Shown: positions 1 through 64,000 of the stretch, in pieces
How positions within the stretch are numbered: position 1 is the stretch's first letter
Layout of the letters: each line of letters begins with the position of its first letter
NCBI RefSeq assembly: GCF_056712565.1
Contig: NZ_CM160072.1
DNA length: 64,000 nt
Strand: one strand, 5' to 3'
The notes under the pieces: generated by a model
Database searches by the model: none
Seen by the model: only the letters and a program-made list of their open reading frames with translations
What the model was told of the DNA's origin: nothing
Position numbers and translations under genes: made by a program

Positions 1-261
1 GGTCTGCTGAGAGACATAACCCAGGTCCATTGCGATATCAAAAATCGGACGCTCGGTGGTGCGCAACTCAACGGCGGCCAGTAACAGACGGCGCTGGCGA
101 ATGTAATCGCCAAGCGTCTGATGCGTCACCGTGCGGAACATCCGTTGCAAGTACCACTTTGAATAGCCAGATTTTTTTGCGACGACATCAATGTTAAGCG
201 GCTGGTCAATATGCTCGTCAATCCATGCGATAAGATCCTGAATAATTTTCTGATGGGACAT
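1..261 (-). CDS. soxS: SoxS, AraC-family superoxide-response activator; N-terminal part only, the 3' end lies before the window start
   Basis: Minus-strand translation from the ATG at 261 reads MSHQKIIQDLIAWIDEHIDQPLNIDVVAKKSGYSKWYLQRMFRTV..., recognised as SoxS; divergent from soxR. Confidence 0.9.
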   Translation of the reverse strand, partial: MSHQKIIQDLIAWIDEHIDQPLNIDVVAKKSGYSKWYLQRMFRTVTHQTLGDYIRQRRLLLAAVELRTTERPIFDIAMDLGYVSQQT

Positions 262-317
262 AAATCTGCCTCTTTTCAGTGTTCAGTTCGTTAATTCATC
301 TGTTGGGGAGTATAATT

Positions 318-335
318 CCTCAAGTTAACTTGAGG
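318..335. promoter_or_regulatory. SoxR operator, perfect 18-bp palindrome CCTCAAGTTAACTTGAGG in the soxS/soxR divergent promoter
   Basis: Perfect inverted repeat read directly from the sequence, between soxS start (261) and soxR start (347); matches the known SoxR site in the soxS promoter spacer. Confidence 0.8.
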
Positions 336-346
336 TAAAGCGATTT

Positions 347-811
347 ATGGAAAAGAAATTACCCCGCATTAAAGCGCTGCTAACCCCCGGCGAAGTGGCG
401 AAACGCAGCGGTGTGGCGGTATCGGCGCTGCATTTCTATGAAAGCAAAGGGTTGATTACCAGTATCCGTAATAGCGGCAATCAGCGGCGATATAAACGTG
501 ATGTGTTGCGATATGTCGCAATTATCAAAATTGCTCAGCGTATTGGCATTCCGCTCGCAACCATTCGTGAAGCGTTTGGCGTGTTGCCAGAAGGGCATAC
601 GTTAAGTGCGAAAGAGTGGAAACAGCTTTCGTCCCAATGGCGAGAAGAGTTGGATCGGCGCATTCATACCTTAGTGGCGCTGCGTGACGAACTGGATGGA
701 TGTATTGGTTGTGGCTGCCTTTCGCGCAGTGATTGCCCGTTGCGTAACCCGGGCGACCGATTAGGAGAAGAAGGTACCGGCGCACGCTTACTGGAAGATG
801 AACAAAACTAA
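347..811 (+). CDS. soxR: SoxR, MerR-family redox-sensing [2Fe-2S] transcriptional activator
   Basis: 154-aa ORF with N-terminal MerR helix-turn-helix and C-terminal [12 protein letters not shown] cysteine cluster. Confidence 0.95.
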
Positions 812-945
812 AGCGCCACAAGGGCGCTTTAGTTTGTTTTCCGGTCTTTGTCTTTCTCTCTATCCCGCTGGTACACAGGAGGGTTTCCCCCGACGTCAAC
901 ACACCTCATTCGAGCACGTGGTGGAGGTTCCGGTTGGTGTTGATG
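800..945 (-). ncRNA. ryjA: Possible RyjA small RNA, placed by synteny only
   Basis: In K-12 a roughly 140-nt sRNA is annotated antisense and overlapping the soxR 3' end; I cannot verify its sequence from memory, so the coordinates are approximate. Confidence 0.3.
810..840. terminator. Stem-loop directly after the soxR stop codon (AAAGCGCC/GGCGCTTT, loop ACAAG), possible bidirectional terminator
   Basis: 8-bp perfect stem at 810-817/823-830 followed by a T-rich tract on the plus strand. Confidence 0.5.
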
Positions 946-1357
946 CTTTAATTGTATGTTACCGGCGTTTCTTCGCCAGTGTAAAAGTACACTTTTTAGC
1001 CGCAATATTTTTGTCATCTCAGACGATTTTTTATCGCAATCCTGAACGGTATACGGCTCGATAACGCTGCAATCTTGCGCATCGACGATAACGTTTGCGC
1101 ATCAATTGCCTGGTTTTTCATCGTCAAGACAATAAAAGAGAAAAAAGCAGCAAACTTCGGTTGAAAAAGCCGCTATGATCGCCGGATAATCGTTTGCTTT
1201 TTTTACCACCCGTTTTGTATGCGCGGAGCTAAACGTTTGCTTTTTTTGCGACGCAGCAAATTGTCGCAAACCTGGAGCAGGAAGATAACGTTTCGCTGGC
1301 AGGGGATTGTCCGCCACGCATCTTGACGAAAATTAAACTCTCAGGGGATGTTTTCTT

Positions 1358-2707
1358 ATGTCTACGCCATCAGCGCGTACCGGCGGTTCACTCGACGCCT
1401 GGTTTAAAATTTCACAACGTGGAAGCACTGTCCGTCAGGAAGTGGTTGCCGGGTTAACAACGTTTCTGGCGATGGTCTACTCGGTTATCGTCGTTCCAGG
1501 CATGCTGGGTAAAGCGGGCTTCCCGCCTGCGGCAGTTTTCGTTGCAACCTGTCTGGTTGCCGGACTCGGTTCTATCGTGATGGGTCTGTGGGCTAATCTG
1601 CCGTTGGCGATTGGTTGCGCCATCTCTCTGACGGCGTTTACCGCATTCAGTCTGGTGCTGGGGCAACATATTAGCGTACCTGTCGCGCTGGGTGCCGTGT
1701 TCCTGATGGGTGTGCTGTTTACGGTAATTTCTGCCACGGGTATCCGTAGCTGGATTTTGCGCAACTTGCCGCACGGTGTGGCGCACGGCACGGGGATTGG
1801 TATCGGTCTGTTCCTGCTGCTGATTGCTGCTAATGGTGTCGGTCTGGTGATTAAAAACCCACTTGATGGTCTGCCCGTCGCGCTGGGGGATTTCACGACC
1901 TTTCCGGTGATGATGTCGTTGGTGGGGCTGGCAGTGATTATCGGCCTGGAAAAACTGAAAGTCCCTGGTGGCATTCTGCTGACCATTATCGGTATCTCAA
2001 TTGTCGGTTTGATCTTCGATCCTAACGTCCATTTCTCCGGCGTTTTCGCCATGCCTTCATTGAGCGATGAAAACGGCAATTCACTGATTGGCAGCCTGGA
2101 CATTATGGGTGCGCTGAATCCTGTAGTCCTGCCAAGTGTTCTGGCACTGGTGATGACGGCAGTATTTGATGCCACCGGAACTATCCGTGCCGTCGCCGGT
2201 CAGGCGAACCTGCTGGATAAAGATGGGCAGATCATCGACGGCGGGAAAGCACTGACCACCGACTCCATGAGCAGCGTTTTTTCTGGCCTCGTGGGTGCAG
2301 CTCCGGCAGCGGTATACATCGAGTCTGCGGCGGGTACGGCGGCGGGCGGTAAAACCGGTTTGACGGCTATCACCGTTGGCGTGCTGTTCCTGCTGATTCT
2401 GTTCCTCTCTCCGCTCTCTTACCTCGTTCCGGGGTACGCAACGGCTCCGGCGCTGATGTACGTTGGCCTGCTGATGCTGAGCAACGTGGCGAAAATCGAC
2501 TTTGCTGATTTTGTTGATGCGATGGCGGGTCTGGTTACGGCGGTATTCATCGTGCTGACCTGTAACATCGTAACAGGCATCATGATTGGCTTCGCGACTC
2601 TGGTGATTGGTCGTCTGGTTTCCGGCGAATGGCGCAAGTTGAACATCGGTACGGTCGTTATTGCCGTGGCGCTGGTGACCTTCTATGCGGGTGGCTGGGC
2701 TATCTAA
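1358..2707 (+). CDS. ghxP: Guanine/hypoxanthine permease, NCS2/AzgA-like family
   Basis: 449-aa polytopic membrane ORF at the K-12 yjcD position downstream of soxR. Confidence 0.85.
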
Positions 2708-2857
2708 TCTTACATAGGATTCTGAAAACGGGTGGCAATGGCTGCCCGTTTTTATTTTCTCCGCACATTGTGTGAGCTTTTGCGATATTCTGAAAAAATG
2801 AGAATTCAGGCATAACGCCTTTCTCAGATCATAAAAAACATCGCAAACAGGGAACGC

Positions 2858-4507
2858 ATGGAAATCTTCTTCACCATACTGATAATGACCCTCGTGGTCT
2901 CGCTGTCCGGGGTGGTCACTCGTGTCATGCCCTTTCAGATCCCGCTTCCGCTTATGCAAATCGCCATCGGTGCGCTACTGGCGTGGCCGACGTTTGGTTT
3001 GCATGTGGAGTTTGATCCTGAACTCTTTTTAGTCTTGTTTATCCCGCCGTTGCTGTTCGCTGATGGCTGGAAAACGCCGACCCGTGAATTTCTCGAACAT
3101 GGGCGAGAGATTTTCGGCCTCGCGCTGGCGCTGGTGGTGGTCACCGTGGTCGGCATTGGCTTCCTTATTTACTGGGTGGTGCCGGGCATTCCGCTGATCC
3201 CCGCCTTTGCGCTGGCTGCGGTGCTTTCTCCGACCGATGCTGTAGCGCTCTCCGGGATTGTTGGCGAGGGGCGCATCCCGAAAAAAATCATGGGCATTTT
3301 GCAGGGCGAAGCGTTGATGAATGACGCCTCCGGCCTGGTGTCGTTGAAGTTTGCCGTGGCAGTGGCGATGGGGACAATGATCTTCACCGTCGGCGGTGCG
3401 ACGGTCGAATTTATGAAAGTGGCAATAGGCGGTATTCTCGCCGGTTTTGTGGTGAGCTGGCTGTATGGTCGCTCGCTGCGATTCCTCAGCCGCTGGGGCG
3501 GTGATGAACCCGCGACGCAGATCGTTCTGCTGTTCTTGCTGCCATTCGCTTCTTATCTGATTGCGGAACATATTGGCGTTTCCGGCATCCTCGCTGCGGT
3601 TGCCGCCGGGATGACCATCACCCGCTCCGGTGTGATGCGCCGTGCGCCGCTGGCAATGCGCCTGCGCGCAAACAGCACCTGGGCGATGCTGGAATTTGTC
3701 TTTAACGGCATGGTGTTCCTGCTGTTAGGTCTGCAGTTGCCGGGGATTCTGGAGACGTCGCTGATGGCGGCAGAAATCGACCCTAACGTCGAAATCTGGA
3801 TGCTGTTTACCGATATTATTCTGATATATGCGGCGCTGATGCTGGTCCGTTTCGGCTGGCTGTGGACGATGAAAAAGTTCAGCAACCGCTTCCTGAAGAA
3901 GAAGCCGATGGAGTTTGGTTCGTGGACTACACGAGAAATCCTGATCGCGTCTTTCGCCGGGGTGCGTGGGGCGATCACTCTGGCCGGTGTGCTCTCTATC
4001 CCGCTTCTCTTGCCGGATGGTAACGTCTTCCCTGCGCGCTATGAGTTGGTGTTCCTGGCGGCTGGCGTCATTCTCTTCTCATTGTTTGTCGGCGTGGTGA
4101 TGTTGCCTATTCTGCTACAACACATAGAAGTCGCGGACCATTCGCAACAATTGAAAGAGGAACGTATTGCACGAGCGGCAACGGCAGAAGTGGCGATTGT
4201 GGCGATCCAGAAAATGGAGGAGCGTCTGGCGGCGGATACCGAAGAGAATATCGATAACCAGCTGCTCACAGAGGTTAGTTCTCGCGTCATTGGTAACCTG
4301 CGTCGTCGCGCCGATGGACGTAATGATGTAGAAAGTTCAATCCTGGAAGAGAACCTGGAGCGTCGCTTCCGTCTGGCGGCATTGCGTTCTGAACGTGCTG
4401 AACTGTACCACCTGCGCGCCACGCGGGAGATCAGTAACGAAACGCTGCAAAAATTACTGCACGATCTCGATTTGCTTGAAGCGTTGCTGATTGAGGAAAA
4501 TCAGTAA
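2858..4507 (+). CDS. yjcE: Putative Na+/H+ exchanger, CPA1 family
   Basis: 549-aa membrane ORF with a charged C-terminal cytoplasmic domain; synteny. Confidence 0.85.
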   Translation: MEIFFTILIMTLVVSLSGVVTRVMPFQIPLPLMQIAIGALLAWPTFGLHVEFDPELFLVLFIPPLLFADGWKTPTREFLEHGREIFGLALALVVVTVVGIGFLIYWVVPGIPLIPAFALAAVLSPTDAVALSGIVGEGRIPKKIMGILQGEALMNDASGLVSLKFAVAVAMGTMIFTVGGATVEFMKVAIGGILAGFVVSWLYGRSLRFLSRWGGDEPATQIVLLFLLPFASYLIAEHIGVSGILAAVAAGMTITRSGVMRRAPLAMRLRANSTWAMLEFVFNGMVFLLLGLQLPGILETSLMAAEIDPNVEIWMLFTDIILIYAALMLVRFGWLWTMKKFSNRFLKKKPMEFGSWTTREILIASFAGVRGAITLAGVLSIPLLLPDGNVFPARYELVFLAAGVILFSLFVGVVMLPILLQHIEVADHSQQLKEERIARAATAEVAIVAIQKMEERLAADTEENIDNQLLTEVSSRVIGNLRRRADGRNDVESSILEENLERRFRLAALRSERAELYHLRATREISNETLQKLLHDLDLLEALLIEENQ

Positions 4508-4516
4508 TCTGCATGG

Positions 4517-4536
4517 TTGGCGGGCGAGCCCGCCAA
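4517..4536. terminator. Hairpin TTGGCGGGC-GAG-GCCCGCCAA between the convergent yjcE and LysR-type genes
   Basis: Perfect 9-bp GC-rich stem with 3-nt loop; no long U-tract on either side. Confidence 0.45.
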
Positions 4537-4542
4537 CCCGAC

Positions 4543-5427
4543 TTACTCTGGCGTTAACCAGTATCCTTCACAACAGCTCAGCCACGCGTGGGCAGAGTGG
4601 GAAAGGTAAACGCCCTCACGCCAAATCATTCCTAATTTCCAGCTTAGTTCGCTTTCCAGCGGTAGCCATTTTAAGGTGTTTTTATCTAATCGCTGGCAAA
4701 TGGGTTCCGGCAATATGGCTATTCCGACACCGGCCTGAACCATCGCGGCGAGAAAATCCCATTGCCCGCTGCGAACTGCAATTCTCGGCTTAACGCCATG
4801 TTCATCGAATAACTTCATCAATTGCTTACTTAAGGCAAAATCTTCGTTATAGATAAGTAGAGGATGTTCCGCCAATGTCTCCGGTGAGACGGCATCACAT
4901 TCAAGCCATTTACCTGAATGTGGCGTCAGTACACATAGTGGATGACTAAACAGCGATAACGTTGTCAGGCCGCTTTCTTCTACTGGCAGGGCTGTCAGTG
5001 CCATATCCAGTTCACCGTTCATCACCGCTTGTTGTACCGTCAGACCACCAAACTCCGAAATTTTCAATTCTACGCCGGGGTAACGCTGGCGAAAAAGGCC
5101 AATCGGCCCGGCCATCAACATCCCAACCATCGGCGGGATTCCCAGCCGCAAAACGCCGGTTTTAAGCTGATTGATATCGCTAAGCTCAGCTTCCAGTTGC
5201 CGAAACTCAGCCAGTAAAGCCAGCCCGCGCTCAAATACGACGCGACCAGTATCAGTGAGAAGCAGCCGACGACCATCGCGGATCAACAATATACAGTTCA
5301 GCTCATCTTCGAGATTCTTCAGCATCTTGCTGATAGTTGGTTGGGTGACAAACAACTTCTCCGCTGCGCGGGTGAAGCTTTGCTGGCGCACGACTTCGAC
5401 AAAATAACGCAGCGTTCTGATATCCAT
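4543..5427 (-). CDS. LysR-family transcriptional regulator
   Basis: 294-aa ORF; N-terminal MDIRTLRYFVEVVRQQSFTRAAEKLFVTQPTISKMLKNLE is a typical LysR helix-turn-helix; divergent from the LrgA-like gene. Confidence 0.85.
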   Translation of the reverse strand: MDIRTLRYFVEVVRQQSFTRAAEKLFVTQPTISKMLKNLEDELNCILLIRDGRRLLLTDTGRVVFERGLALLAEFRQLEAELSDINQLKTGVLRLGIPPMVGMLMAGPIGLFRQRYPGVELKISEFGGLTVQQAVMNGELDMALTALPVEESGLTTLSLFSHPLCVLTPHSGKWLECDAVSPETLAEHPLLIYNEDFALSKQLMKLFDEHGVKPRIAVRSGQWDFLAAMVQAGVGIAILPEPICQRLDKNTLKWLPLESELSWKLGMIWREGVYLSHSAHAWLSCCEGYWLTPE

Positions 5428-5530
5428 AACTATTCCCTTTGACTATACCTGCAATGATTTTAATTCATTTCAGTCAGGGGCGAGCGCTCTCTATACTTAC
5501 CATTCTGTTTTATTTTCAGGATATCCTCTC

Positions 5531-5941
5531 ATGCCCGTGGCGCTTCGCCGCATTACCCCTGCCGTAGTGCAATCTATCCAGGTATTTTTTCAGGTTGTGC
5601 TGTATGCAGGTTTATTTATTTTTGCGCAGTATCTCGTCTCCTGGCTGCATTTGCCGCTGCCTGCCAACCTGGTGGGGATGATCCTGATGCTGGCGCTGAT
5701 TGTTTGTCGCATTCTTCCTCTGCAATGGGTTCGAGCCGGGGCGCGTTGGCTATTGGCCGAAATGTTGCTGTTTTTTGTCCCTGCCGTGGTGGCTGTGGTG
5801 AACTATGCACAACTATTACTGGTGGATGGCTGGCGTATTTTTGCTGTGATCGCGCTGAGTACGGTGATGGTGCTGGGCACGACTGCCTGGGTAGTGGAAA
5901 AAGTCTATCGCTATGAAATGCGCAGGTTAAACCGTGGCTAA
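5531..5941 (+). CDS. LrgA/CidA-family small membrane protein
   Basis: 136-aa ORF with about four hydrophobic segments; ATGGCTAA overlap with the downstream LrgB-like gene. Confidence 0.75.
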   Translation: MPVALRRITPAVVQSIQVFFQVVLYAGLFIFAQYLVSWLHLPLPANLVGMILMLALIVCRILPLQWVRAGARWLLAEMLLFFVPAVVAVVNYAQLLLVDGWRIFAVIALSTVMVLGTTAWVVEKVYRYEMRRLNRG

Positions 5942-6623
5942 TTTTCAGCTAAGTATGCTCTGTCTGGCAATTACGCTAGTTATCTATTTTCTTAACAAAC
6001 GCCTTTATCGCCGCTTTCGTAAATTGCCATTGATGCCTCTGGTGCTGACGCCTACGCTACTGGTTATGCTGCTGGTTTTTGGCAATATTTCCTGGCAAAA
6101 CTATATTGGCGAAGCGCACGGGTTACTATGGCTATTAGGTCCGGCCACCATCGCCTTTGCGGTACCAGTGTATGACAATCGGGCGATCATTAAGCGTCAC
6201 TGGATGTCGTTGACGGCAGGCGTACTGACGGCAACGGTGGTGGCAGTGACCAGCTCAGTGTGGCTGGCGCGATTGTTTACCCTGCCAGATGAGATCCAGC
6301 GTAGCCTGGCGGTGCGTTCGGTCACTACGCCATTTGCTTTGGCAGCGAGCCAGTCGCTCGGCGGACAGCCTGATCTGGTGGCGCTGTTTGTGGTGGTCAC
6401 CGGTGTGTTTGGCATGGCGATTGGCGACGTGTTGTTTTTACGTCTCTCTATTCGCGAAGGGATGGCGAAAGGTGCTGGATTCGGCGCGGCATCTCATGGT
6501 GCCGGGACTGCGCGGTCATATGAACTGGGTCAACAAGAAGGCGTAGTTGCAAGCCTGGTCATGATGCTTTCAGGTGTATTGATGGTATTGGTTTCGCCGC
6601 TGGTGGCCAGGATGATGTTCTGA
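5934..6623 (+). CDS. LrgB/CidB-family membrane protein
   Basis: 229-aa polytopic membrane ORF, overlaps the LrgA-like stop by 8 nt (translational coupling). Confidence 0.75.
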   Translation: MANFQLSMLCLAITLVIYFLNKRLYRRFRKLPLMPLVLTPTLLVMLLVFGNISWQNYIGEAHGLLWLLGPATIAFAVPVYDNRAIIKRHWMSLTAGVLTATVVAVTSSVWLARLFTLPDEIQRSLAVRSVTTPFALAASQSLGGQPDLVALFVVVTGVFGMAIGDVLFLRLSIREGMAKGAGFGAASHGAGTARSYELGQQEGVVASLVMMLSGVLMVLVSPLVARMMF

Positions 6624-6661
6624 AGAAATTCCCCGATCAAGCGACCGGGGAAGGGGAGAGA

Positions 6662-8625
<1,964 letters not shown>

Positions 8626-8701
8626 AGATTCTCCAGAGGTAATGTAGGGATTGTTTTAATTCCCGCTCCCTTATGGGAGAAGGTTAACGCTTGGGTAACC
8701 C

Positions 8702-8907
8702 TTGCCGAATGTAGGCCGGATAAGGCGTTATACGCCGCATCCGGCAATCAATGCCTGATGCGACGCTGTCGCGTCTTATCAGGCCTACAGCCGTTGCCGA
8801 ATGTAGGCCGGATAAGGCGTTCACGCCGCATCCGGCAACCAGCGCCTGATGCGCCGCTGTCGCGTCTTATCAGGCCTACAAACCGTTACCGACTCGCATC
8901 CGGCAAT
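8702..8907. repeat. BIME: tandem duplication of a 92-bp unit of two REP-like palindromes (about 2.2 copies)
   Basis: Unit starting at 8702 repeats at 8794 with a few substitutions, followed by a partial third copy; contains GCCGGATAAGGCGTT..ACGCCGCATCCGGC and GCCTGATGCG..CGTCTTATCAGGCCTAC. Confidence 0.85.
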
Positions 8908-8913
8908 TGTGGG

Positions 8914-10872
8914 TTACGATGGCATCGCGATGGCCTGCTTCTCTTCAAGCAGCTTCTCGACTACGCCAGGATCGGCAAGCGTCGAGGTATCGCCCAGGTT
9001 GCTGGTATCGCCCGCCGCAATTTTGCGCAGAATACGGCGCATAATTTTGCCGGAGCGGGTTTTAGGCAGGGAGTCGGTCCAGTGCAGCACGTCTGGCGTC
9101 GCCAGCGGGCCAATCTCTTTACGCACCCAGTTGCGGACTTCTGCGTACAGTTCTGGTGACGGTTCCTCCCCGTGATTAAGCGTGACGTAGGCGTAGATCG
9201 CCTGACCTTTAATATTGTGCGGAATACCGACCACAGCGGCTTCGGCAATTTTCGGATGCGCCACCAGCGCCGACTCAATCTCTGCCGTCCCCAGGCGGTG
9301 ACCGGAGACGTTCAGCACGTCGTCCACGCGCCCGGTGATCCAGTAATAGCCATCTTCATCGCGACGCGCGCCGTCGCCGCTGAAATACATATTTTTGAAG
9401 GTGGAGAAGTAGGTCTGCTCAAAACGTTCGTGATCGCCAAACAGAGTACGCGCCTGACCCGGCCAGGAGTCGGTGATCACCAGACTGCCTTCGGTGGCCC
9501 CCTCCAGCGGGTTACCTTCGTTATCGACCAGCGCTGGTTGCACGCCGAAGAACGGACGTGTTGCCGAACCGGCTTTCAGCTCGGTAGCGCCAGGCAGTGG
9601 CGTGATCATGAAACCGCCAGTTTCGGTCTGCCACCAGGTGTCGACCACCGGGCATTTCTCATTGCCGATCTTCTTCCAGTACCACTCCCACGCTTCCGGG
9701 TTAATTGGCTCGCCCACGGAACCGAGAATGCGCAGCGACGAACGGTCGGTGCCTTCGATCGCTTTATCGCCTTCCGCCATCAGCGCGCGAATCGCCGTGG
9801 GCGCGGTATAGAGAATATTGACCTGATGCTTGTCCACCACCTGCGCCATACGGGCAGGCGTCGGCCAGTTCGGTACGCCTTCAAACATCAGCGTGGTCGC
9901 GCCGCAGGCCAGCGGGCCATACAGCAAATAACTGTGTCCGGTAACCCAGCCCACATCGGCGGTGCACCAGTAGATGTCGCCCGGATGATAATCAAAGACA
10001 TATTTAAAGGTCAGCGCCGCGTACACCAGATAACCGCCGGTAGTGTGCAGCACGCCTTTTGGCTTACCGGTAGAACCGGAGGTATAGAGAATAAACAGCG
10101 GATCTTCGGCGTTCATCTCTTCCGCCTGGTGCTGATCGCTGGCTTGCTCAACCAGGTCGTGCCACCACAGGTCGCGCCCTTCCTGCCAGTCAATTTTTCC
10201 GCCAGTACGCTTCAGTACCACCACATGCTCTACGCTGGTGACGTTCGGGTTTTTCAGCGCGTCATCAACGTTTTTCTTCAGCGGAATACTACGCCCGGCA
10301 CGCACACCTTCGTCGGAAGTGATCACCAGTCGTGAACTGGAGTCGATAATGCGTCCGGCAACGGCTTCCGGCGAGAAGCCGCCGAAAATCACCGAATGTA
10401 CCGCGCCAATGCGGGCGCAGGCCAGCATCGCGACCGCGGCTTCCGGTACCATCGGCATATAAATCGCAACTACGTCACCTTTTTTAATGCCCAGTTCGAG
10501 CAGGGTATTGGCGAAGCGGCAGACGTCGCGGTGCAGCTCTTTATAGCTAATATGTTTGCTCTGGCTGGCGTCGTCGCCTTCCCAGATGATGGCGGTACGA
10601 TCGCCGTTTTCTTGCAGATGGCGGTCAAGGCAGTTTGCCGCCAGATTCAGCGTGCCGTCCTCGTACCATTTAATGGACACATTACCGGGGGCAAAGGAGG
10701 TGTTTTTCACCTTCTGGTACGGTGTGATCCAGTCGAGAATTTTTCCCTGTTCGCCCCAGAAGGTATCTGGTGCGTTAATAGATTGTTGATACATCGCCTC
10801 GTACTGCTGAGGGTTTATCAGGCAACGGTCTGCGATGTTGGCAGGAATGGTGTGTTTGTGAATTTGACTCAT
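8914..10872 (-). CDS. acs: Acetyl-CoA synthetase (AMP-forming)
   Basis: 652-aa ORF recognised along its whole length as E. coli Acs. Confidence 0.95.
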
Positions 10873-11089
10873 GCTTTTGTTCTCCTTGTAAGATGTTAAT
10901 AATATGTGGCATAAGCGTTAAATGTAGGGGTATTGGCAGTTTTGTTTAGTATTTGGGCGACAGATCACGCAAAAGTAGAATTGTGCAAATAAACGGCAGG
11001 GTAATTTTTGAAGGTCAGCAACAAAAGTTGATTAATTCTTTGAGGAACATGCAGTTATGCATGCTGTTGAAAAAGAGGAAGATACTGAC

Positions 11090-11105
11090 TAACTCTAAAG
11101 TGGTA
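11090..11105 (+). promoter_or_regulatory. Candidate NarL/NarP 7-2-7 site TAACTCT-AA-AGTGGTA in the nrfA promoter
   Basis: Inverted heptamers with 2-bp spacer, centred at 11097.5, which is 33 bp upstream of the FNR-like site centre, as expected for -74.5 and -41.5. Confidence 0.5.
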
Positions 11106-11123
11106 TTTTACATGCACTTACAA

Positions 11124-11137
11124 TTGATTAAAGACAA
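11124..11137 (+). promoter_or_regulatory. Candidate FNR site TTGAT-TAAA-GACAA for the nrfA promoter
   Basis: Perfect left half-site and a degenerate right half-site, centred at 11130.5; implies a transcription start near 11172. Confidence 0.5.
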
Positions 11138-11257
11138 CATTCATAGTGTGGTTATTTGTTACACATAGGGACGAGCAATGTCATGACAGTGTAGGTGCGG
11201 TTACTGTCGTGAAAAACAATAAAAACCGCCATTGCAACAATGGCGCAATTCGGATGA

Positions 11258-12700
<1,443 letters not shown>

Positions 12701-12744
12701 CCCCGTTCCGCCTCGCAAGGGGCGGAAAACACAATGGAGTGAAT

Positions 12745-13311
12745 ATGAGCGTATTACGTTCGTTATTAACTGCCGGGGTGCTGGCGTCGGGCCTGTTGTG
12801 GAGCCTGAACGGAATTACCGCTACCCCTGCGGCGCAGGCATCTGGTGATCGCTACGAAGTTACCCAGCAGCGTAACCCGGATGCCGCCTGTCTGGACTGT
12901 CATAAGCCAGATACCGAAGGTATGCATGGCAAACATGCTTCCGTTATCAACCCGAATAACAAACTGCCGGTCACCTGCACCAACTGCCACGGTCAGCCAT
13001 CACCGCAACACCGCGAAGGGGTGAAAGATGTGATGCGCTTTAACGAGCCGATGTACAAGGTTGGAGAGCAGAACAGCGTCTGTATGTCCTGCCATCTGCC
13101 GGAACAGTTGCAAAAAGCGTTCTGGCCGCACGATGTCCACGTAACCAAAGTGGCGTGCGCCAGCTGCCATTCCCTGCATCCACAGCAAGATACGATGCAG
13201 ACGTTAAGTGACAAAGGACGGATTAAGATTTGCGTCGATTGCCACAGCGATCAACGCACCAATCCGAACTTTAACCCGGCGTCTGTTCCGTTGCTTAAGG
13301 AGCAGCCATGA
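12745..13311 (+). CDS. nrfB: Pentahaem c-type cytochrome, electron donor to NrfA
   Basis: Signal peptide plus five CXXCH motifs; start taken at MSVLRSLL. Confidence 0.9.
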
Positions 13312-13979
13312 CCTGGTCACGTCGCCAGTTTCTCACCGGCGTCGGTGTGCTGGCCGCCGTCAGCGGCACCGCAGGACGCGTGGTGGCGAAAACGTTGAAT
13401 ATCAATGGTGTGCGTTACGGCATGGTGCATGACGAGTCGTTATGCATCGGCTGTACCGCCTGTATGGATGCTTGTCGGGAAGTGAACAAGGTGCCGGAAG
13501 GCGTCTCGCGCCTGACGATTATTCGTAGCGAGCCGCAGGGCGAATTTCCTGATGTGAAATATCGCTTCTTCCGTAAGTCTTGCCAGCACTGCGATCATGC
13601 GCCGTGCGTTGATGTCTGCCCGACCGGTGCGTCTTTTCGCGACGCTGCCAGTGGGATTGTCGATGTTAATCCGGATCTCTGCGTCGGTTGTCAGTACTGC
13701 ATCGCCGCCTGTCCGTACCGCGTGCGCTTTATCCATCCGGTCACGAAGACGGCGGACAAATGCGATTTCTGCCGTAAGACCCATTTGCAGGCCGGTAAGC
13801 TGCCCGCGTGCGTTGAGGCTTGCCCGACGAAGGCGCTGACGTTTGGCAATCTGGACGATCCCAGCAGTGAGATTTCGCAACTGCTGCGCCAGAAGCCCAC
13901 TTACCGCTACAAGCTGGCGCTGGGAACCAAACCGAAGCTGTACCGCGTACCGTTTAAATACGGGGAGGTGAGCCAATGA
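13308..13979 (+). CDS. nrfC: Tat-exported 4Fe-4S ferredoxin-type subunit
   Basis: 223-aa ORF with RRQFL twin-arginine motif and four CxxCxxCxxxCP clusters. Confidence 0.95.
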
Positions 13980-14932
13980 CGCAGACTTCCGCATTTCATT
14001 TTGAATCGCTGGTGTGGGACTGGCCGATTGCCATCTACCTGTTTTTGATTGGTATTTCTGCCGGTCTGGTGACGCTGGCCGTACTGTTACGTCGTGTCTA
14101 CCCGCAGGCGGGCGGTGCAGACAGTACGTTGCTGCGCACCACGCTGATTGTCGGGCCTGGCGCGGTGATCCTCGGTCTGTTGATCCTCGTCTTCCACCTG
14201 ACAAGACCGTGGACCTTCTGGAAGCTGATGTTCCACTACAGTTTTACCTCGGTGATGTCGATGGGGGTGATGCTGTTTCAGCTTTACATGGTGGTGCTGG
14301 TGCTGTGGCTGGCGAAAATCTTTGAACATGATTTGCTTGCCCTGCAACAACGCTGGTTGCCGAAGCTGGGGATCGTGCAAAAGGTCTTGAGCCTGCTGAC
14401 GCCCGTTCATCGCGGACTGGAAACATTGATGCTGGTGCTGGCGGTGTTGTTGGGGGCTTATACCGGCTTTCTGCTGTCGGCGCTGAAATCGTATCCGTTC
14501 CTCAATAACCCGATCCTGCCGGTGCTGTTCCTCTTCTCCGGCATCTCGTCCGGTGCGGCGGTGGCGCTGATCGCCATGGCGATACGCCAACGCAGTAACC
14601 CGCATTCCACGGAAGCGCACTTTGTACACCGTATGGAAATCCCCGTGGTATGGGGTGAAATCTTCCTGCTGGTGGCGTTTTTTGTCGGTCTGGCGCTGGG
14701 CGATGACGGTAAAGTGCGTGCGCTGGTGGCGGCATTGGGCGGCGGTTTCTGGACATGGTGGTTCTGGCTTGGTGTCGCCGGGCTGGGGCTGATTGTGCCA
14801 ATGTTGCTCAAACCGTGGGTCAATCGCAGTTCCGGCATTCCTGCCGTGCTGGCTGCGTGTGGGGCCAGCCTGGTCGGCGTGTTGATGCTGCGCTTTTTCA
14901 TTCTCTACGCCGGGCAGTTGACGGTGGCGTAA
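13976..14932 (+). CDS. nrfD: Integral membrane quinol dehydrogenase subunit (NrfD/PsrC family)
   Basis: 318-aa polytopic membrane ORF, 4-nt overlap with nrfC. Confidence 0.95.
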   Translation: MTQTSAFHFESLVWDWPIAIYLFLIGISAGLVTLAVLLRRVYPQAGGADSTLLRTTLIVGPGAVILGLLILVFHLTRPWTFWKLMFHYSFTSVMSMGVMLFQLYMVVLVLWLAKIFEHDLLALQQRWLPKLGIVQKVLSLLTPVHRGLETLMLVLAVLLGAYTGFLLSALKSYPFLNNPILPVLFLFSGISSGAAVALIAMAIRQRSNPHSTEAHFVHRMEIPVVWGEIFLLVAFFVGLALGDDGKVRALVAALGGGFWTWWFWLGVAGLGLIVPMLLKPWVNRSSGIPAVLAACGASLVGVLMLRFFILYAGQLTVA

Positions 14933-14987
14933 GCCAGAACAGAGGTGGTTTCTGGACGTATTCCTTCCTGAAGTCGGTTTTCTGGCG

Positions 14988-16670
14988 TTGTTGTTAAGTC
15001 TCGGGGTCAACGTGTTGACCCCGTTGACGGCCTTCGCGGGAGTGCGGTTGCGCTGGCCTGCCATGATGCGACTCACTTGCATCGGCATTCTGGCGCAGTT
15101 CGCGCTCCTGCTGCTCGCCTTTGGCGTACTGACGTATTGTTTTCTCATCAGCGATTTCTCGGTCATTTATGTCGCCCAACATAGCTATAGCCTGCTGTCG
15201 TGGGAACTCAAACTGGCGGCGGTGTGGGGCGGTCATGAAGGTTCGCTGCTGCTTTGGGTGCTGCTGCTTTCCGCCTGGAGCGTGCTGTTTGCCTGGCATT
15301 ATCGACAGCAAACCGATCCGCTATTTCCGCTCACGTTAACGGTTTTATCGCTGATACTTGCCGCACTGCTGCTGTTTGTTGTCGGATGGTCCGATCCTTT
15401 TGTGAGGATATTTCCGCCCGCAATAGAAGGGCGCGATCTCAATCCGATGCTGCAACATCCCGGTCTTATCTTTCATCCACCGCTGCTTTATCTCGGCTAC
15501 GGCGGTTTGATGGTGGCGGCGAGCGTGGCGCTGGCGAGTTTACTGCGCGGCGAGTTTGGTGGTACCTGCGCCCGAATTTGCTGGCGTTGGGCACTACCTG
15601 GCTGGAGCGCATTAACAGCGGGGATCATCCTCGGTTCCTGGTGGGCCTATTGCGAACTGGGCTGGGGCGGCTGGTGGTTCTGGGATCCGGTGGAAAACGC
15701 GTCGTTATTACCCTGGCTTTCTGCCACAGCGCTGCTGCACAGTTTATCCCTGACACGCCAGCGGGGGATTTTCCGCCACTGGTCGCTGTTGCTGGCGATA
15801 GTAACTCTGATGCTGTCGCTGCTGGGCACCTTAATTGTCCGTTCTGGCATTCTGGTTTCGGTTCATGCGTTCGCGCTGGATAACGTCCGCGCCGTGCCGT
15901 TGTTCAGCCTGTTTGCACTGATTAGCCTTGCGTCTCTGGCTCTGTATGGCTGGCGAGCGCGGGACGGTGGCCCGGCGGTGCGTTTTTCGGGGTTATCGCG
16001 GGAAATGTTAATCCTCGCTACGCTGTTGCTGTTTTGCGCAGTGCTACTGATCGTGCTGGTGGGAACGCTTTATCCGATGATTTACGGCCTGCTGGGCTGG
16101 GGACGCCTCTCCGTTGGCGCGCCGTATTTTAACCGCGCGACGTTACCGTTTGCTCTGTTGATGCTGGTGGTGATTGTGCTGGCGACGTTTGTCTCTGGCA
16201 AACGTGCTCAGCTTCCGGCGCTGCTGGCGCATGCGGGCGTGCTGTTATTTGCCGCGGGGATCGTGGTTTCCAGCGTCAGCCGTCAGGAGATCAGCCTGAA
16301 TTTACAGCCGGGTCAGCAGGTGACGCTGGCAGGATACACCTTCCGTTTTGAGCGCCTCGATCTGCAAGCCAAAGGCAATTACACCAGTGAAAAAGCGATA
16401 GTGGCACTGTTTGACCATCAGCAACGCATTGGTGAATTAACGCCGGAGCGGCGTTTTTACGAAGCACGTCGTCAGCAAATGATGGAACCGTCAATTCGCT
16501 GGAATGGCATCCATGACTGGTATGCGGTCATGGGCGAGAAAACCGGAGCGGATCGTTACGCTTTTCGTTTGTATGTACAAAGCGGTGTGCGCTGGATCTG
16601 GGGGGGAGGATTGTTGATGATTGCGGGCGCATTGTTAAGCGGATGGCGGGGAAGGAAGCGCGATGAATAA
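14988..16670 (+). CDS. nrfE: CcmF-like haem lyase for the NrfA CXXCK site
   Basis: Large polytopic membrane ORF with WGGWWFWD tryptophan-rich motif; start uncertain (non-ATG start at 14988, alternative GTG at 15009). Confidence 0.9.
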   Translation: MLLSLGVNVLTPLTAFAGVRLRWPAMMRLTCIGILAQFALLLLAFGVLTYCFLISDFSVIYVAQHSYSLLSWELKLAAVWGGHEGSLLLWVLLLSAWSVLFAWHYRQQTDPLFPLTLTVLSLILAALLLFVVGWSDPFVRIFPPAIEGRDLNPMLQHPGLIFHPPLLYLGYGGLMVAASVALASLLRGEFGGTCARICWRWALPGWSALTAGIILGSWWAYCELGWGGWWFWDPVENASLLPWLSATALLHSLSLTRQRGIFRHWSLLLAIVTLMLSLLGTLIVRSGILVSVHAFALDNVRAVPLFSLFALISLASLALYGWRARDGGPAVRFSGLSREMLILATLLLFCAVLLIVLVGTLYPMIYGLLGWGRLSVGAPYFNRATLPFALLMLVVIVLATFVSGKRAQLPALLAHAGVLLFAAGIVVSSVSRQEISLNLQPGQQVTLAGYTFRFERLDLQAKGNYTSEKAIVALFDHQQRIGELTPERRFYEARRQQMMEPSIRWNGIHDWYAVMGEKTGADRYAFRLYVQSGVRWIWGGGLLMIAGALLSGWRGRKRDE

Positions 16671-17046
16671 AGGGCTTCTCACGCTACTGCTGTTATTTAC
16701 CTGTTTTGCGCGCGCTCAGGTTGTAGACACCTGGCAATTCGCCAATCCGCAACAACAGCAACAGGCGTTAAATATTGCCAGCCAGTTACGTTGTCCGCAG
16801 TGCCAGAATCAGAACTTACTGGAATCCAATGCGCCGGTGGCAGTCAGTATGCGCCATCAGGTTTACACCATGGTGGAAGAGGGGAAAAGTGAAGTCGAAA
16901 TCATTGACTGGATGACCGAACGCTACGGAGATTTTGTTCGCTATAACCCACCGTTAACGGGTCAGACGCTGGTGTTGTGGGCGCTGCCAGTAGTGTTGTT
17001 ACTGCTGATGGCACTGATCCTCTGGCGAGTGAGGGCGAAGCGATGA
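16663..17046 (+). CDS. nrfF: CcmH-like thiol-disulfide protein for haem ligation
   Basis: 127-aa ORF with signal peptide and LRCPQC motif, overlaps nrfE stop. Confidence 0.9.
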
Positions 17047-17639
17047 AACAGCCCCAAATACCGGTGAAAATGCTGACAACACTCACGATTTTGATGGTAT
17101 TTCTCTGTGTCGGCAGTTATCTGTTAAGTCCAAAATGGCAGGCTGTACGTACGGAGTATCAGCGTCAGCGCGATCCGCTGCATCAGTTTGCCAGCCAGCA
17201 AACCCCGGAAGCGCAGCTTCAGGCATTGCAGGATAAAATCCGTGCTAATCCACAAAACAGCGAACAGTGGGCGTTACTGGGCGAGTATTATCTGTGGCAA
17301 AACGATTACAGCAATTCGCTGCTGGCGTACCGTCAGGCGTTGCAACTACGTGGTGAGAACGCTGAACTGTATGCGGCGCTGGCGACGGTGCTGTATTACC
17401 AGGCCAGCCAACATATGACCGTCCAGACTCGCGCAATGATCGACAGAGCCCTCGCGCTGGACTCTAACGAAATCACCGCTCTGATGCTGCTGGCTTCCGA
17501 TGCGTTTATGCAGGCGAACTACGCGCAAGCCATCGAACTATGGCAAAAAGTGATGGATCTCAACTCACCCCGGATCAACCGGACACAGCTGGTCGAGTCG
17601 ATTAATATGGCGAAATTGTTGCAGCGGAGATCAGATTAA
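17043..17639 (+). CDS. nrfG: TPR-repeat haem lyase accessory protein
   Basis: 198-aa ORF starting [15 protein letters not shown] overlap with nrfF stop. Confidence 0.9.
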
Positions 17640-17981
17640 TCATCTGGTGATGAAGATTATGTTATTGAGCTGCATAAAAAATAATCGAATGAACATATAA
17701 TCAAAAATAATCACCAATCAGTATTATTGCAGATTAAATAAATAAAAATCCTTCTATAACAAATGGTTATTCATTAATCCTGCCATAAACTCGCGTTATT
17801 ATGCATTAATGCAGCGAAAAGCTCTGTTGTTAAAGGGTTGCGCAACATACCGCGCAAATGATACTGATCATAAGCGTTAAAAAAATCTACAAACCAACGC
17901 AACACAATTCATGCCCTGGCAGTATGTCACGTTCTCGCGTTTCTGAACGGGGAACGGCGCTCCATTGAGGAAGTTATTCTG

Positions 17982-19295
17982 ATGAAAAATATAAAATTCA
18001 GCCTGGCCTGGCAGATTCTGTTTGCTATGGTGCTGGGCATTCTCCTGGGAAGCTACCTGCACCACCATAGCGACAGCCGCGACTGGCTGGTCGTCAATTT
18101 GCTCTCTCCGGCGGGTGATATCTTCATCCATCTGATCAAAATGATTGTTGTGCCGATTGTGATCTCCACACTGGTGGTGGGTATCGCGGGTGTTGGTGAT
18201 GCCAAACAGCTCGGGCGTATTGGTGCGAAAACCATTATCTACTTCGAGGTGATCACCACCGTCGCCATCATTTTGGGGATCACTCTGGCGAACGTCTTCC
18301 AGCCCGGTGCCGGGGTGGATATGTCGCAGCTGGCGACCGTCGATATCTCGAAATATCAGAGCACTACGGAAGCGGTACAAAGCAGTTCCCACGGCATTAT
18401 GGGCACGATTTTGTCGCTGGTGCCGACGAACATCGTGGCGTCGATGGCGAAAGGCGAAATGCTGCCGATCATCTTCTTCTCGGTGCTGTTTGGTCTGGGG
18501 CTTTCATCCCTGCCCGCGACGCATCGTGAACCGCTGGTGACAGTTTTCCGCTCCATCTCTGAAACCATGTTTAAAGTGACTCACATGGTGATGCGTTATG
18601 CGCCGGTGGGTGTGTTTGCGCTGATTGCGGTGACGGTGGCTAACTTTGGTTTCTCGTCTCTGTGGCCACTGGCGAAACTGGTGCTGCTGGTGCATTTCGC
18701 CATTCTGTTCTTCGCGCTGGTAGTGCTGGGAATTGTGGCGCGCCTGTGCGGGTTAAGCGTCTGGATCCTGATTCGTATTCTGAAAGATGAGCTGATTCTG
18801 GCGTACTCCACTGCCAGCTCTGAAAGCGTGCTGCCGCGAATTATTGAGAAGATGGAAGCCTACGGAGCACCGGCGTCGATCACCAGTTTCGTGGTGCCGA
18901 CCGGTTACTCTTTTAACCTTGATGGTTCGACGCTGTATCAAAGTATTGCCGCTATTTTCATCGCTCAGCTGTATGGCATTGACCTGTCCATCTGGCAGGA
19001 AATCATTCTGGTGCTGACGCTGATGGTGACCTCGAAAGGGATTGCTGGCGTGCCGGGCGTGTCGTTTGTGGTGTTGCTGGCAACGCTGGGCAGCGTAGGG
19101 ATCCCGCTGGAAGGTCTGGCGTTTATTGCCGGTGTTGACCGTATCCTCGACATGGCGCGTACTGCGCTGAACGTGGTGGGTAATGCGCTGGCGGTGCTGG
19201 TGATTGCCAAATGGGAACACAAATTTGACCGTAAGAAAGCGCTGGCTTATGAGCGTGAAGTACTGGGCAAATTTGATAAAACTGCGGATCAGTAA
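17982..19295 (+). CDS. gltP: Glutamate/aspartate:proton symporter (DAACS family)
   Basis: 437-aa membrane ORF recognised as GltP. Confidence 0.95.
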   Translation: MKNIKFSLAWQILFAMVLGILLGSYLHHHSDSRDWLVVNLLSPAGDIFIHLIKMIVVPIVISTLVVGIAGVGDAKQLGRIGAKTIIYFEVITTVAIILGITLANVFQPGAGVDMSQLATVDISKYQSTTEAVQSSSHGIMGTILSLVPTNIVASMAKGEMLPIIFFSVLFGLGLSSLPATHREPLVTVFRSISETMFKVTHMVMRYAPVGVFALIAVTVANFGFSSLWPLAKLVLLVHFAILFFALVVLGIVARLCGLSVWILIRILKDELILAYSTASSESVLPRIIEKMEAYGAPASITSFVVPTGYSFNLDGSTLYQSIAAIFIAQLYGIDLSIWQEIILVLTLMVTSKGIAGVPGVSFVVLLATLGSVGIPLEGLAFIAGVDRILDMARTALNVVGNALAVLVIAKWEHKFDRKKALAYEREVLGKFDKTADQ

Positions 19296-19301
19296 TTGAA
19301 G

Positions 19302-19329
19302 ATTGCCGGGGGGATATCCACCCGGCAAT
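19302..19329 (+). terminator. Hairpin ATTGCCGGG..CCCGGCAAT after gltP
   Basis: 9-bp perfect stem with an internally palindromic loop (GGATATCC); no strong U-tract. Confidence 0.4.
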
Positions 19330-19374
19330 GTGTGGATGCCTGACTGAGTAATAGCCTGATGTAGCGTGATTTTT

Positions 19375-19441
19375 GTAGGTCGGATAAGGCGTTTACGCCG
19401 CATCCGACATCAATGCCTGATGCGACGTTTGCTGCGCCTAC
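19375..19441. repeat. REP element pair (GTAGGTCGGATAAGGCGTTTACGCCGCATCCGAC / GCCTGATGCGACG..)
   Basis: Canonical REP palindromes between gltP and yjcO. Confidence 0.8.
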
Positions 19442-19442
19442 C

Positions 19443-20132
19443 TTAACCGTTAGTTAATTTTTCAAACTCTTCACAACCGGTATCAAATCCTTCCATACAG
19501 CTCAGATTCAACCAGTGCAGCGCCTTTTGTTTATTCTTCTCGATAAAACCCTCTTCACCGTTTAAGAACATCATTCCCGCCCAGTATTCGGAATAACCGG
19601 TTCGGGAAATCGCGGAGCTACGCTTGAAATACCAGGTTGCTTTGTCATCGTCGGCCTTAATGCCCACGCCGTTGGCGTAAATCAAACCAAGCAGCATTTG
19701 GGCATCGACGGCAGAGTCGTTCTCCAGATCTTCCGAGGCGTTTTCTAACAGCGAAATCGCCTTTGGATAATCCGGTTTACCCGCTTGCGTATTTACCAGA
19801 ATATGCGCCAGCGTTACTTCACCTTCTTTACTGCCCGCTTGCGCTGCTTTCTCGGCAAGCACTTTTGCTTGTGGATAGTCCAGACTGACCGGATTGGTGA
19901 TTTTGATCTGCGCCAACAGCGCACAGGCATCGGCATCACCGCTGTCGGCGGCTTTCTGTGCCCAATATTCGGCTTTGCTCAAATCGCCGGAGCTAAACCA
20001 GCTGTCGGCAAGAAAATATTGTGCGCGTCGGTCTCCGGCCTCTGCTGCCTTTAAATACTGGCTGCCAGGCTCGGAGTCGTTCGCGTGGGCAAAGAATGTC
20101 AAAAACAACATCAAAGTGATAATTTTTTTCAT
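19443..20132 (-). CDS. yjcO: Sel1/TPR-repeat periplasmic protein
   Basis: 229 aa from MKKIITLMLFLTFFAHA signal peptide; repeated GxGxxxDxxxAxxWY Sel1-like units. Confidence 0.85.
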   Translation of the reverse strand: MKKIITLMLFLTFFAHANDSEPGSQYLKAAEAGDRRAQYFLADSWFSSGDLSKAEYWAQKAADSGDADACALLAQIKITNPVSLDYPQAKVLAEKAAQAGSKEGEVTLAHILVNTQAGKPDYPKAISLLENASEDLENDSAVDAQMLLGLIYANGVGIKADDDKATWYFKRSSAISRTGYSEYWAGMMFLNGEEGFIEKNKQKALHWLNLSCMEGFDTGCEEFEKLTNG

Positions 20133-20242
20133 TTTGATAATGAAGTTTGGTAGGGGAGAGACAGTATAAAGTGTTCGGGTGGACAAAAAAACAACTGTAA
20201 AAAGACCTGAAAGCAGAATGAATTAATGCAATGTCAGGTTTT

Positions 20243-20947
20243 TTAATCCATCCGATGTTCCCCCTTTTCCATGGCGTCGCGATCAAAAAATCGCTGAATT
20301 TTTCCCTCGGACATCAATGCCGCTCGATCAGACATATGCGCGATGACATCGGCATCGTGACTGACCAGCAGATATGTCATTTGGTGTTCCAGCTTAAGTT
20401 GATTCAACAAATTAAGGATTTCCGCTTGTACCGACATATCCAACGCCGAGGTGGGTTCATCCAGCAGAAGAAGTTGTGGTCGTAACAACAGGGCGCGAGC
20501 AATAACCACACGTTGCCGTTGACCACCGGAAAGCTGGTGTGGGTAGCGACGAGCGGCGTCGAAAGGCAAGCCAACCTGTTCCAGTGCAGTCTGGACGCGT
20601 TTTTCTATTTCTCTTTCGCCACGAATTTTGAGTGGTTCAGCCAGCGTTCGCCACAGAGTATGATTGGGATGCAACGAGGCATAGGGATCCTGAAACACCA
20701 TTTGCACATTGCGGCGGAGATCGCCTTGAAAACGCATTCCTGGTTTGATGGTGTGCCCAAACAGTGACACCTGACCGTGCCAGTCGCGCTGTAATCCAGC
20801 AATTACGCGCAAAATCGTGGATTTTCCGCAGCTTGATTCGCCAATTAAACTAAATGTCTCTCCGGCATTAACCGAAAAACTGGCGGCAGAAACTGCGGTT
20901 TTCTCAGCAAAAGTCACCTGTAAGTGATTAATTTCAACAATCGTCAT
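20243..20947 (-). CDS. ABC transporter ATP-binding protein (short NikE/DppF-like)
   Basis: 234-aa ORF with Walker A GESSCGKST, signature LSGGQRQR, Walker B LLLDEPTSALD. Confidence 0.85.
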   Translation of the reverse strand: MTIVEINHLQVTFAEKTAVSAASFSVNAGETFSLIGESSCGKSTILRVIAGLQRDWHGQVSLFGHTIKPGMRFQGDLRRNVQMVFQDPYASLHPNHTLWRTLAEPLKIRGEREIEKRVQTALEQVGLPFDAARRYPHQLSGGQRQRVVIARALLLRPQLLLLDEPTSALDMSVQAEILNLLNQLKLEHQMTYLLVSHDADVIAHMSDRAALMSEGKIQRFFDRDAMEKGEHRMD

Positions 20948-21770
20948 GGTATTTCTCCGGCGTCATTGCCGTCCTGTCCAGCGTCGGCAGCATCTGCCCG
21001 TAAGTTTGTGCATTTGGGCGGCAAGTCCACAGTGTGCGCGTGTAAGGATGCGTTGCTGTAGGTAGCGCAGCAGCGTGCATTTCATCCACCTTATTTCCCT
21101 GATACATCACCAGCACCCGATGGCAAAATTGGGCAACTAATGGCAGGTCGTGACTGATCAGCAACATTGCCATCTGACGTTGTTCACACTGGGTAACCAG
21201 CAGTTCCAGAATCTGATTACGCAGGCGCACATCCAGTGCTGATGTTGGCTCATCGGCAATCAATACCCGGGGATCGTTGATGAGCGCAATTGCAATCATC
21301 ACTCGCTGCCCCATGCCGCCAGAAAGTTCACGAGGATAGCTTTGCAGTACTCGCGTATTGAGGCCGACAGCCTGAATTGCGGTGTTTATTTTCTCTTCTT
21401 TCTCGCGGCGGTTCAGACGTTGATGGAGCGTAAGCGCCTCTTCCAGTTGCGCTTTTACTGTCTTTACTGGATTAAGCGCGTAACGCGGATCTTGCAATAC
21501 CATCGCGATATCGTTACCGCGCAACTGTTGCCATCCACGCGCGTTAAGGGTGAGTGCATCACGCCCCAGAATGTTAAGTGTGTCCGCGGTTACTACACCC
21601 GGTTTACGCACCAGCCCCATCAGGGCGCGGGCGGTCATGGACTTACCTGAACCCGACTCACCGACCAGCGCCAGACGTTCATTGCCTAATGTAAAACTGA
21701 CATTGTTGACGACCCGGGACTCCGGATAATCGACGCAGAGATTGTTGATACTAAGACGTGAGTCAGTCAT
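20934..21770 (-). CDS. ABC transporter ATP-binding protein (short NikD/DppD-like)
   Basis: Walker A GESGSGKS, signature LSGGMGQR, Walker B LIADEPTSALD; start taken at MTDSRLSINN, giving an ATGACTGA overlap with the upstream permease stop. Confidence 0.85.
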   Translation of the reverse strand: MTDSRLSINNLCVDYPESRVVNNVSFTLGNERLALVGESGSGKSMTARALMGLVRKPGVVTADTLNILGRDALTLNARGWQQLRGNDIAMVLQDPRYALNPVKTVKAQLEEALTLHQRLNRREKEEKINTAIQAVGLNTRVLQSYPRELSGGMGQRVMIAIALINDPRVLIADEPTSALDVRLRNQILELLVTQCEQRQMAMLLISHDLPLVAQFCHRVLVMYQGNKVDEMHAAALPTATHPYTRTLWTCRPNAQTYGQMLPTLDRTAMTPEKYHDDC

Positions 21771-22596
21771 GTTGAGGCTCCAGAACATCGCGCAAGCCAT
21801 CACCCAGCAGATTAAAGGCCAGACTGGCAATTAAGATAATTGCGCCGGGAGCGGCGGCAATCCACCATTGATCAAAAATGACCTGCATACCGTCGGCGAT
21901 CATGGCTCCCCATTCCGCCATTGGCGGGCGAGCACCAAGCCCAAGAAAACCCAGGCCAGCAGCCGCCAGAATGATACCCGCTAAATCCAGTGCCAGACGG
22001 ACAATGGCAGATGGCAGGCACAATGGTAAAATATGACCAGCCAGCAGACGCCTGCCGCGGATGCCCATCATTTCTGCGGCGGCAAGATAATCACTGTGTC
22101 GCAGACGTTGGATCTCACTCCGTGCCTGACGCGCATAAGCAGGCCAGGTGGTTAATGCCAGGGCCAGTGCGCCGTTAACCAGCCCCGGCCCCAGCATGGC
22201 AACAAAAGCAAAAGCCAGAATTAAACGCGGCATTGACATTACTACGTCAGTAAAACGCATCAGCACGCGTTCCAGCCAGCCGCCGTAGTACCCGGCTAAA
22301 ATGCCAATCAGCAGACCGACCGGGAGTGTAATGATTGTCACCAATGCCACCAGCCCCAGTGCCGGGCGGCTGCCGTAGATTAAACGTGAAAGTAGGTCTC
22401 GTCCGTAACTGTCAGTGCCGAGCCAGTGCTGACGACTCGGTGCTTGTAACCGCGCCGCCGCATCCTGCCAGTTAGGATCGTGAGGTGCCAGCCACGGCGC
22501 GAAGAGCGCAATTAGCATTAATAACAGGATAATTATCAACCCGCAAAACGCGGCGGGTGAATGGCGTAAACGGCGTAAAAAGAGAAACATCGGCAT
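21763..22596 (-). CDS. ABC transporter permease (NikC/DppC-like)
   Basis: 277-aa polytopic ORF; start overlaps the stop of the upstream permease by 1 nt. Confidence 0.85.
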   Translation of the reverse strand: MPMFLFLRRLRHSPAAFCGLIIILLLMLIALFAPWLAPHDPNWQDAAARLQAPSRQHWLGTDSYGRDLLSRLIYGSRPALGLVALVTIITLPVGLLIGILAGYYGGWLERVLMRFTDVVMSMPRLILAFAFVAMLGPGLVNGALALALTTWPAYARQARSEIQRLRHSDYLAAAEMMGIRGRRLLAGHILPLCLPSAIVRLALDLAGIILAAAGLGFLGLGARPPMAEWGAMIADGMQVIFDQWWIAAAPGAIILIASLAFNLLGDGLRDVLEPQHD

Positions 22597-23645
22597 CAGC
22601 GTAACCTCGGATCGGTCAGCCGGACCAGCAGGTCGGTTAAGTTATTTATCAACACAAAGCAGACGCCAATCAGCAGCGTTCCTCCCATGATTGCTGTGGT
22701 ATCACCCGCGAAGAGCGCTGTAGTGAGGTAGCGCCCAATACCTGGCCATGAAAAGACGGTTTCTGTCAGTACCGCGCCTTCCAGCATTGATGTATAGGCG
22801 AGGGCGATAACGGTGAGCAAGGTGCCGCGAATGTTGGGTAAAACATGACGTAGCAAAATTGTCATCTCGCTGGCCCCTTTGGCGCGCGCCAGCAGAATAT
22901 ATTCTTTATTCATTTCGCCAAGACAGGCGGAACGAGTCAGGCGCGTAATACTGGCGAGCGAGAAGTACGCCAGTAATAAAACCGGAAGTATCAAATGGTT
23001 GATTGCATTGGTAAATGCCTCGCGATCGCCAGAAAGCCACGTATCAATCAGCGCAAATCCGCTGCGGGGTTCTATGGTGAATTGATAAATATCATCCAGC
23101 CTGCCCGGCCCGGCACTCCATTGCAGTCTGGCGTAGAACAGCGCCAGCATCAGCAGACCAAGCCAAAAAACAGGGACGGAATTTCCCAGTAGAGTTAATG
23201 TTCGCACGGTGAAATCCAGCGGAGAACCGACATAACGGGCGCAAAGTACACCCGCAATGACGCCGACAACAGCACCGACAATAAGCGCCAACGTTGCCAG
23301 TTCAATGGTCGCCGGGAATACTGATAGCAAGTCCTGGAGTACCGGTTGCCCGGTGGAGCTGGCGATGCCCAGATCGCCGTGTGCCAGATTCATCAGGTAA
23401 TGCCAGAACTGGACGGCTAACGGCTGATCCAATCCTAACTGGTGGCGTACCTGATCATAGGTGGACTGGCTGGCGTGATCGCCAACGATTTGTAGTACGC
23501 GATCGACCGGTGAGAGAGCCGAAAGCGCAAAGGTAATCAGCAGCAGGCCGAGTAGCGTCAGAGCAACGGTAAACAGCCCTTGCAACAGCGCGAGCAGAGG
23601 GCGCTTGCCTCGCCATCTCGCGCGAGTGGAAAAAACGACAGACAT
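22596..23645 (-). CDS. ABC transporter permease (NikB/DppB-like)
   Basis: Polytopic ORF; start uncertain, ATG at 23645 (349 aa) preferred over the ATG at 23738 because two strong stem-loops occupy 23660-23740. Confidence 0.8.
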   Translation of the reverse strand: MSVVFSTRARWRGKRPLLALLQGLFTVALTLLGLLLITFALSALSPVDRVLQIVGDHASQSTYDQVRHQLGLDQPLAVQFWHYLMNLAHGDLGIASSTGQPVLQDLLSVFPATIELATLALIVGAVVGVIAGVLCARYVGSPLDFTVRTLTLLGNSVPVFWLGLLMLALFYARLQWSAGPGRLDDIYQFTIEPRSGFALIDTWLSGDREAFTNAINHLILPVLLLAYFSLASITRLTRSACLGEMNKEYILLARAKGASEMTILLRHVLPNIRGTLLTVIALAYTSMLEGAVLTETVFSWPGIGRYLTTALFAGDTTAIMGGTLLIGVCFVLINNLTDLLVRLTDPRLR

Positions 23646-23744
23646 GATCTTTCCATACAGTGATAAATCAGCGGCTGGCCTGCAATACAGGCCAGCCCTG
23701 GTACCGCGCCCGGTAACAGGGCTGGACGCGAGTTGCATACAGGG

Positions 23745-25313
23745 TTATTTGGTTACCTGATCAAACCAGACCATATCGGCATTCAACCCTTGTTGATACC
23801 CCTGCACATTATCACGCATGACAATTTGCGTTTTGCCTTGATCAATAAAGACATACGGGGAACTACGTTGTAGTTCTTGTTGCATTTTCTTATACAAATC
23901 AAGACGTTTAGTGCTATCAGGTTCAGCGATGGCCGCCAGCGTTTCTTTGTTCAGTTCCGGGATTTTCCAGCCGTTTAACCCGGCAACGGTGCTGGATTTG
24001 CCATCGTTATAGGCGAAAGAGCTGGCGTTGGAATGTGCGTCAAAATAATCAGGCAACCACATACGAATGGCCCCCTGATGCTGGTGGGCGCGAACGCGAG
24101 AGTAGACCTGACTCCCTGCGGCTGGCAGCAAATCAACTTTTACACCGCCCTGAGCAAAGCTGGCCTGAATTGACTGCGCGATGGTAATAAATGGCGGTTT
24201 ATTTTCGACATCAAGCGTGAAGTGCGGGTCTTTGATTCCGGCTTTAGCGAGGATCTCTTTTGCTTTGGCTGGATTAAAGGTAAACGGTGTTTCTTCCAGT
24301 GCTCCAGGAAAGCCCACGGGCAGGAAACTTTGATGGGTAAAATATTGTCCTTTTAAGAGATTTTTGGTGATGCCGTCGTAATCGACCAACCAGCGAGCGG
24401 CCTCCCAGAACGCAGGATTACTCATCAGCGGGTTATCCTTGTTACCGGTATTGAAGGCCAGGTAGTTCTGTTCGGCGGAGGCAATGCTCATCACTTTTAC
24501 GCCAGGTTTACCCTGTAATGCATCGATTTGATCGGCTCCCAGATCACGAGCCATATCAGCATCACCTTGTTGGATCAGCAGGCGACGCGTTGCCGGATCG
24601 GGAACATTTTTGATGATGACGTTTTTCAGTTTCGGGGCGCCGGTTGGTGAGCTGGCGTTGGCTTCCATCACGATGGCCTGATGCGGTTGGTAAGTACGCA
24701 TTTTAAACGCGCCGCTGCCAGCGGAATGCATCTTCAGCCATTCATTACCAAAGTCGTTATTTTTGGCGTTTGGCGCAACCAGCTTCTCGTCAACAATTGA
24801 GGCGATTGGTGTGGAGAGAATATTCAGTGCCAGCGCCGGGCTGACGTCGGCACTCCATTGCACCTGGACGGTATGGTCATCGATTTTCTTCAACTGGCTG
24901 GCGATATTTTCCGGCTGCCATCCCAGCACATTGAGAATAAACGCACCGGATTTATTCAGTGTGACAGCCCGGACATAAGAGTAAATCACATCTTCCGGGC
25001 GTACCGGATTACCAGAGGCAAATTTCGCATCGCTTTTCAGTTTTATGGTTAGCGTTTTGGCTGCGGGGTCAGCCTGCCAACTTTCCGCCAGAATCGGAGT
25101 GATTTTCGTCGGATCATTACGGTCCGGTTGTACTACGCGTTGATACAGACTTGGTACAGTCTGAATACTTGAGAGTTCATTAGCTTCTGCCGGGTCCAGA
25201 CTCACAATATCATCCAGTCCCTGGGCTACAACCAACGTATTAGGCGGTGTAGCGGCAACGGTTGTGGCGGAAATTGTGCTTAAAACCAGTAAAGGTAATA
25301 GTTTTTTAATCAT
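23745..25313 (-). CDS. Periplasmic substrate-binding protein, family 5 (peptide/nickel/opine type)
   Basis: 522-aa ORF with signal peptide MIKKLLPLLVLSTISATTVAA; size and architecture like NikA/DppA/OppA. Confidence 0.85.
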   Translation of the reverse strand: MIKKLLPLLVLSTISATTVAATPPNTLVVAQGLDDIVSLDPAEANELSSIQTVPSLYQRVVQPDRNDPTKITPILAESWQADPAAKTLTIKLKSDAKFASGNPVRPEDVIYSYVRAVTLNKSGAFILNVLGWQPENIASQLKKIDDHTVQVQWSADVSPALALNILSTPIASIVDEKLVAPNAKNNDFGNEWLKMHSAGSGAFKMRTYQPHQAIVMEANASSPTGAPKLKNVIIKNVPDPATRRLLIQQGDADMARDLGADQIDALQGKPGVKVMSIASAEQNYLAFNTGNKDNPLMSNPAFWEAARWLVDYDGITKNLLKGQYFTHQSFLPVGFPGALEETPFTFNPAKAKEILAKAGIKDPHFTLDVENKPPFITIAQSIQASFAQGGVKVDLLPAAGSQVYSRVRAHQHQGAIRMWLPDYFDAHSNASSFAYNDGKSSTVAGLNGWKIPELNKETLAAIAEPDSTKRLDLYKKMQQELQRSSPYVFIDQGKTQIVMRDNVQGYQQGLNADMVWFDQVTK

Positions 25314-25487
25314 ATGCTTCCCAATCCCTGAAATTACTTTGAGGTTATTAATATGCTATCAGACGGGGTTTCGCTGCATTAATCGCGCCAGAATATCCCG
25401 TTAATAGAACGAGTTAAACGGTCGATGATTTCTCACCTTACCGAAATTTTGTTTATCAAATGTAAAGTATTATTACGTTAGGCCGCG

Positions 25488-25515
25488 ATGAGAATTGAGT
25501 AAAGATAATTCTCAT
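25488..25515. promoter_or_regulatory. Perfect palindrome ATGAGAATT-N10-AATTCTCAT upstream of the ABC operon, candidate operator
   Basis: 9-bp perfect inverted repeat arms about 175 bp upstream of the substrate-binding protein start codon. Confidence 0.3.
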
Positions 25516-25608
25516 TTGCAATCGTGACTGGAATAGAAGAACAACCGAGAAGACGTCGCTAATAACCAGGATGGGCTGGTTTGACTGCGCAGGTATGTAT
25601 AAAAAAAT

Positions 25609-25644
25609 CCGGAAACAGAGAGTCGTTTCCGGATTGATACAAAG
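25609..25644 (-). terminator. Rho-independent terminator of fdhF
   Basis: Perfect 10-bp stem ATCCGGAAAC/GTTTCCGGAT with 8-nt loop, followed on the minus strand by a run of 7-8 U. Confidence 0.7.
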
Positions 25645-25687
25645 GCGTTGGGTAATATCGCCGCTTTTAACGTGAGTTTACGCGGTA

Positions 25688-27835
25688 TTACGCCAGTGCC
25701 GCTTCGCGCAGGCGAGTTTTCAACTTGTTGTACTCGTCAATCACGTACTGCTCGGCGGCGCGCTGATCGGCGATCGGCTCGACGCGCACGGCGCAGTATT
25801 TGTATTCCGGCGTTTTCGTAATCGGGCTTAAGTTTTCGGTCACCAGCTCGTTACAGGCACCAATCCACCACTGGTAGGTCATGTAAATCGCCCCTTTGTT
25901 CGGACGATCGCTGACCTGCGCACGGGTGATAATTTTGCCTTTACGCGAGTGCACCCAAACCAATGCCTCATCTTCAATACCCAGACGTTTGGCGTCTTCG
26001 GTATTGATTTGTGCGTAGCCAGGTTCATCAGCCAGCGCCGCCAGTGCCGCACAGTTACCGGTCATCGAACGGCAAGAGTAGTGACCAACTTCACGCACCG
26101 TTGACAGTACCATCGGGTACTCGTCGGTGAGTTTGTCGATTGGCGCTACCCAGTCGCAGGTGAAGAACTGCGCCAGACCGTTCGGGGTATCAAACTTCTC
26201 TTTAAACAGATAAGAAGTCCCCTGATCGGCATCTGAAGTATCGCGGCAAGGCCACTGAATGAAGCCCAGTTCGCCCATTTTCTCGTAAGTCGCACCGTAG
26301 AAATCCGGGCACAGATGACGCAACTCGTCCCAGATCTCCTGGGTGTTGTTGTAGTGCATCGGATAACCCATACGAGTGGCAATTTCACTGATGATTTGCC
26401 AGTCCGTTTTCAGATCCCACTTCGGCTCAACCGCCTTGAAGAAACGCTGGAAGCCACGGTCAGCCGCAGTAAACACGCCTTCATGCTCGCCCCACGACGT
26501 TGACGGTAAAATGACATCCGCCGCCGACGCGGTTTTGGTCATAAAGATGTCCTGAACGATAACCAGTTCCAGATCTTCAAAGGCTTTACGTACTGCCGAC
26601 AGTTCCGCGTCAGTTTGCAGCGGATCTTCGCCCATAATGTACGCCGCTCTCACTTCACCATGCGCCACGCGGTGCGGCAGCTCGCTGATACGATAACCGG
26701 TATGAGCAGGCAGGCTTTCCACGCCCCAGGCTTTGGCAAATTTCTCGCGGTTAGCCGGATCTTTCACGTACTGATAGCCCGGATACGTATCCGGCAGCGC
26801 GCCCATATCGCAGGCACCCTGCACGTTGTTCTGACCACGAACCGGGTTTACACCCGCATGTGGCTTACCGAGGTTACCGGTCAGCATCGCGAGGCTGGTC
26901 AGAGAACGCACGGTTTCCACGCCCTGATAGAACTGGGTTACCCCCATGCCCCACAGGATGGCGGCGCTTTCCGCCTGGGCATACATCCGCGCCGCCTGAC
27001 GAATCTCACTGGCGCTGACGCCGGTGATATCTTCAACCGACTCCGGCGTGTAGCCTTCAACGATTTTACGATACTCTTCAAAGCCTTCTGTACGGGAAGC
27101 GACGAACGCTTTGTCGTACAGATTTTCTTCAATAATGACATGGCCCATCGCATTCAACAGCGCGATGTTCGAGCCGTTTTTCAATGCAATGTGCATGTCA
27201 GCAATGCGCGCGGTTTCAATTTTACGCGGATCGCAGACGATAATTTTCGCCCCGTTACGTTTAGCGTTAATTACGTGATTCGCCACGATTGGGTGGGAAT
27301 CCGCCGGGTTATACCCGAAAACGAACACTAAATCGGTATTATCAATTTCGTTAATAGCATTGCTCATTGCGCCATTACCGACCGATTGGTGCAGACCTGC
27401 AACCGATGGGCCGTGTCAGACACGAGCGCAGCAGTCAACGTTATTGGTACCAATAACGGCGCGCGCAAATTTTTGCATTACATAGTTGGTTTCGTTACCC
27501 GTACCGCGCGAGGAGCCGGTCGTCTGGATGGCATCCGGACCGTACTTCTCTTTGATGGCGCTCAGGCGCTCGGCAACGTAATTCAGTGCCTCATCCCAGG
27601 AAACAGGTTCGAGTTTGCCGCCACGCTGGCGACGGATCATGGGGGTTTTCAGGCGCGGGGTCAGGATCTGGGTATCGTTAATGAAGTCCCAGCCATAATA
27701 ACCCTTCAGACACAGGGTACCCTGGTTGGTTTTCCCCTGCGCTGCCTCCGCCCGGACGATTTTGCCGTTATCGACGACCAGGTTGATTTTGCAACCTGAT
27801 GCGCAATAGGGGCAAACCGTGACGACTTTTTTCAT
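25688..27835 (-). CDS. fdhF: Formate dehydrogenase H, selenocysteine-containing molybdoenzyme; in-frame TGA (Sec) at 27417-27419
   Basis: The 139-aa and 559-aa ORFs are contiguous in one frame across a single TGA (..DCCARV-U-HGPSVAGLHQ..); N-terminal CPYCASGC Fe-S motif; total 715 aa. Confidence 0.9.
27370..27416 (-). other. fdhF SECIS stem-loop directing selenocysteine insertion at the TGA
   Basis: mRNA immediately 3' of the UGA (CACGGCCCAUCGGUUGCAGGUCUGCACCAAUCGGUCGG) is the hairpin-forming segment known as the fdhF SECIS. Confidence 0.6.
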
Positions 27836-27876
27836 CGGTCTCGCTCCAGTTAATCAAATCACGCATACGCGCTCTC

Positions 27877-27892
27877 GACTACAGTATGCATC
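27877..27892 (-). promoter_or_regulatory. Sigma-54 (-24/-12) promoter TGGCAT-N7-ATGCA for fdhF
   Basis: Minus-strand TGGCATAAAAGATGCA has GG and GC at the canonical spacing, about 45 bp upstream of the fdhF ATG. Confidence 0.55.
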
Positions 27893-27963
27893 TTTTATGC
27901 CACATTTTATTTGGGGTCATTCCCTGATATTACGGGCACTATTTATTCAAAACTCTGACGAAA

Positions 27964-27977
27964 AACAGGCTGTCGTC
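27964..27977. promoter_or_regulatory. Inverted repeat CGTCA-GTTT-TGACG in the fdhF upstream region, candidate activator (FhlA) site
   Basis: Palindrome about 100 bp upstream of the sigma-54 promoter, where the enhancer site is expected. Confidence 0.3.
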
Positions 27978-28032
27978 AGTTTTGACGTGACGAAACGAAA
28001 TACCGCGTGACAGCCATCACGCGGTAGACATT

Positions 28033-29499
28033 TTATTTTTTCTCGACGATGGGAGCCGCCTGATACCCGCCGCCCAGCGATTTCATCAACTGAATGCTTT
28101 GGATCACCCGGCGGCTGTCCAGCATCAGTAATGACATCTCTTCGGCAAGCACTGGCAACCGGGCTTCGGTGGCCTGTAAGCGGCTGGTTAAGCCGCGCTG
28201 ATAGGCGGCCTCGGCTGCGCGCTGGGTGAAGCGCGTTGCTTCTACGCGTTCAGCCTGCATCTCTCGCTCGTCGTTGAGCGTTTGCAGACGTGTGCCGTTG
28301 ACGGCAACGTCACGCACCGCGTTCAGTACTGACTGGTTGTAACGTTCAATCATCATGTTGCTGGCGGCGCGAGTGCCTTCGAGATTGGCATTCAACCGTC
28401 CACCGTCAAACAGCGGCAATTTCAGACCCGGGATGAAGTTGAACTGGCGACTGGTTTTTTTGAATAAGGTATCCAGGTGGATGGAGTCCAGACCGAAAAA
28501 CGCTTTGATATCAAAGCTCGGGTAGAACAGCGCCCGCGCGGAATCCACCTGATCTAATGACGCCTGAACATACCAGCGCATGGCTTGCAGATCCGGGCGT
28601 CTGGCGAGCAACTCATAAGAGAGCGTTGCCGGAATGCCGGTCTGTACTCGTGGTAATGCCACCGGTTTGATCTCCGGCATATCGCTGGCTCCCGCGCCAA
28701 TCAATGCACGCAGAGATTCTCGCGTTTCAGTGATTTGCCCTTTGACGGCAGCAATTTGTTTATCGACCGCCAGAATCTGTGCCCGCGCGCCGTGGAAAGG
28801 CACTTGCGCTTCCAGACCGTGCGCCACTTTACTCTGGTGCGCTTTCACCGCGTAATCAATCACATCGCGAGTTTGTTCTAACAGATCGAGCATCTGATAG
28901 CTGGCCTGCATACTGTAATAAAGCTGCGCTACGCCCGTGGTCAGCGATAGCTCTACTGCTGCGGTTTCTGCCAGCGCGGCATTATGCGCGCCAATGGCGG
29001 CAGCAACCGCTGAGCGATGCACACCCCACAAATCGAGATCCAGTCCGGCAAACAAACCGACTGTGGCTTCCGTATAGTACGGCCCGTCCATACCCAGTGC
29101 TGGCGCATCCATCGCATAAGGGCTTAAAAAGCCGTTCGCCGAGACGCGTTGGCGGTTGAGCATCCCTAACGCTGCGACCTGTAATTGTGAACCGGCATCT
29201 AACAAATCGGCCTGGGACTGCGCTTTTTCTTCCCGCAGTTTCGCTTCGGCGAGGGTGTGTGAACCACTTAGCGTCCGTTGGATCAGCGCATCCAGCTGCG
29301 GGTCATTGAGTTGTTTCCACCACTGCGCCTGCGGCCAGCCGGAGCTGGCAAGATGAATATCATCGGCCAGTTTGATTTGTTCCGGTTTGAGCTGTTGATG
29401 AGGCGCAGAATCCTTACGTACCAGGGCACAGCCGGAAATCAGCGTCGTGCTGCCGAGAATGCTGCACAACAGCAGACGTGAAAGTTGACGATTGATCAT
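28033..29499 (-). CDS. mdtP: Outer-membrane factor lipoprotein of the MdtNOP efflux system
   Basis: 488-aa ORF with lipoprotein signal (LISGC) and OMF-type sequence. Confidence 0.9.
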   Translation of the reverse strand: MINRQLSRLLLCSILGSTTLISGCALVRKDSAPHQQLKPEQIKLADDIHLASSGWPQAQWWKQLNDPQLDALIQRTLSGSHTLAEAKLREEKAQSQADLLDAGSQLQVAALGMLNRQRVSANGFLSPYAMDAPALGMDGPYYTEATVGLFAGLDLDLWGVHRSAVAAAIGAHNAALAETAAVELSLTTGVAQLYYSMQASYQMLDLLEQTRDVIDYAVKAHQSKVAHGLEAQVPFHGARAQILAVDKQIAAVKGQITETRESLRALIGAGASDMPEIKPVALPRVQTGIPATLSYELLARRPDLQAMRWYVQASLDQVDSARALFYPSFDIKAFFGLDSIHLDTLFKKTSRQFNFIPGLKLPLFDGGRLNANLEGTRAASNMMIERYNQSVLNAVRDVAVNGTRLQTLNDEREMQAERVEATRFTQRAAEAAYQRGLTSRLQATEARLPVLAEEMSLLMLDSRRVIQSIQLMKSLGGGYQAAPIVEKK

Positions 29500-31547
29500 T
29501 GCGTGGCTCCTTGTGCCTGTTCCGTGGCGGGCGTTAATGCCGGAGCTGTCCAGTCTGGCAAGCGGGCGAAAAGCTGGCAGACGTGTTGCTCCTGTTTTAA
29601 TAAGGTGGGCAGGATGGCCTGCGAGGCGGGTGTTTCTTCAAGCGTTATTTGAGGAGAACGGCTGAGTGCGGTTGCCAGACCGGCAGCGTATTTCTCCAGG
29701 GCGTCGGCAAACTGACCTGCTCTGTCCGGCTGTAGTGCGTTATCCAGCGCCTGCGCCGAGTTCCAGGTGGCATCCCAGGCGTGAAGAATATCGCGGCCCT
29801 GACGAATAACCGTTTGCGAACGTTCAATCAGTAATGCGCGTTCTTCGCTGTCCAGTTGACGCTCCAGCACCACGCGTTGGCACATCTCTTCACAGGCATT
29901 AAACGCCGCATGCAGACCTATGCGAATTTGCAGATAAGTGCGCAGAGCCGTGACTTCCTGCTGGCGTGGGATCCGCATTACTTTACTCAACATACCCAGC
30001 GCGCCAGCCAGTTTTTGCGGCAGCGTGCGCGCTTCGCTTTCAGGCCAGACAAAGGTGTAAATCACCGCGGACACCACGGTACCAATGATGATACCCAGAG
30101 CGCGATCGCGAATTTCCACCAGGTCGTACACCGGGCCAAAAACGTTTTCGAGCGTGGCGAGCGCGAAGGTGACCACCATCTGTGTGCCGATATAAGAAGA
30201 GCGTTCAGAGCTGGTGGCAATCCATGCGCCCAACAGGAAAATCGGTGCCAGCACAAACAGCAATTCGACAATATTGTCCAGCCAGGGCATGACCAGTAGC
30301 GTGAATAACAGTGCCAGAATCGCGCCGCAAAAGGCCCCACCAAAACGCAGCACCATCTTCTGGTACGACGAACCGACATTTGGATTAGCGACGATCACGC
30401 AGGTCAGCATACAGGTGTGAATGCCTTCCCAGTCCACGCCGCTGTAGAAGGTGTAACAGATCAAACAGGCGAGCAGCGTTTTTACCGCGTAGCGCATATA
30501 GTCTGGATTGGTAAAAGCATCGGCGACCATTGATGGCGGTTTGGCTGCGGGCGTTGGCGGCGTATTCGGGTCCATCTGACCAAGCTGTAACAGCGTCTGG
30601 CAGATATTCTCCAGGTTACATTCCCGTGCCGCCATCGCTTCACTTTCACTGATCCGCCAGTCGCTTTGCCAGCACTGACCTTCGGCAATGGTATGTTGCA
30701 GCTTGTTGATTTCTGAGACTAATTTTTGCCGAAATTCAATAATTGCCTGAGAATCAGCAAAAGAGGTGGGATCGTAGCGATTCAGCGTCGAGTAAATGTA
30801 GGTTACCGTTGCCACGCAGCTTTGCCACCATGCGCTCTGGGTTCGCCAGTTGGCATCATCCGCGAGGCAAAAGACATTGAGTTTTTGCAGCGCCAGCGCC
30901 TCTCTTTCAATCCGCGTTTCGGGTAGCGGTGCGAGGCTGTCCGTCAGGTGGCTAATGGCATCATCAAGCCGATCATTAAGCGCCTGATGCATCTGCGTAA
31001 TGGCACGACTGGGAAACCACAGCACGCCGATTAACGTCATCAGCAAGGTTGGATAGAGGCCAACAACGATACACCACAGCGTTAAGCGCACGACCACTTC
31101 CGGATAGTCGAGCATGGCGGGGAAGGTTTGCCCGTAAATAGCGACAATGGCGACGGCGAAAAAGACCAGTCCCAGCCGATGGGTGCGCATCAAAAACATG
31201 CAGCCCATCAGGATCGGCCCGGCGATGATCAATCGGATCAACGGTTCGCCATATGACCATTTGTAGATCAAAAACAGGCTGCCGATCTCCAGCACCGTGG
31301 CAACCACAAACAAGATCGCGACAAATTTGGTGTAAAACGCGTTCGACTGAATACCGTAAAACAGCACTGCCAGTGATAACGCCACAAAAGGGATCTCAAA
31401 AGTCATCGAGATCAGAATCACCAGCAGGCAGCCTACCCAGAGTTGCATAGTCTGTGGCACGCGCCCTGGTCGCCGCTCGCTTAACTCTTCATGAAAGAAC
31501 GCCAGCAGCCTGACCACCGGTAATGGCAGGGAGTTGAGCGCGCTCAT
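29496..31547 (-). CDS. mdtO: Aromatic-acid-exporter-family membrane efflux protein
   Basis: 683-aa ORF, 4-nt overlap with mdtP. Confidence 0.9.
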   Translation of the reverse strand: MSALNSLPLPVVRLLAFFHEELSERRPGRVPQTMQLWVGCLLVILISMTFEIPFVALSLAVLFYGIQSNAFYTKFVAILFVVATVLEIGSLFLIYKWSYGEPLIRLIIAGPILMGCMFLMRTHRLGLVFFAVAIVAIYGQTFPAMLDYPEVVVRLTLWCIVVGLYPTLLMTLIGVLWFPSRAITQMHQALNDRLDDAISHLTDSLAPLPETRIEREALALQKLNVFCLADDANWRTQSAWWQSCVATVTYIYSTLNRYDPTSFADSQAIIEFRQKLVSEINKLQHTIAEGQCWQSDWRISESEAMAARECNLENICQTLLQLGQMDPNTPPTPAAKPPSMVADAFTNPDYMRYAVKTLLACLICYTFYSGVDWEGIHTCMLTCVIVANPNVGSSYQKMVLRFGGAFCGAILALLFTLLVMPWLDNIVELLFVLAPIFLLGAWIATSSERSSYIGTQMVVTFALATLENVFGPVYDLVEIRDRALGIIIGTVVSAVIYTFVWPESEARTLPQKLAGALGMLSKVMRIPRQQEVTALRTYLQIRIGLHAAFNACEEMCQRVVLERQLDSEERALLIERSQTVIRQGRDILHAWDATWNSAQALDNALQPDRAGQFADALEKYAAGLATALSRSPQITLEETPASQAILPTLLKQEQHVCQLFARLPDWTAPALTPATEQAQGATQ

Positions 31548-32578
31548 TATTGTGGCTCAAGATTAGCGACTGCCGAAGCGCCGATGCGGAACATTTCCGG
31601 GTCAGGTTTATCAACCATGATTTTGACCGGAAAACGCTGGGCAACGCGGACCCAGTTAATAGACCGTGACACTTTCGGCAGGCCGCCCAGCACCAGGCCG
31701 CCGTCATCCGGTAGCACGCCGTAGCCAATCGAATCCACTTTACCCTCGAAGGTTTTGCCGCTGTCGCTCATCAGGCGAATGGTTGCGAGTGTACCCGAGC
31801 GAATATTTTTCAGATCAGTTTCGCGGAAGTTGGCAATCACGTACCAGTGACGAGTGTCGATTAGAGTGAAAATAGGGCGCATCGCAGATGCAAACTGCCC
31901 GACGGAGGTTTTGAGGGAAATGACCCGGCCATCAAACGGCGCGCGAACGGTCGCCATTTCCAGATGCAGTTTCGTCAACGCAATATCCGCTTCGACTGCC
32001 GCACGTTGCGCCACCAGCGCATCCACGCCGCTGACGGAGCTGGCGGCTGACTGCGCCTGCAACAATACGGCATTAAGGTCCGCTTCTGCCGCACGCTGTG
32101 CGGTTCTTGCACGGTCAACCTCTTCCGCAGAAACAAAACCTTCTCGCAGTAGCGGTTCGGTACGGCGTAACGTATCGCTGGCTTGTTTCGCGGCGGCACG
32201 GGCTTTTTCTACCGTGGCATTAACCGAGTCGGCACCAAACTGTTGTGCGTCAACGCTACGCTGGGTGAGCATAATTTGCTTATCCAGCGCCGCGAGGGAG
32301 GCTTCAGCTTTCGCCAGATTGGCTTCGTACGGGCGCGGGTCAATGCGGAACAGCAAATCGCCCTGTTTCACCGCCTGGTTGTCGGTGACCGCCAGTTCTA
32401 CAATGCGACCGCTGACTTCCGGCACCACATCAATGGTATCTGCTGACGCGTAAGCGTCATTAGTTGATGGCGCACTGTCTACGCGCCAGATAACGAAAAC
32501 AAGGGCAACCAGCGCCAACGCAACCACTAACAGAGCAGGGAATTTACTGCGAGGAGCTTTTTTCGGCGTACTTTCCAT
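31547..32578 (-). CDS. mdtN: Membrane fusion protein (HlyD/EmrA family)
   Basis: 343-aa ORF with N-terminal membrane anchor and coiled-coil region. Confidence 0.9.
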   Translation of the reverse strand: MESTPKKAPRSKFPALLVVALALVALVFVIWRVDSAPSTNDAYASADTIDVVPEVSGRIVELAVTDNQAVKQGDLLFRIDPRPYEANLAKAEASLAALDKQIMLTQRSVDAQQFGADSVNATVEKARAAAKQASDTLRRTEPLLREGFVSAEEVDRARTAQRAAEADLNAVLLQAQSAASSVSGVDALVAQRAAVEADIALTKLHLEMATVRAPFDGRVISLKTSVGQFASAMRPIFTLIDTRHWYVIANFRETDLKNIRSGTLATIRLMSDSGKTFEGKVDSIGYGVLPDDGGLVLGGLPKVSRSINWVRVAQRFPVKIMVDKPDPEMFRIGASAVANLEPQ

Positions 32579-32596
32579 GAGCGCGTCTCAAATAGA

Positions 32597-32872
32597 TTAG
32601 AAAAATGCCAGCCAGAACAGCATGGCGTAGAGAGCAAAAAGGGCGGTATAAATAATTCCGACAAATGCCAGATTGATATTTGTCCGCTGAATAATTCGCC
32701 TCGTGATGAGCGTCAAAATAAGGCTGGCAATAGCGCAGAAAAACCAGCCGGGATAATAAGCGCCGATCACCGGGATTGCCGGAGATAATGAGCATCCCGA
32801 AACCATGAAGACGGGAATTATCCAGGCTGTTTTTTTGAGTTGCATCGCCATGCGAGAGAGAACTGTTGGCAT
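32597..32872 (-). CDS. ytcA: Small lipoprotein at the head of the mdtNOP operon
   Basis: 91 aa from MPTVLSRMAMQLKK, with MVSGCSL lipobox. Confidence 0.7.
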   Translation of the reverse strand: MPTVLSRMAMQLKKTAWIIPVFMVSGCSLSPAIPVIGAYYPGWFFCAIASLILTLITRRIIQRTNINLAFVGIIYTALFALYAMLFWLAFF

Positions 32873-33041
32873 ATTAAATACATCCTGTCTGCTGCGAACA
32901 ATATCTGTAGTGAATATCAATATCCATTGAAGGCGTCAGTATGGCTATTTTCTCGATGAATAAAAATAGCTTTATTCAGCCACCGCATTCATAACTTATA
33001 TATTTTATTTATTAATTGGCTGTATATATTTTTAAAGCAAA

Positions 33042-33066
33042 TGCTTTGGGGGCTTCAGCGCCCCCA
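33042..33066 (-). terminator. Hairpin TTGGGGGC-TTCA-GCGCCCCCAA downstream of yjcS
   Basis: GC-rich perfect stem 14 bp after the yjcS stop. Confidence 0.45.
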
Positions 33067-33079
33067 AAAGCGAGTGACA

Positions 33080-46355: not shown

Positions 46356-47114
46356 TCAATTCTGCAAAACCGATGACACCAGCAACTGGGTATACGGATG
46401 GTGCGGGTCGTCGAGCACGCGGTCGGTTAACCCACTCTCCACCACTTTCCCTTGCTTCATTACCAGCAAACGGTCCGCCAGCAGACGGGCGACGCCTAAA
46501 TCGTGGGTGACAATCACCACCGCCAGGTTAAGCTCCATCACCAGACCGCGGAGCAGGTCCAGCAGGCGCGCCTGTACCGACACATCCAGCCCGCCAGTGG
46601 GTTCATCCATAAACACCAGCTTCGGATGCGTCACCAGGTTGCGGGCAATCTGCAAACGTTGCTGCATGCCGCCGGAAAAGGTGGTCGGCAGGTCGTCGAT
46701 CCGGTTGGCGGGAATCTCCACCTCTTCCAGCCATTTCTGCGCGGTGGCGCGAATATCGCCGTAATGACGCGCTCCGGTTGCCATCAACCGTTCGCCGATA
46801 TTGCCGCCTGCCGACACCTGGCGGCGCAGGCCGTCAAGCGGATGCTGATGCACCACACCCCATTCGGTGCGCAGCAGGCGACGGCGGTCGGCCTCGCTCA
46901 TCGCGTACAGCGAACGGTTCTCGTAGCGAATTTCCCCTTGCTGTGGTGTCAGGCGGGCGGAGATCGACTTCAGCAGCGTGGTCTTCCCGGAGCCGGACTC
47001 CCCAACAATGCCCAGAACTTCTCCCGGCCATAAATCAAAAGAGACATCGCTGAAGCCTTTGCCCGGGGCATAAAGGTGGGTCAGGTTATTGACCGAAAGT
47101 AACGGTTGATTCAT
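46356..47114 (-). CDS. phnK: C-P lyase ATP-binding component
   Basis: 252 aa from [11 protein letters not shown]; Walker [13 protein letters not shown] overlap with phnJ stop. Confidence 0.9.
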
Positions 47115-47956
47115 TGGCTTTTGGCCTCGTTCTGTTGGCGGCAATAATCGGTATCGGAGCAGACAAACATGCGGTTTCCGGCGTCATCCAGCACCACTTC
47201 GTCGAGGTAACTGTGGGTCGATCCGCAGATGGCGCATGGTTCATCCCACTGCTGGACGGTGAACGGATGATCATCGAAATCGAGGCTTTCCACGCGGGTA
47301 AACGGTGGCACGGCATAGATGCGCTTCTCGCGCCCCGCGCCAAACAGTTGCAGGGCGGGCATCATGTCCATTTTCGGGTTATCGAATTTCGGGATCGGCG
47401 ACGGGTCCATTACGTAGCGCCCGTTCACCTTCACCGGATAGGCGTAGGTGGTGGCGATATGACCGAAGCGGGCGATATCTTCATACAGTTTCACCTGCAT
47501 CACGCCGTACTCCTCCAGCGCGTGCATGGTGCGCGTTTCCGTCTCACGCGGCTCAATAAAGCGCAGCGGTTCGGGGATCGGCACCTGGAAGATAATGATC
47601 TGATCTTCGGTCAGCGGCGTTTCGGGTATGCGGTGACGCGTCTGGATAAGTGTCGCATCGTCCGTGCGCTCGGTGGTGTTCACCCCGGTCACGCGCTTAA
47701 AGAAGTTACGAATCGACACGGCGTTGGTGGTATCGTCTGCGCCCTGGTCAATCACCTTCAACACGTCGCTTTCGCCAATCACGCTGGCGGTGAGCTGAAT
47801 GCCGCCGGTTCCCCAGCCGTAGGGCATCGGCATCTCGCGTCCGCCAAACGGCACCTGATAACCGGGGATTGCCACCGCTTTTAAGATAGCGCGGCGGATC
47901 ATGCGTTTGGTCTGCTCGTCGAGGTAAGCAAAGTTGTAGCCGCTCAGATTAGCCAT
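47111..47956 (-). CDS. phnJ: C-P lyase catalytic subunit (radical SAM-like, Cys-rich C-terminus)
   Basis: 281 aa from MANLSGYNFAYLDEQ; C-terminal CAICGSTHSYLDE..CSDTDYC cluster. Confidence 0.9.
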   Translation of the reverse strand: MANLSGYNFAYLDEQTKRMIRRAILKAVAIPGYQVPFGGREMPMPYGWGTGGIQLTASVIGESDVLKVIDQGADDTTNAVSIRNFFKRVTGVNTTERTDDATLIQTRHRIPETPLTEDQIIIFQVPIPEPLRFIEPRETETRTMHALEEYGVMQVKLYEDIARFGHIATTYAYPVKVNGRYVMDPSPIPKFDNPKMDMMPALQLFGAGREKRIYAVPPFTRVESLDFDDHPFTVQQWDEPCAICGSTHSYLDEVVLDDAGNRMFVCSDTDYCRQQNEAKSQ

Positions 47957-49013
47957 GGTTCTGCTCCTGTTGCAGACGTTTGAGTAGCTCCAGTTCGGCC
48001 TGGAAATCGACGTAGTGCGGGAGTTTGAGATGCGAAACAAAGCCTGCGGCTTCGACGTTGTCGGCATGGGCCAGCACGAACTCTTCATCCTGTGCCGGAC
48101 CTGTTGCGTGCTCGCCGTATTCCGGTGCCTGCAACGCACGGTCAACCAGCGCCATCGCCATTGCTTTGCGCTCGCTCATGCCGAACACCAGCCCATAGCC
48201 GCGTGTAAAATGCGGTGGTTCATCCGGCGGGTCGATAAAACCGTTGACCATTTCACACTCGGTCATCAACAATTCGCCGACGTTCACCGCAAATCCCAGC
48301 TCTTCCGGCACAATAAATATATCGATATAGCCACTGCGAATTTCGCCTGCGAACGGGTGATTGCGCCCGTAACCGCGTTGGGTGGAGTAGGCCAGCGCCA
48401 ACAAATAGCCTTCGTCACCGCGCATTAATTGTTGTAGACGGGAAGAACGCGAACAGGGATAAACCGGCGGCGTGCGGGTGATGTCGTCCGGTTGTGCGCC
48501 GCTATCTTCTTCAAACTTCGCCAGCCCCTGACGCGCCAGCAGGCTGAAGACGTGTGGCGACGGTTGCTGTTCGCTGTCAGCGGTGGTCAGCGTTGGCGTT
48601 TCGCCGTTTGCCAGCAGGGTGAAATCGAGCAGGCGATGGGTGTAGTCGTAGGTGGGGCCAAGCAGTTGGCCGCCGGGAATGTCTTTATAAATTGCTGAAA
48701 TACGCCGTTCGAGACGCATCCCGGTGGTGTCGAGCGGCTCACTGACCGCCAGCTTCGCCAGCGTGGTGCGGTAGGCGCGCAACAGGAAAATCGCTTCGAC
48801 GTTATCGCCGCTGGCCTGTTTCAGCGCCAGCGCGGCCAGCTCGCGGTCGGCAATACCGCCTTCGGTCATCACGCGATCTACCGCGAGGTTAAGCTGCTGT
48901 TCAATCTGGGCGACGCTCAGTTCAGGCAAATCAGTATCGCCCCGGCGTCGGCTCTCTTGCAGGGCGTGGGCGGCGTCGATCGCCTTTTCGCCCCCTTTCA
49001 CGGCAACGTACAT
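47949..49013 (-). CDS. phnI: C-P lyase core complex subunit
   Basis: 354 aa from [13 protein letters not shown]. Confidence 0.9.
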   Translation of the reverse strand: MYVAVKGGEKAIDAAHALQESRRRGDTDLPELSVAQIEQQLNLAVDRVMTEGGIADRELAALALKQASGDNVEAIFLLRAYRTTLAKLAVSEPLDTTGMRLERRISAIYKDIPGGQLLGPTYDYTHRLLDFTLLANGETPTLTTADSEQQPSPHVFSLLARQGLAKFEEDSGAQPDDITRTPPVYPCSRSSRLQQLMRGDEGYLLALAYSTQRGYGRNHPFAGEIRSGYIDIFIVPEELGFAVNVGELLMTECEMVNGFIDPPDEPPHFTRGYGLVFGMSERKAMAMALVDRALQAPEYGEHATGPAQDEEFVLAHADNVEAAGFVSHLKLPHYVDFQAELELLKRLQQEQNHG

Positions 49014-49597
49014 CAGCACACCTCCACATGAGTGGTTCGCGGAATAGCCAGCAGGCGCTCGCCGCAGGTCAGGATCAGGTCGATGCCGAGCGGGAACGGG
49101 TGCGGGCGCTCGGTAAGTTCATGAAGAATGCACTTTGGCAGTTGCGGGGCGATCATCCGTTCTTCGGCAATACCTGCGCCGGTGAGGCGCAACATACGCC
49201 CACCGCTCAGGCTGGTGACCTGTAAAATCAGCGTTGCGCCCGCTTCTGGTGCAACGGCAGTGCCGGTGGAAAGGGCGTTGAGCTGCTCGCTGGAGATCGC
49301 CTCATCTGTTACCGCGAAGGTCGCCTGTTTCGGCTGATTAACCAGCGGCGCGTTGGTATGAAAACGCAGGCTCTGATTGACGATATCGTTGCTCAATGGC
49401 GCGGCAAGCCACACCGGCGTGTCGTTATCGGCCAGCGTCAGCAGCACGCTGGTGGTGGCGATATTCAGCGGCTGCCAGCCGCGCTTGAGCTGATGCAGGG
49501 CGACAATCACGCCCGGCTCGCTCATGGCCTTTAACAGGCGACGAAAACTGTGTTGGGCATCCTGCACGGGAAGCATAAAAGCGGTTTCCAGGGTCAT
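49013..49597 (-). CDS. phnH: C-P lyase core complex subunit
   Basis: 194-aa ORF, overlaps phnI start. Confidence 0.9.
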
Positions 49598-50046
49598 GCG
49601 TTGTCTCCGCGAACCATCGTAAAGAAGTCGACCCGGCTGGCGTTCACTTCGGCCTGGCGCGCGGCAATGCGTGCCATACGGTCAGCGTCCAGCGGGGTGA
49701 TAAGGGTTTCTGATAAGTTTTGAAAGTGGCGGTTTTGCTGCATCAGCGCATCAATCAGCGCACAACGTTCGGCGTGCTGTTTGTCGCGCCCCAGCACCCA
49801 GCTATAGCCGAGCGTGCCGTCAGTCAGACGCACGGCGGCGCGGGTGAGCGTGGCGTCGCCAGCAAAAAAGCGTTCGCCGGTGCCGCCCATTCGCGCCTGA
49901 ATCTGCACCAGGCCAGTTTCAGCGGCGCGGATCACCTCATAATCGGCGTTGATGTTCAGCGCGTTCAGGCGGGCTGCCAGTTCAGCCGGTTGGCTGTGCG
50001 CCAGCACGGACATCCAGTGCTGGCGGGTCGCGGTATCTGCGTGCAT
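49594..50046 (-). CDS. phnG: C-P lyase core complex subunit
   Basis: 150-aa ORF. Confidence 0.9.
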
Positions 50047-50772
50047 TCAGTGCTCCATAGTGAATTCAATCATGTCGGCGCGCGTCAGGCTGACGGAGTA
50101 CTCCGCCGGGCTGCTTTCACCGTCACGGTGGTTAAGGGTGCGCACGCACAGCAGCGGCGACATATTCGGGATTTCAAGACGCTGGCACTCTTTGGCCTGG
50201 GCGCGGCGGGCGCTGATCCGCGTCTGGCTGCGTCGTAGCGTAATCCCCGTTTGCTCGCGCAGAAAATCGTGCAGCGAACCGCTGTCGAAACGTTGCAGCG
50301 TCGGCCAGAGGGTGAGGTCCGCAAAGTAGTGGTCGATTAAACAGAGCGCGACGCCGTTGACCCGACGCAGGGTGCGCAGGTGGATGACGTTCTCCCCCTC
50401 GGTTATCCCCAGCGCGTCAGCGACGTGACCGGAGGCGGGGCGCAGCACCGATAGCAATTTTTCGCTGGTGGGATGGCTGCCCTGGTCCAGCAGGTTCTGG
50501 CTAAAACGCGCCTGGGCGTTGAGCGGGTAATCGAACGGGCGCATCAGCACCAGTACGCCGACGCCCTGACGGCGCTGTACCCAGCCTTTTTCCACCAGTT
50601 GGTCGATGGCGCGGCGCAGGGTGTGGCGGTTCACCTCAAAGCGCGCCGCCAGTTGCTGCTCGGCGGGAAGATAGTCGCCGCAGCGGTAGTGTTGACGAAG
50701 CTCCTGCTCAAGTTTTGCGGCTATCTCCTGATAGCGTGTTGGGTAGCTGGTCGGATGTGTAGACAAGTGCAT
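50047..50772 (-). CDS. phnF: GntR-family repressor of the phn operon
   Basis: 241 aa from MHLSTHPTSYPTRYQEIAAK. Confidence 0.9.
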   Translation of the reverse strand: MHLSTHPTSYPTRYQEIAAKLEQELRQHYRCGDYLPAEQQLAARFEVNRHTLRRAIDQLVEKGWVQRRQGVGVLVLMRPFDYPLNAQARFSQNLLDQGSHPTSEKLLSVLRPASGHVADALGITEGENVIHLRTLRRVNGVALCLIDHYFADLTLWPTLQRFDSGSLHDFLREQTGITLRRSQTRISARRAQAKECQRLEIPNMSPLLCVRTLNHRDGESSPAEYSVSLTRADMIEFTMEH

Positions 50773-50792
50773 AGCCATCAATGCCTCGCTTA

Positions 50793-51635
50793 TCAGATAA
50801 AGTGCTTACGCAACCGTTGAGAGAGGAAATCCAGCAGGCTGACCGTGACGATGATGAGCACCATCAGGGCGCAGGTTTGCTGGAACTGGAAACCGCGAAT
50901 CGCTTCCCACAGCGTGACGCCGATCCCGCTCGCGCCAACCATACCGACGACGGTCGCCGAGCGGACGTTGGATTCGAAGCGATAGAGAGAGTAGGAAATC
51001 AGCAGCGGCATGACCTGCGGTAGTACGCCGTAGAGGATCTCTTCCAGCTTGTTGGCACCGGTAGCGCGAATGCCCTCCACCGGGCCGGGTTCAATCGCTT
51101 CTACCGCTTCGGAAAGCAGTTTGGAAAGTACGCCGGTGGTGTGGATAAACAGCGCCAGCACGCCAGCGAACGGGCCGAGGCCGACGGCGACCACGAACAG
51201 CATGGCGAAGACTATTTCGTTAATGGCGCGGCAGGCGTCCATCAGGCGGCGTACAGGTTGGTAGACCCACCACGGTACCAGGTTTTCAGCGCTCATCAGG
51301 CCGAAGGGGATGGAGAGAACCACCGCCAGCGCGGTGCCCCAGACGGCGATTTGCAGCGTGACGGCCATTTCGGTGAGGTAATCCTGCCACTGGCTGAAAT
51401 CGGGCGGGAAGAAGTCGGCGGCGAACGTCGCCATGTTGCCGCCATCTTTAATCAGCGTAAGCGGTGCCATTTCCGCGCCCTGCCACGAGACGACCAGCAC
51501 GGCGATAACAACGGCCCAGCTCAGAAGCGAGAACCAGCTGCGCTTGGGTGGGGCGATGGTGATGGTTTGCATGTTTGGCTCCGGTCTGTAGGCCGGATAA
51601 GGTGCTTGCACCGCATCCGGCATCAACGTCTGCAC
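50793..51635 (-). CDS. phnE: Phosphonate ABC transporter permease; open reading frame uninterrupted
   Basis: Continuous 280-aa ORF (internal alternative start [10 protein letters not shown] possible) with polytopic topology. Confidence 0.85.
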
Positions 51636-51680
51636 ATTGTCGGATGCGACGCCGGGGCGTCTTATCCGACCTACGATTTA
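51585..51680. repeat. REP element pair between phnE and phnD
   Basis: GTAGGCCGGATAAGG..CATCCGGC and CGGATGCGACG..CGTCTTATCCGACCTAC palindromes. Confidence 0.8.
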
Positions 51681-52694
51681 CTGCACCGCTTTACTCACCG
51701 AACTCATTGCGCTTAACGCGTTGTTCAGGCGGTCCAAATCATCCAGTTGCGCCTGAATGGCGGTGGTTTTTGCCAGCTTGTCCTGTTCGTTCAGCCCTTT
51801 GTTGTCCTTCACGCTTTGCATCTCTTTAAACAGCGCGAGCTGGCGAATCGGCACCAGTTGCAGGTCGCTGGAGGCGCGGAACGGCGCCCAGCCCAGGCGT
51901 TCCAGCACCGCTTTCTCTTCCGGCGTTTTGCCGTAGTTCATAAAGAAGTCGTAGATCTTGTCTTTGGTGGTTTCGGACAGATTTTTGCGCCAGACGATCG
52001 GATCGCCTGGGATCAGCGGCGATTTCCAGATCACCTTCAGTTCTTTGAGCTTCTCCGGCGCGGAGGTTTTCAGCTTGTCGAGGTTTTCGGTGTTATTGGT
52101 CGCCACATCCACTTGCTTGTTGGCGACGGCCAGCGCATTGGTTTCATGCCCGGCGTTGACGGTGCGCTTGAAGTCGCTGGCGGAGATATTGTTTTTAGCG
52201 AAGACGTAGTAACCGGGGACGAGGAAGCCGGAGGTAGAGTTAGGATCGCCATTGCCGAAGGTGAGATCTTTCCGCTTCGCCAGCAGATCGTTCAGGTTGT
52301 TGATCGGGCTATCTTTGTTGACGATCAACACGCTCCAGTAACCCGGCGATCCATCCGCCGCGACCGTCTGGGCGAAGACCTGGCCGTTGGCGCGATCCAC
52401 CGCTTCCATCGCCGACAGGTTGCCGTACCAGGCGATATCCACTTTATTGAAGCGCATCCCCTGGATAATGCCCGCGTAGTCCGGGGCAAAGAAGGCGTTG
52501 ACCTTTACGCCCAGCTTCTTCTCCATATCCTGTAAGAACGGCGTCCATTGCGGTTTCAGGTTTTGCTGTGATTCCGTTGAAATAATGCCGAAATTCAGCG
52601 CCTTTTCCTGCTCTTCGGCGTATGCCGGATTTAACAGGGTGCTGAGGCTGAACATGCTGGTGAAGGCCAGCGAGGCAATTATCTTAGCGTTCAT
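51678..52694 (-). CDS. phnD: Phosphonate ABC transporter periplasmic binding protein
   Basis: 338-aa ORF with signal peptide. Confidence 0.9.
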   Translation of the reverse strand: MNAKIIASLAFTSMFSLSTLLNPAYAEEQEKALNFGIISTESQQNLKPQWTPFLQDMEKKLGVKVNAFFAPDYAGIIQGMRFNKVDIAWYGNLSAMEAVDRANGQVFAQTVAADGSPGYWSVLIVNKDSPINNLNDLLAKRKDLTFGNGDPNSTSGFLVPGYYVFAKNNISASDFKRTVNAGHETNALAVANKQVDVATNNTENLDKLKTSAPEKLKELKVIWKSPLIPGDPIVWRKNLSETTKDKIYDFFMNYGKTPEEKAVLERLGWAPFRASSDLQLVPIRQLALFKEMQSVKDNKGLNEQDKLAKTTAIQAQLDDLDRLNNALSAMSSVSKAVQ

Positions 52695-52718
52695 TCGTTT
52701 TCCTCAATGATGGGGATG

Positions 52719-53507
52719 TCAGGCAGCTTTCGCGTTCTCTTCGACGCGGTTAATGCTGCGGTAGAGATGGTCAAAACGTTCGTTATCAAACTGTTGGCTG
52801 CAGCCGTCGTAGAAGACGTGCCCCTGGCGCAGGGCGACGATGCGTTCGCAGTAGCGCAGGGCGTAATCCACCTGATGCAGCGTGACGACCACGGTAATGC
52901 CGTCGTTCTGGTTGATGTCGCGCAGGGTGTCCATCACGATGCGTGCCGATTCCGGGTCCAGCGAGGCGATGGGTTCGTCAGCGAGAATGACCTTCGCCTG
53001 CTGCATCAGCGCGCGGGCAATCGCCACACGCTGTTGCTGGCCGCCGGAGAGTGTGGAAACGCGTTGATGGGCAAAGTGCACCATGCCAACGCGGGTCAGC
53101 GCCTGTAACGCGCGCTGTTTCTGCTCGCGGGTGAAGTAGCTAAAACAGGTTCGCCAGAATGGCGTGCTGCCGAGCGCGCCAATCAGCACGTTCTCCAGTA
53201 CGCTCAGGCGATTCACCAGGTTGAATTGTTGAAAGATGTAGCCGGTATGGGCGCGGCTTTTACGGATATCGCGGGCCAGACGGCCTTCGCGCTGGACAGT
53301 GCGGCCCAGCAGCTCGATATGGCTACCGACAGATTTATCGCCGGTAATCAAACCGCTTAAGTGACGTAAAAGGGTGGATTTTCCGGAACCCGACGGCCCA
53401 AGCAGAGCCACCATTTCACCATGATGAATGTTCAGATCAACCGCGTGCAGCGCCTGATGCTGATTGAAGGTTTTGGCGAGCTTCTCGACACGGATAATCG
53501 TTTGCAT
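52719..53507 (-). CDS. phnC: Phosphonate ABC transporter ATP-binding protein
   Basis: 262-aa ORF, Walker [10 protein letters not shown]. Confidence 0.9.
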
Positions 53508-53547
53508 GATGCAGCCTCCCTAAAAAAGTGGCTCCATCGTGGCGGAT

Positions 53548-53584
53548 TATTGTGACGATTTGGTTAATTAAAAGTGACTAACAG
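53548..53584 (-). promoter_or_regulatory. Pho box (PhoB binding repeats) of the phnC promoter
   Basis: Minus strand reads CTGTTAGTCACTTTTAATTAACCAAATCGTCACAAT, direct repeats resembling CTGTCAT-N4 units, about 40-75 bp upstream of the phnC ATG. Confidence 0.5.
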
Positions 53585-53639
53585 ATGAAGAGTTAACGGG
53601 AATTCGATGACAGTGCGGGAGGGTGGGCCTCCCGGCGGG

Positions 53640-54083
53640 TTATTGCGTTGGCTGTTGTTTGACGACATTAATCATCCACGGTACGCCAAATTTATCGGTG
53701 ACTTTGCCGAAGCCATGCGCCCAGAAAGTTTCCTGCCAGGCCATTTCGATTTTTCCGTTAGCGGCAAGGTTGTCAAACCAGCGTTTTCCTTCTTCGACCT
53801 GTTGCGAATCGAGCACCAGCGTAAAGCCGGAGTAGCTGGCTTTTCCTGACGGTATAGCATCGCTCATCATGATGTCGCTTCCTGCAATGCGCACGTTGGC
53901 ATGAGCGATGGCGGTATCGGGAAATTGCATTCCGGAAGGGCAGTTTTCGGCGCTGTCCTGCGCTGATTTCGGCATTTCGCCGAAGCTGATTTTATAGAGC
54001 AGTTCCGCGCCCAACGTACGTTGATAATAGGCAATCGCGTCGGAACAGTTACCGGCAAAAGAGAGGTAGGGACTTAACGGCAT
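53640..54083 (-). CDS. yjdN: Glyoxalase/bleomycin-resistance-fold protein (PhnB-like)
   Basis: 147-aa ORF, synteny. Confidence 0.85.
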   Translation of the reverse strand: MPLSPYLSFAGNCSDAIAYYQRTLGAELLYKISFGEMPKSAQDSAENCPSGMQFPDTAIAHANVRIAGSDIMMSDAIPSGKASYSGFTLVLDSQQVEEGKRWFDNLAANGKIEMAWQETFWAHGFGKVTDKFGVPWMINVVKQQPTQ

Positions 54084-54147
54084 GATGGTGACCTCAGTTA
54101 AGAGAAGCCCGTTAAGTGTAGTTCGAAATTTATACAGATGAGAGGGA

Positions 54148-54230
<83 letters not shown>

Positions 54231-54242
54231 ATCACAATACAA

Positions 54243-54578
54243 TCAGTTCTTTTTCACAAACTCAGATTTCAGTTTCATCGGACCAAAACCGTCGATTTTG
54301 CAATCGATGTTATGGTCGCCTTCAACCAGGCGGATGTTTTTCACTTTGGTGCCAATTTTCAGCATCGAAGAGCTACCTTTCACCTTCAGATCTTTAATGA
54401 TGGTCACGCTGTCGCCGTCAGCCAGCAGATTGCCGTTAGCATCTTTAACGATCAGCTCGTCGCTTTCCTGTGCAGGTTCTGCGTCGTTCCATTCGTAGGC
54501 ACATTCCGGGCAGATGTACATGCCGTTATCTTCGTAGGTGTATTCGGAGTTGCATTTTGGGCAGTGTGGTAATGACAT
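54243..54578 (-). CDS. yjdM: Zinc-ribbon protein PhnA/YjdM
   Basis: 111 aa from [30 protein letters not shown] (two CxxC pairs). Confidence 0.85.
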
Positions 54579-54980
54579 GTGGATTTCCTCAAAAGTCAGC
54601 AGGGCAAAAGCGCCAAAAAACGGCAGATTGCCGAAAAAGGCCGCAATTATACACAAAATCCCTGAGTTTGTCGGGGGTACTGCTGATTTTAGACGACGAT
54701 CGTTTTCATTTGAAAGGAAACGCAAAAAGAAAATAATCTTTTTGCCTCCATTTATTATTTAAGATAAGGTTAATGCTCTACATGTTCTTTTTTTAATTCA
54801 AATGATATTTTTTATCTTTCTGACGTTTTAAACGTATCGGAAGACGTTATTTATTCTAATAAAAAACAACACTCTAAATATAAAATTATTTCTTGCAGTA
54901 ATTATAAAAGCCGAAAACAGAACTCAAAAACAATCTGGCTAAATAAAAGTAATAAAATTTGCTTTAAGGAAAAATTTTCT

Positions 54981-57209
54981 ATGTACACACAGACCCTGTA
55001 TGAGTTAAGTCAGGAGGCTGAACGCCTGTTACAGCTTTCTCGCCAACAGTTGCAGTTACTGGAAAAAATGCCTCTCTCTGTACCCGGAGACGATGCGCCA
55101 CAACTGGCTTTACCCTGGAGTCAGCCTAATATCGCCGAACGTCACGCGATGCTGAATAATGAGTTGCGTAAAATTTCCCGACTGGAAATGGTGCTGGCGA
55201 TTGCCGGTACTATGAAAGCAGGGAAATCAACCACCATTAATGCCATTGTTGGTACGGAGGTTCTGCCTAATCGCAATCGCCCAATGACTGCGCTGCCAAC
55301 GCTTATTCGCCATACGCCCGGGCAAAAAGAACCGGTACTGCATTTTTCACATGTCGCGCCAATCGACCATTTAATTCAACAATTACAACAGCGCCTGCGT
55401 GATTGCGATATTAAGCATCTGACCGATGTGCTGGAAATAGATAAAGATATGCGTGCGCTTATGCAGCGGATTGAAAATGGCATCGCTTTCGAAAAATATT
55501 ATCTGGGTGCTCAACCTATTTTTCATTGTCTGAAAAGTTTGAATGATTTGGTGCGACTGGCGAAGGCGCTGGACGTCGATTTTCCTTTTTCTGCTTACGC
55601 CGCCATTGAGCATATTCCCGTGATTGAAGTGGAGTTTGTCCATCTGGCGGGGCTGGAGAGTTATCCCGGTCAGTTGACGTTACTGGATACCCCCGGGCCA
55701 AATGAAGCCGGGCAACCGCATCTGCAAAAAATGCTTAACCAGCAGCTGGCACGCGCCTCGGCGGTACTGGCGGTGCTGGATTATACGCAACTGAAATCGA
55801 TCTCCGATGAAGAGGTCCGTGAGGCAATTTTGGCGGTGGGGCAATCGGTGCCGTTGTATGTGCTGGTCAATAAGTTCGATCAACAGGATCGTAACAGTGA
55901 CGACGCCGACCAGGTGCGGGCACTGATTTCCGGAACGCTGATGAAAGGCTGTATTACGCCACAGCAGATATTTCCGGTGTCGTCGATGTGGGGCTACCTG
56001 GCGAATCGGGCGCGCCATGAGTTAGCCAACAACGGTAAGTTACCACCGCCAGAGCAACAACGCTGGGTGGAAGATTTTGCCCATGCCGCGCTCGGCAGGC
56101 GCTGGCGTCATGCCGATCTGGCGGACCTCGAACATATTCGCCATGCTGCCGATCAGTTGTGGGAAGATTCGCTGTTCGCCCAGCCAATTCAGGCGTTGCT
56201 TCATGCCGCTTACGCTAACGCCTCGTTGTATGCTCTGCGATCTGCCGCGCATAAACTGTTGAATTACGCGCAGCAGGCGCGGGAATACCTGGATTTTCGT
56301 GCGCACGGGTTAAACGTCGCTTGTGAACAATTGCAGCAAAATATCCATCAGGTCGAAGAAAGTTTGCAGCTATTGCAACTCAATCAGGCGCAGGTGAGCG
56401 GCGAGATTAAACATGAAATCGAGTTGGCCCTGACCTCCACCAACCACTTTCTGCGTCAACAGCAAGATGCGGTGAATGCGCAGTTAGCCGCGTTGTTTCA
56501 GGATGATTCGGAGTCGTTAAGTGAGATGCGTACCCGCTGTGAGACACTGTTACAGACGGCGCAGAACACCATCAGTCGCGACTTTACGCTGCGCTTTGCC
56601 GAGCTTGAGTCCACCCTTTGCCGGGTGTTAACCGATGTTATTCGCCCCATTGAGCAACAAGTCAAAATGGAATTGAGTGAGTCTGGGTTTCGTCCTGGGT
56701 TTCATTTTCCTGTTTTTCACGGCGTAGTTCCCCACTTCAACACCCGCCAGCTGTTCAGCGATGCAATATCCCGTCAGGAAGCAACGGATGAGCAGATCAC
56801 CCGTTTTGGCGTTGTGCGTGAGATTTTTTCGCGCTGGTTGAATCAGCCCGACTGGGGACGGGGAAATGAGAAATTCCCGACAGAGACGGTTGATTACAGT
56901 GTGTTGCAACGAGCATTAAGCGCAGAAGTCGATCTTTATTGCCAACAAATGGCTAAAGTTATGGCAGAGCAGGTCGATGAATCTGTTACGGCAGGCATGA
57001 ATACTTTTTTCGCTGAGTTCGCTTCATGTTTGACGGAATTACAGACGCGTTTACGCGAAAGTCTGGCTCTGCGTCAACAAAATGAATCCGTGGTCAGGCT
57101 GATGCAACAGCAATTGCAGCAGACTGTGATGACTCACGGCTGGATTTACACCGACGCTCAGCTGTTACGCGATGATATTCAAACACTTTTCACGGCAGAA
57201 CGATATTGA
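54981..57209 (+). CDS. crfC: Dynamin-like GTPase, clamp-binding sister replication fork colocalization protein
   Basis: 742-aa ORF with P-loop GTMKAGKST and dynamin-like DTPG motif. Confidence 0.9.
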   Translation: MYTQTLYELSQEAERLLQLSRQQLQLLEKMPLSVPGDDAPQLALPWSQPNIAERHAMLNNELRKISRLEMVLAIAGTMKAGKSTTINAIVGTEVLPNRNRPMTALPTLIRHTPGQKEPVLHFSHVAPIDHLIQQLQQRLRDCDIKHLTDVLEIDKDMRALMQRIENGIAFEKYYLGAQPIFHCLKSLNDLVRLAKALDVDFPFSAYAAIEHIPVIEVEFVHLAGLESYPGQLTLLDTPGPNEAGQPHLQKMLNQQLARASAVLAVLDYTQLKSISDEEVREAILAVGQSVPLYVLVNKFDQQDRNSDDADQVRALISGTLMKGCITPQQIFPVSSMWGYLANRARHELANNGKLPPPEQQRWVEDFAHAALGRRWRHADLADLEHIRHAADQLWEDSLFAQPIQALLHAAYANASLYALRSAAHKLLNYAQQAREYLDFRAHGLNVACEQLQQNIHQVEESLQLLQLNQAQVSGEIKHEIELALTSTNHFLRQQQDAVNAQLAALFQDDSESLSEMRTRCETLLQTAQNTISRDFTLRFAELESTLCRVLTDVIRPIEQQVKMELSESGFRPGFHFPVFHGVVPHFNTRQLFSDAISRQEATDEQITRFGVVREIFSRWLNQPDWGRGNEKFPTETVDYSVLQRALSAEVDLYCQQMAKVMAEQVDESVTAGMNTFFAEFASCLTELQTRLRESLALRQQNESVVRLMQQQLQQTVMTHGWIYTDAQLLRDDIQTLFTAERY

Positions 57210-58084
57210 CCAAGACGTTACTGGACGGCCCCGGTCGCGTGCTGGAGTCGGTTCATCCGCGCTTTTTAGTGGATCTGGCGCAGGGCGATGATGCCCGCCT
57301 TCCACAAGCCCATCAGCAGCAGTTTCGTGAACGACTGATGCAGGAACTTCTTGCGCGCGTGCAGCTTCAGACATGGACGAACGGCGGCATGTTAAATGCG
57401 CCGCTTAGCCTGCGTCTGACATTGGTGGAAAAACTGGCGTCGATGCTGGATCCCGGTCATCTGGCGCTGACGCAGATCGCGCAGCATCTGGCGCTGCTGC
57501 AAAAAATGGATCACCGCCAGCACTCTGCTTTCCCGGAGCTCCCCCAGCAAATTGTCGACTTGTATGAGTGGTTTTCAGCCCGTTGTCGCTGGAAGGAAAA
57601 GGCGTTAACGCAACGAGGCCTATTGGTGCAGGCGGGTGAACAGAGCGAGCAAATTTTTACCCGCTGGCGTGCTGGGGCGTATAACGCCTGGTCGTTGCCT
57701 GGGCGCTGCTTTATCGTTCTGGAGGAGTTGCGCTGGGGTGCATTTGGCGATGCCTGCCGTCTGGGAAGACCGCAAGCGGTGGCGTTGTTGCTGGGTGATT
57801 TGCGCGTGAAAGCGACACAACATTTGGCAGAGAGTATCAATGCGGCCCCGACCACGCGTCACTATTACCATCAGTGGTTTGCCTCTTCGACCGTTTCGAC
57901 GGGCGGGGAGCATGCTGATTTTTTAAGTTGGCTGGGAAAGTGGTCCACGGCAGATAAACAACCCGTTTGCTGGTCAGTGACCCAACGCTGGCGAACTGTC
58001 GCACTGGGGATGCCACGACTCTGTTCAGCGCAGCGTCTGGCGGGAGCAATGGTCGAGGAAATCTTCTCTGTAAATTTGGTGTAA
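57206..58084 (+). CDS. yjcZ: Uncharacterised protein co-transcribed with crfC
   Basis: 292-aa ORF overlapping crfC stop by 4 nt. Confidence 0.85.
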   Translation: MTKTLLDGPGRVLESVHPRFLVDLAQGDDARLPQAHQQQFRERLMQELLARVQLQTWTNGGMLNAPLSLRLTLVEKLASMLDPGHLALTQIAQHLALLQKMDHRQHSAFPELPQQIVDLYEWFSARCRWKEKALTQRGLLVQAGEQSEQIFTRWRAGAYNAWSLPGRCFIVLEELRWGAFGDACRLGRPQAVALLLGDLRVKATQHLAESINAAPTTRHYYHQWFASSTVSTGGEHADFLSWLGKWSTADKQPVCWSVTQRWRTVALGMPRLCSAQRLAGAMVEEIFSVNLV

Positions 58085-58347
58085 ATAATCAGTTACACCA
58101 ATGAGTCCTAAACGAAATACATGTGTGAAGTTGATCACAAATTTAAACACTGGTAGGGTAAAAAGGTCATTAACTGCTCAATTCAGGCGTCAACTGGTTT
58201 GATTGTACATTCCTTAACCGGAGGGTGTAAGCAAACCCGCTACGCTTGTTACAGAGATTGCATCCTGCAATTCCCGCTCCCCTTTTGCGGCCGTCGCGCT
58301 GATTTTTCTGGCGTTTGCGGAAATGGGCCAACTCTGCGAGGAAAGCT

Positions 58348-59850
58348 ATGCTGAAAAGGAAAAAAGTAAAACCGATTACCCTTCGTGATGTCACCATTAT
58401 TGATGACGGTAAACTGCGTAAAGCCATTACCGCAGCATCACTGGGTAATGCAATGGAATGGTTCGATTTTGGTGTTTATGGTTTTGTTGCTTACGCATTA
58501 GGTAAAGTTTTTTTCCCGGGGGCTGACCCCAGCGTGCAGATGGTTGCTGCACTCGCCACTTTCTCCGTTCCCTTTCTGATTCGACCGCTTGGCGGGCTCT
58601 TCTTTGGTATGTTGGGCGATAAATATGGTCGCCAGAAGATCCTCGCTATCACTATTGTGATTATGTCGATCAGTACGTTCTGTATTGGCTTAATACCGTC
58701 CTACGACACGATTGGTATTTGGGCACCGATTCTGCTGTTGATCTGTAAGATGGCACAAGGTTTCTCGGTCGGCGGTGAATATACCGGGGCGTCAATATTT
58801 GTTGCGGAATACTCCCCTGACCGTAAACGTGGCTTTATGGGCAGCTGGCTGGACTTTGGTTCTATTGCCGGGTTTGTGCTGGGAGCTGGCGTAGTGGTGT
58901 TAATTTCGACCATTGTCGGCGAAGAGAACTTCCTCGATTGGGGCTGGCGTATTCCGTTCTTTATCGCTCTGCCGTTAGGGATTATCGGGCTTTACCTGCG
59001 CCATGCGCTGGAAGAGACTCCGGCGTTCCAGCAGCATGTCGATAAACTGGAACAGGGCGACCGCGAAGGTTTGCAGGATGGCCCGAAAGTCTCGTTTAAA
59101 GAGATTGCCACCAAACACTGGCGCAGCCTGTTGACATGTATTGGTCTGGTAATTGCCACCAACGTGACTTACTACATGTTGCTGACCTATATGCCGAGTT
59201 ATTTGTCGCATAACCTGCATTACTCCGAAGACCACGGGGTGCTGATTATTATCGCCATTATGATCGGTATGCTGTTTGTTCAACCGGTGATGGGCTTGCT
59301 GAGTGACCGTTTTGGCCGTCGTCCGTTTGTGCTTCTTGGTAGTGTTGCACTGTTTGTGTTGGCGATCCCGGCGTTTATTCTGATTAACAGTAACGTCATC
59401 GGCCTGATTTTTGCCGGCTTATTGATGCTGGCGGTGATCCTTAACTGCTTTACGGGCGTTATGGCTTCTACCTTGCCTGCGATGTTCCCGACGCATATCC
59501 GTTACAGCGCGCTGGCGGCGGCATTTAATATTTCGGTGCTGGTTGCCGGTCTGACGCCAACGCTGGCGGCCTGGCTGGTCGAAAGCTCGCAGAATCTGAT
59601 GATGCCTGCCTATTACCTGATGGTAGTGGCGGTGGTTGGTTTAATCACCGGCGTAACCATGAAAGAGACGGCGAATCGACCGTTGAAAGGTGCGACACCA
59701 GCGGCGTCAGATATACAGGAAGCGAAGGAAATTCTCGTCGAGCATTACGATAATATCGAGCAGAAAATCGATGATATTGACCACGAGATTGCCGATTTGC
59801 AGGCGAAACGTACCCGCCTGGTGCAGCAACATCCGCGAATTGATGAATAA
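58348..59850 (+). CDS. proP: Osmoprotectant (proline/glycine betaine):proton symporter, MFS
   Basis: 500 aa from MLKRKKVKPITLRD with C-terminal coiled-coil extension. Confidence 0.9.
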   Translation: MLKRKKVKPITLRDVTIIDDGKLRKAITAASLGNAMEWFDFGVYGFVAYALGKVFFPGADPSVQMVAALATFSVPFLIRPLGGLFFGMLGDKYGRQKILAITIVIMSISTFCIGLIPSYDTIGIWAPILLLICKMAQGFSVGGEYTGASIFVAEYSPDRKRGFMGSWLDFGSIAGFVLGAGVVVLISTIVGEENFLDWGWRIPFFIALPLGIIGLYLRHALEETPAFQQHVDKLEQGDREGLQDGPKVSFKEIATKHWRSLLTCIGLVIATNVTYYMLLTYMPSYLSHNLHYSEDHGVLIIIAIMIGMLFVQPVMGLLSDRFGRRPFVLLGSVALFVLAIPAFILINSNVIGLIFAGLLMLAVILNCFTGVMASTLPAMFPTHIRYSALAAAFNISVLVAGLTPTLAAWLVESSQNLMMPAYYLMVVAVVGLITGVTMKETANRPLKGATPAASDIQEAKEILVEHYDNIEQKIDDIDHEIADLQAKRTRLVQQHPRIDE

Positions 59851-59900
59851 GCTGAAACGGATGGCCTGATGTGACGCTGTCTAATCAGGTCAATTGAACT

Positions 59901-59917
59901 CTTAAGGTTCACTTAAT
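59901..59917 (+). promoter_or_regulatory. PmrA (BasR) box CTTAAG-GTTCA-CTTAAT upstream of pmrR
   Basis: Direct hexamer repeat with 5-bp spacer matching the YTTAAK-N5-YTTAAK PmrA consensus, 45 bp upstream of the pmrR ATG. Confidence 0.6.
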
Positions 59918-59961
59918 CTCTGACGCGCATACTCTCCTCCAGGTTAACGGAGGAGAGTGCA

Positions 59962-60051
59962 ATGAAAAACCGTGTTTATGAAAGTTTAACTACCGTGTTC
60001 AGCGTGCTGGTGGTCAGCAGCTTTCTTTATATCTGGTTTGCCACGTACTGA
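59962..60051 (+). CDS. pmrR: PmrR, 29-aa membrane peptide (PmrA-activated regulator of LpxT)
   Basis: ORF MKNRVYESLTTVFSVLVVSSFLYIWFATY with one transmembrane helix, preceded by GGAGGAGAG; its 3' end overlaps the basS 3' end on the opposite strand. Confidence 0.6.
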   Translation: MKNRVYESLTTVFSVLVVSSFLYIWFATY

Positions 60052-61127
60052 TCTTTTTTCAGCCGTATCCAGGCCCGCGTGCCGGAAGTCTCTTGCCGGT
60101 TTTGCAGGAAAAACTGCCCGTGATGCAACTGTGTAATGCGGCTGACAATACTTAACCCCAGACCAATCCCGCCATAACGGCTGTCCATTCGTACAAACGC
60201 TTTACTCAACTCCCCGCATTTACTCTCATCAATACCCGGCCCTTCATCTTCAACGGCCATGACCGCTCCGCCATCTTCTTGCAGCTTAATCATAATGTTG
60301 CTGCCTTGTGGGCTATAACGATGGGCGTTTTCTACCAGGTTTCGCAATAACATCCGCAGCAGGGTTGCATCACCCTGAACGGTGATGTCGGCGGCGCTCT
60401 CTGGCAATAGCAGGGTTTGCTGGCGCTGGTCGAGCATGGTACTAAGTTCGTCATACGAGGGGAGAATGACATCTTCCAGCAGTTTTACATGTTGATAATT
60501 ACCGGAAGAAAATGACTGTCCGGCACGCGCCAGTTGCAGCAGCTGGGAGACGCTCTCCATCATCTGATCAAGTCGTGCCACTAACGGTGCTACATCAATG
60601 TGATGCGTTTTCGCCAGCAGTTCCAGATGCAAACGCACCCCCGCCAGTGGTGTTCGCAGTTCGTGCGCGACGTCAGCGGTAAACAACCTTTCGTTATCCA
60701 GCGTGCTGGTCAGGCGACTGACCAGATCGTTTAACGCCGAAACCACCGCATCGATTTCGAGGGTGGCGCTATGAATGGCAATGGGCGTTAAGTTATCGGC
60801 GGTGCGCGCTTCCAGCTCTTTTTGCAGCTCCGCCAGCGGTCGGGTGATGCGGCGTACCGCCTGATAGCAGATAAATAGCGTCAGGCTAACCATAAAGACG
60901 CCGGGGACAATCAGGCTGGCGACCGCCTCGCGGATCTCACGCATGATGTGGCGATCGTTGTTGCGATTGTCGCGTAGCGCCTGCTCAAACAGCTGAATCT
61001 GCTCGGTACTTTCATGCCACAGCCAGAAGACGCTGATCAGCTCAAACACCAACAAAATGGCCCCGATGGTCAATATCAGCCGTTGGCGCAGCGATATTGG
61101 TCGGCGCAGAAAACGCATCAGATTCAA
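60027..61127 (-). CDS. basS: Sensor histidine kinase BasS/PmrB
   Basis: HAMP and HisKA (HELRTPL) motifs; start could be 61127 or the ATG at 61118. Confidence 0.9.
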   Translation of the reverse strand: MNLMRFLRRPISLRQRLILTIGAILLVFELISVFWLWHESTEQIQLFEQALRDNRNNDRHIMREIREAVASLIVPGVFMVSLTLFICYQAVRRITRPLAELQKELEARTADNLTPIAIHSATLEIDAVVSALNDLVSRLTSTLDNERLFTADVAHELRTPLAGVRLHLELLAKTHHIDVAPLVARLDQMMESVSQLLQLARAGQSFSSGNYQHVKLLEDVILPSYDELSTMLDQRQQTLLLPESAADITVQGDATLLRMLLRNLVENAHRYSPQGSNIMIKLQEDGGAVMAVEDEGPGIDESKCGELSKAFVRMDSRYGGIGLGLSIVSRITQLHHGQFFLQNRQETSGTRAWIRLKKDQYVANQI

Positions 61128-61796
61128 TTAGTTTTCCTCATTTGCGACCAGCATATAGCCAAATCCGCGCACGGTGCGGATACGGGCTTTGCCCACTTTG
61201 TCGCGCAGGTTATGGATATGCACTTCCAGGGTGTTGGTCGAGGGCTCGTTGTCCCAGTTGTAGATATCGTTGTAGAGAATTTCCCGATGCACCGGGCTGC
61301 CTGCTTTAAGCATCAGGCGCGACAGCAGAGCATATTCTTTGGGCGTCAGAATCAGTTCTTCTCCGCTCATCCATACCTGGCGGCGACCCATATTCAGCGT
61401 CAGGTTGCCAACGTTCAGCTCACTTTCGCCCTGATTATTATGGCGTCGTAGCAGGGCGCGGATACGGGCGTGCAACTCTTCCAGCGCAAAAGGCTTCACC
61501 AGATAATCGTCGGCCCCGACATCCAGCCCGGCGATTTTGTCGGTAAGGGTATCGCGGGCGGTGAGAATTAACACCGGCAGAGTGTATTTTTTCTGCCGGA
61601 TACGGGCAAGAAAATGCAGCCCATCTTCATCGGGTAAGCCTAAATCCAGTACCACCAGGCTGTAATGACCGGCTTCAAGGCTTTGTTCCGCCATCCGCGC
61701 GGTGCTCACGCCATCGCACGCGTAGCCTTCGGTTTGCGCCGCCAGAATCAATCCCTGCAATAACAGCGTATCGTCTTCAACAATCAGAATTTTCAT
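61128..61796 (-). CDS. basR: OmpR-family response regulator BasR/PmrA
   Basis: 222-aa ORF, receiver domain plus winged-helix. Confidence 0.95.
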
Positions 61797-63436
61797 TCAC
61801 TCACTCTCCTGCAAGTTTGCAGAATATCATCCGCAGCCTGGTAATACTTCGTCTCAACGCCAGTCAGGCCCAATAAGGTTGAGAATAAGTTGTCTTGTGA
61901 ATAGTGTTGCGTTTGCGCCTGTTTTTGCAGGCAGTTCTGGTCAACCTGATACCGTTTTTGATAATCCTCCGATAGCCACAGCAGCATCGGCACCTGTTTT
62001 TGGCTATCCGGGGCGATGGCATAAGGCAGACCGTGCAGATAGATGCCATTTTCACCTAACGATTCACCGTGGTCAGAAAGATAAACCAGGCTGGTGGTAA
62101 ATTTATCCTGATGTTCTTTCAGCAGATTAATCGCTTTATCAACAATATAGTCGACGTAAACCAGCGTGTTGTCGTAAGTGTTCACCAGTTGCTCTTGGGT
62201 ACAGGTCTGGATCTCGTTAGTGTCGCAGGTTGGGGTAAATTTCCTGAACTGCGGCGGATAGCGGTTGTAATAGGTCGGGCCGTGGCTGCCGATAGTGTGT
62301 AATACAATGAGGCCATCGCTTTGCAGATTATTGATGTACTCTTCCAGCCCGTGGAACAGCACTTCGTCATAGCATTCGCCGTTGATGCACTGACCAGGCA
62401 GGTTCAGCGCGGTGACGTTCTGGTGAGGTACGCGATCGCAAACGCCTTTACAGCCGCCATCGTTGTCATTCCACAGCACGTTGATGCCCGCTCGCTGAAT
62501 GATATCCAGCACGCCTTCCTGGTGCTGTGCCAGCTCTTCTTTGTAGTGCTCACGCGGCATATCCGAGAACATGCACGGCACTGAGACGGCTGTTGCTGTG
62601 CCACAAGAGGCGGTATTAGGGAAATAGACCACGTTATCTTTTGCCAGGCGAGGATTGGTTTCGCGTGGATAACCATTCAGCGAGAAATTCTCTGCGCGCG
62701 ACGTTTCTCCGACGATCAAAATGGTCAGGTTTTTGCGTTTCCCATTTTGCATTAATGGGTTGCGGTGAGCATCTTCACCAATGCGTATCAGTGGCAGGTT
62801 GGCTGACCGCTGGTGAGAGTACCACGACCAGCTAGCAACAATGCTGTTGGACGGGCTTAAGGATTTCACCAGTTCTTTGTTGTTGCGAAACAGCGATGCA
62901 TAGTCTTTGTAGAACAGTGCGGCAACCAGCAGAATCAGCAGTACAGAAATCAGGATGTTGGCCCCGCGGAAAAGAACGCTGCGCAGGCGTGAGGTGGTGG
63001 GTTTGATTTTGATCCAGCAGGCAATCAGCGCAGCAAGCACGCCGCTGAATCCCAGCGTTAATAACATTTGCGGCGTCATCAACGCATAACTTTCTGCCGG
63101 AGTGGTATCAATAATATTGGCAATCATCGAGCGGTCGATGACGATGCCGTAAGTCATTATGAAATATTGTGCAGCCGCGCCAACCAGAATAAACAGGCAG
63201 GCCAGCGGTCGATTAAGCCACAAGAAAGAGCTTAGTGTCAGGACAATATTAATCACGCTGAAGGCGACGACCGGCATCGACAAGAAAACCAGTACGTTAT
63301 GCAGCGAGTCCAGCGGCAGCGCCTGCAACACCTGTTTAAAAAAGGCAATATTCAGGCAGATAGAGATATAAAAAGCGGCTAACAATAGCCAGGCGAGTAA
63401 ATTCAAAGAGGGTCTTTTTAGTAGGCGCTTCAACAT
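61793..63436 (-). CDS. eptA: Lipid A phosphoethanolamine transferase
   Basis: 547 aa from [14 protein letters not shown]; membrane N-terminal domain plus sulfatase-like periplasmic domain; overlaps basR start. Confidence 0.9.
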
Positions 63437-63482
63437 CACGGTGTTTCCATCGAACAAAGTGCGCATATGCTCGCAAAGCAAA

Positions 63483-63499
63483 ATTAAGCCAACCTTAAG
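63483..63499 (-). promoter_or_regulatory. PmrA (BasR) box CTTAAG-GTTGG-CTTAAT upstream of eptA
   Basis: Minus-strand direct hexamer repeat with 5-bp spacer, 47-63 bp upstream of the eptA ATG at 63436. Confidence 0.6.
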
Positions 63500-63539
63500 T
63501 TCTTAAGGTTGGCTTTTATGTTTGCTTGATTAAGGGGAA

Positions 63540-64000
63540 TTAATCTTTGCTTATTGGTGCATCTAAGGGATACGGGTTTTTATGCAGCCGGTTGTAATTC
63601 AGCGCATACATGGCGGTGATTACCATCAGAGTGACAAATGACCACATAACCTCTTTCGCGCCGGACCCTACTACGGCCCAGATGCAGTAGAGGAAGGCAA
63701 TGGTAGTCACTGCCAGATATGCCGGGCGTGCTTTACCAAAGTGACCGTGGCCGAGCAGTAGTAACGCCGCACAGGTGTAAAGATATGGCACCAGTGTAAA
63801 GATGACCGACACGGAAGAAACCAGACCGAATTCTTTGGTCGCGTTTGGCGAAATGCTACTGAGCTGGAAGATGGTCATCAAAATACCGACGATAATCAGC
63901 CCCGCCACTGGCGTGCCCGCTTTATTTACACGGGCAAAAATCGGTGGGAACAGTCCGTCATCGGCAGCGGCTTTCGCCGTTTGACCCGCCAGCAACGTCC
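63540..64000 (-). CDS. adiC: Arginine:agmatine antiporter, C-terminal part only; the gene continues beyond the window end
   Basis: ORF ending ..[22 protein letters not shown]-family membrane protein; synteny with eptA. Confidence 0.85.

Follow-up and report, generated by a model that had tools for sequence, protein, structure and literature searches.

We find that a perfect inverted repeat upstream of an ABC importer operon in Escherichia coli is probably part of a Fur operator lying over the operon promoter, through which Fur would occlude this promoter in an iron-dependent manner. The repeat is located in a 64,000-nucleotide stretch (the window, to which all positions refer) of a B2-type E. 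coli chromosome that matches E. coli ATCC 11775 with 100% identity. It consists of the arm ATGAGAATT (25488-25496), the spacer GAGTAAAGAT (25497-25506) and the arm AATTCTCAT (25507-25515), i.e., two 9-bp arms in perfect inverted symmetry around an N10 spacer; neither this repeat, nor the ChIP-exo peak and the invariant block described below, is assigned to a strand. This confirmed the palindrome ATGAGAATT-N10-AATTCTCAT at 25488-25515 that an earlier reading, made from the letters alone (the sequence-only reading), had described at the same coordinates. When perfect inverted repeats were counted with a minimum arm length of 9 bp and a maximum spacer of 20 nt, we observed approximately 18 distinct examples in the 64-kb window, vs approximately 5 expected, and the chance expectation for a single 374-bp spacer is approximately 0.03. 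No further copies of the palindrome are present in the 64-kb window. The inverted repeat is therefore only modestly unusual, and by itself is weak evidence, so that its significance rests on the score of a Fur matrix, on published ChIP peaks and on conservation.

The repeat occurs within the 374-bp gap that runs from the fdhF stop codon (25688, minus strand) to the ATG of the gene encoding a substrate-binding protein (25313, minus strand), 175-202 bp upstream of this ATG and downstream of the fdhF intrinsic terminator (25606-25635, minus strand), which separates fdhF from the operon promoter. The binding-protein gene (23745-25313) heads a five-gene ABC importer operon (20243-25313) which also contains two permease genes (22596-23645 and 21763-22596) and two ATPase genes (20934-21770 and 20243-20947), all located on the minus strand according to the RefSeq annotation of the identical locus. 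The operon proteins match the Nik/Dpp/Opp/Gsi/Cnt families in NCBIfam, with every match falling under the curated cut-off: the permeases score just under the cut-offs for nickel transporters (Opp2C, 279 bits vs 300; NikC, 276 vs 358), and the binding protein scores 111 bits with the NikA model, where the cut-off is 393. The nearest solved structures are distant (DppA, HbpA and NikA, with E from 1e-27 to 1e-13). The operon encodes a family-5 (peptide/nickel type) ABC importer, and not a recognised iron system.

Comparison with K-12 showed that the operon is carried on a 5.5-kb island (approximately 20194-25682) between yjcO and fdhF, which 1043 of 5426 complete E. coli genomes possess, CFT073 and other B2 strains among them. 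Homology to K-12 stops at approximately 20193 and starts again at 25683, which places the palindrome inside the island and not at its junction; since it lies 167 bp inside, we rejected the possibility that it is an insertion scar or a terminal repeat of the island. The annotation of the island contains no regulator gene, and searches with the old CFT073 locus tags, or with yjcO and fdhF together, found no publications on the operon. The island stands in place of the spacer that K-12 has between yjcO and fdhF, the fdhF terminator included, and brings a different terminator for this gene. On the two sides of the island, fdhF is split into two ORFs (25688-27367 and 27416-27835, with a gap at 27368-27415) because of its in-frame selenocysteine UGA codon, a known feature of this gene, and the sequence 3' of yjcO (19338-19436) matches three tandemly spaced repeats of the K-12 locus with 91-94% identity, which are REP/BIME-like.

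Using a 19-nt Fur matrix, we scored every position on both strands of the window. This matrix was built from the CFT073 DNA at 16 ChIP-exo peaks representing 14 canonical promoters (fepA, fes, fepD-entS, fepB, entC, fhuA, fiu, cirA, fhuE, tonB, exbB, yncE, sufA and mntH), selected from the CFT073 peaks that Gao et al. 2023 report (PMC10164565, Dataset 2); leave-one-out scoring gave these 14 canonical sites a median of approximately 15.5 bits (range 1.7-21.5). The right arm of the palindrome is included in a 19-mer, GCAAATGAGAATTATCTTT (25501-25519, minus strand; Fur box A), which scores 15.4 bits, on par with the canonical leave-one-out median, and ranks second of approximately 128,000 strand-positions in the 64-kb window. 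Approximately 0.01 hits at this level are expected in the spacer. By manual count, box A agrees with the classical Fur consensus at 12 of 19 positions, equal to tonB and fes, and its 9-nt core at the right arm, AATGAGAAT, scores 12.6 bits, i.e., in the top 0.002% of window positions. The left arm contains a weaker, extra half-site, the Fur core GATGAGAAT (25487-25495, plus strand), which scores 8.0 bits with the 9-nt core sub-matrix (top 0.08% of window positions), and no 19-mer containing this left-arm core scores above approximately 7 bits with the Fur matrix. The arm sequence ATGAGAA(T) is also present in the Fur boxes of fepB, fhuE, exbB and mntH. In addition, we identified a Fur-like box, TCAAATGTAAAGTATTATT (25456-25474, plus strand; box B), which reaches 12.1 bits (ninth-ranked in the window) and is inverted with respect to box A, with the two boxes pairing as an imperfect inverted repeat of 20 nt with 75% complementarity.

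The sequence-only reading had noted a partial resemblance of the repeat to a Fur operator, and had concluded that it does not qualify as a canonical Fur box. The resemblance stands for the right arm, which is a Fur-box core, and holds in a weaker form for the left. The second statement was too cautious where the right arm is concerned, given the score of box A at the level of the canonical median and the arm sequence shared with known Fur boxes. The N10 symmetry of the two arms, with 19 bp between the arm centres, does differ from the Fur-box dyad, and our manual analysis places the arm-to-arm distance one base away from a whole number of Fur hexamers. The highest-scoring hit of the Fur matrix in the window is located elsewhere: CAAAATGAAAAAAATTATC (20118-20136, minus strand; 17.2 bits) lies across the start codon of yjcO, and is also found in K-12. 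No ChIP peak at this hit was found in the supplement of either of the two CFT073 studies described below, and it is probably a coding-sequence coincidence.

Two published studies of strain CFT073, which differs from the window in the fdhF-operon spacer by one SNP and no indels, demonstrate that Fur occupies the operon promoter in vivo. We converted the CFT073 coordinates into window positions by subtracting 4,830,690, and verified this mapping. In the ChIP-seq data of Banerjee et al. 2020 (PMC7157518, Table S5A), c5081 has a Fur peak of height 1200 at 4856192, and this summit maps to 25502, the centre of the palindrome. In the same table, the heights at exbB, yncE, efeU and cirA are 676, 845, 1620 and 3050, respectively, with most non-canonical Fur peaks having heights of 15-100 (PMC7157518). 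Given that the study reports 349 peaks over 5.23 Mb, a summit would land at most 10 bp from any chosen position with a probability of approximately 0.001. The ChIP-exo study of Gao et al. 2023 lists an intergenic Fur peak, P190, at CFT073 4856207-4856219 (25517-25529), which begins 2 bp past the right arm, is labelled "R/S", and is assigned to TU185 (C_RS24010-C_RS24030), i.e., the ABC operon (PMC10164565, Dataset 2). At the canonical promoters, the distance of the 13-bp peak windows to the best Fur box ranges from -39 to +19 bp, so the offset of P190 from box A is normal. Four more Fur ChIP-exo peaks from the Gao dataset fall within the window, at 6034-6046, 10146-10158, 52786-52798 and 61873-61885, and belong to actP, the acs/nrfA spacer, phn and basS, respectively. 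Because Fur is bound there in vivo in two independent CFT073 datasets, the repeat is the best candidate operator for this transporter, as the sequence-only reading had proposed, and is a site through which Fur may regulate it.

Analysis of the promoter region suggests that the Fur sites overlap the elements recognized by RNA polymerase. In 13 other Enterobacteriaceae, the region upstream of the orthologous operon retains the block CTTTAC, and from it we infer a -35 hexamer TTTACT (25498-25503, minus strand), which falls in the palindrome spacer and is paired with a predicted -10 hexamer TAACGT (25475-25480, minus strand) located within a second cross-genus block, GCGGCCTAACGT. These hexamers are separated by 17 nt, and as a pair are a weak match to the sigma-70 consensus (7/12); transcription would start near 25468. 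An alternative, E. coli-specific promoter, with a -35 of TTCTCA (25489-25494) and a -10 of AATACT (25466-25471), matches slightly better (8/12), and its -35 falls inside the left arm. The operator would overlap the promoter on both readings. Relative to the putative start, box A would occupy -33 to -51 and box B about -6 to +12. The placement of the repeat in a promoter region by the sequence-only reading agrees with this geometry, in that the repeat brackets the predicted -35 element. A sigma-54 promoter reading of a GGCC...GC motif was rejected by eye, with its spacing being one off and the GC missing in E. coli.

Comparison with Escherichia albertii showed that 49 of the 374 spacer positions (13%) differ from E. 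coli, and that none of these differences occur in a 66-bp block (25457-25522) that takes in both boxes, the palindrome and the two predicted promoter hexamers. Three divergent E. coli alleles, with 4-9 spacer differences each, also contain no substitution in this block. The expected number of mismatch-free runs as long as 66 bp was calculated to be approximately 0.005, and this invariance points to purifying selection on the operator site.

Orthologues of the operon are present in Enterobacter, Raoultella, Klebsiella, Yokenella, Kosakonia and Buttiauxella, with 80-86% protein identity, and in E. albertii, with 98%. The orthologous promoters share with E. coli the CTTTAC ... GCGGCCTAACGT blocks, the Shine-Dalgarno context and the operon itself, and they differ from it in what surrounds the promoter. 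Most of those in Klebsiella, Raoultella, Enterobacter and Yokenella contain a conserved dyad, TTATGC-N7-GCATAA, and the promoters of the other genera lack a strong Fur box, whereas in E. coli and E. albertii this dyad is absent and the Fur box and palindrome are found in its stead. The dyad is centred at approximately -63 (about -72 to -54 from the putative start), an activator-like position, is degenerate in a few of the orthologous promoters, e.g., those of Kosakonia and RIT691, and has the T-N11-A look of a LysR-type box. The best match to a Fur box in the orthologous promoters of the other genera scores 11.3 bits, and is in a different position; with no Fur box above this score in these genera, Fur control, if real, would be specific to the E. 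coli/E. albertii lineage. Between the -10 block and the Shine-Dalgarno region, E. coli and E. albertii carry approximately 110 nt of 5' UTR (about 25325-25440) that is lacking in the other genera, and this extra stretch gave no Rfam match. In Raoultella, the divergent neighbour gene appears by eye to encode a GNAT-type acetyltransferase, and not a regulator.

The reading that we favour, a Fur operator over the importer promoter, would work as follows. The right arm would provide the core of a good Fur box (box A) and the left arm an additional core, weaker and oppositely oriented, with the further Fur-like box (box B) sitting over the predicted transcription start. Iron-loaded Fur dimers would occupy box A and probably spread to the neighbouring cores, in which case binding may be cooperative across the two arms, and would cover about -51 to +12. 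Such coverage would block RNA polymerase, i.e., the operon would be off when iron is plentiful, and it is from this arrangement that we infer repression of the ABC operon by Fur.

Viewed in this way, the operator is an ordinary example of a well-known kind, and two public datasets already contain the site. With the Fur boxes of E. coli iron-uptake promoters (fhuE, tonB, fepA-fes, fepB, exbB and mntH) it shares the GCAAAT-GAGAAT-T-ATC... arrangement, a comparable matrix score, a predicted overlap with the -35 region, a second box over the putative transcription start and a strong ChIP-seq occupancy, on a par with exbB, yncE and efeU. It differs from these E. coli boxes in the poor 3' third of its box (CTTT), in the extra inverted core 21 bp off, which creates the perfect N10 palindrome, in being bound in both iron conditions, and in that a Fur-dependent change in expression is unreported. 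It also differs from iron-uptake systems in the genes downstream, which encode a family-5 (peptide/nickel type) ABC importer.

Fur may alternatively bind here without regulatory consequence, which we regard as unlikely, with box A being a high-affinity silent site in AT-rich, horizontally acquired DNA and the palindrome a by-product of two Fur-like cores. The published expression data are compatible with such a site, as neither the pan-regulon of Gao et al. (PMC10164565, Dataset 4) nor tables S1-S4 of Banerjee et al. (PMC7157518), which report differential expression, contain the ABC operon, so that neither study lists it as responding to deletion of fur, and 57 operons alone, set against the 349 Fur peaks, were classed as directly regulated by the criteria of the latter study (PMC7157518). 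The ChIP-exo peak is also listed for both iron conditions: the label "R/S" denotes binding under both iron-replete and iron-starved conditions, and most canonical uptake promoters are "R" only, with fhuA also being "R/S" (PMC10164565). The absence of the operon from both Fur-responsive lists and this label of the peak mean that the published data demonstrate binding, and not regulation. Perfect 9-bp inverted repeats, at approximately 18 in the window, are likewise not rare. A silent site would, however, have to account for the 66-bp block, in which neither arm differs between E. coli and E. albertii while the spacer as a whole has diverged by 13%, and which coincides with the promoter core conserved across genera. 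Moreover, differential expression would also be missing if the operon were silent in the laboratory, with its inducer or activator absent.

It is also conceivable, at a considerably lower probability, that some other dimeric or tetrameric regulator, e.g., a NikR-like ribbon-helix-helix metal sensor or an unknown repressor, uses the N10 palindrome as its operator, which would overlap the Fur box by coincidence and result in dual control. The perfect 9+9 symmetry, the 19 bp between the arm centres and a geometry unlike that of a Fur box speak for this reading, as do the permeases that fall just below the nickel-transporter cut-offs, and widely spaced half-sites are typical of NikR-type tetramers. 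The repeat resembles the NikR operator of nikABCDE in having wide inverted half-sites with ATGA/TCAT upstream of an operon of the Nik/Dpp family of ABC transporters, and differs from it in spacing and in sequence; the binding protein, at 111 bits, is also well below the NikA cut-off of 393.

The consensus of the NikR operator is GTATGA-N16-TCATAC, that of the Zur box a GAAATGTTATANTATAACATTTC-like 23-bp palindrome, and that of the MntR operator the dyad AAACATAGC-N4-GCTATGTTT. Scanning with these consensus sequences, we rejected all three: the best NikR match overlapping the palindrome agrees at 8 of the 12 specified bases, with ATGA..TCAT spaced by 20 and not 16, and the best matches over the palindrome for Zur and MntR are 11/22 and 9/18, respectively. 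The sequence-only reading likewise held that the repeat is not a canonical Zur or NikR box. Consensus scans for CRP, FNR and ArgR found no convincing match on the palindrome. Away from the palindrome, a NikR-like sequence, CTTTGA-N16-TCAGAC (9/12), is located at 25337-25364, just upstream of the ribosome-binding site; one of its half-sites carries four substitutions in E. albertii, so this match is probably due to chance. Against a second regulator there is, in addition to these poor matches, the fact that the island contains no regulator gene and the window no second copy of the palindrome, and that both arms are already accounted for by the Fur data.

That the repeat is instead an RNA hairpin (an attenuator, processing site or stabiliser) in fdhF read-through or in a transcript started upstream is extremely improbable, since the minus-strand RNA, which does fold at -9.3 kcal/mol (z = -2.35 vs shuffled sequences), would have an AU-rich stem, a 10-nt loop and no U-tract, is located downstream of the strong fdhF terminator and upstream of the putative transcription start, and has no Rfam match at E <= 1. 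The Rfam scan covered the entire spacer and returned zero matches at this threshold, which argues that the spacer contains no riboswitch or known RNA.

A Fur operator at this position teaches nothing new about how Fur operators work. Its value is in annotation, in that a strong but undiscussed Fur ChIP peak of uropathogenic E. coli can now be tied to one 19-bp box at the promoter of an uncharacterised accessory ABC importer, a site that is kept in E. coli and E. albertii and is absent from the orthologous operons of other genera. We put forward only tentatively, as a proposal that is itself doubtful, that in the E. coli/E. albertii lineage an ancestral importer with a LysR-type box was rewired to control by Fur and iron. 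If so, the lineage would have lost this activator box and acquired the palindrome, as a Fur box plus additional inverted core, together with a longer 5' UTR, and the transporter would be expected to import an iron- or metal-bearing substrate, e.g., a metallophore or haem. If control by Fur is real, it would be a hint that this transporter has a role in the acquisition of iron or another metal in extraintestinal pathogenic E. coli.

Follow-up and report, generated by a model that had tools for sequence, protein, structure and literature searches.

An intact Escherichia coli fdhF gene with an in-frame UGA codon 140 and a SECIS_2 element

Introduction

The selenocysteine (Sec) recoding site of fdhF is already known and is the reference example of selenocysteine recoding in Bacteria. 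In Escherichia coli, the determinants of the fdhF SECIS are a 17-nt upper stem-loop situated 11 nt from the UGA, a bulged U17, and G23 and U24 within the loop; the lower stem makes only a modest contribution (PMC8659212). Serine is placed on tRNA(Sec) by SerRS, and SelA then generates Sec-tRNA(Sec) using the selenophosphate supplied by SelD (PMC4513850). The affinity of SelB-GTP is picomolar for Sec-tRNA(Sec) and nanomolar for the SECIS, which it contacts through its domain 4 (PMC4513850). Recruited early to the SECIS, outside the ribosome, the complex takes precedence over release factor 2 (RF2) at the UGA (PMC4513850). Once in the mRNA channel, the lower stem unwinds while the upper part remains folded (PMC4513850). 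With an fdhF mRNA fragment (...TNNVDCCARV-Sec), the efficiency of Sec insertion is about 40%, both in vivo and in vitro; some 35-40% of ribosomes insert Sec, and RF2 terminates the rest (PMC4513850).

Several related systems exist. The SECIS elements of E. coli FdnG and FdoG are like that of fdhF in having an in-frame UGA in the context ...ARVUHGP..., a molybdopterin formate dehydrogenase as host gene, and a SelB-binding hairpin directly 3' of the UGA, but their stem sequence and downstream peptide differ. From our reading of the model consensus, these elements probably correspond to Rfam RF01989 (SECIS_3). Cys-type FdhF paralogues, found in Enterobacterales and other bacteria, belong to the same family and carry the motif CCARV-C-HGPSV, with TGC or TGT in place of TGA, often beside a Sec-type copy in one genome. 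Eukaryotic and archaeal SECIS elements serve the same purpose as the fdhF SECIS, namely the use of an mRNA structure to recode UGA as selenocysteine. They reside in untranslated regions, adopt a different (kink-turn type) fold and are recognized by other binding proteins. Unlike them, the fdhF SECIS lies inside the coding sequence, directly past the UGA, and SelB itself recognizes it.

Here, we analyzed a 64,000-nt stretch of DNA (hereafter the window) and find that positions 25688-27835 of its minus strand almost certainly represent an intact E. coli fdhF gene, in which UGA140 is decoded as selenocysteine via a 3' SECIS hairpin and SelB. The locus shares with the K-12 UGA140/SECIS_2 (RF01988) system the gene, the codon position, the flanking peptide, the 17-nt apical stem-loop, and U17, G23 and U24. 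Nothing of substance differs between K-12 and the window, the strain background of which is ATCC 11775-like. The published in-vitro recoding substrate also encodes the same peptide, TNNVDCCARV-Sec, as the fdhF of the window (PMC4513850). Our own analysis covers the gene, the codon, the match of the element in sequence and structure, the evolutionary constraint, and the machinery genes; SelB binding, Sec insertion and competition with RF2 we infer from the literature on this same E. coli sequence.

Results

A single reading frame spans the TGA at codon 140

The minus-strand frame that begins with the ATG at 27835 and ends with the TAA at 25690-25688 comprises 716 codons, and its sole internal stop is a TGA at codon 140. 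The principal features are the following.

25688..27835, minus strand: fdhF coding sequence, formate dehydrogenase H with Sec at codon 140 (715 codons plus TAA), from translation, RefSeq, TIGR01591 and PDB 1AA6
27416..27418, minus strand: UGA140, the selenocysteine codon, by direct reading and by alignment to X140 of PDB 1AA6

An earlier note on this DNA, made from the sequence alone, had described fdhF as split by one in-frame TGA. This is accurate, save that the note put the codon at 27417-27419, a shift of one base from the position read here. An ORF listing cuts the gene into two, 27416..27835 (139 aa) and 25688..27367 (559 aa, counted from the next ATG). Yet the frame is open directly past the TGA, and the downstream 575 codons are open and in frame. 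Translation of the flanks gives NNVDCCARV*HGPSVAGLHQSVG, in agreement with the ..CCARV-U-HGPSVAG.. context noted earlier, and the predicted Sec-bearing peptide of FdhF is CCARV-U-HGPSVAGLHQSVGNGAMSNAINEIDNTDLVFVFGYNPADSHPIVANHVINAK. The note's expectation that automated callers would break the gene holds for the ORF lister, but the current RefSeq annotation (PGAP) gives a single 2148-nt CDS, 'formate dehydrogenase H subunit alpha, selenocysteine-containing'. That annotation is correct.

The assignment of the gene to fdhF, also proposed in the note, is confirmed by several comparisons. The RefSeq name applies at 100% identity. With the TGA bridged, the NCBIfam profile TIGR01591 matches at 1095.7 bits (curated cut-off, 666.25 bits), and residues 6-685 align to profile positions 1-672 in one stretch across the TGA. 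The structures PDB 1AA6, 1FDO, 2IV2 and 7Z0T align to FdhF residues 1-715 and have a non-standard residue (X) at 140. K289E and A390V are the sole differences between the FdhF of the window and 1AA6. The translation retains C8, C11, C15, C42, U140 (TGA), H141 and R333; we take the four cysteines to be the N-terminal 4Fe-4S ligands, and Sec140, His141 and Arg333 to form the active site, as in the FDH-H structure. The TGA thus coincides with the known fdhF Sec codon, as had been claimed: it aligns to X140 of 1AA6, and paralogues of other species have Cys (TGC/TGT) there.

Among complete E. coli genomes, 5419 of 5426 carry fdhF. A 2.3-kb segment containing the gene is 100% identical at the DNA level to fdhF in E. 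coli ATCC 11775 (NZ_CP033092.2) and in many other strains. The window is E. coli chromosomal DNA and, compared over 42.3 kb, departs from this type-strain record at only three places, all outside fdhF: two base substitutions and the deletion of a single base. Adjoining fdhF is a five-gene ABC-transporter insertion, which leaves the gene untouched and is present in 1043 of 5426 genomes.

Sequencing or assembly error in a TGC or TGT cysteine codon could in principle create such a TGA, and the window does have a one-base difference from the type-strain record at 40379, elsewhere in the window. We give this explanation a vanishingly small probability, given that many independent complete genomes match the fdhF region at 100% identity and that the 80 nt around the TGA are the same in 5393 records.

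A second explanation is that the TGA is a true nonsense codon, so that fdhF would be split or decaying, leaving a 139-residue fragment and a relic downstream frame. ORF calling does yield two ORFs, and real lesions occur elsewhere in the window, where alsC has an internal stop and alsB a frameshift. Against a nonsense codon, the downstream 575 codons are not only open but identical to crystallised FDH-H save for two substitutions, and full-length, selenium-containing FdhF has been published for E. coli K-12 (PDB 1AA6; PMC4513850). Together with the conservation, constraint and machinery described below, this makes a nonsense codon exceedingly improbable.

A SECIS_2 element lies directly 3' of the UGA

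The hairpin 3' of the UGA, which the note had equated with the SECIS element, gives a full-length match to Rfam SECIS_2 (RF01988) at 87.1 bits (E = 4.3e-18; model positions 1-55 of 55; 27423-27369, minus strand), above the gathering score of 70 bits. It is the sole such element within the 64-kb window. The SECIS_3 model matches the window sequence only weakly (35.8 bits, well under its gathering score of 63). Counting from the U of the UGA as nt 1, the element is organized as follows.

27369..27423, minus strand: SECIS_2 match span, with an outer 5-bp helix (nt -5..-1 paired with nt +46..+50), from the Rfam covariance model
27379..27418, minus strand: fdhF SECIS in the 40-nt sense of the literature (nt 1-40 from the U of the UGA), an imperfect hairpin, from the MFE fold and paired cells
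27388..27404, minus strand: GGUUGCAGGUCUGCACC (nt 15-31), the minimal apical stem-loop, which the literature gives as the part bound by SelB, by direct reading at the positions of PMC8659212

In the MFE structure, nt 3-21 pair with nt 26-42, and the apical stem shows a single bulged U and a GGUC loop. The determinants of the fdhF SECIS (the nt 15-31 stem-loop, U17, G23 and U24) all occur at their published positions; read directly on the minus strand, the bulged U17 occupies 27402, and the loop residues G23 and U24 occupy 27396 and 27395.

Folding energy does not set the hairpin apart

The hairpin has a predicted energy of -14.9 kcal/mol over nt 1-43 and -19.7 kcal/mol over the 55-nt Rfam span. 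Compared with dinucleotide shuffles, its stability is not beyond chance (z = -1.3 for 43 nt and -1.2 for 55 nt), nor does it stand out from synonymous recodings of the same peptide (z = -0.9 when weighted by codon usage and -1.8 with uniform choice). When the fdhF mRNA is scanned in codon-phased 45-nt windows, the SECIS segment comes 87th of 701 by energy. As no null makes the hairpin stand out, we left its stability out as evidence. Folding of the 40 nt downstream of the UGA, the check put forward in the note, therefore yields the hairpin but does not distinguish it from background, and this fold alone is not decisive. The literature does not count unusual stability among the defining features of the SECIS_2 family, and stability makes a poor test. 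It is the particular shape and sequence of the element, not its energy, that go beyond chance, as seen in the SECIS_2 score and in the confinement of the apical hairpin to TGA homologues.

These energies bear on a third explanation, in which the UGA is read through independently of any SECIS, a near-cognate tRNA inserting Trp or Cys, and the hairpin is a mere by-product of the peptide. That the hairpin is no stabler than synonymous recodings of the same peptide is in keeping with this, and SECIS-independent UGA read-through of about 5-8% has been published (PMC4513850). However, SECIS-dependent recoding is about 40%, several-fold over that background (PMC4513850), and the comparison of Sec and Cys genes across species, presented next, also speaks against it. 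We regard read-through without a SECIS as very improbable.

Constraint on the hairpin is confined to TGA genes

Species-representative genomes were scanned with the degenerate pattern CCARV[U/C]HGP, which returned at least 120 loci; 58 TGA loci and 62 TGC/TGT loci were among the matches listed. The sequence RCAGGTCTGC at +18..+27, which forms the apical hairpin, was found in all 57 TGA loci and in none of the 61 Cys loci, among the matches listed. Likewise, among the matches listed, the GGUC loop was present in 31/31 distinct Sec 55-mers as against 2/62 Cys sequences, and the six upper pairs were formed in 96.8% of cells for Sec and 42.7% for Cys. At its gathering score, SECIS_2 matched six of nine Sec loci and zero of nine Cys loci. 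Both types can coexist: in Citrobacter werkmanii, one copy has TGA (L008) and another has TGT (L009) in the same genome.

Synonymous sites show the same division. Among the matches listed, third-position entropy over codons +1..+13 was 0.50 bit in TGA genes, whose own flanks had 1.21 and 1.26 bit, whereas in Cys genes it was 1.49 bit, with own flanks of 1.27 and 1.34 bit. Synonymous sites are thus frozen only over the SECIS and only in TGA genes, and the constraint is both local and UGA-specific. The Sec-type sequences come from a narrow phylogenetic range (mostly Enterobacterales and Pasteurellaceae), and part of their conservation is due to relatedness, which the same-gene flank control addresses.

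Pairing is also maintained through sequence change. Pairing reached 92% of cells over 32 distinct Sec-type sequences, compared with 22-49% for slid-partner controls (among the matches listed). Compensatory changes occur at two upper-stem pairs, G15:C31 to U:A and U18:A29 to A:U. They were found in six distinct sequences with a variant apical stem, among them those of Haemophilus, Aggregatibacter, Pasteurella, Cricetibacter and Necropsobacter, and this covariation is probably a single ancestral event. The register used in Rfam, in which U18 is bulged, leaves a mismatched pair in these six sequences, whereas bulging U17 produces compensatory A:U pairs there. We therefore adopted the register of the literature (U17 bulged). 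The outer 5-bp helix is paired in 99% of Sec-type but also in 87% of Cys-type sequences (among the matches listed), and for this reason was not counted as evidence of a specific function.

These patterns run counter to SECIS-free read-through. Cys homologues encode nearly the same peptide (HGPSVAGLQ...), but none of 61 among the matches listed has the apical GGUC hairpin, their third positions vary freely, and they show no extra synonymous constraint; TGA genes freeze their third positions and exhibit compensatory pairs. A nonsense codon fits no better: past the TGA, synonymous sites are more constrained, not less. Of 5420 E. coli records, 5393 share an identical 80-nt stretch around the UGA, and the TGA recurs in at least 58 loci from other species and genera. 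All three competing explanations (nonsense codon, SECIS-free read-through and sequencing error) are contradicted by the conservation of the TGA in thousands of genomes, by the UGA-specific constraint on the hairpin, and by the intact downstream frame; taken jointly, they retain only a very slight probability.

The selenocysteine machinery is complete in a near-identical genome

The note had called for selABC and selD to be confirmed elsewhere in the genome. A tRNA scan of the 64-kb window detected no tRNA gene, and the window contains none of the sel genes. Synteny served to find them in NZ_CP033092.2, the near-identical genome with three differences from the window over 42.3 kb. There, selA, selB, selC (tRNA-Sec) and selD are all annotated as intact.

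NZ_CP033092.2, 43356-43450: tRNA-Sec (selC), from annotation
NZ_CP033092.2, 120130-121521: selA, from annotation
NZ_CP033092.2, 121518-123362: selB, from annotation
NZ_CP033092.2, 2246950-2247993: selD, from annotation

More broadly, 5424 of the 5426 complete E. coli genomes carry tRNA-Sec. A complete Sec machinery, as found in this near-identical genome, is further evidence against the TGA being a nonsense codon. It also disposes of a condition that the note had named as refuting its reading, a genome lacking that machinery.

Signals flanking fdhF

Four candidate expression signals flank the gene.

27887..27902, minus strand: candidate sigma-54 type -24/-12 promoter element TGGCATAAAAGATGCA, by consensus match
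27844..27847, minus strand: Shine-Dalgarno GGAG, 8 nt upstream of the ATG, by direct reading
27969..27992, minus strand: candidate FhlA activator site made of inverted repeats of the TCGTCA/TGACGA type, some 100 nt upstream of the -12 element, by sequence reading
25606..25635, minus strand: intrinsic-terminator-like hairpin about 50 nt past the fdhF stop, a 12-pair stem followed by TTTTTAT, by consensus match only

The pattern TGGCAYNNNNNWTGCW has a single match in the 64-kb window (about 0.65 expected), which falls within the 197-bp spacer upstream of fdhF. No sigma-70-like site was found upstream of fdhF on the same strand. Regulation of fdhF involves sigma-54 with FhlA and formate, and the TGGCATAAAAGATGCA element is probably the known sigma-54/FhlA-dependent fdhF promoter. 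The repeats at 27969..27992 may be the FhlA site, given the position of the fdhF upstream activating sequence.

Discussion

We find that the UGA at codon 140 of this fdhF is accompanied by the SECIS element with its published determinants and, in a near-identical genome, by the four machinery genes. If the locus operates as its K-12 counterpart does, the selC product, tRNA(Sec), would first be loaded with serine, and SelA would then turn it into Sec-tRNA(Sec) using the selenophosphate of SelD. SelB-GTP would carry the Sec-tRNA(Sec), and SelB domain 4 would bind the apical stem-loop (nt 15-31), which starts 11 nt past the UGA. Tethered beside the ribosome in this way, the complex would allow Sec-tRNA(Sec) to reach the UGA in the A site before release factor 2, and the lower SECIS stem would melt on entry to the mRNA channel. 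The resulting FdhF would be the molybdopterin- and selenium-containing subunit of formate hydrogenlyase.

It is conceivable, although unlikely, that the UGA and SECIS also constitute a selenium-dependent gate on fdhF expression. With the Sec-tRNA(Sec)-SelB complex in short supply, ribosomes would halt or end translation at codon 140, and the mRNA beyond it, no longer coupled to them, would be terminated early or degraded. Should such a gate exist, the level of the fdhF transcript would track selenium supply. A comparable effect is reported for a formate dehydrogenase gene of Treponema primitia (PMC3892789).

For the window itself, the value of these findings is one of annotation only: the two ORFs at 25688-27835 represent one functional selenoprotein gene, and neither a pseudogene nor a split gene. 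For genome scans, folding energy is no useful filter for bacterial SECIS elements, given that even the reference element is unremarkable by this measure. A covariance model, or the contrast between Sec and Cys genes at synonymous sites, separates real SECIS elements cleanly.

Genomic setting of fdhF

The fdhF gene is separated from yjcO by five genes encoding an ABC transporter, which consists of one substrate-binding protein, two permeases, and two ATPases.

20243-25313, five-gene ABC transporter, between yjcO and fdhF

These five genes were found in only 1043 of 5426 complete Escherichia coli genomes, with nearly all copies sharing at least 99% identity. Given this restricted occurrence, the transporter is a lineage-restricted insertion adjoining fdhF.

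We compared 42.3 kb of the window with the E. coli type strain ATCC 11775 (NZ_CP033092.2) and detected only three differences.

17739, C to T
36713, G to A
40379, one-base deletion (in alsB)

With so few differences, the window derives from ATCC 11775 itself, from a very close relative, or from another version of its assembly.

Two lesions were also observed in the window's D-allose operon.

36959-37939, alsC, internal stop
39577-40517, alsB, frameshift lesion at 40379

The RefSeq annotation of the type strain likewise flags alsC as a pseudogene. The alsB frameshift results from the loss of a single base (CC to C) that is not seen in NZ_CP033092.2; it may reflect true variation between strains or a mistake in either assembly.

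Further Rfam matches in the window, all taken above the gathering score, comprised two small RNAs and four naRNA4 copies, which are features expected in E. coli.

804-944, minus strand, sraL small RNA
8714-8785, plus strand, naRNA4 copy
8806-8876, plus strand, naRNA4 copy
51591-51671, plus strand, naRNA4 copy
54148-54225, minus strand, naRNA4 copy
59893-60058, plus strand, STnc630 small RNA

Product names for fdhF are inconsistent across RefSeq E. coli genomes (records including NZ_CP038300.1). The gene product appears as 'formate dehydrogenase subunit alpha' and as '...H subunit alpha, selenocysteine-containing'; one sampled record instead carries '...N subunit alpha, selenocysteine-containing', which is the wrong isoenzyme.

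Divergent SECIS elements and a Sec/Cys gene pair

Three loci from other species have a TGA codon and a hairpin with an apical GGUC, yet score below the gathering score of the Rfam model SECIS_2.

L007, Haemophilus haemolyticus
L037, Budvicia diplopodorum
L076, Pasteurella bettyae

Their structures have either a broken lower stem or a compensated variant in the upper stem. The curated SECIS_2 cut-off thus misses divergent SECIS elements of the fdhF type.

A single contig of Hafnia paralvei (NZ_LXET01000052.1) carries both a selenocysteine-type (Sec-type) and a cysteine-type (Cys-type) copy.

944-969, Sec-type copy (L064), TGA
1656-1681, Cys-type copy (L065), TGC

A hairpin with a perfect 6-bp stem, GUUGCA-GGCC-UGCAAC, occupies the SECIS position of the Cys-type copy, which is unusual for a copy of this type. 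Unlike the fdhF SECIS, this hairpin is without the bulged U, and C replaces U24. It may be coincidental, or it may be a SECIS relic left behind by the replacement of selenocysteine with cysteine.

What the first reader, a model, noticed from the sequence alone, without database searches (positions are those of the whole stretch)
27877..27977. Sigma-54 promoter and upstream palindrome for fdhF
The minus-strand motif TGGCATAAAAGATGCA has the conserved GG and GC dinucleotides at -24/-12 spacing about 45 bp upstream of the fdhF start. About 100 bp further upstream is the inverted repeat CGTCA-GTTT-TGACG, a plausible binding site for the formate-responsive activator FhlA.
Basis: partly seen in the sequence, partly recalled or inferred. 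Interest (0 to 1): 0.3.

Follow-up and report, generated by a model that had tools for sequence, protein, structure and literature searches.

The report
Known fdhF sigma-54 promoter and enhancer
This is the long-studied control region of the E. coli formate dehydrogenase H gene (fdhF): a sigma-54 promoter plus the upstream site for the formate-sensing activator FhlA.

Summary
The window is E. coli (100% identical to Nissle 1917 / ATCC 11775 here). The gene starting at 27835 (minus strand) is fdhF. Both motifs exist. TGGCATAAAAGATGCA lies at 27902-27887 (-). The palindrome CGTCA-N4-TGACG lies at 27987-27974, mostly outside the finding's stated end of 27977.

The 215-bp control region differs from K-12 MG1655 at two bases, neither in a motif, so K-12 experiments transfer directly. 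Published sigma-54 ChIP-seq lists this exact motif, marked as an experimentally confirmed promoter. In vitro genomic SELEX and Salmonella ChIP-chip/microarray data agree.

Across 19 genera, the only 20 invariant upstream columns fall in the -24/-12 elements and in a 21-bp core, TCGWCA-CGTCA-N4-TGWCGA, that contains the palindrome. The palindrome sits 85/86 bp from the -24 element, or 76/77 bp (one helical turn less), in 77 of 78 orthologous promoters. The same YGWCA-N4-TGWCG element occurs upstream of three other FhlA-controlled units in K-12 (hydN, hyfA, and the hycA-hycB spacer).

The palindrome is only part of a cluster of five YGWCA units from about -136 to -80.

Novelty: already known. 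Interest: low.

The parts
27887..27902 (-). Sigma-54 (-24/-12) promoter of fdhF, TGGCATAAAAGATGCA. GG is at 27901/27900 and GC at 27889/27888.
   Evidence: Sequence. It is the only pattern match in the window and ranks 2nd of about 128,000 positions by PWM. TGG.A and TGCAT are invariant in 19 genera, and the motif is present in 78 of 81 orthologous upstream regions. The identical motif is the ChIP-seq site OS41 in K-12.
27876..27876 (-). Predicted transcription start (a G), which puts GC at -13/-12 and GG at -25/-24.
   Evidence: Inferred with the convention of PMC4591121: start 19 bp downstream of the centre of the 17-mer motif, distance to the gene 41 bp. Coordinates computed. Not measured here.
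27836..27875 (-). 5' untranslated leader (41 nt counting the start base), with Shine-Dalgarno GGAG at 27847-27844.
   Evidence: Sequence. Inference from the predicted start site.
27833..27835 (-). fdhF start codon ATG.
   Evidence: ORF list and RefSeq annotation of the identical sequence in Nissle 1917.
27974..27987 (-).
   Evidence: Unique in the window. Arms are invariant or nearly so and the spacer is variable in 19 genera. Present in 77 of 78 orthologous promoters, at 85/86 or 76/77 bp from the -24 T. The same element type occurs at K-12 hydN, hyfA and the hycA-hycB spacer.
27973..27993 (-). Conserved 21-bp enhancer core TCGTCA-CGTCA-AAAC-TGACGA: two tandem direct YGWCA units, an A/T-rich N4, then one inverted unit. 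The outer arms TCGTCA and TGACGA also form a 6-bp inverted repeat with a 9-bp gap.
   Evidence: It holds 11 of the 20 invariant columns of alignment A2 (27991, 89, 88, 86, 84, 83, 78, 77, 75, 74, 73). Conservation profile over 78 unique orthologous sequences.
27955..27962 (-). Enhancer unit 5, TTCGTCAG, at about -84 to -80. In most genera it is followed by GGTTTTGACC, a possible second and weaker site.
   Evidence: Conserved in 16-18 of 19 genera and at 90% or more across 78 sequences. Anchored display.
28007..28012 (-). Enhancer unit 1, TGTCAC, at about -136 to -131. In E. coli it lies inside the 3' arm of the mdtP terminator hairpin.
   Evidence: GTCAC is conserved in 15-18 of 19 genera although the flanking sequence is not.
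27905..27935 (-). Conserved spacer blocks between enhancer and promoter (CGTAATATCAGG and ATGACCCCAAATAAAA). Probably the loop region; role not established.
   Evidence: Partial conservation. Weak IHF-like match TATCAGGGAATGA at 27929-27917 with 2 mismatches. A 10-bp gap removes the first block in some genera.
28001..28026 (-). Terminator-like hairpin after mdtP (stop codon 28035-28033). It marks the upstream boundary of the fdhF control region.
   Evidence: Terminator scan: 11-bp stem with 6 GC pairs, followed by TTTCGTTTCG.

Best explanation
This is the native control region of fdhF, which encodes formate dehydrogenase H, the selenoprotein of formate hydrogenlyase.

Proposed mechanism:
1. 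RNA polymerase carrying sigma-54 binds the -24/-12 promoter at 27902-27887 as a closed complex that cannot open on its own.
2. The enhancer-binding protein FhlA binds a cluster of YGWCA pentamers about 80-136 bp upstream of the start.
3. Intracellular formate activates FhlA.
4. The intervening DNA loops so that FhlA's AAA+ domain touches sigma-54.
5. ATP hydrolysis opens the promoter, and transcription starts near 27876, giving a 41-nt leader.

Shown here: the motifs, their exact identity with K-12, their phylogenetic footprint, the phased spacing, and the recurrence of the palindrome type at other FhlA-controlled promoters.
Taken from the literature: sigma-54 occupancy, rpoN and fhlA dependence, and formate sensing.
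Inferred: the exact start base, which pentamers FhlA contacts, and the looping step.
For: - Identity of the locus: 100% match to E. coli genomes annotated mdtP | fdhF. SECIS_2 lies just after the in-frame UGA.
- Transfer from K-12: only 2 SNPs in 215 bp, outside all elements.
- Published sigma-54 binding at this very motif: ChIP-seq site OS41, flagged as confirmed in EcoCyc; genomic SELEX with RpoN holoenzyme; Salmonella ChIP-chip and 29-fold sigma-54-dependent expression, with FhlA named as activator.
- No sigma-70-like promoter in 27700-28150.
- Promoter conservation: GG/GC kept in 78 of 81 orthologous upstream regions while the spacer bases vary.
- Footprint: all 20 invariant columns of a 19-genus alignment (61% mean identity) lie in the promoter or the 21-bp core.
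- Spacing: the palindrome is present in 77 of 78 promoters at 85/86 or 76/77 bp from the -24 element.
- Unit density: the region has the highest density of YGWCA units in the whole 64-kb window.
- Regulon comparison in K-12: CGTCACTAGTGTCG upstream of hydN, CGACACGGGTGTCG upstream of hyfA, and TGTCATTTTTGACG in the hycA-hycB spacer.
Against: - The published 16-bp FhlA consensus CATTTCGTACGAAATG (Leonhartsberger 2000, as quoted in PMC4987338) matches the region at best 9 of 16.
- The 14-bp FhlA matrix printed in PMC7658346 scores the palindrome only 8.1 of 17.1 bits, and dozens of sites elsewhere in the window score higher.
- The primary footprinting and deletion papers (Birkmann & Bock 1989; Schlensog et al. 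1994; Leonhartsberger et al. 2000) are not in the held library. The match between my conserved core and the FhlA-protected bases therefore rests on my memory of a UAS at about -110, not on a reading.
- The start site is predicted, not measured here.
- As bare patterns, each motif is expected about 0.1-1 times per window by chance.
Confidence: 0.95

Rival explanations
1. The 14-bp palindrome CGTCA-N4-TGACG is by itself the complete FhlA site, bound by a single dimer. The neighbouring repeats would be irrelevant.
For: It is the most symmetric element in the region. It is unique in the window. The same 5-4-5 geometry occurs at hydN and hyfA and in the hycA-hycB spacer.
Against: - Conservation extends beyond it. 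The extra unit TCGWCA immediately 5' (G27991, C27989, A27988 invariant) and the A at 27973 are as conserved as the palindrome arms.
- Two further units, at 27962-27955 and 28012-28007, are conserved in most genera.
- Activators of this class work as higher oligomers and usually use more than one site (review PMC7175178).
Confidence: 0.15
2. The palindrome belongs to something other than FhlA control: either part of the mdtP terminator, or an operator for a CRP/FNR-type dimer, which has the same 5-4-5 geometry.
For: It lies only 46 bp downstream of the mdtP stop codon. FNR sites share the geometry (TTGAT-N4-ATCAA, from general knowledge).
Against: - The terminator-like hairpin is a separate element at 28026-28001.
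- CGTCA matches TTGAT at 0 of 5 positions (direct reading of the sequence).
- The palindrome stays at a fixed distance from the sigma-54 promoter in genera where the sequence further upstream is unrelated, so the upstream neighbour differs.
- The same element recurs at other FhlA-controlled promoters.
Confidence: 0.03
3. The -24/-12 match is a chance or non-productive sigma-54 binding site, and fdhF is transcribed from another promoter.
For: The bare pattern is expected about once per 64 kb. Other sites in the window score similarly, for example 29575-29590 and 25375-25390. Many sigma-54 sites in E. coli are intragenic and of unknown use (PMC4591121).
Against: - The site is intergenic, correctly oriented, and 41 nt before the ATG.
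- It is invariant at the key positions in 19 genera.
- No sigma-70-like promoter was found nearby.
- It is recorded as an experimentally confirmed promoter.
- fdhF expression is sigma-54-dependent in Salmonella.
Confidence: 0.02

Closest known systems
E. coli K-12 fdhF promoter (fdhFp) and its FhlA upstream activating sequence (Birkmann et al. 1987; Birkmann & Bock 1989; Bonocora et al. 2015, site OS41)
   Same: It is the same locus. Identity is 213 of 215 bases, with all promoter and enhancer elements identical. The sigma-54 motif string is the one printed in PMC4591121.
   Different: Only two strain-level SNPs: one in the mdtP terminator stem and one at about -32. In this B2-type strain an accessory ABC transporter operon follows fdhF, which K-12 lacks.
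FhlA enhancers of the hyc/hyp, hydN-hypF and hyf operons of E. coli K-12
   Same: All lie upstream of sigma-54 promoters listed in PMC4591121. All are clusters of YGWCA/TGWCR pentamers. A 5-4-5 inverted repeat of the same type is found at hydN, at hyfA and in the hycA-hycB spacer.
   Different: The number, orientation and spacing of the pentamers differ. The hycA-hypA spacer has mostly direct repeats with 3-5 bp gaps and no exact 5-4-5 palindrome. The tandem-direct-plus-inverted 21-bp core appears specific to fdhF.
Salmonella Typhimurium fdhF (STM4285) sigma-54 promoter
   Same: It is the orthologous promoter, TGGCATAAAACATGCATA, with sigma-54 binding and 29-fold sigma-54-dependent expression. 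The enhancer core in the Salmonella enterica locus L012 is TCGACACGTCAAAACTGACGA, at the same 85-bp distance.
   Different: One spacer base differs in the promoter (G to C) and one W position differs in unit 2.
NtrC-dependent glnAp2, the paradigm of an enhancer-dependent sigma-54 promoter
   Same: Same logic: a closed complex at -24/-12, activator sites about 100-140 bp upstream, DNA looping, and ATP-driven opening (general knowledge; PMC3844500 background).
   Different: The activator, signal and site sequence differ. NtrC is activated by phosphorylation. FhlA is activated by formate binding to its GAF-containing N-terminal domain (PMC11291172).

Membership tests
Sigma-54 (RpoN) -24/-12 promoter | GG and GC doublets exactly one helical turn apart, in the context TGGCAC-N5-TTGCW | tested here: met
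   TGGCAT-AAAAG-ATGCA at 27902-27887. Scores 13.99 of 20.82 bits with the Barrios matrix, rank 2 in the window.
Sigma-54 (RpoN) -24/-12 promoter | Intergenic, oriented toward a gene, with a plausible leader length | tested here: met
   Lies in the 197-bp mdtP-fdhF spacer on the same strand as fdhF. The predicted start is 41 nt before the ATG.
Sigma-54 (RpoN) -24/-12 promoter | Selective conservation of the -24 and -12 bases, with freedom in the spacer | tested here: met
   T, G, G, A and T, G, C, A, T are invariant in 19 genera, while spacer positions 27895, 27892 and 27891 vary. The motif is present in 78 of 81 loci.
Sigma-54 (RpoN) -24/-12 promoter | Physical occupancy by sigma-54 holoenzyme, and rpoN-dependent transcription | not testable with these tools
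   Published for the identical K-12 sequence: ChIP-seq OS41 and genomic SELEX. Published for the Salmonella orthologue. Identity of window and K-12 was checked.
FhlA upstream activating sequence (formate regulon enhancer) | Located roughly 70-150 bp upstream of a sigma-54 promoter, at a constrained distance | tested here: met
   The core lies at -117 to -97 and the whole cluster at -136 to -80. Distance to the -24 T is 85/86 bp in 69 loci and 76/77 bp in 8 loci.
FhlA upstream activating sequence (formate regulon enhancer) | Shares a sequence element with the enhancers of other FhlA-dependent operons | tested here: met
   YGWCA-N4-TGWCG occurs with 0 mismatches at hydN and hyfA, and with 1 mismatch to the strict CGWCA form in the hycA-hycB spacer. 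The relaxed pattern is expected 0.21 times per 64 kb.
FhlA upstream activating sequence (formate regulon enhancer) | Match to the published 16-bp consensus CATTTCGTACGAAATG | tested here: not met
   The best match is 9 of 16, at 27992-27977 and at 27965-27950. The consensus is also non-discriminating: 184 sites in the window have 6 or fewer mismatches. I could not read the source paper to see how the consensus was aligned.
FhlA upstream activating sequence (formate regulon enhancer) | Match to the 14-bp FhlA matrix TGWC-N6-GWCA (PMC7658346, Table 2) | tested here: inconclusive
   The palindrome is the best hit in the fdhF upstream region and agrees with the matrix's preferred bases at about 12 of 14 positions by my own reading of Table 2. 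It scores only 8.1 of 17.1 bits, and many unrelated sites in the window score higher.
FhlA upstream activating sequence (formate regulon enhancer) | FhlA binding (footprint or gel shift), and loss of formate induction when the site is deleted | not testable with these tools
   Reported for K-12 by Birkmann & Bock 1989, Schlensog et al. 1994 and Leonhartsberger et al. 2000, which I cite from memory and from secondary citation. These papers are not in the held library.

The most novel reading that the evidence does not exclude
The evolutionarily constrained unit of the fdhF enhancer may not be the published 16-bp palindromic consensus. It may instead be a YGWCA pentamer arranged as a 21-bp core: two tandem direct units, an A/T-rich N4, then one inverted unit. 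Across at least 19 enterobacterial genera this core sits at a helically phased distance from the -24 element, 85/86 bp or exactly one turn less. If correct, this would refine how FhlA oligomers read DNA and could guide the design of formate biosensors. It may already be implicit in the 2000 footprinting paper, which I could not read.
Probability: 0.4. Interest if true: 0.2.

Novelty: already known. Interest (0 to 1): 0.08.

Why it matters
It adds little new. The fdhF promoter was one of the first sigma-54 promoters recognised outside nitrogen control, and it is already used as a formate-responsive part in biosensors (PMC6540204). The value of this check is confirmation. A reader working from raw sequence located a real, experimentally established regulatory region and named the right sigma factor and activator. 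The comparative footprint gives a compact, tool-based map of which bases matter: 20 invariant positions in 19 genera, and enhancer-promoter spacing that changes only by one helical turn. That map could help anyone engineering the promoter.

Tried and rejected
1. Published FhlA 14-bp matrix (PMC7658346). Scoring the region with it puts the palindrome first locally, but the matrix is non-discriminating across the window. I did not use it as evidence.
2. Published 16-mer consensus. The best match is only 9 of 16, so it was rejected as a membership criterion. It may reflect a different alignment register, derived from the hyc/hyp sites (TGTCATTTCGACA).
3. Sigma-70 promoter scan of 27700-28150 found none, so a housekeeping promoter is not a rival.
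4. Palindrome as part of the mdtP terminator. Rejected: the hairpin is a separate element at 28026-28001.
5. FNR/CRP-type operator. Rejected: half-site identity is 0 of 5.
6. IHF site in the loop region. Only 2-mismatch matches were found; left open.
7. Primary literature. PubMed 10848985, PMC176951, PMC180993 and PMC11575713 are not held. Full-text searches for the palindrome string returned only unrelated primer lists. Keyword searches found no paper that gives the coordinates of the fdhF UAS.
8. A genome-wide count of the YGWCA-N4-TGWCG element in K-12 was not possible.

Full report
**What is at the coordinates.** On the minus strand, an ORF starts at ATG 27835 and reads MKKVVTVCPYCASGC... 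It stops at an in-frame TGA after 139 codons and continues in frame to 25688. A 701-bp stretch around the finding is 100% identical to E. coli Nissle 1917, ATCC 11775 and other B2-type genomes. It is present in 5,419 of 5,426 complete E. coli genomes, annotated as mdtP followed by fdhF, 'formate dehydrogenase H subunit alpha, selenocysteine-containing'. Rfam's SECIS_2 model hits 27369-27423 (-) at 87 bits, just after the UGA.

**The observation.**
- TGGCATAAAAGATGCA is at 27902-27887 (-), with GG at 27901/27900 and GC at 27889/27888.
- It is the only match in the window to TGGCAYN6TGCW, but such a pattern is expected 0.95 times per window by chance.
- With the 186-promoter sigma-54 matrix printed in PMC7658346, it ranks second among about 128,000 positions.
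- The palindrome CGTCA-AAAC-TGACG is at 27987-27974, with 0.10 expected by chance.
- Most of the palindrome lies outside the finding's stated end (27977).
- The distances in the finding are approximate. The motif's 3' end is 52 bp from the ATG and the predicted start 41 bp. The palindrome centre is 86 bp upstream of the promoter centre and about 105 bp upstream of the predicted start.

**It is the known promoter.**
- The 215 bp from the mdtP stop codon to the first fdhF codons differ from K-12 MG1655 at two positions, neither in a motif.
- Bonocora et al. [quoted passage not shown] The predicted start is 41 bp from the gene, and the site is flagged 'C', meaning experimentally confirmed in EcoCyc.
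- Shimada et al. 2021 (PMC8743547) recovered the fdhF/mdtP spacer with reconstituted RpoN holoenzyme in vitro.
- In Salmonella, the orthologous TGGCATAAAACATGCATA is bound by sigma-54. fdhF is 29-fold sigma-54-dependent, with FhlA named as its activator.
- The original demonstration is Birkmann, Sawers & Bock 1987, cited there.
- A simple scan finds no sigma-70-type promoter in 27700-28150.

**Independent comparative test.** I collected 80 loci encoding close FdhF relatives from one genome per species.
- A -24/-12 motif with GG and GC lies 51-84 bp before the ATG in 78 of 81 sequences. The bases between the two elements vary (AAAAGA, AGAAGC, GGTTTC, GCTTCA...).
- Anchoring the sequences on the promoter shows a second conserved block about 85 bp upstream.
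- In an alignment of one sequence from each of 19 genera (A2, 61% mean column identity), there are exactly 20 invariant columns. Nine are in TGG.A...TGCAT. Eleven are in 27991-27973, and none lies elsewhere.
- The probability of that confinement by chance is about 4e-15.
The other three vary only in limited ways: C27987 is C or T, T27985 is T in 18 of 19, and A27976 is A or T. All four spacer positions vary. This is the usual signature of a protein-binding inverted repeat.

**Anatomy of the enhancer.** The conserved core is longer than the palindrome. It reads TCGWCA-CGTCA-N4-TGWCGA (27993-27973): two tandem direct pentamers of the form YGWCA, an A/T-rich 4-bp spacer, and one inverted pentamer.
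- Atlantibacter (TGACA-TGACA-CTTT-TGTCG) and Arsenophonus (TGTCA-TGTCA-TTTA-TGTCG) keep this plan with different W and Y choices.
- Two more units are conserved in most genera: TTCGTCAG at 27962-27955, and TGTCAC at 28012-28007. In E. coli the latter lies inside the 3' arm of the mdtP terminator hairpin.
- Relative to the predicted start, the five units lie at -136/-132, -116/-112, -111/-107, -102/-98 (inverted) and -84/-80.
- This stretch has the highest density of YGWCA/TGWCR pentamers in the whole window.
- The palindrome occurs in 77 of 78 promoter-bearing orthologues. Its distance from the T of TGGCA is 85 bp (62 loci), 86 (7), 76 (7) or 77 (1).
- The shorter class differs by one helical turn and corresponds to a 10-bp gap in the spacer region. 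This fits an activator that must face the promoter from one side of the helix. PMC11291172, citing Leonhartsberger 2000, describes FhlA's helix-turn-helix domain as binding one side of the DNA.

**Link to FhlA.** I fetched the other sigma-54 promoters of the formate regulon from K-12.
- The same 5-4-5 element is upstream of hydN (CGTCA-CTAG-TGTCG) and upstream of hyfA (CGACA-CGGG-TGTCG).
- With T for the first C, it is also in the hycA-hycB spacer (TGTCA-TTTT-TGACG), which is 12 of 14 identical to the fdhF palindrome read on the other strand.
- The hycA-hypA spacer has the same pentamers in other arrangements (TTTCGTCG, TGTCGA, TGTCATTTCGACATCATCGACA).
- The relaxed pattern is expected only 0.21 times per 64 kb, so finding it in three more short regulatory regions of one regulon is not chance.

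**Two published descriptors fit poorly.**
- The 16-mer CATTTCGTACGAAATG matches at best 9 of 16.
- The 14-bp matrix of PMC7658346 gives the palindrome 8.1 of 17.1 bits, below many unrelated sites.
- I could not read the primary footprinting papers. My recollection that the fdhF UAS was placed at about -110 by deletion analysis (Birkmann & Bock 1989) therefore remains a recollection.

**Mechanism.** The established scheme for enhancer-dependent sigma-54 promoters is summarised in PMC3844500 and PMC7175178.
- Sigma-54 holoenzyme sits at 27902-27887 in a closed complex.
- FhlA binds the pentamer cluster. It is activated by millimolar cytoplasmic formate through its N-terminal domain (PMC11291172 and PMC11841067).
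- The DNA between about -80 and -25 loops.
- ATP hydrolysis by FhlA opens the promoter.
- According to the literature, oxygen and nitrate act indirectly by draining formate.
- The loop region carries partly conserved blocks (CGTAAnATCAGG and ATACCCACAATAAAA) whose role I did not resolve. There is only a weak IHF-like match.

**Rivals.** Three alternatives were considered, and each is contradicted by the conservation, spacing and regulon comparisons above:
- The palindrome alone is the whole site.
- The palindrome belongs to the mdtP terminator or to another regulator.
- The -24/-12 match is non-productive.

**Verdict.** The feature is already known, and interest is low. The only modest addition is the comparative map of the enhancer: a 21-bp three-unit core, five units in all, and helically phased spacing.

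Noticed in passing
window 27369-27423 (-): Rfam SECIS_2 hit (87 bits, gathering score 70) immediately 3' of the in-frame UGA of fdhF (codon 140, 27418-27416). This is the selenocysteine insertion element of fdhF.
   Followed up: yes
window 25375-25390 (-): A second sigma-54-like motif, TGGCGCGATTAATGCA (13.0 bits, 4th best in the window), lies 62 nt upstream of the ATG (25313) of a five-gene ABC importer. The importer sits between fdhF and yjcO and is absent from K-12. Its binding protein is NikA/DppA/GsiB-like but scores far below every curated cut-off. The operon is next to fdhF in 1,043 of 5,426 complete E. coli genomes. The E. albertii locus keeps the GG/GC doublets with a different spacer (L002:5445). 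No activator gene is visible nearby. This may be chance.
   Followed up: partly
window 29575-29590 (+): The best sigma-54 matrix hit in the whole window, TGGCAGACGTGTTGCT (14.6 bits), lies inside mdtO on the antisense strand. mdtO is not mentioned in the main text of the K-12 ChIP-seq paper (supplements not searched).
   Followed up: partly
window 25488-25515 (-): An 8-bp inverted repeat, ATGAGAAT-N12-ATTCTCAT, lies in the spacer between the fdhF terminator and the ABC transporter gene. It may be an operator; no regulator was identified.
   Followed up: no
window 27905-27935 (-): Partly conserved blocks sit between enhancer and promoter (CGTAATATCAGG and ATGACCCCAAATAAAA). In Pluralibacter-like loci (L009, L029, L031, L038, L049, L072) a gap of about 10 bp removes the first block and shortens the enhancer-promoter distance by one helical turn.
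   Followed up: partly
L074, L078, L081 (upstream of position 3001): Three orthologous fdhF loci (Entomohabitans, Leclercia sp., Enterobacter sp. BIGb0383) lack an intact -24/-12 motif and/or an intact palindrome. This suggests loss or rewiring of FhlA control in those lineages.
   Followed up: no
window 28001-28026 (-): The mdtP terminator-like hairpin in E. coli has absorbed the conserved upstream TGTCAC unit of the fdhF enhancer into its 3' arm. One of the two SNPs relative to K-12 is in this stem.
   Followed up: partly
window 804-944 (-), 59893-60058 (+), 8714-8876 (+), 51591-51671 (+), 54148-54225 (-): Other Rfam hits in the window: the sraL sRNA, STnc630, and four naRNA4 (REP-type) elements. 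None is related to the finding.
   Followed up: no

Follow-up and report, generated by a model that had tools for sequence, protein, structure and literature searches.

Introduction

Escherichia coli K-12 carries a cryptic phnE in which a short repeat is present in three copies, whereas E. coli B and most isolates carry a functional two-copy form, and this distinction has been textbook knowledge since the work of Makino et al. in 1991.

The repeat is built from an 8-bp unit, GCTGGCGT, which has been placed at positions 407-414 of the open reading frame (PMC6469041), and K-12 has three copies of it instead of two (PMC7566553). The two-copy phnE+ allele is the naturally Phn+ state of E. coli B and is also gained by K-12 revertants (PMC6469041, PMC7566553), which arise when one unit is lost by slippage (PMC4759930, PMC6469041). 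Transduction of the BL21 phnE into MG1655 restored function (PMC6469041), and the cryptic and the functional alleles were defined by Makino et al. 1991 (as cited in PMC6469041).

Here we analyzed a stretch of 64,000 nucleotides (contig NZ_CM160072.1 of assembly GCF_056712565.1; hereafter the window), for which a first-pass annotation had reported an intact phnE and had judged that the operon around it looks fully functional. The window holds a two-copy, in-frame phnE, very probably the ordinary 'on' allele of a phylogroup-B2-like E. coli whose phnCDEFGHIJKLMNOP operon is complete. The same comparisons brought to light a rare substitution in PhnE, a start codon that had been set too far upstream, and a wide distribution of the K-12-type allele.

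Results

The phnE frame and its repeat copy number

The complete genome NZ_CP098206.1 (strain Z0117EC0054, dog, South Korea) is 100% identical to the window across the phn operon. Positions 1-42825 are identical between the two, and over positions 41700-60750 a single base differs, at position 57450 in rdcB. A 1,051-bp query around phnE matched 5,396 of the 5,426 complete E. coli genomes, with Z0117EC0054 at 100%. On this basis, the PGAP annotation of that genome could be carried over directly.

The open reading frame reported at 50793-51635 on the minus strand does exist, is uninterrupted (280 aa, GTG start) and encodes PhnE. Within it, the phnE gene itself lies at 50793-51572 (minus strand) and encodes the permease of the PhnCDE ABC importer, a protein of 259 aa. 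Its 780 bp form an uninterrupted 259-codon frame that runs from a conserved ATG to a TGA stop.

The tandem 8-bp unit is present in two copies (GCTGGCGT GCTGGCGC) at 51152-51167 on the minus strand, corresponding to nucleotides 406-421 of phnE, as seen when the gene was aligned with its counterparts from BL21(DE3), MG1655, a K-12 derivative and two natural isolates that have three copies. At this site the window and BL21(DE3) both read GTTC GCTGGCGT GCTGGCGC TG, whereas MG1655 reads GCTGGCGT GCTGGCGT GCTGGCGC. In K-12, the reading frame is lost after codon 140 owing to the third unit, stop codons follow, and PGAP flags the gene as frameshifted. The first-pass annotation had named alignment with K-12 phnE as a check on its statement that no interruption of the K-12 type occurs here, and the statement holds: a third unit was looked for in the window phnE by alignment with MG1655 and BL21(DE3) and was not found, the 8 extra bp of K-12 being absent, with two units against three and no frameshift. 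The phnE frame is thus uninterrupted because the unit is present in two copies, in contrast to the three copies and the frameshift of MG1655, and with an in-frame two-repeat phnE the 14-gene phosphonate-use operon is structurally complete.

The phnE+ gene of BL21(DE3) (WP_001193500.1) is the closest described counterpart: it also measures 780 bp, encodes 259 aa, carries two copies of GCTGGCGT and lies in an operon of the same order and spacing. The two proteins are identical at 256 of 259 residues, the window PhnE differing by L23I, M120I and G215S; at the nucleotide level the genes share about 95% identity, with a B2-type haplotype in the window and an A/B1-type haplotype in BL21. The cryptic K-12 gene (b4583, annotated as a pseudogene) is the same gene in the same position, with the same upstream REP pair and the same promoter, but it includes the third 8-bp unit, which the window phnE does not have, and measures 788 bp from the PGAP start.

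The start codon of phnE

An inverted REP pair (51586-51676, no strand assigned) takes up the 105-nt gap between phnD and phnE and is one base off its MG1655 equivalent. A REP core, CTTATCCGGCCTAC, lies at 51588-51601, and the arms of the REP hairpin lie at 51592-51605 and 51608-51621; the window contains 11 occurrences of this core, where 0.04 would be expected. The first-pass annotation had set the 5' end of phnE at 51635, which proved to be wrong. The GTG at 51635 sits between the two REPs, and therefore the 21 extra codons that it adds (51573-51635, minus strand) are REP sequence, a spurious and noncoding extension of the reported frame. The true start is the ATG at 51572, which is preceded by a GGAG 6 nt upstream and is also the PGAP start call in the sequence-identical genome.

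A longer phnE would begin either at GTG 51635 (280 aa) or at ATG 51623 (276 aa, as in the MG1655 record), and we consider such a gene highly improbable. It is true that the reading frame stays open back to 51635 and that the MG1655 record sets the start of its phnE pseudogene 51 nt further upstream than PGAP does. Against this, the extension consists of a REP element, with ATG 51623 itself falling within the REP core GCCGGATGCGG, and the Shine-Dalgarno sequence stands before ATG 51572. In addition, the N-termini of phnE homologues down to 73% identity are all found at the same MQ/MT, and the match to the TIGR01097 profile starts at residue 16 of the short form, while the 21 additional residues match nothing. 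Both the 280-aa GTG-start form and the 276-aa ATG-start form were rejected on the REP sequence, the Shine-Dalgarno sequence, and the starts of homologues and profile.

The start given for phnE (b4583) in the MG1655 reference, at the ATG inside REP core GCCGGATGCGG, is probably a mis-set annotation. On the plus strand, three open reading frames run over phnE (51141-51716, 50781-51023 and 51049-51264). They yielded no Pfam match and were therefore treated as antisense shadows of a GC-rich gene.

Layout and integrity of the phn operon

All genes of the operon lie on the minus strand. The importer genes phnC (52719-53507; ATPase, 262 aa) and phnD (51678-52694; periplasmic binding protein, 338 aa) adjoin phnE, giving the order phnC, phnD, phnE from 53507 to 50793. 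They are followed by phnF (50047-50772), which encodes a GntR-type regulator of 241 aa, and by a block at 46356-50046 that encodes the C-P lyase core complex and an ATPase; in this block phnG (49594-50046), phnH (49013-49597), phnI (47949-49013), phnJ (47111-47956) and phnK (46356-47114) overlap or abut their neighbors. The last five genes are phnL (45565-46245), phnM (44432-45568), phnN (43875-44432), phnO (43454-43888) and phnP (42694-43452). The coordinates of all 14 genes are those of PGAP, checked against MG1655.

The claim that all 14 phn genes are uninterrupted was borne out, since phnC to phnP follow the K-12 order, have the MG1655 lengths and contain no internal stops; each differs from its MG1655 counterpart by 1-11 amino acids, and PGAP lists all 14 as intact in the sequence-identical NZ_CP098206.1. 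The further claim that the genes are translationally coupled stands for 9 of the 13 junctions, where the spacing runs from an overlap of 14 nt to a gap of 1 nt, but not for C-D (24 nt), D-E (105 nt), E-F (20 nt) and K-L (110 nt). phnE is thereby coupled on neither side, with the 105-nt gap upstream and the 20-nt gap downstream.

At a high dS of 0.23, Nei-Gojobori comparison with K-12 gave a dN/dS of 0.043 over the whole operon and of 0.027 in phnE. Strong purifying selection has therefore acted on each of the 14 phn genes, although these ratios report on long-term constraint and are silent on recent changes such as G215S.

Upstream of phnC, the promoter region (53546-53584, minus strand), located by alignment with MG1655, contains the Pho-box-like sequence CTGTTAGTCACTTTTAATTAACCAAATCGTCACAATAAT, a putative PhoB site; the assignment of a Pho box to phnC reportedly goes back to Makino et al. 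1991. From this Pho-box-like region to the phnC ATG the window is 100% identical to MG1655. The 64-kb window does not extend to phoBR or to other trans-acting factors.

Several observations concern the sequence within and around the operon. The 110-nt gap between phnK and phnL also contains an inverted REP pair (46289-46329, no strand assigned), and in both the D-E and the K-L gap the mechanical list of open reading frames runs the downstream gene through the REP sequence, which produces a phnL of 264 aa and a phnE of 280 aa. The operon (42694-53507) shares 92-97% nucleotide identity with MG1655, an unusual divergence for a core locus of E. coli, while the neighboring yjdM and yjdN are 99.7% and 97.5% identical, respectively. 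The spacer between yjdN and yjdM (54084-54242) measures 159 bp and holds one REP at 54215-54228; the corresponding spacers of MG1655 and BL21(DE3) measure 657 bp and 557 bp, respectively, and the variable content between these genes is probably REP-related. A few kb from the phn operon, the D-allose ABC transporter of this strain is broken: alsB (39577-40511, minus strand) is frameshifted and alsC (36959-37939, minus strand) has an internal stop at codon 82, and alsA, alsE and alsK are intact.

Family and fold of PhnE

PhnE matched the NCBIfam equivalog model TIGR01097 with 308.2 bits (cut-off 216.7) in a single stretch, residues 16-258 aligning to model positions 8-251 of 252. Residues 88-258 matched the Pfam family BPD_transp_1 (PF00528) with 91.6 bits, against a cut-off of 26.4. 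The AF2 model (mean pLDDT 86) has the fold of a type I ABC-importer permease, and in Foldseek it best matches type I permeases, MetI foremost (3tui_A; target-normalized TM 0.79, rmsd 2.9 A).

MetI, the permease of the MetNI methionine ABC importer (PDB 3tui, 3dhw), resembles PhnE in this fold, in the presence of an EAA loop and in a VGAGGLG motif that has its counterpart in PhnE. The two proteins share about 20% identity and differ in substrate, and residues 1-60 of PhnE make up an additional N-terminal helix region; the resemblance is one of fold and not of family membership. A sequence search of solved structures returned no PhnE structure, the only matches being MetI and an amino-acid permease at E values of about 1e-5. 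The placement of G215 therefore rests on the AF2 model, from which the effect of a serine is not predictable.

The G215S substitution

Codon 215 (50928-50930, minus strand) reads AGC (Ser) in the window and GGC (Gly) in other E. coli, B2 relatives included, so that G215S falls within the GMVGAGGIG motif. A 57-mer centered on this codon matches exactly in 2 of the 5,426 complete genomes, namely this strain (Z0117EC0054) and APEC E18055 (O2:K1:H7, chicken, South Korea), and with a single mismatch in about 908; in JJ1886, the one single-mismatch genome that was read, the mismatch is GGC at codon 215. The exact PhnE protein was found on 65 contigs, compared with at least 1,000 for the common allele. 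As far as these comparisons indicate, G215S is a derived, rare substitution.

Across 233 PhnE domains, taken as representatives of 50%-identity clusters, column 215 is occupied by Gly in 220 (94%), by Ala in 5 and by Pro, Thr, Ser, Val, Lys or Leu in the rest, and G216 and G218 are essentially invariant. Reversion of S215 to Gly raises the score against the family profile by 3.7 bits, and the other two differences from BL21 PhnE, L23I and M120I, are neutral. The sole break between the helices 175-214 and 217-226 of the AF2 model falls at residues 215-216.

Three-copy phnE in E. coli populations

An 84-mer of K-12 that spans the repeats matched 994 of the 5,426 complete genomes (about 18%) at 99% identity or above, i.e. 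without an 8-nt gap and so with three copies. The two-copy state, in which the 84-mer aligned with the gap, was seen in about 3,857 of the 4,864 complete genomes that were scored. In an evenly spaced sample of the matches, about half of the three-copy genomes came from natural isolates (human, duck, vegetable), and a 788-bp phnE flagged by PGAP as frameshifted was confirmed in SF10 (duck cloacal swab, China) and 300709 (human stool, Mozambique). The first-pass annotation had described the duplication as a trait of the K-12 laboratory strain; K-12 does carry three copies, but the allele is not confined to it. Roughly every fifth complete E. coli genome carries the K-12 frameshift allele, natural isolates among them. 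A literature search on phnE frameshifts in isolates found no population survey.

The K-12-like local haplotype includes the 994 complete genomes with three copies together with about 1,345 that have two. Among the matches listed, all three-copy genomes have this haplotype, and none has the B2 haplotype of the present strain.

Discussion

Very probably, the strain studied here is Phn+ without prior mutation, its expression and transport functions being predicted from the sequence. When cells are starved of phosphate, PhoB would activate transcription from the promoter ahead of phnC. PhnE (259 aa, MetI-like fold) would provide the channel through the membrane in the PhnC/PhnD/PhnE ABC importer, where PhnC2-PhnE2 together with periplasmic PhnD would import alkylphosphonates as well as Pi, the latter a described activity of PhnCDE (PMC6469041). 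PhnG to PhnP would then cleave the C-P bond, and growth on phosphonates should be possible without first deleting an 8-bp unit, unlike in K-12. This mechanism of phosphonate uptake and cleavage is the established one; the two-copy 'on' allele of phnE is likewise already known, and the locus presents nothing new in kind.

The conclusion of the first-pass annotation that the operon is fully functional is sound with respect to the two-copy phnE+ frame, the remaining phn genes and the promoter of phnC, all of which are intact, but it overlooked the rare G215S. Because this substitution affects a conserved glycine, full function is something that we infer rather than read from the sequence. The frame could be intact and the transporter nevertheless impaired, in which case G215S would lower or abolish PhnE function and the operon would be cryptic or leaky through a missense change. 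Such an impairment is suggested by the near-universal glycine at this column in diverse PhnE domains with its essentially invariant neighbors, by the glycine found at the aligned position of the MetI motif VGAGGLG, by the profile gain on reversion next to two neutral substitutions, by the location of the residue at a helix break in the AF2 model, and by the rarity of an allele that is derived on a B2 haplotype in which about 908 genomes retain GGC. Small residues (A, S, T, P) are nevertheless tolerated at column 215 in about 4% of homologues, including one with Ser, the profile penalty is modest, and the allele persists next to phn genes that are otherwise all intact, in no fewer than two independent complete genomes and on 65 contigs. 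On balance we hold an impaired PhnE to be unlikely, and a natural variant that is hypomorphic or altered in specificity to be distinctly improbable. If it were true, G215S would represent a second path, by missense change, to a phosphonate/phosphate importer that is cryptic or retuned. It would be carried by a small sub-lineage of B2 to which one isolate from a dog and one avian-pathogenic isolate (O2:K1:H7) belong, and an intact frame would not mean a functional one.

A further reading, which complements the two-copy 'on' explanation and does not exclude it, is that the phnE repeat acts as a reversible slip-strand switch, such that the two-copy assembly would reflect the majority state of a population with an appreciable number of three-copy 'off' cells. 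Reversible on/off switching of phnE was reportedly described by Iqbal et al. in 2004. The window retains the slippage substrate in the form of two tandem units, a single local haplotype holds large numbers of both three-copy and two-copy complete genomes, three copies occur in natural isolates, and slippage from three to two units is frequent in K-12 (PMC4759930, PMC6469041). However, the three-copy genomes seen all have the K-12-like haplotype and none was seen on B2, a pattern that simple inheritance within one clade fits as well, and a tract of two units is a poorer substrate for slippage than one of three. We therefore treat switching in this strain as possible but rather doubtful, and retain the ordinary two-copy 'on' phnE as the preferred reading. 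The population count of three-copy genomes bears on whether the repeat is a real phase-variation switch in nature.

For annotation, the locus illustrates the placement of the correct phnE start, the extension of open reading frames by REP sequence, and, given the rare G215S, the difference between an intact frame and a functional gene.

In-frame indel alleles of E. coli phnE also recur in public data. A 234-aa PhnE that has lost residues 146-170, and with them most of the EAA loop, is represented by two variants on 126 and 53 contigs, respectively, and other short forms measure 241, 229, 224 and 217 aa. Forms of 284 and 313 aa carry a duplication of the stretch that is deleted in the 234-aa protein. 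Given the recurrence of these in-frame indels, repeated disruption of phnE appears to have taken routes that do not involve the 8-bp repeat.

Follow-up and report, generated by a model that had tools for sequence, protein, structure and literature searches.

What does the long, AT-rich spacer between yjdM and crfC do in Escherichia coli: does it control its two neighbours, or does it conceal a gene of its own? The original prediction had described the interval between these genes as about 400 bp long, gene-free and strongly AT-rich, and had offered both readings, that of a silenced promoter region bound by nucleoid proteins and that of a hiding place for a small RNA or a small ORF. Here, we address this question by combining base composition, comparison with relatives and motif scans with the published work on the orthologous region of K-12.

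Materials and methods

The window is the whole 64-kb stretch of DNA that was analysed. Sigma70-type promoters were searched with a consensus scan and with a hexamer matrix of our own; sites scoring 6.5 or more were counted, and the expectation was taken from the window average. The comparative scan used one genome per species, and spacers of 346-528 bp entered a nine-sequence alignment. Statements on H-NS occupancy, on derepression in Δhns strains and on the effects of SlyA and FliA come from the literature on K-12, and our own contribution consists of composition, gene arrangement, sequence comparison, motif scans and the search for RNA genes and ORFs.

Results

Position and distribution of the spacer

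The original coordinates are exact: positions 54579-54980 are precisely the 402-bp spacer between the divergently transcribed genes yjdM (minus strand) and crfC (plus strand) of E. coli (Table 1). The start codon of crfC is the ATG at 54981 on the plus strand, and rdcB/yjcZ (57206-58084) lies directly after crfC. Both flanking genes are annotated likewise in the record of ATCC 11775, to which, as to many B2-type strains, the 701 bp around the interval are 100% identical. The same 701 bp occur at a coverage of at least 80% in 5,404 of 5,426 complete E. coli genomes, and the AT-rich core is present in a single copy in about 5,410 of the 5,426, at 95-100% identity. Because this core is single-copy in nearly every genome, we rejected its origin from a mobile element or a repeat; repeats within the interval amount to short two-copy or AT-rich matches. 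In K-12, the orthologous spacer (4326735-4327134, 400 bp) differs by nine substitutions and two one-base indels, and the genes of the operon are named rdcA and rdcB in the current record.

Table 1. Features in and around the yjdM/crfC spacer (positions in the 64-kb window)
Feature	Position	Strand	Basis or remark
yjdM (phnA), zinc-ribbon protein, left neighbour	54243-54578	-	annotation
Divergent intergenic region yjdM/crfC (rdcA/yjdA)	54579-54980		402 bp, 31% GC
yjdM-proximal block, highly conserved (promoter and predicted ~60-nt leader)	54579-54690	-	best-conserved part
Hairpin CGGCAATCTGCCG followed by T6, in predicted yjdM leader, terminator-like	54621-54633	-	not supported as a conserved structure
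Best candidate yjdM promoter, CCGACA-17-TATAAT	54646-54674	-	-35 at 54674-54669, -10 at 54651-54646; predicted start ~54639
Perfect DnaA box TTATACACA (consensus TTATNCACA), overlapping predicted yjdM -10	54647-54655	+	motif scan; predicted site
Candidate promoter TTCAAA-17-TAAAAT, back-to-back, towards yjdM	54686-54714	-	highest sigma70 score in the interval
AT-rich core, putative H-NS binding/silencing tract, crfC promoter(s) and 5'UTR	54701-54980		24% GC, 280 bp
Candidate distal crfC promoter, TTGAAA-16-AATAAT / TTGAAA-18-TAATCT	54710-54739	+	start ~54744-54746, leader ~236 nt
Central conserved block TTGCCTCCATTTATTATTTAAGATAAGGTTAA; candidate TTGCCT-17-TAAGGT promoter (start ~54777) or regulator site	54742-54775	+	alignment
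Conserved block GCAGTAATTATAAAAGCCGAAAA with TATAAA (+), perfect TATAAT (-) and GCCGAAAA	54895-54917	+	alignment, motif scans
Conserved crfC-proximal leader TGGCTAAATAAAAGTAATAAAATTTGCTTTAAGGAAAAATTTTCT, Shine-Dalgarno AAGGA at 54966-54970	54936-54980	+	kept as far as Yokenella
crfC (= yjdA = rdcA), dynamin-like GTPase, gene 1 of the crfC-rdcB operon	54981-57209	+	annotation
FliA (sigma28)-type motif TAAAGTTATGGCAGAGCAGGTCGATGA within crfC, ~230 bp upstream of rdcB	56954-56980	+	motif scan

Base composition

The interval has a GC content of 31.1% compared with 53.2% for the whole 64-kb window. Equally low values are reached by 0.14% of all 402-bp windows, and the lowest of them (30.3%) starts at 54606, within the interval. 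Together with 22 A/T runs of at least four nucleotides, most of which fall in 54701-54980, this bears out the description of the spacer as strongly AT-rich with many A/T tracts. The AT-richness is not uniform, as the roughly 120 bp next to yjdM (54579-54700) have an ordinary 47% GC. In the remaining 280 bp, every 50-bp window is 72-82% AT, and with 24% against 53% GC this part has the AT content of an H-NS-silenced promoter region. Other intergenic regions that we checked in the window lie at 35-52% GC, the next most AT-rich places being the promoter spacers rpiB-alsR and gltP-nrfG at about 35%, and crfC itself is ordinary (51%). The A-tracts are not helically phased, a periodicity of 10-11 bp being no stronger than in shuffled sequences.

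Conservation across relatives

The order yjdN-yjdM-spacer-crfC is found in two cryptic Escherichia lineages, in Citrobacter amalonaticus (three loci), in C. koseri and in Yokenella regensburgei. In these relatives GC falls to 22-35% over the final 200-300 bp upstream of crfC, within loci of 49-55% GC. The yjdM-proximal block (54579-54690) does not differ from K-12 at any of its 112 positions; it is 1% diverged from the cryptic Escherichia clades, for which 4-fold sites give 12-34%, and 13-14% diverged from Citrobacter, for which they give 30-56%. At the other end, the crfC-proximal block (54871-54980), which contains GTAATTATAAAAGCCGAAAA as well as GGCTAAATAAAAGTAATAAAATTTGCnTTAAGGAA with the Shine-Dalgarno sequence, is 21-31% diverged from Citrobacter, compared with 50-56% at the 4-fold sites of crfC. 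The middle zone (54691-54870) is 44-50% diverged from Citrobacter, and C. amalonaticus has inserts of some 100 bp here; in its sequence the zone is essentially neutral, though still AT-rich. Within it lies a central island (54742-54775) that is about 78% identical to C. amalonaticus and has unalignable sequence on either side. Since the flanks diverge far less than 4-fold sites and the middle is about neutral and tolerates large indels, it is composition rather than sequence that is retained in the middle. Conservation no greater than neutral drift had been named beforehand as an outcome that would speak against a function of the interval; this is not what we observed, because the two flanking blocks are clearly constrained.

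Could the AT-richness still have no function of its own and simply result from mutation towards AT in a long spacer under relaxed constraint? Such a view would fit the nearly neutral divergence and the large indels of the middle 180 bp, as well as the lack of phased curvature and of a strong H-NS consensus motif. We consider it very unlikely, however, as the low GC upstream of crfC (24-32%) is kept in three genera despite the turnover of sequence, the other spacers that we checked in the same window do not fall below 35% GC, and both H-NS binding and an effect of Δhns have been published for this region.

Search for a hidden gene

The statement that the interval holds no ORF with coding character proved right: it fully or largely encloses only four ORFs of 20-28 aa, which have neither an NCBIfam match nor an annotation, and the mini-ORFs that we checked are broken in frame or unalignable in relatives. 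An unannotated small protein or regulatory leader peptide would have to be sought among these four, or among Phe-rich mini-ORFs in T-runs (ATG TTC TTT TTT TAA at 54783; ATGATATTTTTTATC... at 54803). However, the 21-aa ORF upstream of yjdM begins upstream of the predicted start site, and its frame relative to yjdM differs between E. coli and Citrobacter; the 20-aa ORF is located within the unalignable middle; the mini-ORF at 54803 is frame-shifted in K-12 by a one-nucleotide difference in a T-run, and the ATG at 54783 is TTG there. Indels thus shift the frames both in K-12 and in Citrobacter, and the conservation of reading frame that a small protein or leader peptide would display is not found. 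Nothing is annotated in the sampled genomes either: the K-12 spacer (4326735-4327134) carries zero features, whereas nearby small proteins, PmrR among them, do have entries, and the entry for features under the AT-rich core was 'none' in every genome row inspected. A hidden peptide is therefore barely credible to us.

An independent sRNA gene could, for example, be encoded on the minus strand, as a transcript of about 170 nt from TTGAGT-15-TATAAT (start ~54894) to a hairpin at 54745-54722. Its -10 element would be a perfect TATAAT inside a conserved block, and the 9-bp hairpin is terminator-like. Yet this hairpin has only three G-C pairs and, like the middle region, is not conserved outside Escherichia, and the terminator-like sites of the interval (3 versus 1.5 ± 1.3 in shuffled sequences) are within chance and not conserved. 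An Rfam search of the interval in this strain gave no match even at E ≤ 10, and the orthologous spacer of K-12 gave none at the gathering threshold; the nearest match is a REP/naRNA4 element beyond yjdM. No significant folding was seen for the two predicted leaders, which are distinct from the hypothesised minus-strand RNA: the yjdM leader has a z-score of -0.93 against shuffles, and the putative 267-nt crfC leader one of +0.29. The hairpin of the yjdM leader shows no covariation (term -0.16), and in one Citrobacter the pairing of its stem is disrupted. Neither the curated K-12 record nor any other genome that we inspected lists an RNA gene at this place. Taken together, an sRNA gene appears highly improbable, and the suggestion of a hidden sRNA or small ORF gained no support from Rfam matches, folding, covariation or reading frames.

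Two leader-based mechanisms were considered and discarded. An attenuator in the yjdM leader (hairpin with U6 and alternative hairpins) was rejected on the z-score of -0.93, the missing covariation and the broken stem, and a structured long leader of crfC on the z-score of +0.29.

Promoter-like sites

Promoter prediction, which had been proposed as a check of the spacer, returned 22 sigma70-like sites on the two strands of the whole 402-bp interval, about 7-fold more than the 3.3 expected. TANNNT occurs 23 times (7.2 expected) and the TpA step 32 times (16 expected). The interval thereby shows the excess of -10/-35 combinations that goes with promiscuity of RNA polymerase.

On the yjdM side, the most likely promoter is the predicted CCGACA-17-TATAAT, which would give a leader of about 60 nt. 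All nine aligned sequences share its candidate -10 (ATTATA), and eight of them its candidate -35 (TGTCGG), which in Yokenella is displaced by one nucleotide through an alignment gap. The TTCAAA-17-TAAAAT candidate (54686-54714) is specific to Escherichia, and the final T of its -10 is lost in Citrobacter. The DnaA box TTATACACA is the sole DnaA-box match at up to one mismatch in the interval; it is kept in Escherichia and Citrobacter and lost in Yokenella. We thus found the TTATNCACA consensus at a predicted promoter, as a candidate site identified by its motif. Consensus scans of the interval for IHF, Fis, CRP and Lrp yielded nothing, or matches with two to three mismatches.

For crfC, no single promoter site stands out, and a choice among the candidates can only be inferred. 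The TTGAAA candidate (54710-54739) is present in K-12 and in both cryptic clades and is not alignable in Citrobacter; four Citrobacter loci have the TTGCCT-17-TAAGGT pair (54742-54770) at the orthologous position. A third candidate is the TATAAA hexamer of the conserved 54895-54917 block. The published data that we searched gave no start site. In its main text, the SELEX paper on the RpoD holoenzyme lists yjdM once, for the yjdN-yjdM spacer, and does not name the yjdM-yjdA spacer. In the supplements on transcription start sites and 3' ends, Kim 2012 has no entries or coordinates for yjdA or yjdM and Adams 2021 contains nothing on the spacer, and a 2026 preprint on REP325 has no text on a yjdM promoter or start site.

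H-NS at the crfC promoter

Is the AT-rich half of the spacer bound and silenced by a nucleoid protein? For the K-12 orthologue, this part of the original prediction is right and documented in the literature, with both H-NS binding and a rise of crfC mRNA in Δhns. Taniguchi et al. 2019 (PMC6374313) define the 'crfC promoter region' as the 300 bp upstream of the ATG, attribute reports of H-NS binding and crfC repression to Oshima 2006 and Shimada 2011, and report that crfC mRNA at 30 °C was 'markedly increased' when hns was deleted; their Supplementary Figure 6 marks consensus sequences for H-NS, FliA and the DnaA box in this region. Published data also suggest an influence of DnaA on crfC mRNA at 42 °C. 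In Curran et al. 2017 (PMC5797941), crfC-yjcZ is 2.6-fold up on overproduction of SlyA and carries a flag as H-NS-associated in the data sets of Kahramanoglou 2011 and Oshima 2006. A supplementary table of the H-NS binding study of Higashi 2016 gives TRUE for yjdA-yjcZ in an operon-labelled column, a flag that may mark association with H-NS. The supplement of Forrest 2022 lists 0.77 and 1.31 for crfC, which, taken as the log2 change in Δhns and a significance score, would be a modest effect.

The high-affinity H-NS motif TCGATAAATT of Lang et al. 2007 has no match in the interval at up to two mismatches. The variant motif TCGATATATT has one match, with two mismatches. The high-affinity motif is not known to be obligatory for H-NS binding, and its absence thus weighs little. 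We further considered whether the locus is a horizontally acquired island and as such a target of xenogeneic silencing, against which speak the 51% GC of crfC and the order yjdN-yjdM-crfC kept in Citrobacter and Yokenella; with an ordinary GC content and conserved synteny, 'xenogeneic' silencing of foreign DNA is the wrong frame for this gene.

Dependence of crfC on FliA

Expression of crfC depends strongly on the flagellar sigma factor: deletion of fliA lowered yjdA 12.3-fold and overproduction of FliA raised it 5.3-fold (Zhao 2007), and its RNA-seq value of 111 in the wild type compares with 11 when fliA is deleted (Fitzgerald 2014, Table 2). The FliA ChIP-seq site of the latter study lies within yjdA and drives yjcZ, an upstream FliA promoter being described there as 'incorrectly predicted', and Shimada 2017 likewise places the peak of RpoF SELEX within yjdA. 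Our scan agrees with this assignment. The pattern TAAAGTTT-N11-GCCGATAA has its sole match in the window, at up to three mismatches, at 56954-56980, which corresponds to the intragenic ChIP-seq site and SELEX peak, and it has none in the interval at this threshold.

Does the conserved GTAATTATAAAAGCCGAAAA block then act as a non-canonical FliA promoter or as the site of an activator of the flagellar programme, with crfC as a late flagellar gene? The roughly 10-fold fall of yjdA without fliA is in line with this reading, the block is kept in Citrobacter, and GCCGAAAA in 54895-54917 is the same octamer that the table of Fitzgerald 2014 gives as the -10 of the FliA promoter of tsr. Against it stand the lack of a FliA ChIP-seq peak upstream of yjdA in that study, the position of the RpoF SELEX peak inside yjdA, the lack, in E. 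coli and Citrobacter alike, of a suitably spaced -35 TAAAGTTT, and our own estimate that a repeated 8-mer is expected about once by chance in 400 bp. On balance, we regard this reading as quite unlikely; it is compatible with silencing by H-NS and, if true, the GTAATTATAAAAGCCGAAAA element would explain the roughly 10-fold drop of crfC mRNA in ΔfliA despite the absence of FliA by ChIP.

A broader proposal takes both conserved blocks together, with a sigma28 or flagellar-activator site at GTAATTATAAAAGCCGAAAA and a DnaA box that would couple the divergent pair to the status of replication. As CrfC binds the replisome clamp, such a coupling is intriguing; we deem the proposal as a whole unlikely.

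Discussion

The interval is an ordinary divergent promoter region, of which the AT-rich half is the promoter of crfC. The feature is real but ordinary, and an H-NS-bound, repressed crfC promoter is already known from K-12. Added here are its place in the core genome, the persistence of synteny and AT-richness, the conserved blocks around a drifting middle, and the roughly 7-fold enrichment in sigma70-like sites.

Very probably, the spacer is a bipartite regulatory region, with a yjdM promoter half and an H-NS-silenced, AT-rich crfC half. The conserved 110 bp or so of normal GC content beside yjdM would hold the yjdM promoter and its leader of about 60 nt, with a -10 that overlaps the DnaA box. 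The 280-bp tract of 24% GC would carry the promoter or promoters, the leader and the ribosome-binding site of crfC(rdcA)-rdcB, and would at the same time serve as a landing pad for H-NS. We propose that H-NS polymerises over this tract, where -10-like hexamers crowd both strands, and that the filaments would occlude weak promoters of crfC as well as prevent spurious initiation in either direction, keeping crfC transcription low. Counter-silencers such as SlyA and the conditions of the flagellar/FliA programme raise crfC expression, and rdcB has a further sigma28 promoter within crfC. Which of the hexamers form real promoters, and that silencing works by occlusion, is inferred.

How does the region compare with known systems? 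The same locus in K-12, as the published crfC/yjdA promoter region, is the one for which derepression in Δhns and the response to SlyA are reported. As in the H-NS-repressed promoters of E. coli (bgl, proU, hlyE/clyA, cadBA, adiA), an AT-rich tract with dense promoter-like hexamers lies beside the regulated gene. In contrast to these, the regulated genes here are neither AT-rich nor obviously foreign, and a good match to the 10-bp high-affinity H-NS motif is missing. The crfC region is not known to have a downstream regulatory element. A further comparison is with promoter islands, of which the published list reportedly counts 78. The crfC tract resembles promoter islands and spurious promoters (Panyukov & Ozoline; Singh et al. 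2014; Forrest et al. 2022) in its roughly 7-fold excess of sigma70-like sites, found on either strand over about 300 bp, and in its association with H-NS, but it is short, intergenic and located ahead of a bona fide operon.

With the class 3 flagellar (FliA/sigma28) promoters, the locus shares a crfC mRNA that depends about 10-fold on fliA, a tsr-like GCCGAAAA octamer in the interval and a true sigma28 motif within crfC, ahead of rdcB; it differs from them in that the interval has neither a -35 element nor a ChIP or SELEX signal. Like the DnaA-box promoters of dnaA, nrdAB, mioC and guaB, it has a perfect TTATNCACA box, which here covers the predicted yjdM -10; unlike in those promoters, this is a single candidate box, 326 bp from the start of crfC and lost in Yokenella.

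Why would an AT-rich tract be kept where its sequence drifts? The localisation of CrfC is reported to be sensitive to its amount, overexpression delocalising the protein (PMC6374313). As overexpression delocalises CrfC, the selective reason for the tract may be that it holds CrfC/RdcA low, and reading the 280 AT-rich bp as an H-NS-controlled promoter would thus explain how the operon is kept low.

In summary, the finding matters little beyond annotation hygiene, and the interest that remains is small: it lies in the position of the crfC promoter, in the FliA dependence of crfC and in the candidate DnaA box on the yjdM promoter. What the region sets is the amount of CrfC/RdcA and, with it, of RdcB, and as cells switch from motility to biofilm these two proteins act as activators of DgcE, the master diguanylate cyclase.

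Candidate regulatory elements around crfC and rdcB

In K-12, two independent studies found crfC (yjdA) mRNA to be about 10-fold lower in a ΔfliA strain (Zhao 2007; Fitzgerald 2014). We found no FliA motif upstream of crfC when the spacer at 54579-54980 was scanned, and in the K-12 literature FliA ChIP and SELEX peaks are both absent upstream of yjdA. Within crfC itself lies a sigma28-type motif, which agrees with the published intragenic FliA promoter driving yjcZ/rdcB. The AT-rich middle of the spacer retains one conserved island, around which the sequence is otherwise unalignable with Citrobacter. The island may be the real crfC promoter or, alternatively, a regulator site, and we regard it as a candidate for either.

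Features located in the window
Feature	Position	Strand	Remark
alsC	~36958-37938		annotation; NZ_CP033092.2 4425595-4426575
REP unit, naRNA4 (RF02564)	54148-54225	-	Rfam match, 96 bits
Conserved island TTGCCTCCATTTATTATTTAAGATAAGGTTAA	54742-54775		~78% identity to Citrobacter
Sigma28-type motif TAAAGTTATGGCAGAGCAGGTCGATGA	56954-56980	+	inside crfC, ~230 bp 5' of rdcB start

Elsewhere in the window, the H-NS motif TCGATAAATT, allowing at most two mismatches, is densest around 39001-39400, where six matches per 402 bp were counted vs ~0.45 expected.

Integrity of crfC and other genes

A single disruption of this kind was inspected: in E. coli A65EC (L020, NZ_CP182331.1, 3051-3805), IS1 has taken the place of the AT-rich core together with the N-terminal portion of crfC, and the annotation lists this crfC as a partial pseudogene. 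In a locus of C. amalonaticus AUH_CA_2023_1 (L007, 4001-4165) the crfC frame ends after 165 nt, owing to a frameshift or else to a mistake in the assembly; crfC is complete, at 2,355 nt, in both of the remaining C. amalonaticus loci. Fragments of CrfC were also observed in two unrelated assemblies, namely on a short contig of a MAG named 'Leptolinea sp.' (L016; 99% identity to the E. coli protein) and on a 241-bp scaffold of Gleimia coleocanis (L018; 94% identity), and both are probably Escherichia contamination of those assemblies.

The identical ATCC 11775 record annotates alsC, the gene for the D-allose ABC transporter permease, as a pseudogene because of an internal stop. The same record, matching the window, gives phnE as intact (~50.8-51.6 kb; 4444-5282 in L001, a compared locus), and its K-12 counterpart is the phnE1 pseudogene.

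Copy number of naRNA4 between yjdN and yjdM

The yjdN-yjdM spacer (54084-54242) contains one naRNA4 REP unit. In K-12 this spacer measures 657 bp; the naRNA4 units there number six, lie in tandem at 100 bp spacing and are known as the REP325 cluster. Counting naRNA4 in both spacers therefore gives one copy here vs six in K-12.

Follow-up and report, generated by a model that had tools for sequence, protein, structure and literature searches.

The closest described relative of the locus analysed here is pmrR of Salmonella enterica and Escherichia coli K-12, which belongs to the same family, lies in the same position convergent on pmrB, has the same kind of PmrA-box promoter, and encodes a 29-residue peptide with a single helix. 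The primary paper on this gene, with biochemical work on PmrR and LpxT, is reportedly that of Kato 2012. Ribo-RET reads at the PmrR start site in E. coli were found to rise 5-fold in low Mg2+, a PmrR-6xHis fusion was recovered in the membrane fraction, and overproduction of PmrR was harmful (PMC11429745). In the same study, deletion of pmrR caused a growth defect in low Mg2+ that was rescued by the wild-type ORF and not by an ATG-to-TAA version (PMC11429745). The translation check that had been proposed for this ORF from sequence (ribosome profiling or a tagged peptide; hereafter, the original prediction) thus has a positive answer in published work, i.e., in the Ribo-RET reads, the tagged peptide, and the ATG-dependent complementation. 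The low-Mg2+ growth phenotype of the deletion was independent of lpxT, and LpxT may therefore not be the sole target of PmrR; a single-copy reporter of the pmrR upstream region showed no response to low Mg2+ (PMC11429745).

Genetic work on the PmrA box was done in E. coli W3110 derivatives with constitutive PmrA, in which deletion of the box of pmrR made the cells polymyxin-sensitive and deoxycholate-resistant, and polymyxin resistance was restored either by deletion of lpxT or by ectopic pmrR (PMC8129183). Translation, membrane location, the requirement for the box, and the epistasis with lpxT are established in this literature, while the elements of the locus, its family membership, its conservation, and the purifying selection on it are established by the analysis presented below. 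The gene is already known, annotated, and functionally studied, and the finding itself is an ordinary one; with the role of PmrR established, it adds nothing new.

Identity and conservation of pmrR

The window (i.e., the whole stretch of 64,000 nucleotides that was analysed) is E. coli chromosome, and the features of the locus are collected in Table 1. RefSeq PGAP annotates the ORF as pmrR, 'LpxT activity modulator PmrR' (WP_000797657.1), its K-12 MG1655 counterpart is b4703 (4332116-4332205), and 5 of 351 nt around the gene differ between K-12 and the window. The peptide matched the NCBIfam equivalog NF033224 with 74.2 bits against a cutoff of 30 (E = 5.2e-21) and over the full length of the model (residues 1-29 on profile positions 1-29 of 29); Pfam holds no family for it. 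A 260-bp region around pmrR was found in 5408 of 5426 complete E. coli genomes, in several of them at 100% identity, and the gene immediately follows pmrB/basS in convergent orientation, which is the placement that marks PmrR. The original prediction had taken the ORF for pmrR, and the RefSeq annotation, the K-12 counterpart, and the equivalog match all agree with it. Its accompanying remark that small ORFs like this are routinely missed by gene callers fails for pmrR in current RefSeq, where the name stands on the ORF in 15 of 15 E. coli records among the matches listed; the gene is now called by curated models and is therefore no longer routinely missed.

Table 1. Features of the pmrR locus, with positions counted from the first letter of the window
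Feature	Position	Strand	Description
Rfam RF02052 'STnc630' match	59893-60058	+	Model positions 1-166; spans PmrA box, stem-loop, and pmrR ORF
PmrA (BasR) box, direct repeat	59901-59917	+	CTTAAGGTTCACTTAAT; CTTAAG (59901-59906), GTTCA, CTTAAT (59912-59917)
-10-like hexamer CATACT	59928-59933	+	10 nt 3' of the PmrA box; conserved across 46 loci
Stem-loop	59931-59958	+	10-bp stem; conserved
Stem-loop 5' arm	59931-59940	+	ACTCTCCTCC; overlaps -10 hexamer and predicted +1
Stem-loop loop	59941-59948	+	AGGTTAAC
Stem-loop 3' arm	59949-59958	+	GGAGGAGAGT; contains Shine-Dalgarno GGAGG (59949-59953)
Mapped sense-strand RNA 3' terminus	59958-59966, peak 59963	+	Attributed to upstream proP transcripts (PMC10687069)
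pmrR CDS	59962-60051	+	29 aa, probable single-pass membrane peptide; ATG at 59962, stop codon ending 60051, ORF translation MKNRVYESLTTVFSVLVVSSFLYIWFATY
pmrR-basS/pmrB coding overlap	60027-60051		25 nt on opposite strands, stop codon included
basS/pmrB sensor kinase gene	60027-61127	-	Convergent with pmrR
pmrR 3' UTR	60052-60151	+	Up to the mapped 'primary' 3' terminus
Second PmrA box	63483-63499	-	Promoter of the eptA-basRS (pmrCAB) operon, same regulon

The 5 kb around pmrR contain 77 ORFs of at least 20 aa, and the gene status of pmrR therefore rests on evidence beyond ORF length, namely the NCBIfam match, conservation of the ORF in position, purifying selection, and the hydrophobic stretch. 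The description of the product as a single-helix peptide of 29 codons stands: residues 9-27 form a hydrophobic 19-mer (mean Kyte-Doolittle 1.94), and the N-terminus is short and carries K2 and R4. PmrR is thus probably a peptide with one transmembrane helix and its N-terminus inside.

Conservation was assessed in 80 pmrB loci from species-representative genomes, collected with the BasS protein as anchor (no Salmonella locus is among the 80). A PmrR-like ORF of 28-33 codons converges on pmrB in 48 of these 80 Enterobacterales loci, in genera including Escherichia, Citrobacter, Klebsiella, Raoultella, Kluyvera, and Kosakonia as well as Phytobacter, Trabulsiella, Yokenella, Pluralibacter, and Pseudocitrobacter; none was found in the non-Enterobacteriaceae loci of the set (Pectobacterium, Rahnella, Rouxiella, Ewingella, and others). 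All orthologues share F21 and W25. The pN/pS values were 0.045/0.28 against E. albertii and 0.13-0.17/0.44-0.59 against Citrobacter, and this excess of pS over pN at short distances indicates that the peptide is under purifying selection.

The PmrA box, the -10-like hexamer, the stem-loop, and the ORF are common to the same 48 of 80 pmrB loci, as a portable module of ~150 nt that stands behind two different upstream genes across Enterobacteriaceae. The gene 5' of pmrR (proP in Escherichia and Citrobacter; uvrB in Klebsiella, Raoultella, Kluyvera, Kosakonia, and others) shares its orientation in 45 of the 47 related loci that carry a pmrR gene, and the whole module is absent where uvrB adjoins pmrB (18-38 nt apart). 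In K. pneumoniae, an additional strong uvrB terminator touches the PmrA box. Overall, we consider it very probable that the feature is pmrR (K-12 b4703), a PmrA/BasR-activated gene for a small membrane peptide that acts on LpxT.

Promoter, transcript ends, and the overlap with basS

The motif YTTAAK-N5-YTTAAK has 2 matches in the 64-kb window, compared with 0.08 expected, and none of 100 shuffles contained at least 2. One match is the box upstream of pmrR; the other, on the minus strand, precedes eptA/pmrC, the head of a known PmrA-activated operon. In an alignment of upstream regions, TTAA-N7-TTAA was invariant in 46 distinct orthologous pmrR promoters, and the box that the original prediction had placed before the ORF (CTTAAG-N5-CTTAAT) is well supported. 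The -10-like hexamer reads xAxACT across the 46 loci, with A2, A4, and T6 invariant and C5 nearly so, and box and ATG are always 59-61 nt apart in the aligned loci. The layout of the pmrR promoter recurs at eptA in the window (i.e., box, 10 nt, then GAGCAT). Judged by geometry, the box appears to occupy the place of the -35 element, at a fixed short distance before the -10 hexamer. In class II promoters of the OmpR/PhoB type, this geometry sets the position of the start site relative to the box and the -10 element, and on that model transcription of pmrR is predicted to begin at ~59940-59941. The CTTAAT half-site was also considered as the -10 element and was rejected, as it is without the key A2 and as binding to the box would then repress and not activate. 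The dependence on the box that the prediction implied is borne out genetically in E. coli, where deletion of the PmrA box produced the phenotype of pmrR loss (PMC8129183).

On the minus strand, the last base of the basS/pmrB ORF is 60027, and the ORF therefore shares 25 nt with pmrR, as the original prediction had it; this overlap has been described before (PMC8129183, PMC8004244). An overlap of 25 nt is limited to Escherichia, with values from -8 to +57 nt in other genera. The further claim that pmrR transcription runs antisense into the 3' end of basS is likewise confirmed by published maps. The primary 3' terminus of pmrR was placed at K-12 4332305, i.e., 60151 in the window (PMC10687069, Supplementary Data 4), which puts the end 100 nt beyond the stop codon and 125 nt inside basS, such that the 3' UTR and the coding overlap are antisense to the last 125 nt of basS. 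No convincing stem-loop was found at this 3' end (local fold z -0.01). The pair pmrR-basS is also listed in the core MG1655 'excludome' of 165 convergent excludons, each seen in no fewer than 50% of 58 transcriptomes (PMC12288877), and by these maps the two transcripts overlap as those of convergent excludons do.

A second 3' terminus lies at the other end of the gene. Supplementary Data 2 of PMC10687069 lists it at K-12 4332112-4332120 (peak 4332117) as 'Internal pmrR', and the main text of that paper states that the gene upstream of pmrR terminates inside the pmrR CDS. When the K-12 coordinates were converted after a check of colinearity, this terminus fell at 59963, 3-5 nt past the stem-loop. 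A terminator-like site within the pmrR CDS (60005-60019 plus GCTTTCTTTA) was at one point taken for the proP 3' end and was dropped, since the listed termini are 59963 and 60151; it folds no better than shuffles (z +0.31), and no such site was seen in K. pneumoniae or Kluyvera.

Mechanistically, phosphorylated PmrA/BasR would bind the direct repeat, standing in for a -35 element, and activate the promoter with the -10 hexamer CATACT. The resulting short mRNA, with a strong Shine-Dalgarno sequence 8 nt before the ATG, would be translated into the 29-residue peptide, which probably inserts into the inner membrane as one transmembrane helix with its N-terminus in, and the transcript would continue, antisense, into the 3' end of basS. 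PmrR would inhibit LpxT, the enzyme that adds a second phosphate at position 1 of lipid A, and position 1 would thereby be left free for the addition of phosphoethanolamine by EptA; surface charge would fall, polymyxin resistance would rise, and deoxycholate resistance would be lost. In Salmonella, PmrB would then see less bound Fe3+, which would amount to negative feedback. PmrR would thus decide between phosphate and phosphoethanolamine on lipid A position 1, and this choice would translate into a trade-off of polymyxin against bile-salt resistance in gut bacteria.

A conserved stem-loop and its possible roles

The perfect pairing of ACTCTCCTCC with GGAGGAGAGT joins the -10/+1 region to the Shine-Dalgarno region in a stem-loop with a dG of -19.9 kcal/mol (z -4.5), which is very stable for its size. 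Across 46 sequences, 88% of the stem cells pair, compared with 40-60% when the partner column was slid, and two stem pairs switch among A-U, C-G, and G-C across genera (i.e., compensatory changes). The covariation score of the stem was above that of 500 of 500 shuffles, and two stricter measures were not significant (72 and 147 of 500 shuffles, respectively, reached the observed value); as these stricter measures fail and the sequences are related, support for the stem is good and not overwhelming. Folded singly, 41 of the 46 orthologous sequences gave this hairpin with z < -2, and in many orthologues the stem is longer, taking in the complete -10 hexamer on one side and reaching the base next to the ATG on the other. 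The stem is also included in the consensus structure of Rfam RF02052.

Sequence inspection found no U-tract after the stem on either strand, and trimming back to the stem is therefore as likely as true termination. The predicted accessibility of the Shine-Dalgarno sequence is modestly higher in RNAs that start after the 5' arm than in read-through RNAs (mean 0.37 versus 0.15; in E. coli, 0.20 versus 0.08), and the change goes in the direction of masking in 40 of 46 loci. The stem-loop may thus act as a 3'-end-forming structure for RNAs started upstream in proP or uvrB, stopping or trimming them, and may hide the pmrR ribosome-binding site in those RNAs that read through, such that only PmrA-initiated RNAs, begun after the 5' arm, would be freely translatable. 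We tentatively hypothesize, as a possibility that falls somewhat short of an even chance, that the stem-loop is a built-in insulator of the pmrR module, which would end or trim read-in RNAs and mask the ribosome-binding site so that a peptide that is toxic when overproduced is made from PmrA-started transcripts only.

The same palindrome could instead act on the opposite strand, where it would protect or terminate the 3' end of the eptA-basRS (pmrCAB) mRNA and would overlap the promoter and ribosome-binding site of pmrR only as a by-product. In E. coli, the two strands fold nearly alike (minus -18.9, plus -19.4 kcal/mol), and the minus strand is the more stable one in 13 of 46 loci. G-U pairs in the stem, by contrast, number 32 on the plus strand and 8 on the minus strand, and the plus-strand stem is more stable on average by 1.1 kcal/mol (p = 0.04, uncorrected for phylogeny). 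The lack of a U-tract speaks against a terminator for basS as well, and among the termini listed in PMC10687069, in tables of which some were cut short, there is no minus-strand 3' end at this place and no basS entry. These comparisons weakly resolve the strand on which the stem-loop would act in favour of the pmrR sense. A cruciform at the DNA level was considered too; that G-U pairs are so frequent on one of the strands speaks against it.

Published truncations of the region downstream of pmrB bear on the same question. A plasmid-borne colistin-resistance allele of pmrB was found to depend on part of the sequence 3' of it: MIC values were 0.5 for constructs with 0, 34, or 86 bp of downstream sequence, 4 for 103 bp, and 16 for 126, 134, or 176 bp (PMC8004244). 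Since the 176 bp correspond to everything that separates the stop codon of proP from that of pmrB (59851-60026), the numbering is fixed, and the constructs can be placed in the window. The +86 construct ends at 59941 and has lost the -10 hexamer and the 5' arm (i.e., the distal arm as seen from pmrB); the +103 construct ends at 59924 and keeps the -10 hexamer and the stem-loop with the box lost; and the +126 construct reaches 59901, where the PmrA box begins, and leaves the box intact. With 315-fold less pmrB mRNA in +86 than in +126 (PMC8004244), the series could be read as loss of a protective structure at the 3' end of the pmrB message. Against this, the half-life of pmrB mRNA was alike in +86 and +126, and the ORF-only construct had the most pmrB mRNA of all and gave no resistance (PMC8004244); resistance in the series does not track pmrB mRNA. 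On balance, we think it rather unlikely that the opposite strand is where the stem-loop does its work.

The mapping suggests a different reading of the series, in which colistin resistance tracks the integrity of the pmrR promoter, and the cis requirement would be that promoter. The host of the constructs had its own chromosomal pmrR, and with +86 there was no lipid A modification at all (PMC8004244); the simple scheme in which PmrR inhibits LpxT therefore does not cover the result. A second, dosage-matched role of PmrR, or an effect at the level of RNA, is possible behind it, and that a second target of PmrR might be PmrB itself is pure speculation. The mapping of the truncation series is a minor addition for those working on PmrAB.

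The locus might also act mainly as RNA, either as the Hfq-associated STnc630 or as a cis-antisense, convergent excludon against basS, with the small ORF incidental or secondary. The Rfam model RF02052 matches in full (182 bits against a gathering score of 55, E = 1.9e-39) and covers most of the proP-basS interval, with ~42 nt after the proP stop codon outside. STnc630 goes back to Hfq co-immunoprecipitation in Salmonella by Sittka et al. 2008, where it was represented by 27 reads against 1 control read (PMC2515195). The coordinates in the source table are those of the whole proP-basS intergenic region of Salmonella LT2, and there was no Northern signal (PMC2515195), i.e., no discrete non-coding transcript with the ends of the family is seen in that source. 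The PmrA box and a translated ORF under selection both fall within the model; since the family was delimited by an intergenic region and not by a transcript, and Northern blots gave no signal, the 'sRNA' family corresponds to the pmrR locus, promoter included. The Rfam 'sRNA' STnc630 is in fact the pmrR promoter and coding mRNA, which is worth a note to annotators.

The antisense version of this alternative draws on the excludome listing, on the sense 3' end 125 nt inside basS, and on the need of pmrB constructs for the downstream region to reach their pmrB mRNA level and colistin resistance (PMC8004244). However, the peptide is translated and complementation needs its ATG (PMC11429745), it is under purifying selection with its ORF length kept across genera, and the extent of the coding overlap with pmrB varies. 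In a pmrA-constitutive strain, moreover, PmrA-dependent induction of arnT was 50-fold with and without the pmrR promoter (PMC8129183), and strong control of basS is therefore unlikely, at least in that background. We thus judge it highly improbable that the locus works mainly as RNA; that the pmrR transcript has an additional antisense role beside the peptide is perhaps the case, on a minority chance. Finally, a chance open frame, with box and stem-loop as parts of the proP terminator region, could have been suspected from the many short ORFs nearby and from the proP-derived 3' end at the pmrR start codon, but it is excluded, as ORF, box, and stem-loop travel together behind proP and uvrB and go missing as a unit where uvrB adjoins pmrB, the NF033224 equivalog is matched, and published protein data refute it (PMC11429745).

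Comparison with known systems

With pmrR very probably the gene at this locus, its nearest counterpart is K-12 pmrR, with which it shares the 25-nt overlap and from which it shows no difference of substance; the two are one gene in two E. coli strains. What is added here to a known gene is minor, namely the stem-loop, the mislabelled Rfam family, and the placement of the truncations. Rfam RF02052 STnc630 describes the same DNA and is typed as an sRNA, whereas the locus holds a promoter box and a translated ORF. Among convergent excludons, in which pmrR-basS is listed, the pair differs in that both genes are co-induced by the same regulator, and deletion of the pmrR promoter left PmrA output unchanged (PMC8129183).

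At the level of the peptide, the pairs MgrB-PhoQ and MgtS-MgtA offer the nearest likeness, since these, like PmrR, are very short, single-pass inner-membrane peptides that bind a larger membrane protein. MgrB, MgtS, and PmrR are all induced by the PhoPQ/PmrAB stress network (partly PMC11429745). The target of PmrR is an enzyme (LpxT), whereas those of MgrB and MgtS are a sensor or a transporter, and a sequence relationship of PmrR to MgrB or MgtS was neither found nor expected.

At the level of the RNA, the stem-loop recalls IS10/Tn10. Its 'fold-back inhibition' of externally initiated transcripts was reportedly described by Davis, Simons and Kleckner in 1985. In both cases, the ribosome-binding site would pair with a segment upstream of its own transcription start, such that only read-through RNAs would be masked. 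The pmrR start is a predicted one, however, and the gain in accessibility is modest, and at pmrR a mapped 3' end of RNA from the upstream gene falls at the stem; we therefore regard the relation between the pmrR stem-loop and IS10 as an apparent resemblance and not as membership.

The STnc630 family and the hairpins around pmrR

The Rfam family RF02052 'STnc630', which is typed there as an sRNA, matched 59893-60058 with 182 bits, and this match takes in the PmrA box, the stem-loop over the ribosome-binding site and the entire pmrR ORF. In the report of this Salmonella candidate, the STnc630 coordinates are those of the whole intergenic region and the Northern signal was absent (PMC2515195); therefore, the RF02052 family is in reality the pmrR locus.

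Hairpins and regulatory sites at and near pmrR
Feature	Position	Strand	Location or remark
REP-like stem-loop (GGCCTGAT...ATCAGGTC)	59858-59896		immediately 3' of proP stop codon
Stem-loop, perfect 10-bp stem	59931-59958	(+)	pairs pmrR Shine-Dalgarno sequence with -10/+1 region
Terminator-like site, TGCTGGTGGTCAGCA then GCTTTCTTTA	60005-60029		within pmrR coding sequence
PmrA box, second in the window, CTTAAGGTTGGCTTAAT	within 63467-63499	(-)	eptA/pmrC promoter
uvrB terminator, strong, AAGGCCGCGTTGCGGCCTT	L026 4203-4221	(-)	K. pneumoniae

The stem-loop with the perfect stem was kept, with compensatory changes, across 46 distinct orthologous sequences, and a sense-strand RNA 3' end has been reported 3-5 nt past it (PMC10687069). 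The terminator-like site forms part of the RF02052 consensus structure; its local fold was not above that of shuffled sequences, and no mapped 3' end is listed at it. The REP-like stem-loop is stable (dG -17.3 kcal/mol, z -4.5) and is not followed by a U-tract.

pmrB truncations and the pmrR promoter

Published plasmid constructs of pmrB, named by the bp of 3' downstream region that they retain, end at different points of the pmrR promoter: the +126 construct at 59901, where the PmrA box begins, the +103 construct at 59924, within the stretch that separates this box from the -10, and the +86 construct at 59941, where the 5' arm of the stem-loop ends. Their colistin MICs were 16, 4 and 0.5, respectively (PMC8004244). 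The colistin MIC of these constructs tracks the integrity of the pmrR promoter, not the pmrB mRNA level.

In two Escherichia genomes (L002 and L005), a point change in the spacer preceding the -10 creates an in-frame ATG 39 nt before that of pmrR, which lengthens the reading frame to 42 codons (MCILSSRLTEESAM...). Since the predicted transcription start site is located downstream of this additional ATG, the change probably has no significance.

The pmrR module and its promoter elsewhere

The module of box, stem-loop and pmrR was missing entirely, directly 3' of the pmrB stop codon (~4050-4130 in locus coordinates), from Pseudescherichia vulneris, 'Escherichia sp. ESNIH1' and two Enterobacteriaceae MAGs (L012, L017, L021 and L038), where only 18-38 nt separate the uvrB end from the pmrB stop. 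This pattern looks as if box, stem-loop and pmrR were gained or lost as a ~150-nt unit. In K. pneumoniae (L026), the pmrR PmrA box directly adjoins the uvrB terminator, whose T-rich tail is itself the first half-site of the box.

At the eptA/pmrC promoter, GAGCAT stands 10 nt past the PmrA box, a geometry identical to that of the pmrR promoter.

Follow-up and report, generated by a model that had tools for sequence, protein, structure and literature searches.

A conserved hairpin between proP and pmrR at the mapped 3' end of proP-derived transcripts in Escherichia coli

Rho-dependent transcripts can carry precise steady-state 3' ends that lie right after stable stem-loops without a U-tail, sometimes inside the next gene, and there is evidence that such stems protect the RNA against the exonucleases PNPase and RNase II (Dar and Sorek, 2018; PMC6061677). 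One such stem-loop candidate lies in front of pmrR, whose small product PmrR modulates LpxT and thereby lipid A charge and polymyxin resistance, with too little or too much of it impairing growth (PMC8129183; PMC11429745). The E. coli pmrR promoter has been reported to contain a PmrA box, and deleting this box does away with PmrR-dependent polymyxin resistance (PMC8129183); at another PmrA-dependent promoter, that of pbgP, the -35 element is located inside the PmrA box (PMC4660055). The same stretch of DNA has an entry among non-coding RNAs, as STnc630 (Rfam RF02052), a candidate small RNA from Hfq co-immunoprecipitation in Salmonella that was represented by 27 reads versus 1 in the control, was given as 'nd' (not detected) on Northern blots and has unvalidated coordinates, predicted from cDNA reads, that extend over 166 nt between proP and basS (Sittka, 2008). 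On the opposite strand, the region downstream of pmrB (basS) has been truncated stepwise in constructs of varied downstream length, cut at predicted stem/loop transitions (Xu et al., 2021; PMC8004244).

Here we describe how these elements come together at a single palindrome. The window, that is, the whole stretch of 64,000 nt that was analysed, is part of an E. coli chromosome, and its hairpin and promoter stretch is identical to that of K-12 MG1655, with published coordinates being converted as window = MG1655 - 4272154. In this region pmrR, a gene of 29 codons, lies 112 nt behind the highly expressed transporter gene proP and runs against basS, which shares its locus and its strand (minus) with basR and eptA; counted from the basS side, the hairpin occupies positions +69 to +96 of the basS 3' downstream region (Table 1). 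The spacer also holds a degenerate REP-like hairpin close to proP, which is variable or absent in relatives and lies outside the conserved module.

Table 1. Features of the proP-pmrR-basS region, in window coordinates
Feature	Position	Strand	Remarks
proP coding sequence	58348..59850	+	transcripts run into the hairpin
Degenerate REP-like hairpin	59863..59891	+	proP-proximal spacer; RNA fold
Rfam RF02052 (STnc630) match	59893..60058	+	182 bits versus a gathering score of 55; model positions 1-166
PmrA (BasR) box, CTTAAG-GTTCA-CTTAAT	59901..59917	+	perfect; read from the sequence
Predicted -10 hexamer, CATACT	59928..59933	+	10 bp after the PmrA box; predicted
Hairpin 5' arm, ACTCTCCTCC	59931..59940	+	takes in the final 3 nt of the predicted pmrR -10 and overlaps the discriminator
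Hairpin loop, AGGTTAAC	59941..59948	+	8 nt; its first base, A59941, is the predicted pmrR start
Hairpin 3' arm, GGAGGAGAGT	59949..59958	+	doubles as the pmrR Shine-Dalgarno sequence
Mapped RNA 3' ends	59962..59964	+	Term-seq, TRS; also the pmrR ATG
pmrR coding sequence	59962..60051	+	29 aa; LpxT modulator
basS (pmrB) coding sequence	60027..61118	-	convergent with pmrR, 25-nt overlap
C-rich, G-poor stretch, then Rho termination coordinate	60160..60314	+	antisense to basS

The palindrome and its conservation

Positions 59932-59957 read CTCTCCTCC-AGGTTAAC-GGAGGAGAG, and the perfect inverted repeat that an earlier note had reported here from the sequence is real, with exactly the letters it gave; its stem, however, comprises 10 bp (59931-59940 paired with 59949-59958) rather than 9, and the RNAfold structure extends it outward by two G-C pairs (59927/28 with 59959/60). 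The hairpin has a minimum free energy of -19.9 kcal/mol on the plus strand and -20.3 kcal/mol on the minus strand, corresponding to a z-score of about -5.5, and none of 200 shuffled sequences folds as well. The identification of the right arm as the pmrR Shine-Dalgarno sequence holds, with the GGAGG core at 59949-59953 lying 8 nt upstream of the ATG; between the end of the 9-bp arm (59957) and the ATG (59962-59964) lie 4 nt. Beyond the stem, the tails read UGCAAUGAAAAA on the plus strand and AUGCGCGUCAGA on the minus strand. As the earlier note had it, neither strand carries a U-tract and the structure is not a canonical intrinsic terminator, and our terminator scan was silent at this site; an A-tract upstream of the stem is likewise absent, as is a U-rich tail.

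Palindromes of this size are not rare. The window contains eight perfect inverted repeats with stems of 10 bp or more and loops of 3-30 nt, and dinucleotide shuffles of the window contain 1.9 of them on average and 5 at most, such that the repeat by itself is within chance expectation (about 2 per window). Because a single repeat is not beyond chance, evidence from conservation is needed, and conservation, as judged from aligned loci, is what gives the hairpin its significance. When one genome per species was scanned with proP as the anchor, pmrR-basS was found behind proP only in Escherichia and Citrobacter, and a scan of metagenomes with a pattern that did not include the stem (PmrA box, 43-47 nt, ATGAAA) added Salmonella-like and other enterobacterial pmrR loci. 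The resulting conservation set consists of 26 distinct pmrR-upstream sequences from several genera. Every pmrR locus found has proP directly upstream; synteny therefore cannot separate a role for proP from a role for pmrR, no pmrR locus without proP having been found.

Across the 26 sequences the nine core pairs are paired without exception (100%), and the two arms have column entropies of 0.11 and 0.04 bits, compared to 1.20 bits in the loop and 0.88 bits in the upstream spacer. The 3' arm is invariant and the 5' arm nearly so, the only substitutions in the core of the left arm being C-to-T changes, which give G.U pairs in the plus-strand RNA and A.C mismatches on the minus strand, so that pairing is kept in plus-strand RNA only. 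The first A of the loop is conserved in at least 90% of the sequences, and the remainder of the loop is free to vary. Stem length differs by lineage, from 10 to 14 bp, with plus-strand energies ranging from -17.8 to -26.1 kcal/mol. Covariation lends the hairpin weak support, as the alignment offers one compensatory pair (an outer A-U to G-C change) and two independent C-to-T changes in the left arm, a result equalled in 30 of 500 shuffles; because there is one compensatory pair only, we rely on the contrast in conservation between arms and loop. Both arms have other reasons to be conserved, one as Shine-Dalgarno sequence and the other as -10 element and discriminator. Among 5409 E. coli records, 5363 match the 41-nt hairpin region at 99% identity or better, whereas just 1073 do so for the surrounding 301 nt.

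The 3' end of the proP mRNA

Two independent maps of RNA 3' ends have an entry at the foot of the hairpin. Term-seq places a plus-strand 3' end at MG1655 position 4332116, window position 59962 (Adams et al., 2021; PMC7815308), and the TRS analysis of RNAtag-seq data yields peaks at 4332117 (window 59963) and 4332118 (window 59964) (PMC10687069). These ends are located 2-6 nt past the stem, whose end is at 59958, or at 59960 if the outer pairs are counted. The authors of the TRS analysis, citing SEnd-seq, state that transcription of the upstream gene terminates within the pmrR coding sequence (PMC10687069). We assign the ends to proP-derived transcripts, because an RNA begun at 59941 would have grown to no more than about 22 nt on reaching them.

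Farther downstream, supplementary file 2 of Adams et al. (2021; PMC7815308) lists the plus-strand position 4332468 (window 60314) with a Rho score of 8.6, a score that uses 800-nt windows which take in the end of proP, and the Rho coordinate is accordingly approximate. Coverage around this coordinate falls from 248 reads upstream to 32 downstream in cells that received no bicyclomycin, versus 400 reads upstream and 443 downstream with bicyclomycin (PMC7815308). Ahead of it, at 60160-60280, the GC skew of -0.5 to -0.62 reveals a C-rich, G-poor tract. Since bicyclomycin evens out coverage across 60314, transcription crosses the hairpin undiminished when Rho does not act, and we conclude that the hairpin is not an efficient autonomous terminator.

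Comparison with other proP genes clarifies the position that the hairpin occupies. Of 23 Enterobacterales loci in which proP lacks pmrR-basS behind it, 20 have a canonical terminator with a GC stem and a U-tract 3-24 nt past the proP stop codon. In E. coli, the terminator scan found no terminator-like site between proP and pmrR, and in several relatives the PmrA box follows proP after only 2-13 nt, leaving the hairpin as the sole structure there. The hairpin thus takes the place of the proP terminator, and it cannot carry a U-tract because the start codon of pmrR comes 4 nt later. The earlier note had offered three options for the palindrome, namely a terminator of proP, a terminator of basS read on the other strand, or a translational control element. 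The first of these is the closest, as RNA 3' ends do lie at the foot of the hairpin, but it is Rho that stops the polymerase, and it does so downstream, according to the bicyclomycin data. The hairpin is best read as defining and protecting the end of the proP mRNA, not as the cause of termination.

Two other sites were considered and rejected. A hairpin inside pmrR (60005-60019, with a U-rich tail) that might have served as a proP terminator corresponds to no end in either map and has a fold short of significance (z = -1.1), and the 'primary' pmrR 3' end at 60151 is preceded by no significant structure (z = -0.4).

Start and translation of pmrR

In each of the 26 distinct pmrR loci the start of the PmrA box is located 60-61 nt upstream of the ATG. 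In the relatives the putative -10 element reads CA[TAC][AG]CT (alignment columns 33-38), with A34 and T38 being invariant. Promoters of the PhoB type have a spacing of 10 bp between the pho-box and the -10 element, equal to that at pmrR. C59940 and A59941 form a conserved pyrimidine-purine start dinucleotide. From the geometry of PmrA box and -10 element alone, the PmrA-dependent transcript of pmrR is predicted to start at about A59941, downstream of the left arm of the hairpin. A start at or before 59931 would be unworkable, because the activator box would then cover the -10 region. A simple sigma-70 scan revealed no promoter in the region upstream of pmrR, a silence that we do not count against this model because an activator-dependent promoter without a -35 element is expected to escape such a scan, and the Cappable-seq supplements hold no entry for the pmrR region.

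Whether an RNA includes the left arm makes a large difference to the predicted accessibility of the ribosome-binding site. In a read-through RNA bearing the left arm, the Shine-Dalgarno sequence has a probability of 0.000 of being unpaired, and 20.8 kcal/mol is needed to open the initiation region, versus 7.1 kcal/mol in an RNA that begins at A59941. The ensemble contains no competing structure that would free the Shine-Dalgarno sequence, and the helix is fully formed in a 151-nt context. The earlier claim that the pmrR ribosome-binding site is sequestered by the palindrome thus stands, structurally, for the proP read-through RNA in which the left arm is present, but would not extend to the PmrA-started mRNA as predicted here. 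On these predictions, the pmrR mRNA itself is unlikely to contain a translational switch.

A five-codon open reading frame on the minus strand, behind the complement of the left arm, was dismissed: two relatives have TTA in place of its start codon, and that codon is nothing more than the -10 hexamer read as its reverse complement.

Taking these observations together, we favour, with a probability of roughly 0.6, a reading in which the hairpin is the protective stem at the 3' end of the proP mRNA, hides the ribosome-binding site of pmrR in read-through RNA and leaves PmrA-started RNA translatable. In this reading, the hairpin forms in plus-strand RNA as transcription leaves proP, and the polymerase passes it and runs on through pmrR into the region antisense to basS, where Rho ends the transcript near 60314. 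Exonucleases acting in the 3'-to-5' direction would presumably trim the proP RNA back to the stem, giving rise to the protected end at 59962-59964. Any proP-derived RNA that retained the pmrR start would have its ribosome-binding site locked in a helix of about -20 kcal/mol, whereas transcripts from the PmrA promoter, with A59941 as the predicted +1, would lack the 5' arm, present an open Shine-Dalgarno sequence and allow PmrR to be made. If the hairpin does insulate the translation of pmrR from the proP transcript, which is strongly osmoregulated, this would explain the strict control of pmrR by PmrA. The favoured reading leaves unexplained the effect that the truncations of Xu et al. (2021) have on pmrB, which is encoded on the opposite strand.

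A similar layout occurs elsewhere in the window. At 63483-63515 on the minus strand, a perfect 14-bp palindrome followed by AAUUUUGCUUUG forms a canonical terminator of adiC, for which a 3' end is listed at about 63479, and the 3' arm of this terminator, CTTAAGGTTGGCTTAAT, is a perfect PmrA box of the eptA promoter. Because the eptA/adiC arrangement parallels that of pmrR and proP, the PmrA promoters at this locus could be built systematically into the 3' hairpin of the upstream gene.

Alternative readings and known systems

The palindrome may also act on the minus strand, as the 3' stem-loop (terminator or expression-enabling element) of eptA-basR-basS, instead of or besides its role for proP. 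When the truncations of Xu et al. (2021) are mapped onto the window, +86 corresponds to 59941 (loop and one arm only), +103 to 59924 (the complete hairpin, no PmrA box) and +126 to 59901 (the complete PmrA box). With the +86 construct lipid A stayed unmodified, the colistin MIC was 0.5 and pmrB mRNA levels were about 315-fold below those of +126, the +103 construct restored modification with Ara4N and pEtN together with an MIC of 4, and the +126 construct reached an MIC of 16 (PMC8004244). The step from +103 to +126 fits the gain of a PmrA-activated pmrR. Because the addition of Ara4N is independent of PmrR, expression of pmrR cannot by itself account for what changes between +86 and +103, and the minus-strand RNA folds as well as its plus-strand counterpart in E. 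coli. A basS 3' structure is therefore possible, though we regard it as doubtful. Against it, no minus-strand 3' end occurs near the hairpin among the ends listed in the two tables, in data in which basS is weakly expressed, and the U-tract is absent on this strand too. The half-life of the pmrB mRNA is the same in the +86 and +126 constructs and the construct with the ORF only has the highest mRNA level of all, unlike what a simple stabiliser would produce (PMC8004244). The experiment is moreover confounded, as the 17 nt added in +103 also bring in the -10 element of pmrR. Finally, C-to-T changes in the left arm weaken the minus-strand helix in 5 of the 26 relatives, most clearly at locus L028 (-11.5 kcal/mol on the minus strand versus -17.8 kcal/mol on the plus strand).

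That the hairpin is an autonomous, non-canonical and Rho-independent terminator of proP would agree with plus-strand 3' ends only 2-6 nt past a strong stem, and with the TRS paper (PMC10687069), which refers to the site as one of transcription termination of the upstream gene, but the missing U-tract and the equal coverage on either side of 60314 under bicyclomycin (443 versus 400 reads) make it improbable. Distinctly improbable, in our judgement, is a control element that operates within the pmrR mRNA, with the left arm transcribed from pmrR's own promoter and a signal opening the Shine-Dalgarno sequence. The right arm is indeed fully paired whenever the left arm is present, and the dosage of PmrR appears to be important, as both deletion and overexpression impair growth (PMC11429745); however, the PmrA box reaches to 59917 and the left arm does not begin until 59931, a transcription start at or before the latter position would be incompatible with a promoter of the OmpR/PhoB type, the conserved -10 motif 10 bp past the box predicts a start near 59941, and a helix of 10-13 bp and about -20 kcal/mol comes with no evident anti-antisequestor. 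Hardly credible, lastly, is the notion that the palindrome functions as DNA, as the operator of an unknown dimeric protein, or that it is a by-product of two conserved sequences with no structural role. Conserved arms around a free spacer would also suit an operator with two half-sites, each arm can be explained independently, and about two such repeats per window occur by chance, yet RNA 3' ends exactly at the foot of the stem indicate that the helix exists in RNA in vivo, the stems of 10-14 bp are extended at either end in a lineage-specific manner, as expected of an RNA helix, asymmetric C-to-T changes are tolerated, and chance is unlikely to have produced, in every genus, a 7-nt discriminator that exactly complements the downstream Shine-Dalgarno sequence.

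More tentatively, and with considerable doubt, the roles could be combined in a three-way shared element: protective stem of proP, promoter-selective gate of pmrR and 3' structure of eptA-basRS. The 5' arm would then double as -10 element and discriminator, read-through from osmotically induced proP would make no PmrR, and the eptA-basRS mRNA would need the 3' structure for normal pmrB expression and polymyxin resistance. If true, this combination would explain the truncation phenotype reported by Xu et al. (2021). The hairpin also offers a concrete reinterpretation of the pmrB 3' downstream region published as critical for colistin resistance. Structure, 3' end and truncation phenotype are each already on record, and in the literature examined they are not connected.

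How does the element compare with known classes? With RBS-sequestering hairpins of 5' untranslated regions, such as riboregulators and RNA thermometers, it shares a Shine-Dalgarno sequence buried a few nucleotides before the start codon; unlike in these, the arm that pairs with the Shine-Dalgarno sequence is predicted to precede the point at which the gene's own transcript begins, and control would depend on the promoter of origin and not on a ligand, temperature or a small RNA. Using SEnd-seq, Ju et al. in 2019 reportedly found bidirectional terminators, which lie between convergent genes and have A- and U-tracts on their flanks. The palindrome resembles them in being perfect, in its position between the convergent proP and basS and in folding equally on both strands, but the flanking A- and U-tracts are absent and the 3' ends, among those listed, are on the plus strand only. 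It is similar to the canonical intrinsic terminators behind Enterobacterales proP genes in position, stem length (the 5-14 bp class) and energy, and differs from them by its lack of a U-tract and of an upstream A-tract and by read-through when Rho is inhibited. The consensus structure of RF02052 contains the proP-pmrR hairpin as an 11-bp stem; that family is filed as a non-coding small RNA, whereas its span of 166 nt takes in the complete coding sequence of pmrR together with the promoter and the PmrA box, and STnc630 is a composite of the proP 3' untranslated region, the pmrR promoter and the pmrR mRNA.

The hairpin is thus a real, fairly ordinary and already catalogued element, which leaves general principles unchanged and provides a tidy local example of known mechanisms. 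The closest counterparts are the stem-loops of Dar and Sorek (2018), with which it has in common a stable stem with no U-rich tail, a precise steady-state 3' end right behind the stem and inside the next coding sequence, read-through up to a Rho-dependent stop and an excess of C over G downstream. It departs from them in that its C-rich tract is about 200 nt away from the hairpin and not adjacent, its 3' arm doubles as Shine-Dalgarno sequence of the gene that follows and its 5' arm overlaps the core promoter of that gene. By this likeness, on which its protection from exonucleases is surmised, the hairpin is best read as a protective stem-loop of the proP mRNA of the type described by Dar and Sorek.

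PmrA promoters and the 3' hairpins of upstream genes

Downstream of adiC we found a perfect 14-bp palindrome, AAGCCAACCTTAAG-AA-CTTAAGGTTGGCTT, followed by AATTTTGCTTTG; it has the appearance of a canonical intrinsic terminator for this gene, and a published 3'-end analysis of E. coli RNAtag-seq data places the primary adiC 3' end nearby (PMC10687069). Upstream of eptA, the 3' arm of the palindrome, CTTAAGGTTGGCTTAAT, doubles as a perfect PmrA box; both PmrA promoters in this region are therefore built into a hairpin at the 3' end of the co-directional gene that precedes each of them.

At the other promoter, the proP-proximal part of the E. coli proP-pmrR spacer holds a degenerate REP-like hairpin. 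The number of REP-like elements in this part differs in E. albertii and Citrobacter, and the spacer ranges from 72 to 157 nt (proP loci L004, L005, L006 and L028); despite this variation, the module from the PmrA box to the pmrR ATG is constant at 61 nt. Among proP loci lacking pmrR (L010-L058), 20 of the 23 other Enterobacterales genera carry a textbook terminator, a GC stem with a U-tract, 3-24 nt after proP, and basS is not next to proP in these loci. Matches to the proP-pmrR spacer also occur at four places on plasmid-typed records, including an 18-kb E. coli record (NZ_CP083870.1) in which the copy of the hairpin region is 92.9% identical and unannotated; such copies could be pieces of chromosome that were misassembled or mobilised.

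Positions of features in the window
Feature	Position	Strand	Remark
REP-like hairpin	59863-59891	+	degenerate
RF02052 match	59893-60058	+	182 bits
Left-arm complement, GGAGGAGAG, and the ORF behind it	59913-59940	-	complement is a strong Shine-Dalgarno sequence
Hairpin within pmrR	60005-60028	+	TGCTGGTGGTCAGCA, then GCTTTCTTTA
pmrR 'primary' 3' end	60151	+	PMC10687069
C-rich, G-poor stretch	60160-60280	+	antisense to basS
Rho site	~60314		PMC7815308
adiC palindrome	63483-63515	-	
adiC primary 3' end	~63479		MG1655 4335633, assuming collinear strains

Candidate elements in and around pmrR

The region matches the Rfam family RF02052, 'STnc630 sRNA', and because the match takes in the PmrA box, the promoter and the entire annotated pmrR coding sequence, the family appears to represent the mRNA of a small protein together with DNA on either side, and not a non-coding sRNA. 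Its consensus structure includes a short hairpin within pmrR that had been flagged as terminator-like; the fold of this hairpin does not reach significance (z = -1.1), and no 3' end is recorded there in either the RNAtag-seq analysis or the Term-seq map. On the opposite strand, a 5-codon ORF (ATG CGC GTC AGA GAT TAA) in the 3' region of basS follows, after 1 nt, the sequence complementary to the left arm of the proP-pmrR hairpin; reverse-complementing the pmrR -10 hexamer yields the start codon of this ORF. This start is ATG, GTG or TTG in most relatives and TTA in two, and on the basis of the latter we regard the pairing of Shine-Dalgarno sequence and ORF as probably coincidental.

The region downstream of pmrR

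A strongly C-rich stretch, its GC skew reaching -0.62, is found a short way upstream of the bicyclomycin-sensitive Rho site published for the + strand (PMC7815308). The 'primary' pmrR 3' end is separate from this site and implies a 101-nt 3' UTR (PMC10687069). The pmrR-basS pair is among the listed convergent 'excludon' pairs (PMC12288877).

Follow-up and report, generated by a model that had tools for sequence, protein, structure and literature searches.

The eptA promoter of Escherichia coli: a PmrA (BasR) operator in a perfect palindrome that may double as the 3' hairpin of adiC

The DNA sites of the response regulator PmrA (BasR) have been described down to their half-sites. In one account, half-site 1 reads 'CTTAAG' and half-site 2 'XTTAAT', with five base pairs between them (PMC3973317), and another defines the box as (C/T)TTAA(G/T)-N5-(C/T)TTAA(G/T) (PMC10729948). 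The DNA-binding domains of PmrA were placed at the -35 position, with the pbgP box at approximately -37 to -21, in a study whose promoter carries an upstream AT-rich segment (PMC10570014). The Salmonella counterpart of eptA, yjdB/pmrC, is among the known and confirmed members of the PmrAB regulon, and four motif instances, its own among them, were recovered together with the E. coli and Y. pestis orthologues (PMC1525208).

The window analyzed here, a stretch of 64,000 nucleotides, is E. coli DNA. A query of 241 bases around the palindrome discussed below matches 5412 of 5426 complete E. coli genomes; strain ATCC 11775 matches it at 100%, and the RefSeq annotation beneath this match names adiC and eptA. 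The palindrome of K-12 MG1655 is identical to that of the window, and window positions are converted into positions of NC_000913.3 by adding 4,272,154. On the minus strand, adiC is followed by a spacer of 103 nt and then by eptA, basR, and basS. The stop codon of adiC (TAA) lies at 63542-63540, and the gene runs past the end of the window. RefSeq and the K-12 coordinates thereby confirm the two gene identities assigned in an initial annotation of this DNA, and the features of the locus are collected in Table 1. For comparison, an EptA scan with one genome per species yielded 60 loci, and 58 eptA loci were aligned. The gene immediately upstream of eptA is adiC in Escherichia, Salmonella, and most Citrobacter (26 loci and the window). 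It is a different yet co-directional gene in Klebsiella, Kluyvera, Raoultella, Enterobacter-like isolates, C. koseri, Intestinirhabdus, Pantoea, and Tatumella, for example one for a 301-aa protein in Klebsiella and one for a 210-aa membrane protein in Intestinirhabdus.

Table 1. Features of the adiC-eptA-basRS region in window coordinates.
Feature	Position	Strand	Basis
adiC, 3' part, arginine:agmatine antiporter	63540..64000	-	ORF translation, RefSeq annotation, K-12 b4115
Spacer between adiC stop and palindrome, 24 nt, poorly conserved	63516..63539	-	alignment, E. coli genome matches
Perfect 30-base palindrome, arms of 14 and 14 nt, 2-nt centre	63486..63515	both	inverted-repeat search, folding
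Outer part of the upstream arm, AAGCCAAC	63508..63515	-	mirrors box spacer and first bases of half-site 2
Third hexamer CTTAAG, 8 bp upstream (start to start) of half-site 1	63502..63507	-	promoter alignment
PmrA/BasR box CTTAAG-GTTGG-CTTAAT, putative position -39 to -23	63499-63483	-	motif match, published box definitions
T-rich tail after the hairpin in adiC sense, AAUUUUGCUU	63476..63485	-	terminator scan, scoring
Extended -10: TG (63475-63474), one base, GAGCAT (63472-63467)	63467..63475	-	inferred from columns of 48 distinct promoters
Predicted eptA transcription start, A about 7 nt after the -10	63460 (NC_000913.3 4335614)	-	column conservation
eptA (pmrC/yjdB), phosphoethanolamine transferase, ATG at 63436	61793..63436	-	ORF, RefSeq, K-12
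basR (pmrA), response regulator for the box; 4-nt overlap with eptA stop	61128..61796	-	ORF, K-12
basS (pmrB), sensor kinase, last gene of the eptA-basRS unit	60027..61118	-	K-12 coordinates mapped onto the window

Taken as a whole, we read this DNA as the BasR operator of the eptA-basRS promoter, set in a palindrome that would double as the 3' hairpin of adiC, with no sign of a device coupling the two genes, and we give this reading a probability of roughly 55%. Its parts differ in strength and are treated in turn.

The firmest part is the operator itself. Against an expectation of 0.08, the window contains two matches to the strict pattern YTTAAK-N5-YTTAAK, and both stand upstream of PmrA-regulated genes, namely eptA and pmrR (59901-59917). 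The minus-strand box proposed upstream of eptA in the initial annotation was recovered without a mismatch; it consists of half-site 1 CTTAAG (63499-63494), the spacer GTTGG (63493-63489), and half-site 2 CTTAAT (63488-63483), and is oriented toward eptA on the same strand, 47-63 nt upstream of its ATG. In 46 distinct Enterobacteriaceae sequences, neither the TTAA of the two half-sites nor the GTT that follows half-site 1 varies. By all of its sequence-level features the site belongs to the PmrA box class, and since it fits the published definition exactly and pmrC is part of the PmrAB regulon, the PmrA box of eptA is to be regarded as already known. A further PmrA-box-like sequence with one mismatch, TTTAAGATAAGGTTAAT, at 54758-54774 on the plus strand is probably meaningless, as chance alone would give approximately 2.5 of this kind.

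Anchored on the box, the eptA promoters of the 58 loci align without gaps, and the conserved columns outline the rest of the promoter. Ten nucleotides after half-site 2 follows a -10 hexamer of the form NANNAT, whose A2, A5, and T6 are present in 100% of 48 distinct Enterobacteriaceae promoters; a TG stands two bases upstream of it, with its G conserved at 98%, and the CTTAA of half-site 2 is likewise among the invariant columns (46-48 distinct Enterobacteriaceae sequences). The pmrR promoter, which also lies in the window, repeats this arrangement, with CATACT 10 nt after its half-site 2. An alternative model with CATATG as the -10, 13 nt after half-site 2, and TTGGCT as a -35-like element was dropped because the conserved columns do not fit it: A2, A5, T6, and the TG point to the other hexamer, whose position also suits pmrR and pbgP better. 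The eptA promoter would therefore be of the extended -10 type (TGcGAGCAT), with transcription starting near 63460 and the box spanning about -39 to -23. Phosphorylated BasR would bind head-to-tail to CTTAAG-N5-CTTAAT (63499-63483), a direct repeat lying over the -35 position of a promoter that appears to have only an extended -10 (TGnGAGCAT), and would recruit RNA polymerase there in the manner of PhoB and PmrA. That BasR-P binds the direct repeat and activates the eptA-basRS promoter in this way is very probable, with binding and start taken from motif and column conservation. As the predicted start lies downstream of the palindrome, the eptA mRNA itself would not contain the hairpin.

The alignment also brings out an element outside the usual two-half-site definition. 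Eight base pairs upstream of half-site 1, start to start, a third hexamer is found, the TTAA core of which is invariant in 46 distinct Enterobacteriaceae eptA promoters, no matter whether adiC is the upstream gene. It is kept behind adiC, behind the gene for the 301-aa protein of Klebsiella, and behind that for the 210-aa membrane protein of Intestinirhabdus. Since the hexamer is invariant regardless of the upstream gene, it is the eptA promoter, rather than adiC, to which the palindrome's core belongs, and the notion that adiC accounts for the palindrome's existence found no support. In Salmonella and many Citrobacter the third hexamer, ATTAAG, is best read as a half-site in reverse orientation (CTTAAT on the opposite strand), and with the flanking AAC, which mirrors the GTT, it resembles the extended half-site 1 inverted. 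The third hexamer would thus be a part of the eptA promoter, and it probably is a constrained element that functions at the DNA level, most likely as an additional inverted PmrA contact or as an upstream AT-rich element, judging from its conservation. It is a small detail, and possibly one that has so far gone unreported.

The same data could be taken further, namely that the whole palindrome is a DNA-level promoter element and its upstream arm a third, inverted PmrA half-site or an alpha-CTD/UP-like contact, in which case the RNA hairpin would have no role and adiC transcripts would end by Rho or enter eptA. The third hexamer being as invariant as both half-sites, with any upstream gene, would agree with this, as would the mirrored AAC-CTTAAG, which corresponds to the extended half-site 1 CTTAAG-GTT, and the complete inverted box of some Citrobacter. 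However, a half-site does not explain why the outer GCC/GGC pairs are conserved in Escherichia, C. amalonaticus, and Intestinirhabdus, nor why the outer stem decays where another hairpin follows adiC. The spacing of 8 bp is also unlike the 11-bp register of tandem OmpR/PhoB-type sites and of the box repeat itself, and the inverted second half-site of E. coli, CTTTTA, does not contain the TAA that PmrA reads (PMC10570014). We consider this DNA-only explanation to be the foremost of the alternatives and still a rather unlikely one. For the same lack of TAA in CTTTTA, a divergent PmrA-dependent antisense promoter is unlikely; a conserved -10 on the plus strand was found neither in E. coli nor in the Citrobacter species with a full inverted box. 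By eye, the centre of the palindrome does not fit the RcsB-box consensus either, nor that of QseB (as given in PMC10729948).

The palindrome extends well beyond the third hexamer. On the plus strand, 63483-63515 reads ATTAAG-CCAAC-CTTAAG-TT-CTTAAGGTTGGCTT, and an inverted-repeat search returns arms at 63486-63499 and 63502-63515 that are 100% complementary and 2 nt apart. It begins 24 nt after the adiC stop, in good agreement with the 25 bp given initially, and the extended palindrome said to enclose the box does contain 14 of its 17 bases, the final AAT (63485-63483) lying outside. It is the longest perfect inverted repeat within the 64-kb window, and in 30 first-order Markov simulations of 64 kb the arm never exceeded 12 nt, so that chance does not account for the repeat. 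As RNA, either strand would form a stem of 13 bp with a 4-nt loop and five G-C pairs, the upper half being AU-rich; folding of 45 nt gave -18.8 kcal/mol for the minus strand (z = -6.0) and -18.3 kcal/mol for the plus strand (z = -5.4).

Within E. coli, this stretch hardly varies. Of 5411 genomes, 5382 have the same palindrome with 5 nt on each side; the core promoter is unchanged in 5389 of 5410, and the adiC-proximal 40 nt (63516-63555) are identical in just 857 of 5400. Among seven Escherichia sequences, variable columns number 1 of 14 in the upstream arm, 0 of 14 in the box arm, and 12 of 24 in the spacer on the adiC side. Across the comparison set, the perfect palindrome measures 13-15 bp in Escherichia, 13-16 bp in two genomes of the C. 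amalonaticus complex, 12 bp in C. sedlakii and Intestinirhabdus, 11 bp in one isolate labelled Chryseobacterium, and 5-9 bp elsewhere. The outer upstream arm is kept in Escherichia, some Citrobacter, and Intestinirhabdus and lost in Salmonella, Klebsiella, and Kluyvera, and three Citrobacter loci carry a complete inverted box, e.g., ATTAAGCCAACATTAAG-TT-CTTAAGGTTGGCTTAAT. Covariation in the stem is weak: 79% of the alignment cells pair versus 77% in shuffles, double changes occur in two pairs only, and roughly half of the sequences do not pair at the three outermost positions of the stem.

A palindrome of this kind could also be a mutational by-product. Lavi et al. (2018) found perfect inverted repeats of E. 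coli K-12 to be conserved beyond expectation and proposed a preferential template-switch correction of imperfect repeats as the cause (PMC5941160), and PMC7202029 describes quasipalindromes as hotspots of template switching in E. coli. Replication template switching would then have repeatedly perfected and lengthened a short inverted repeat around half-site 1, a quasipalindrome, and the outer arms would be functionless. Traces of arm copying are visible in both directions: the GACAAC of isolate 18061 mirrors its own GTTGTC spacer, and in the Citrobacter Cu233 group half-site 1 is changed to CTTAAT, matching ATTAAG. Pantoea and Tatumella, moreover, have palindromes around half-site 1 at other spacings. 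However, such a process predicts neither the inverse relation with a second hairpin at adiC-eptA loci (see below) nor the near-invariance in 5382 of 5411 E. coli genomes, even if conversion from a constrained arm could mimic the latter. As a full explanation we find it unlikely, slightly more so than the DNA-only one, but the copying in both directions implies that the perfection of the palindrome may be partly mutational and not selected. In Escherichia, the sequence upstream is a mirror image of half-site 1, of the spacer, and of the beginning of half-site 2, and this yields the perfect 14-bp palindrome.

Against our main reading, the Erwiniaceae have the sequence that pairs with half-site 1 at different distances. 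In Pantoea RIT-PI-b and Tatumella saanichensis (loci L042 and L046, approximately 2935-2960), half-site 1 lies in a short palindrome, GCCTTAATTAAGGT without a gap and AAAACCTTA-CT-TAAGGTTTT, respectively. These cases suggest a recurrent tendency toward palindromes around TTAAGGTT.

Whether the palindrome also ends adiC transcripts, as initially proposed, is a matter on which the evidence is divided. In Escherichia it is the only hairpin in the 103-nt spacer between adiC and eptA, and a consensus scan calls it terminator-like on both strands, with an A-rich 5' flank and a T-rich 3' flank. If the hairpin terminates, the 3' ends of adiC are expected in the T-rich tail at 63476-63485, which consists of the 3' end of half-site 2 and promoter spacer. 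On the other hand, the U-tract in adiC sense is interrupted (UUAAUUUU; the tail reads UUAAUUUUGCUUUG), and its T-score is 2.78 compared with 3.97-5.51 in five reference terminators. With a score of the d'Aubenton-Carafa type (threshold 0), calibrated on trpA t, rrnB T1, lambda tR2, the his attenuator, and T7 Te, the hairpin obtained -9.5 in adiC sense and +13.8 on the plus strand, and the five textbook terminators ranged from +22 to +70. The sub-threshold value in adiC sense, and the lack of the hairpin in Salmonella, would also be in line with the DNA-only explanation above.

The better score of the plus strand raises the possibility that the hairpin mainly stops antisense transcription that starts inside eptA and would enter adiC, or that it is a bidirectional terminator. 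There, the stem is followed by UUUUAUGUUUGC, the value of +13.8 resembles that of the sraL terminator (+12.8/+12.9), and the scan is positive for both strands. However, no plus-strand gene or known transcript lies upstream, eptA and basRS are all encoded on the minus strand, and the plus-strand T-tract (the A-rich segment of the minus strand) varies even within Escherichia, so that we regard an antisense terminator as quite improbable. The sraL sRNA itself is found at 804-944 on the minus strand (Rfam, 153 bits) and includes a perfect 13-bp hairpin at 805-835; scoring +12.8 and +12.9 on the two strands, that hairpin is likely a bidirectional terminator.

One argument for a role in adiC comes from the relatives. 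The hairpin, strong in Escherichia and C. amalonaticus, is missing from Salmonella and a large part of the C. freundii complex; Salmonella keeps the order adiC-eptA and has no stable hairpin at the box (z = -0.06). Instead, Salmonella and many Citrobacter have another, G+C-rich hairpin (2897-2918 in L007 and L008; approximately 2872-2897 in L010, L012, L014, L015, L053, and L054) after the adiC stop and ahead of the eptA box, and their intergenic spacer is 30-45 nt longer. The Salmonella-type hairpin, CCGGAT...ATCCGG, recurs at other intergenic sites in the manner of a REP element, including downstream of basS in several loci, and L054 has three in tandem at 6643-6879, which resembles REP/BIME arrays. 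Over the 27 adiC-eptA loci, the stability of the palindrome falls as that of the other hairpin rises (Spearman rho -0.81); the means of eight hand-defined clades, which are few and not independent, gave a rho of -0.88 with a permutation p of 0.004. Such a trade-off would be expected if adiC requires a 3' hairpin of some kind, provided in E. coli by the palindrome. Against this, the 31 loci that do not have adiC show no such relation (rho 0.05). Intestinirhabdus has both its 12-bp palindrome and a separate hairpin of -27 kcal/mol, and Kluyvera has neither.

In several Kluyvera and in isolate MGYG-HGUT-00110 (L027, L033, L036, and L040, approximately 2930-2945), the stop codon of the upstream gene of about 300 aa abuts the block immediately upstream of the third hexamer. 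No hairpin of any strength separates that gene from the eptA promoter, and transcripts seem likely to run on into eptA in these genomes.

A literature search on 3'-end and operon maps of E. coli did not yield published 3'-end data for adiC, the portion of the supplementary tables of Adams et al. (2021) available to us holds no entry for adiC or eptA, and a literature search for an E. coli or Salmonella footprint or transcription start of the eptA/pmrC promoter likewise returned none. With regard to the locus itself, adiC would be transcribed into the palindrome, so that its RNA would form its sole 3' hairpin there (-15 to -19 kcal/mol), followed by UUAAUUUUGCUUUG. This hairpin may be either a leaky intrinsic terminator or a structure protecting the 3' end of adiC, and operator and hairpin would share the same DNA because the spacer is just 103 nt long. 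Of the terminator initially proposed, the sole spacer hairpin, the call of the scan, and the trade-off speak for it, and the interrupted U-tract, the score of -9.5, and the lack of this hairpin in Salmonella speak against it. A weak terminator or 3' stabilizer of adiC is plausible, and we tentatively put the chance that the RNA hairpin is a leaky terminator or a protective 3' end in E. coli at slightly below even.

It was further suggested that sharing the DNA would couple adiC read-through to the occupancy of the eptA promoter. In such a model, read-through would clear or block PmrA, or bound PmrA would act as a roadblock that aids termination, and acid would modulate eptA. Acid pH is a signal to which both adiC and PmrB respond, and the geometry, a hairpin and U-tract overlapping the box, would by itself permit such an arrangement. 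However, box and third hexamer are conserved behind unrelated upstream genes, and Salmonella has kept the gene order without the hairpin. The main text of PMC10746267 reports induction of adiA and adiC at pH 4.4 and does not mention eptA, basR, or arnB. The coupling proposal thus found no support, and we consider it the least probable of the explanations discussed here. A bolder version, in which eptA of the Enterobacteriaceae has a three-hexamer operator whose inverted third half-site binds an extra PmrA protomer or a second dimer and in which PmrA occupancy and adiC termination influence each other in Escherichia, e.g., as a roadblock-assisted terminator, is improbable as well. If it were true, it would tie arginine-dependent acid resistance to lipid A modification.

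Several other elements were considered at or near this site. A REP/BIME element was rejected for the palindrome, as the Rfam naRNA4 matches lie elsewhere in the window; a 40-nt palindrome query hits a median of two places per genome, consistent with an other-strand match at one locus. The four naRNA4 (REP-derived) elements include those at 8714-8876 (+), 51591-51671 (+), and 54148-54225 (-), and among the matches at gathering level is also a SECIS_2 selenocysteine insertion element at 27369-27423 (-). The Rfam family STnc630 was likewise rejected at the palindrome, with 24.3 bits against a gathering threshold of 55; the aligned part is the PmrA box, and the match is an artefact of a family model that includes the PmrA box of pmrR. 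The true STnc630 is the pmrR locus at 59893-60058 (+), with 182 bits. Here, the box at 59901-59917 is followed by a 10-bp G+C-rich hairpin (59931-59958) just past the stop of the convergent basS and by pmrR itself (ATG 59962). Since the model spans the box, the hairpin, and the start of the pmrR frame, this 'sRNA' family appears to be the pmrR promoter and mRNA.

Among the public assemblies, a contig labelled Chryseobacterium sp. 18061 (L028) carries an eptA locus of the Enterobacteriaceae type with 71% identity, and two contigs of 230-250 bases in Comamonadaceae and Methylobacterium assemblies (L060 and L061) are 98-100% identical to E. coli eptA. All three probably reflect mislabelling or contamination.

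What the comparison provides is a base-resolution map of the eptA promoter that is backed by conservation and comprises the box, the extended -10, and an invariant third hexamer, together with the one sequence that might terminate adiC mRNA in E. coli. Should the third hexamer turn out to be a genuine contact of PmrA, the binding model of PmrA would be slightly refined, and if the hairpin terminates adiC, this would simply be signal sharing in a compact genome. Neither would be much of a surprise to a specialist. A 3' hairpin that overlaps the next promoter is ordinary, being two signals in a short intergenic spacer.

Compared with the known PmrA boxes of pmrC (yjdB), pbgP/arnB, and ugd in Salmonella and Klebsiella, the eptA site has the same hexamers, 5 bp apart, head-to-tail, and over the -35; those promoters likewise have a weak -35 or none, and pmrC, which is eptA, is the same regulated gene. 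In contrast to them, eptA of the Enterobacteriaceae adds the invariant TTAA hexamer 8 bp upstream, which Escherichia extends to a palindrome; the E. coli arnB and pmrR promoters have just an AT-rich sequence with one mismatch at this position. With intrinsic terminators, including bidirectional ones, the locus shares a stable stem-loop 24 nt after the stop and A-rich and T-rich flanks, but it differs from them in its AU-rich upper stem, its interrupted U-tract, and the better score on the strand that has no gene to terminate. At the pmrR promoter with the basS 3' hairpin, too, a promoter that depends on PmrA occupies the same DNA as the 3' hairpin of a neighbour. However, the pmrR hairpin lies downstream of its box in the leader, is G+C-rich, and is unrelated to the box, whereas at eptA the hairpin is made from the box itself. 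Finally, as in the repeats described by Lavi et al. (PMC5941160), we find a short perfect repeat that is conserved in relatives and shows arm-to-arm copying between species, although here the conservation need not stem from the repeat itself, since one arm is independently constrained as a transcription factor site.
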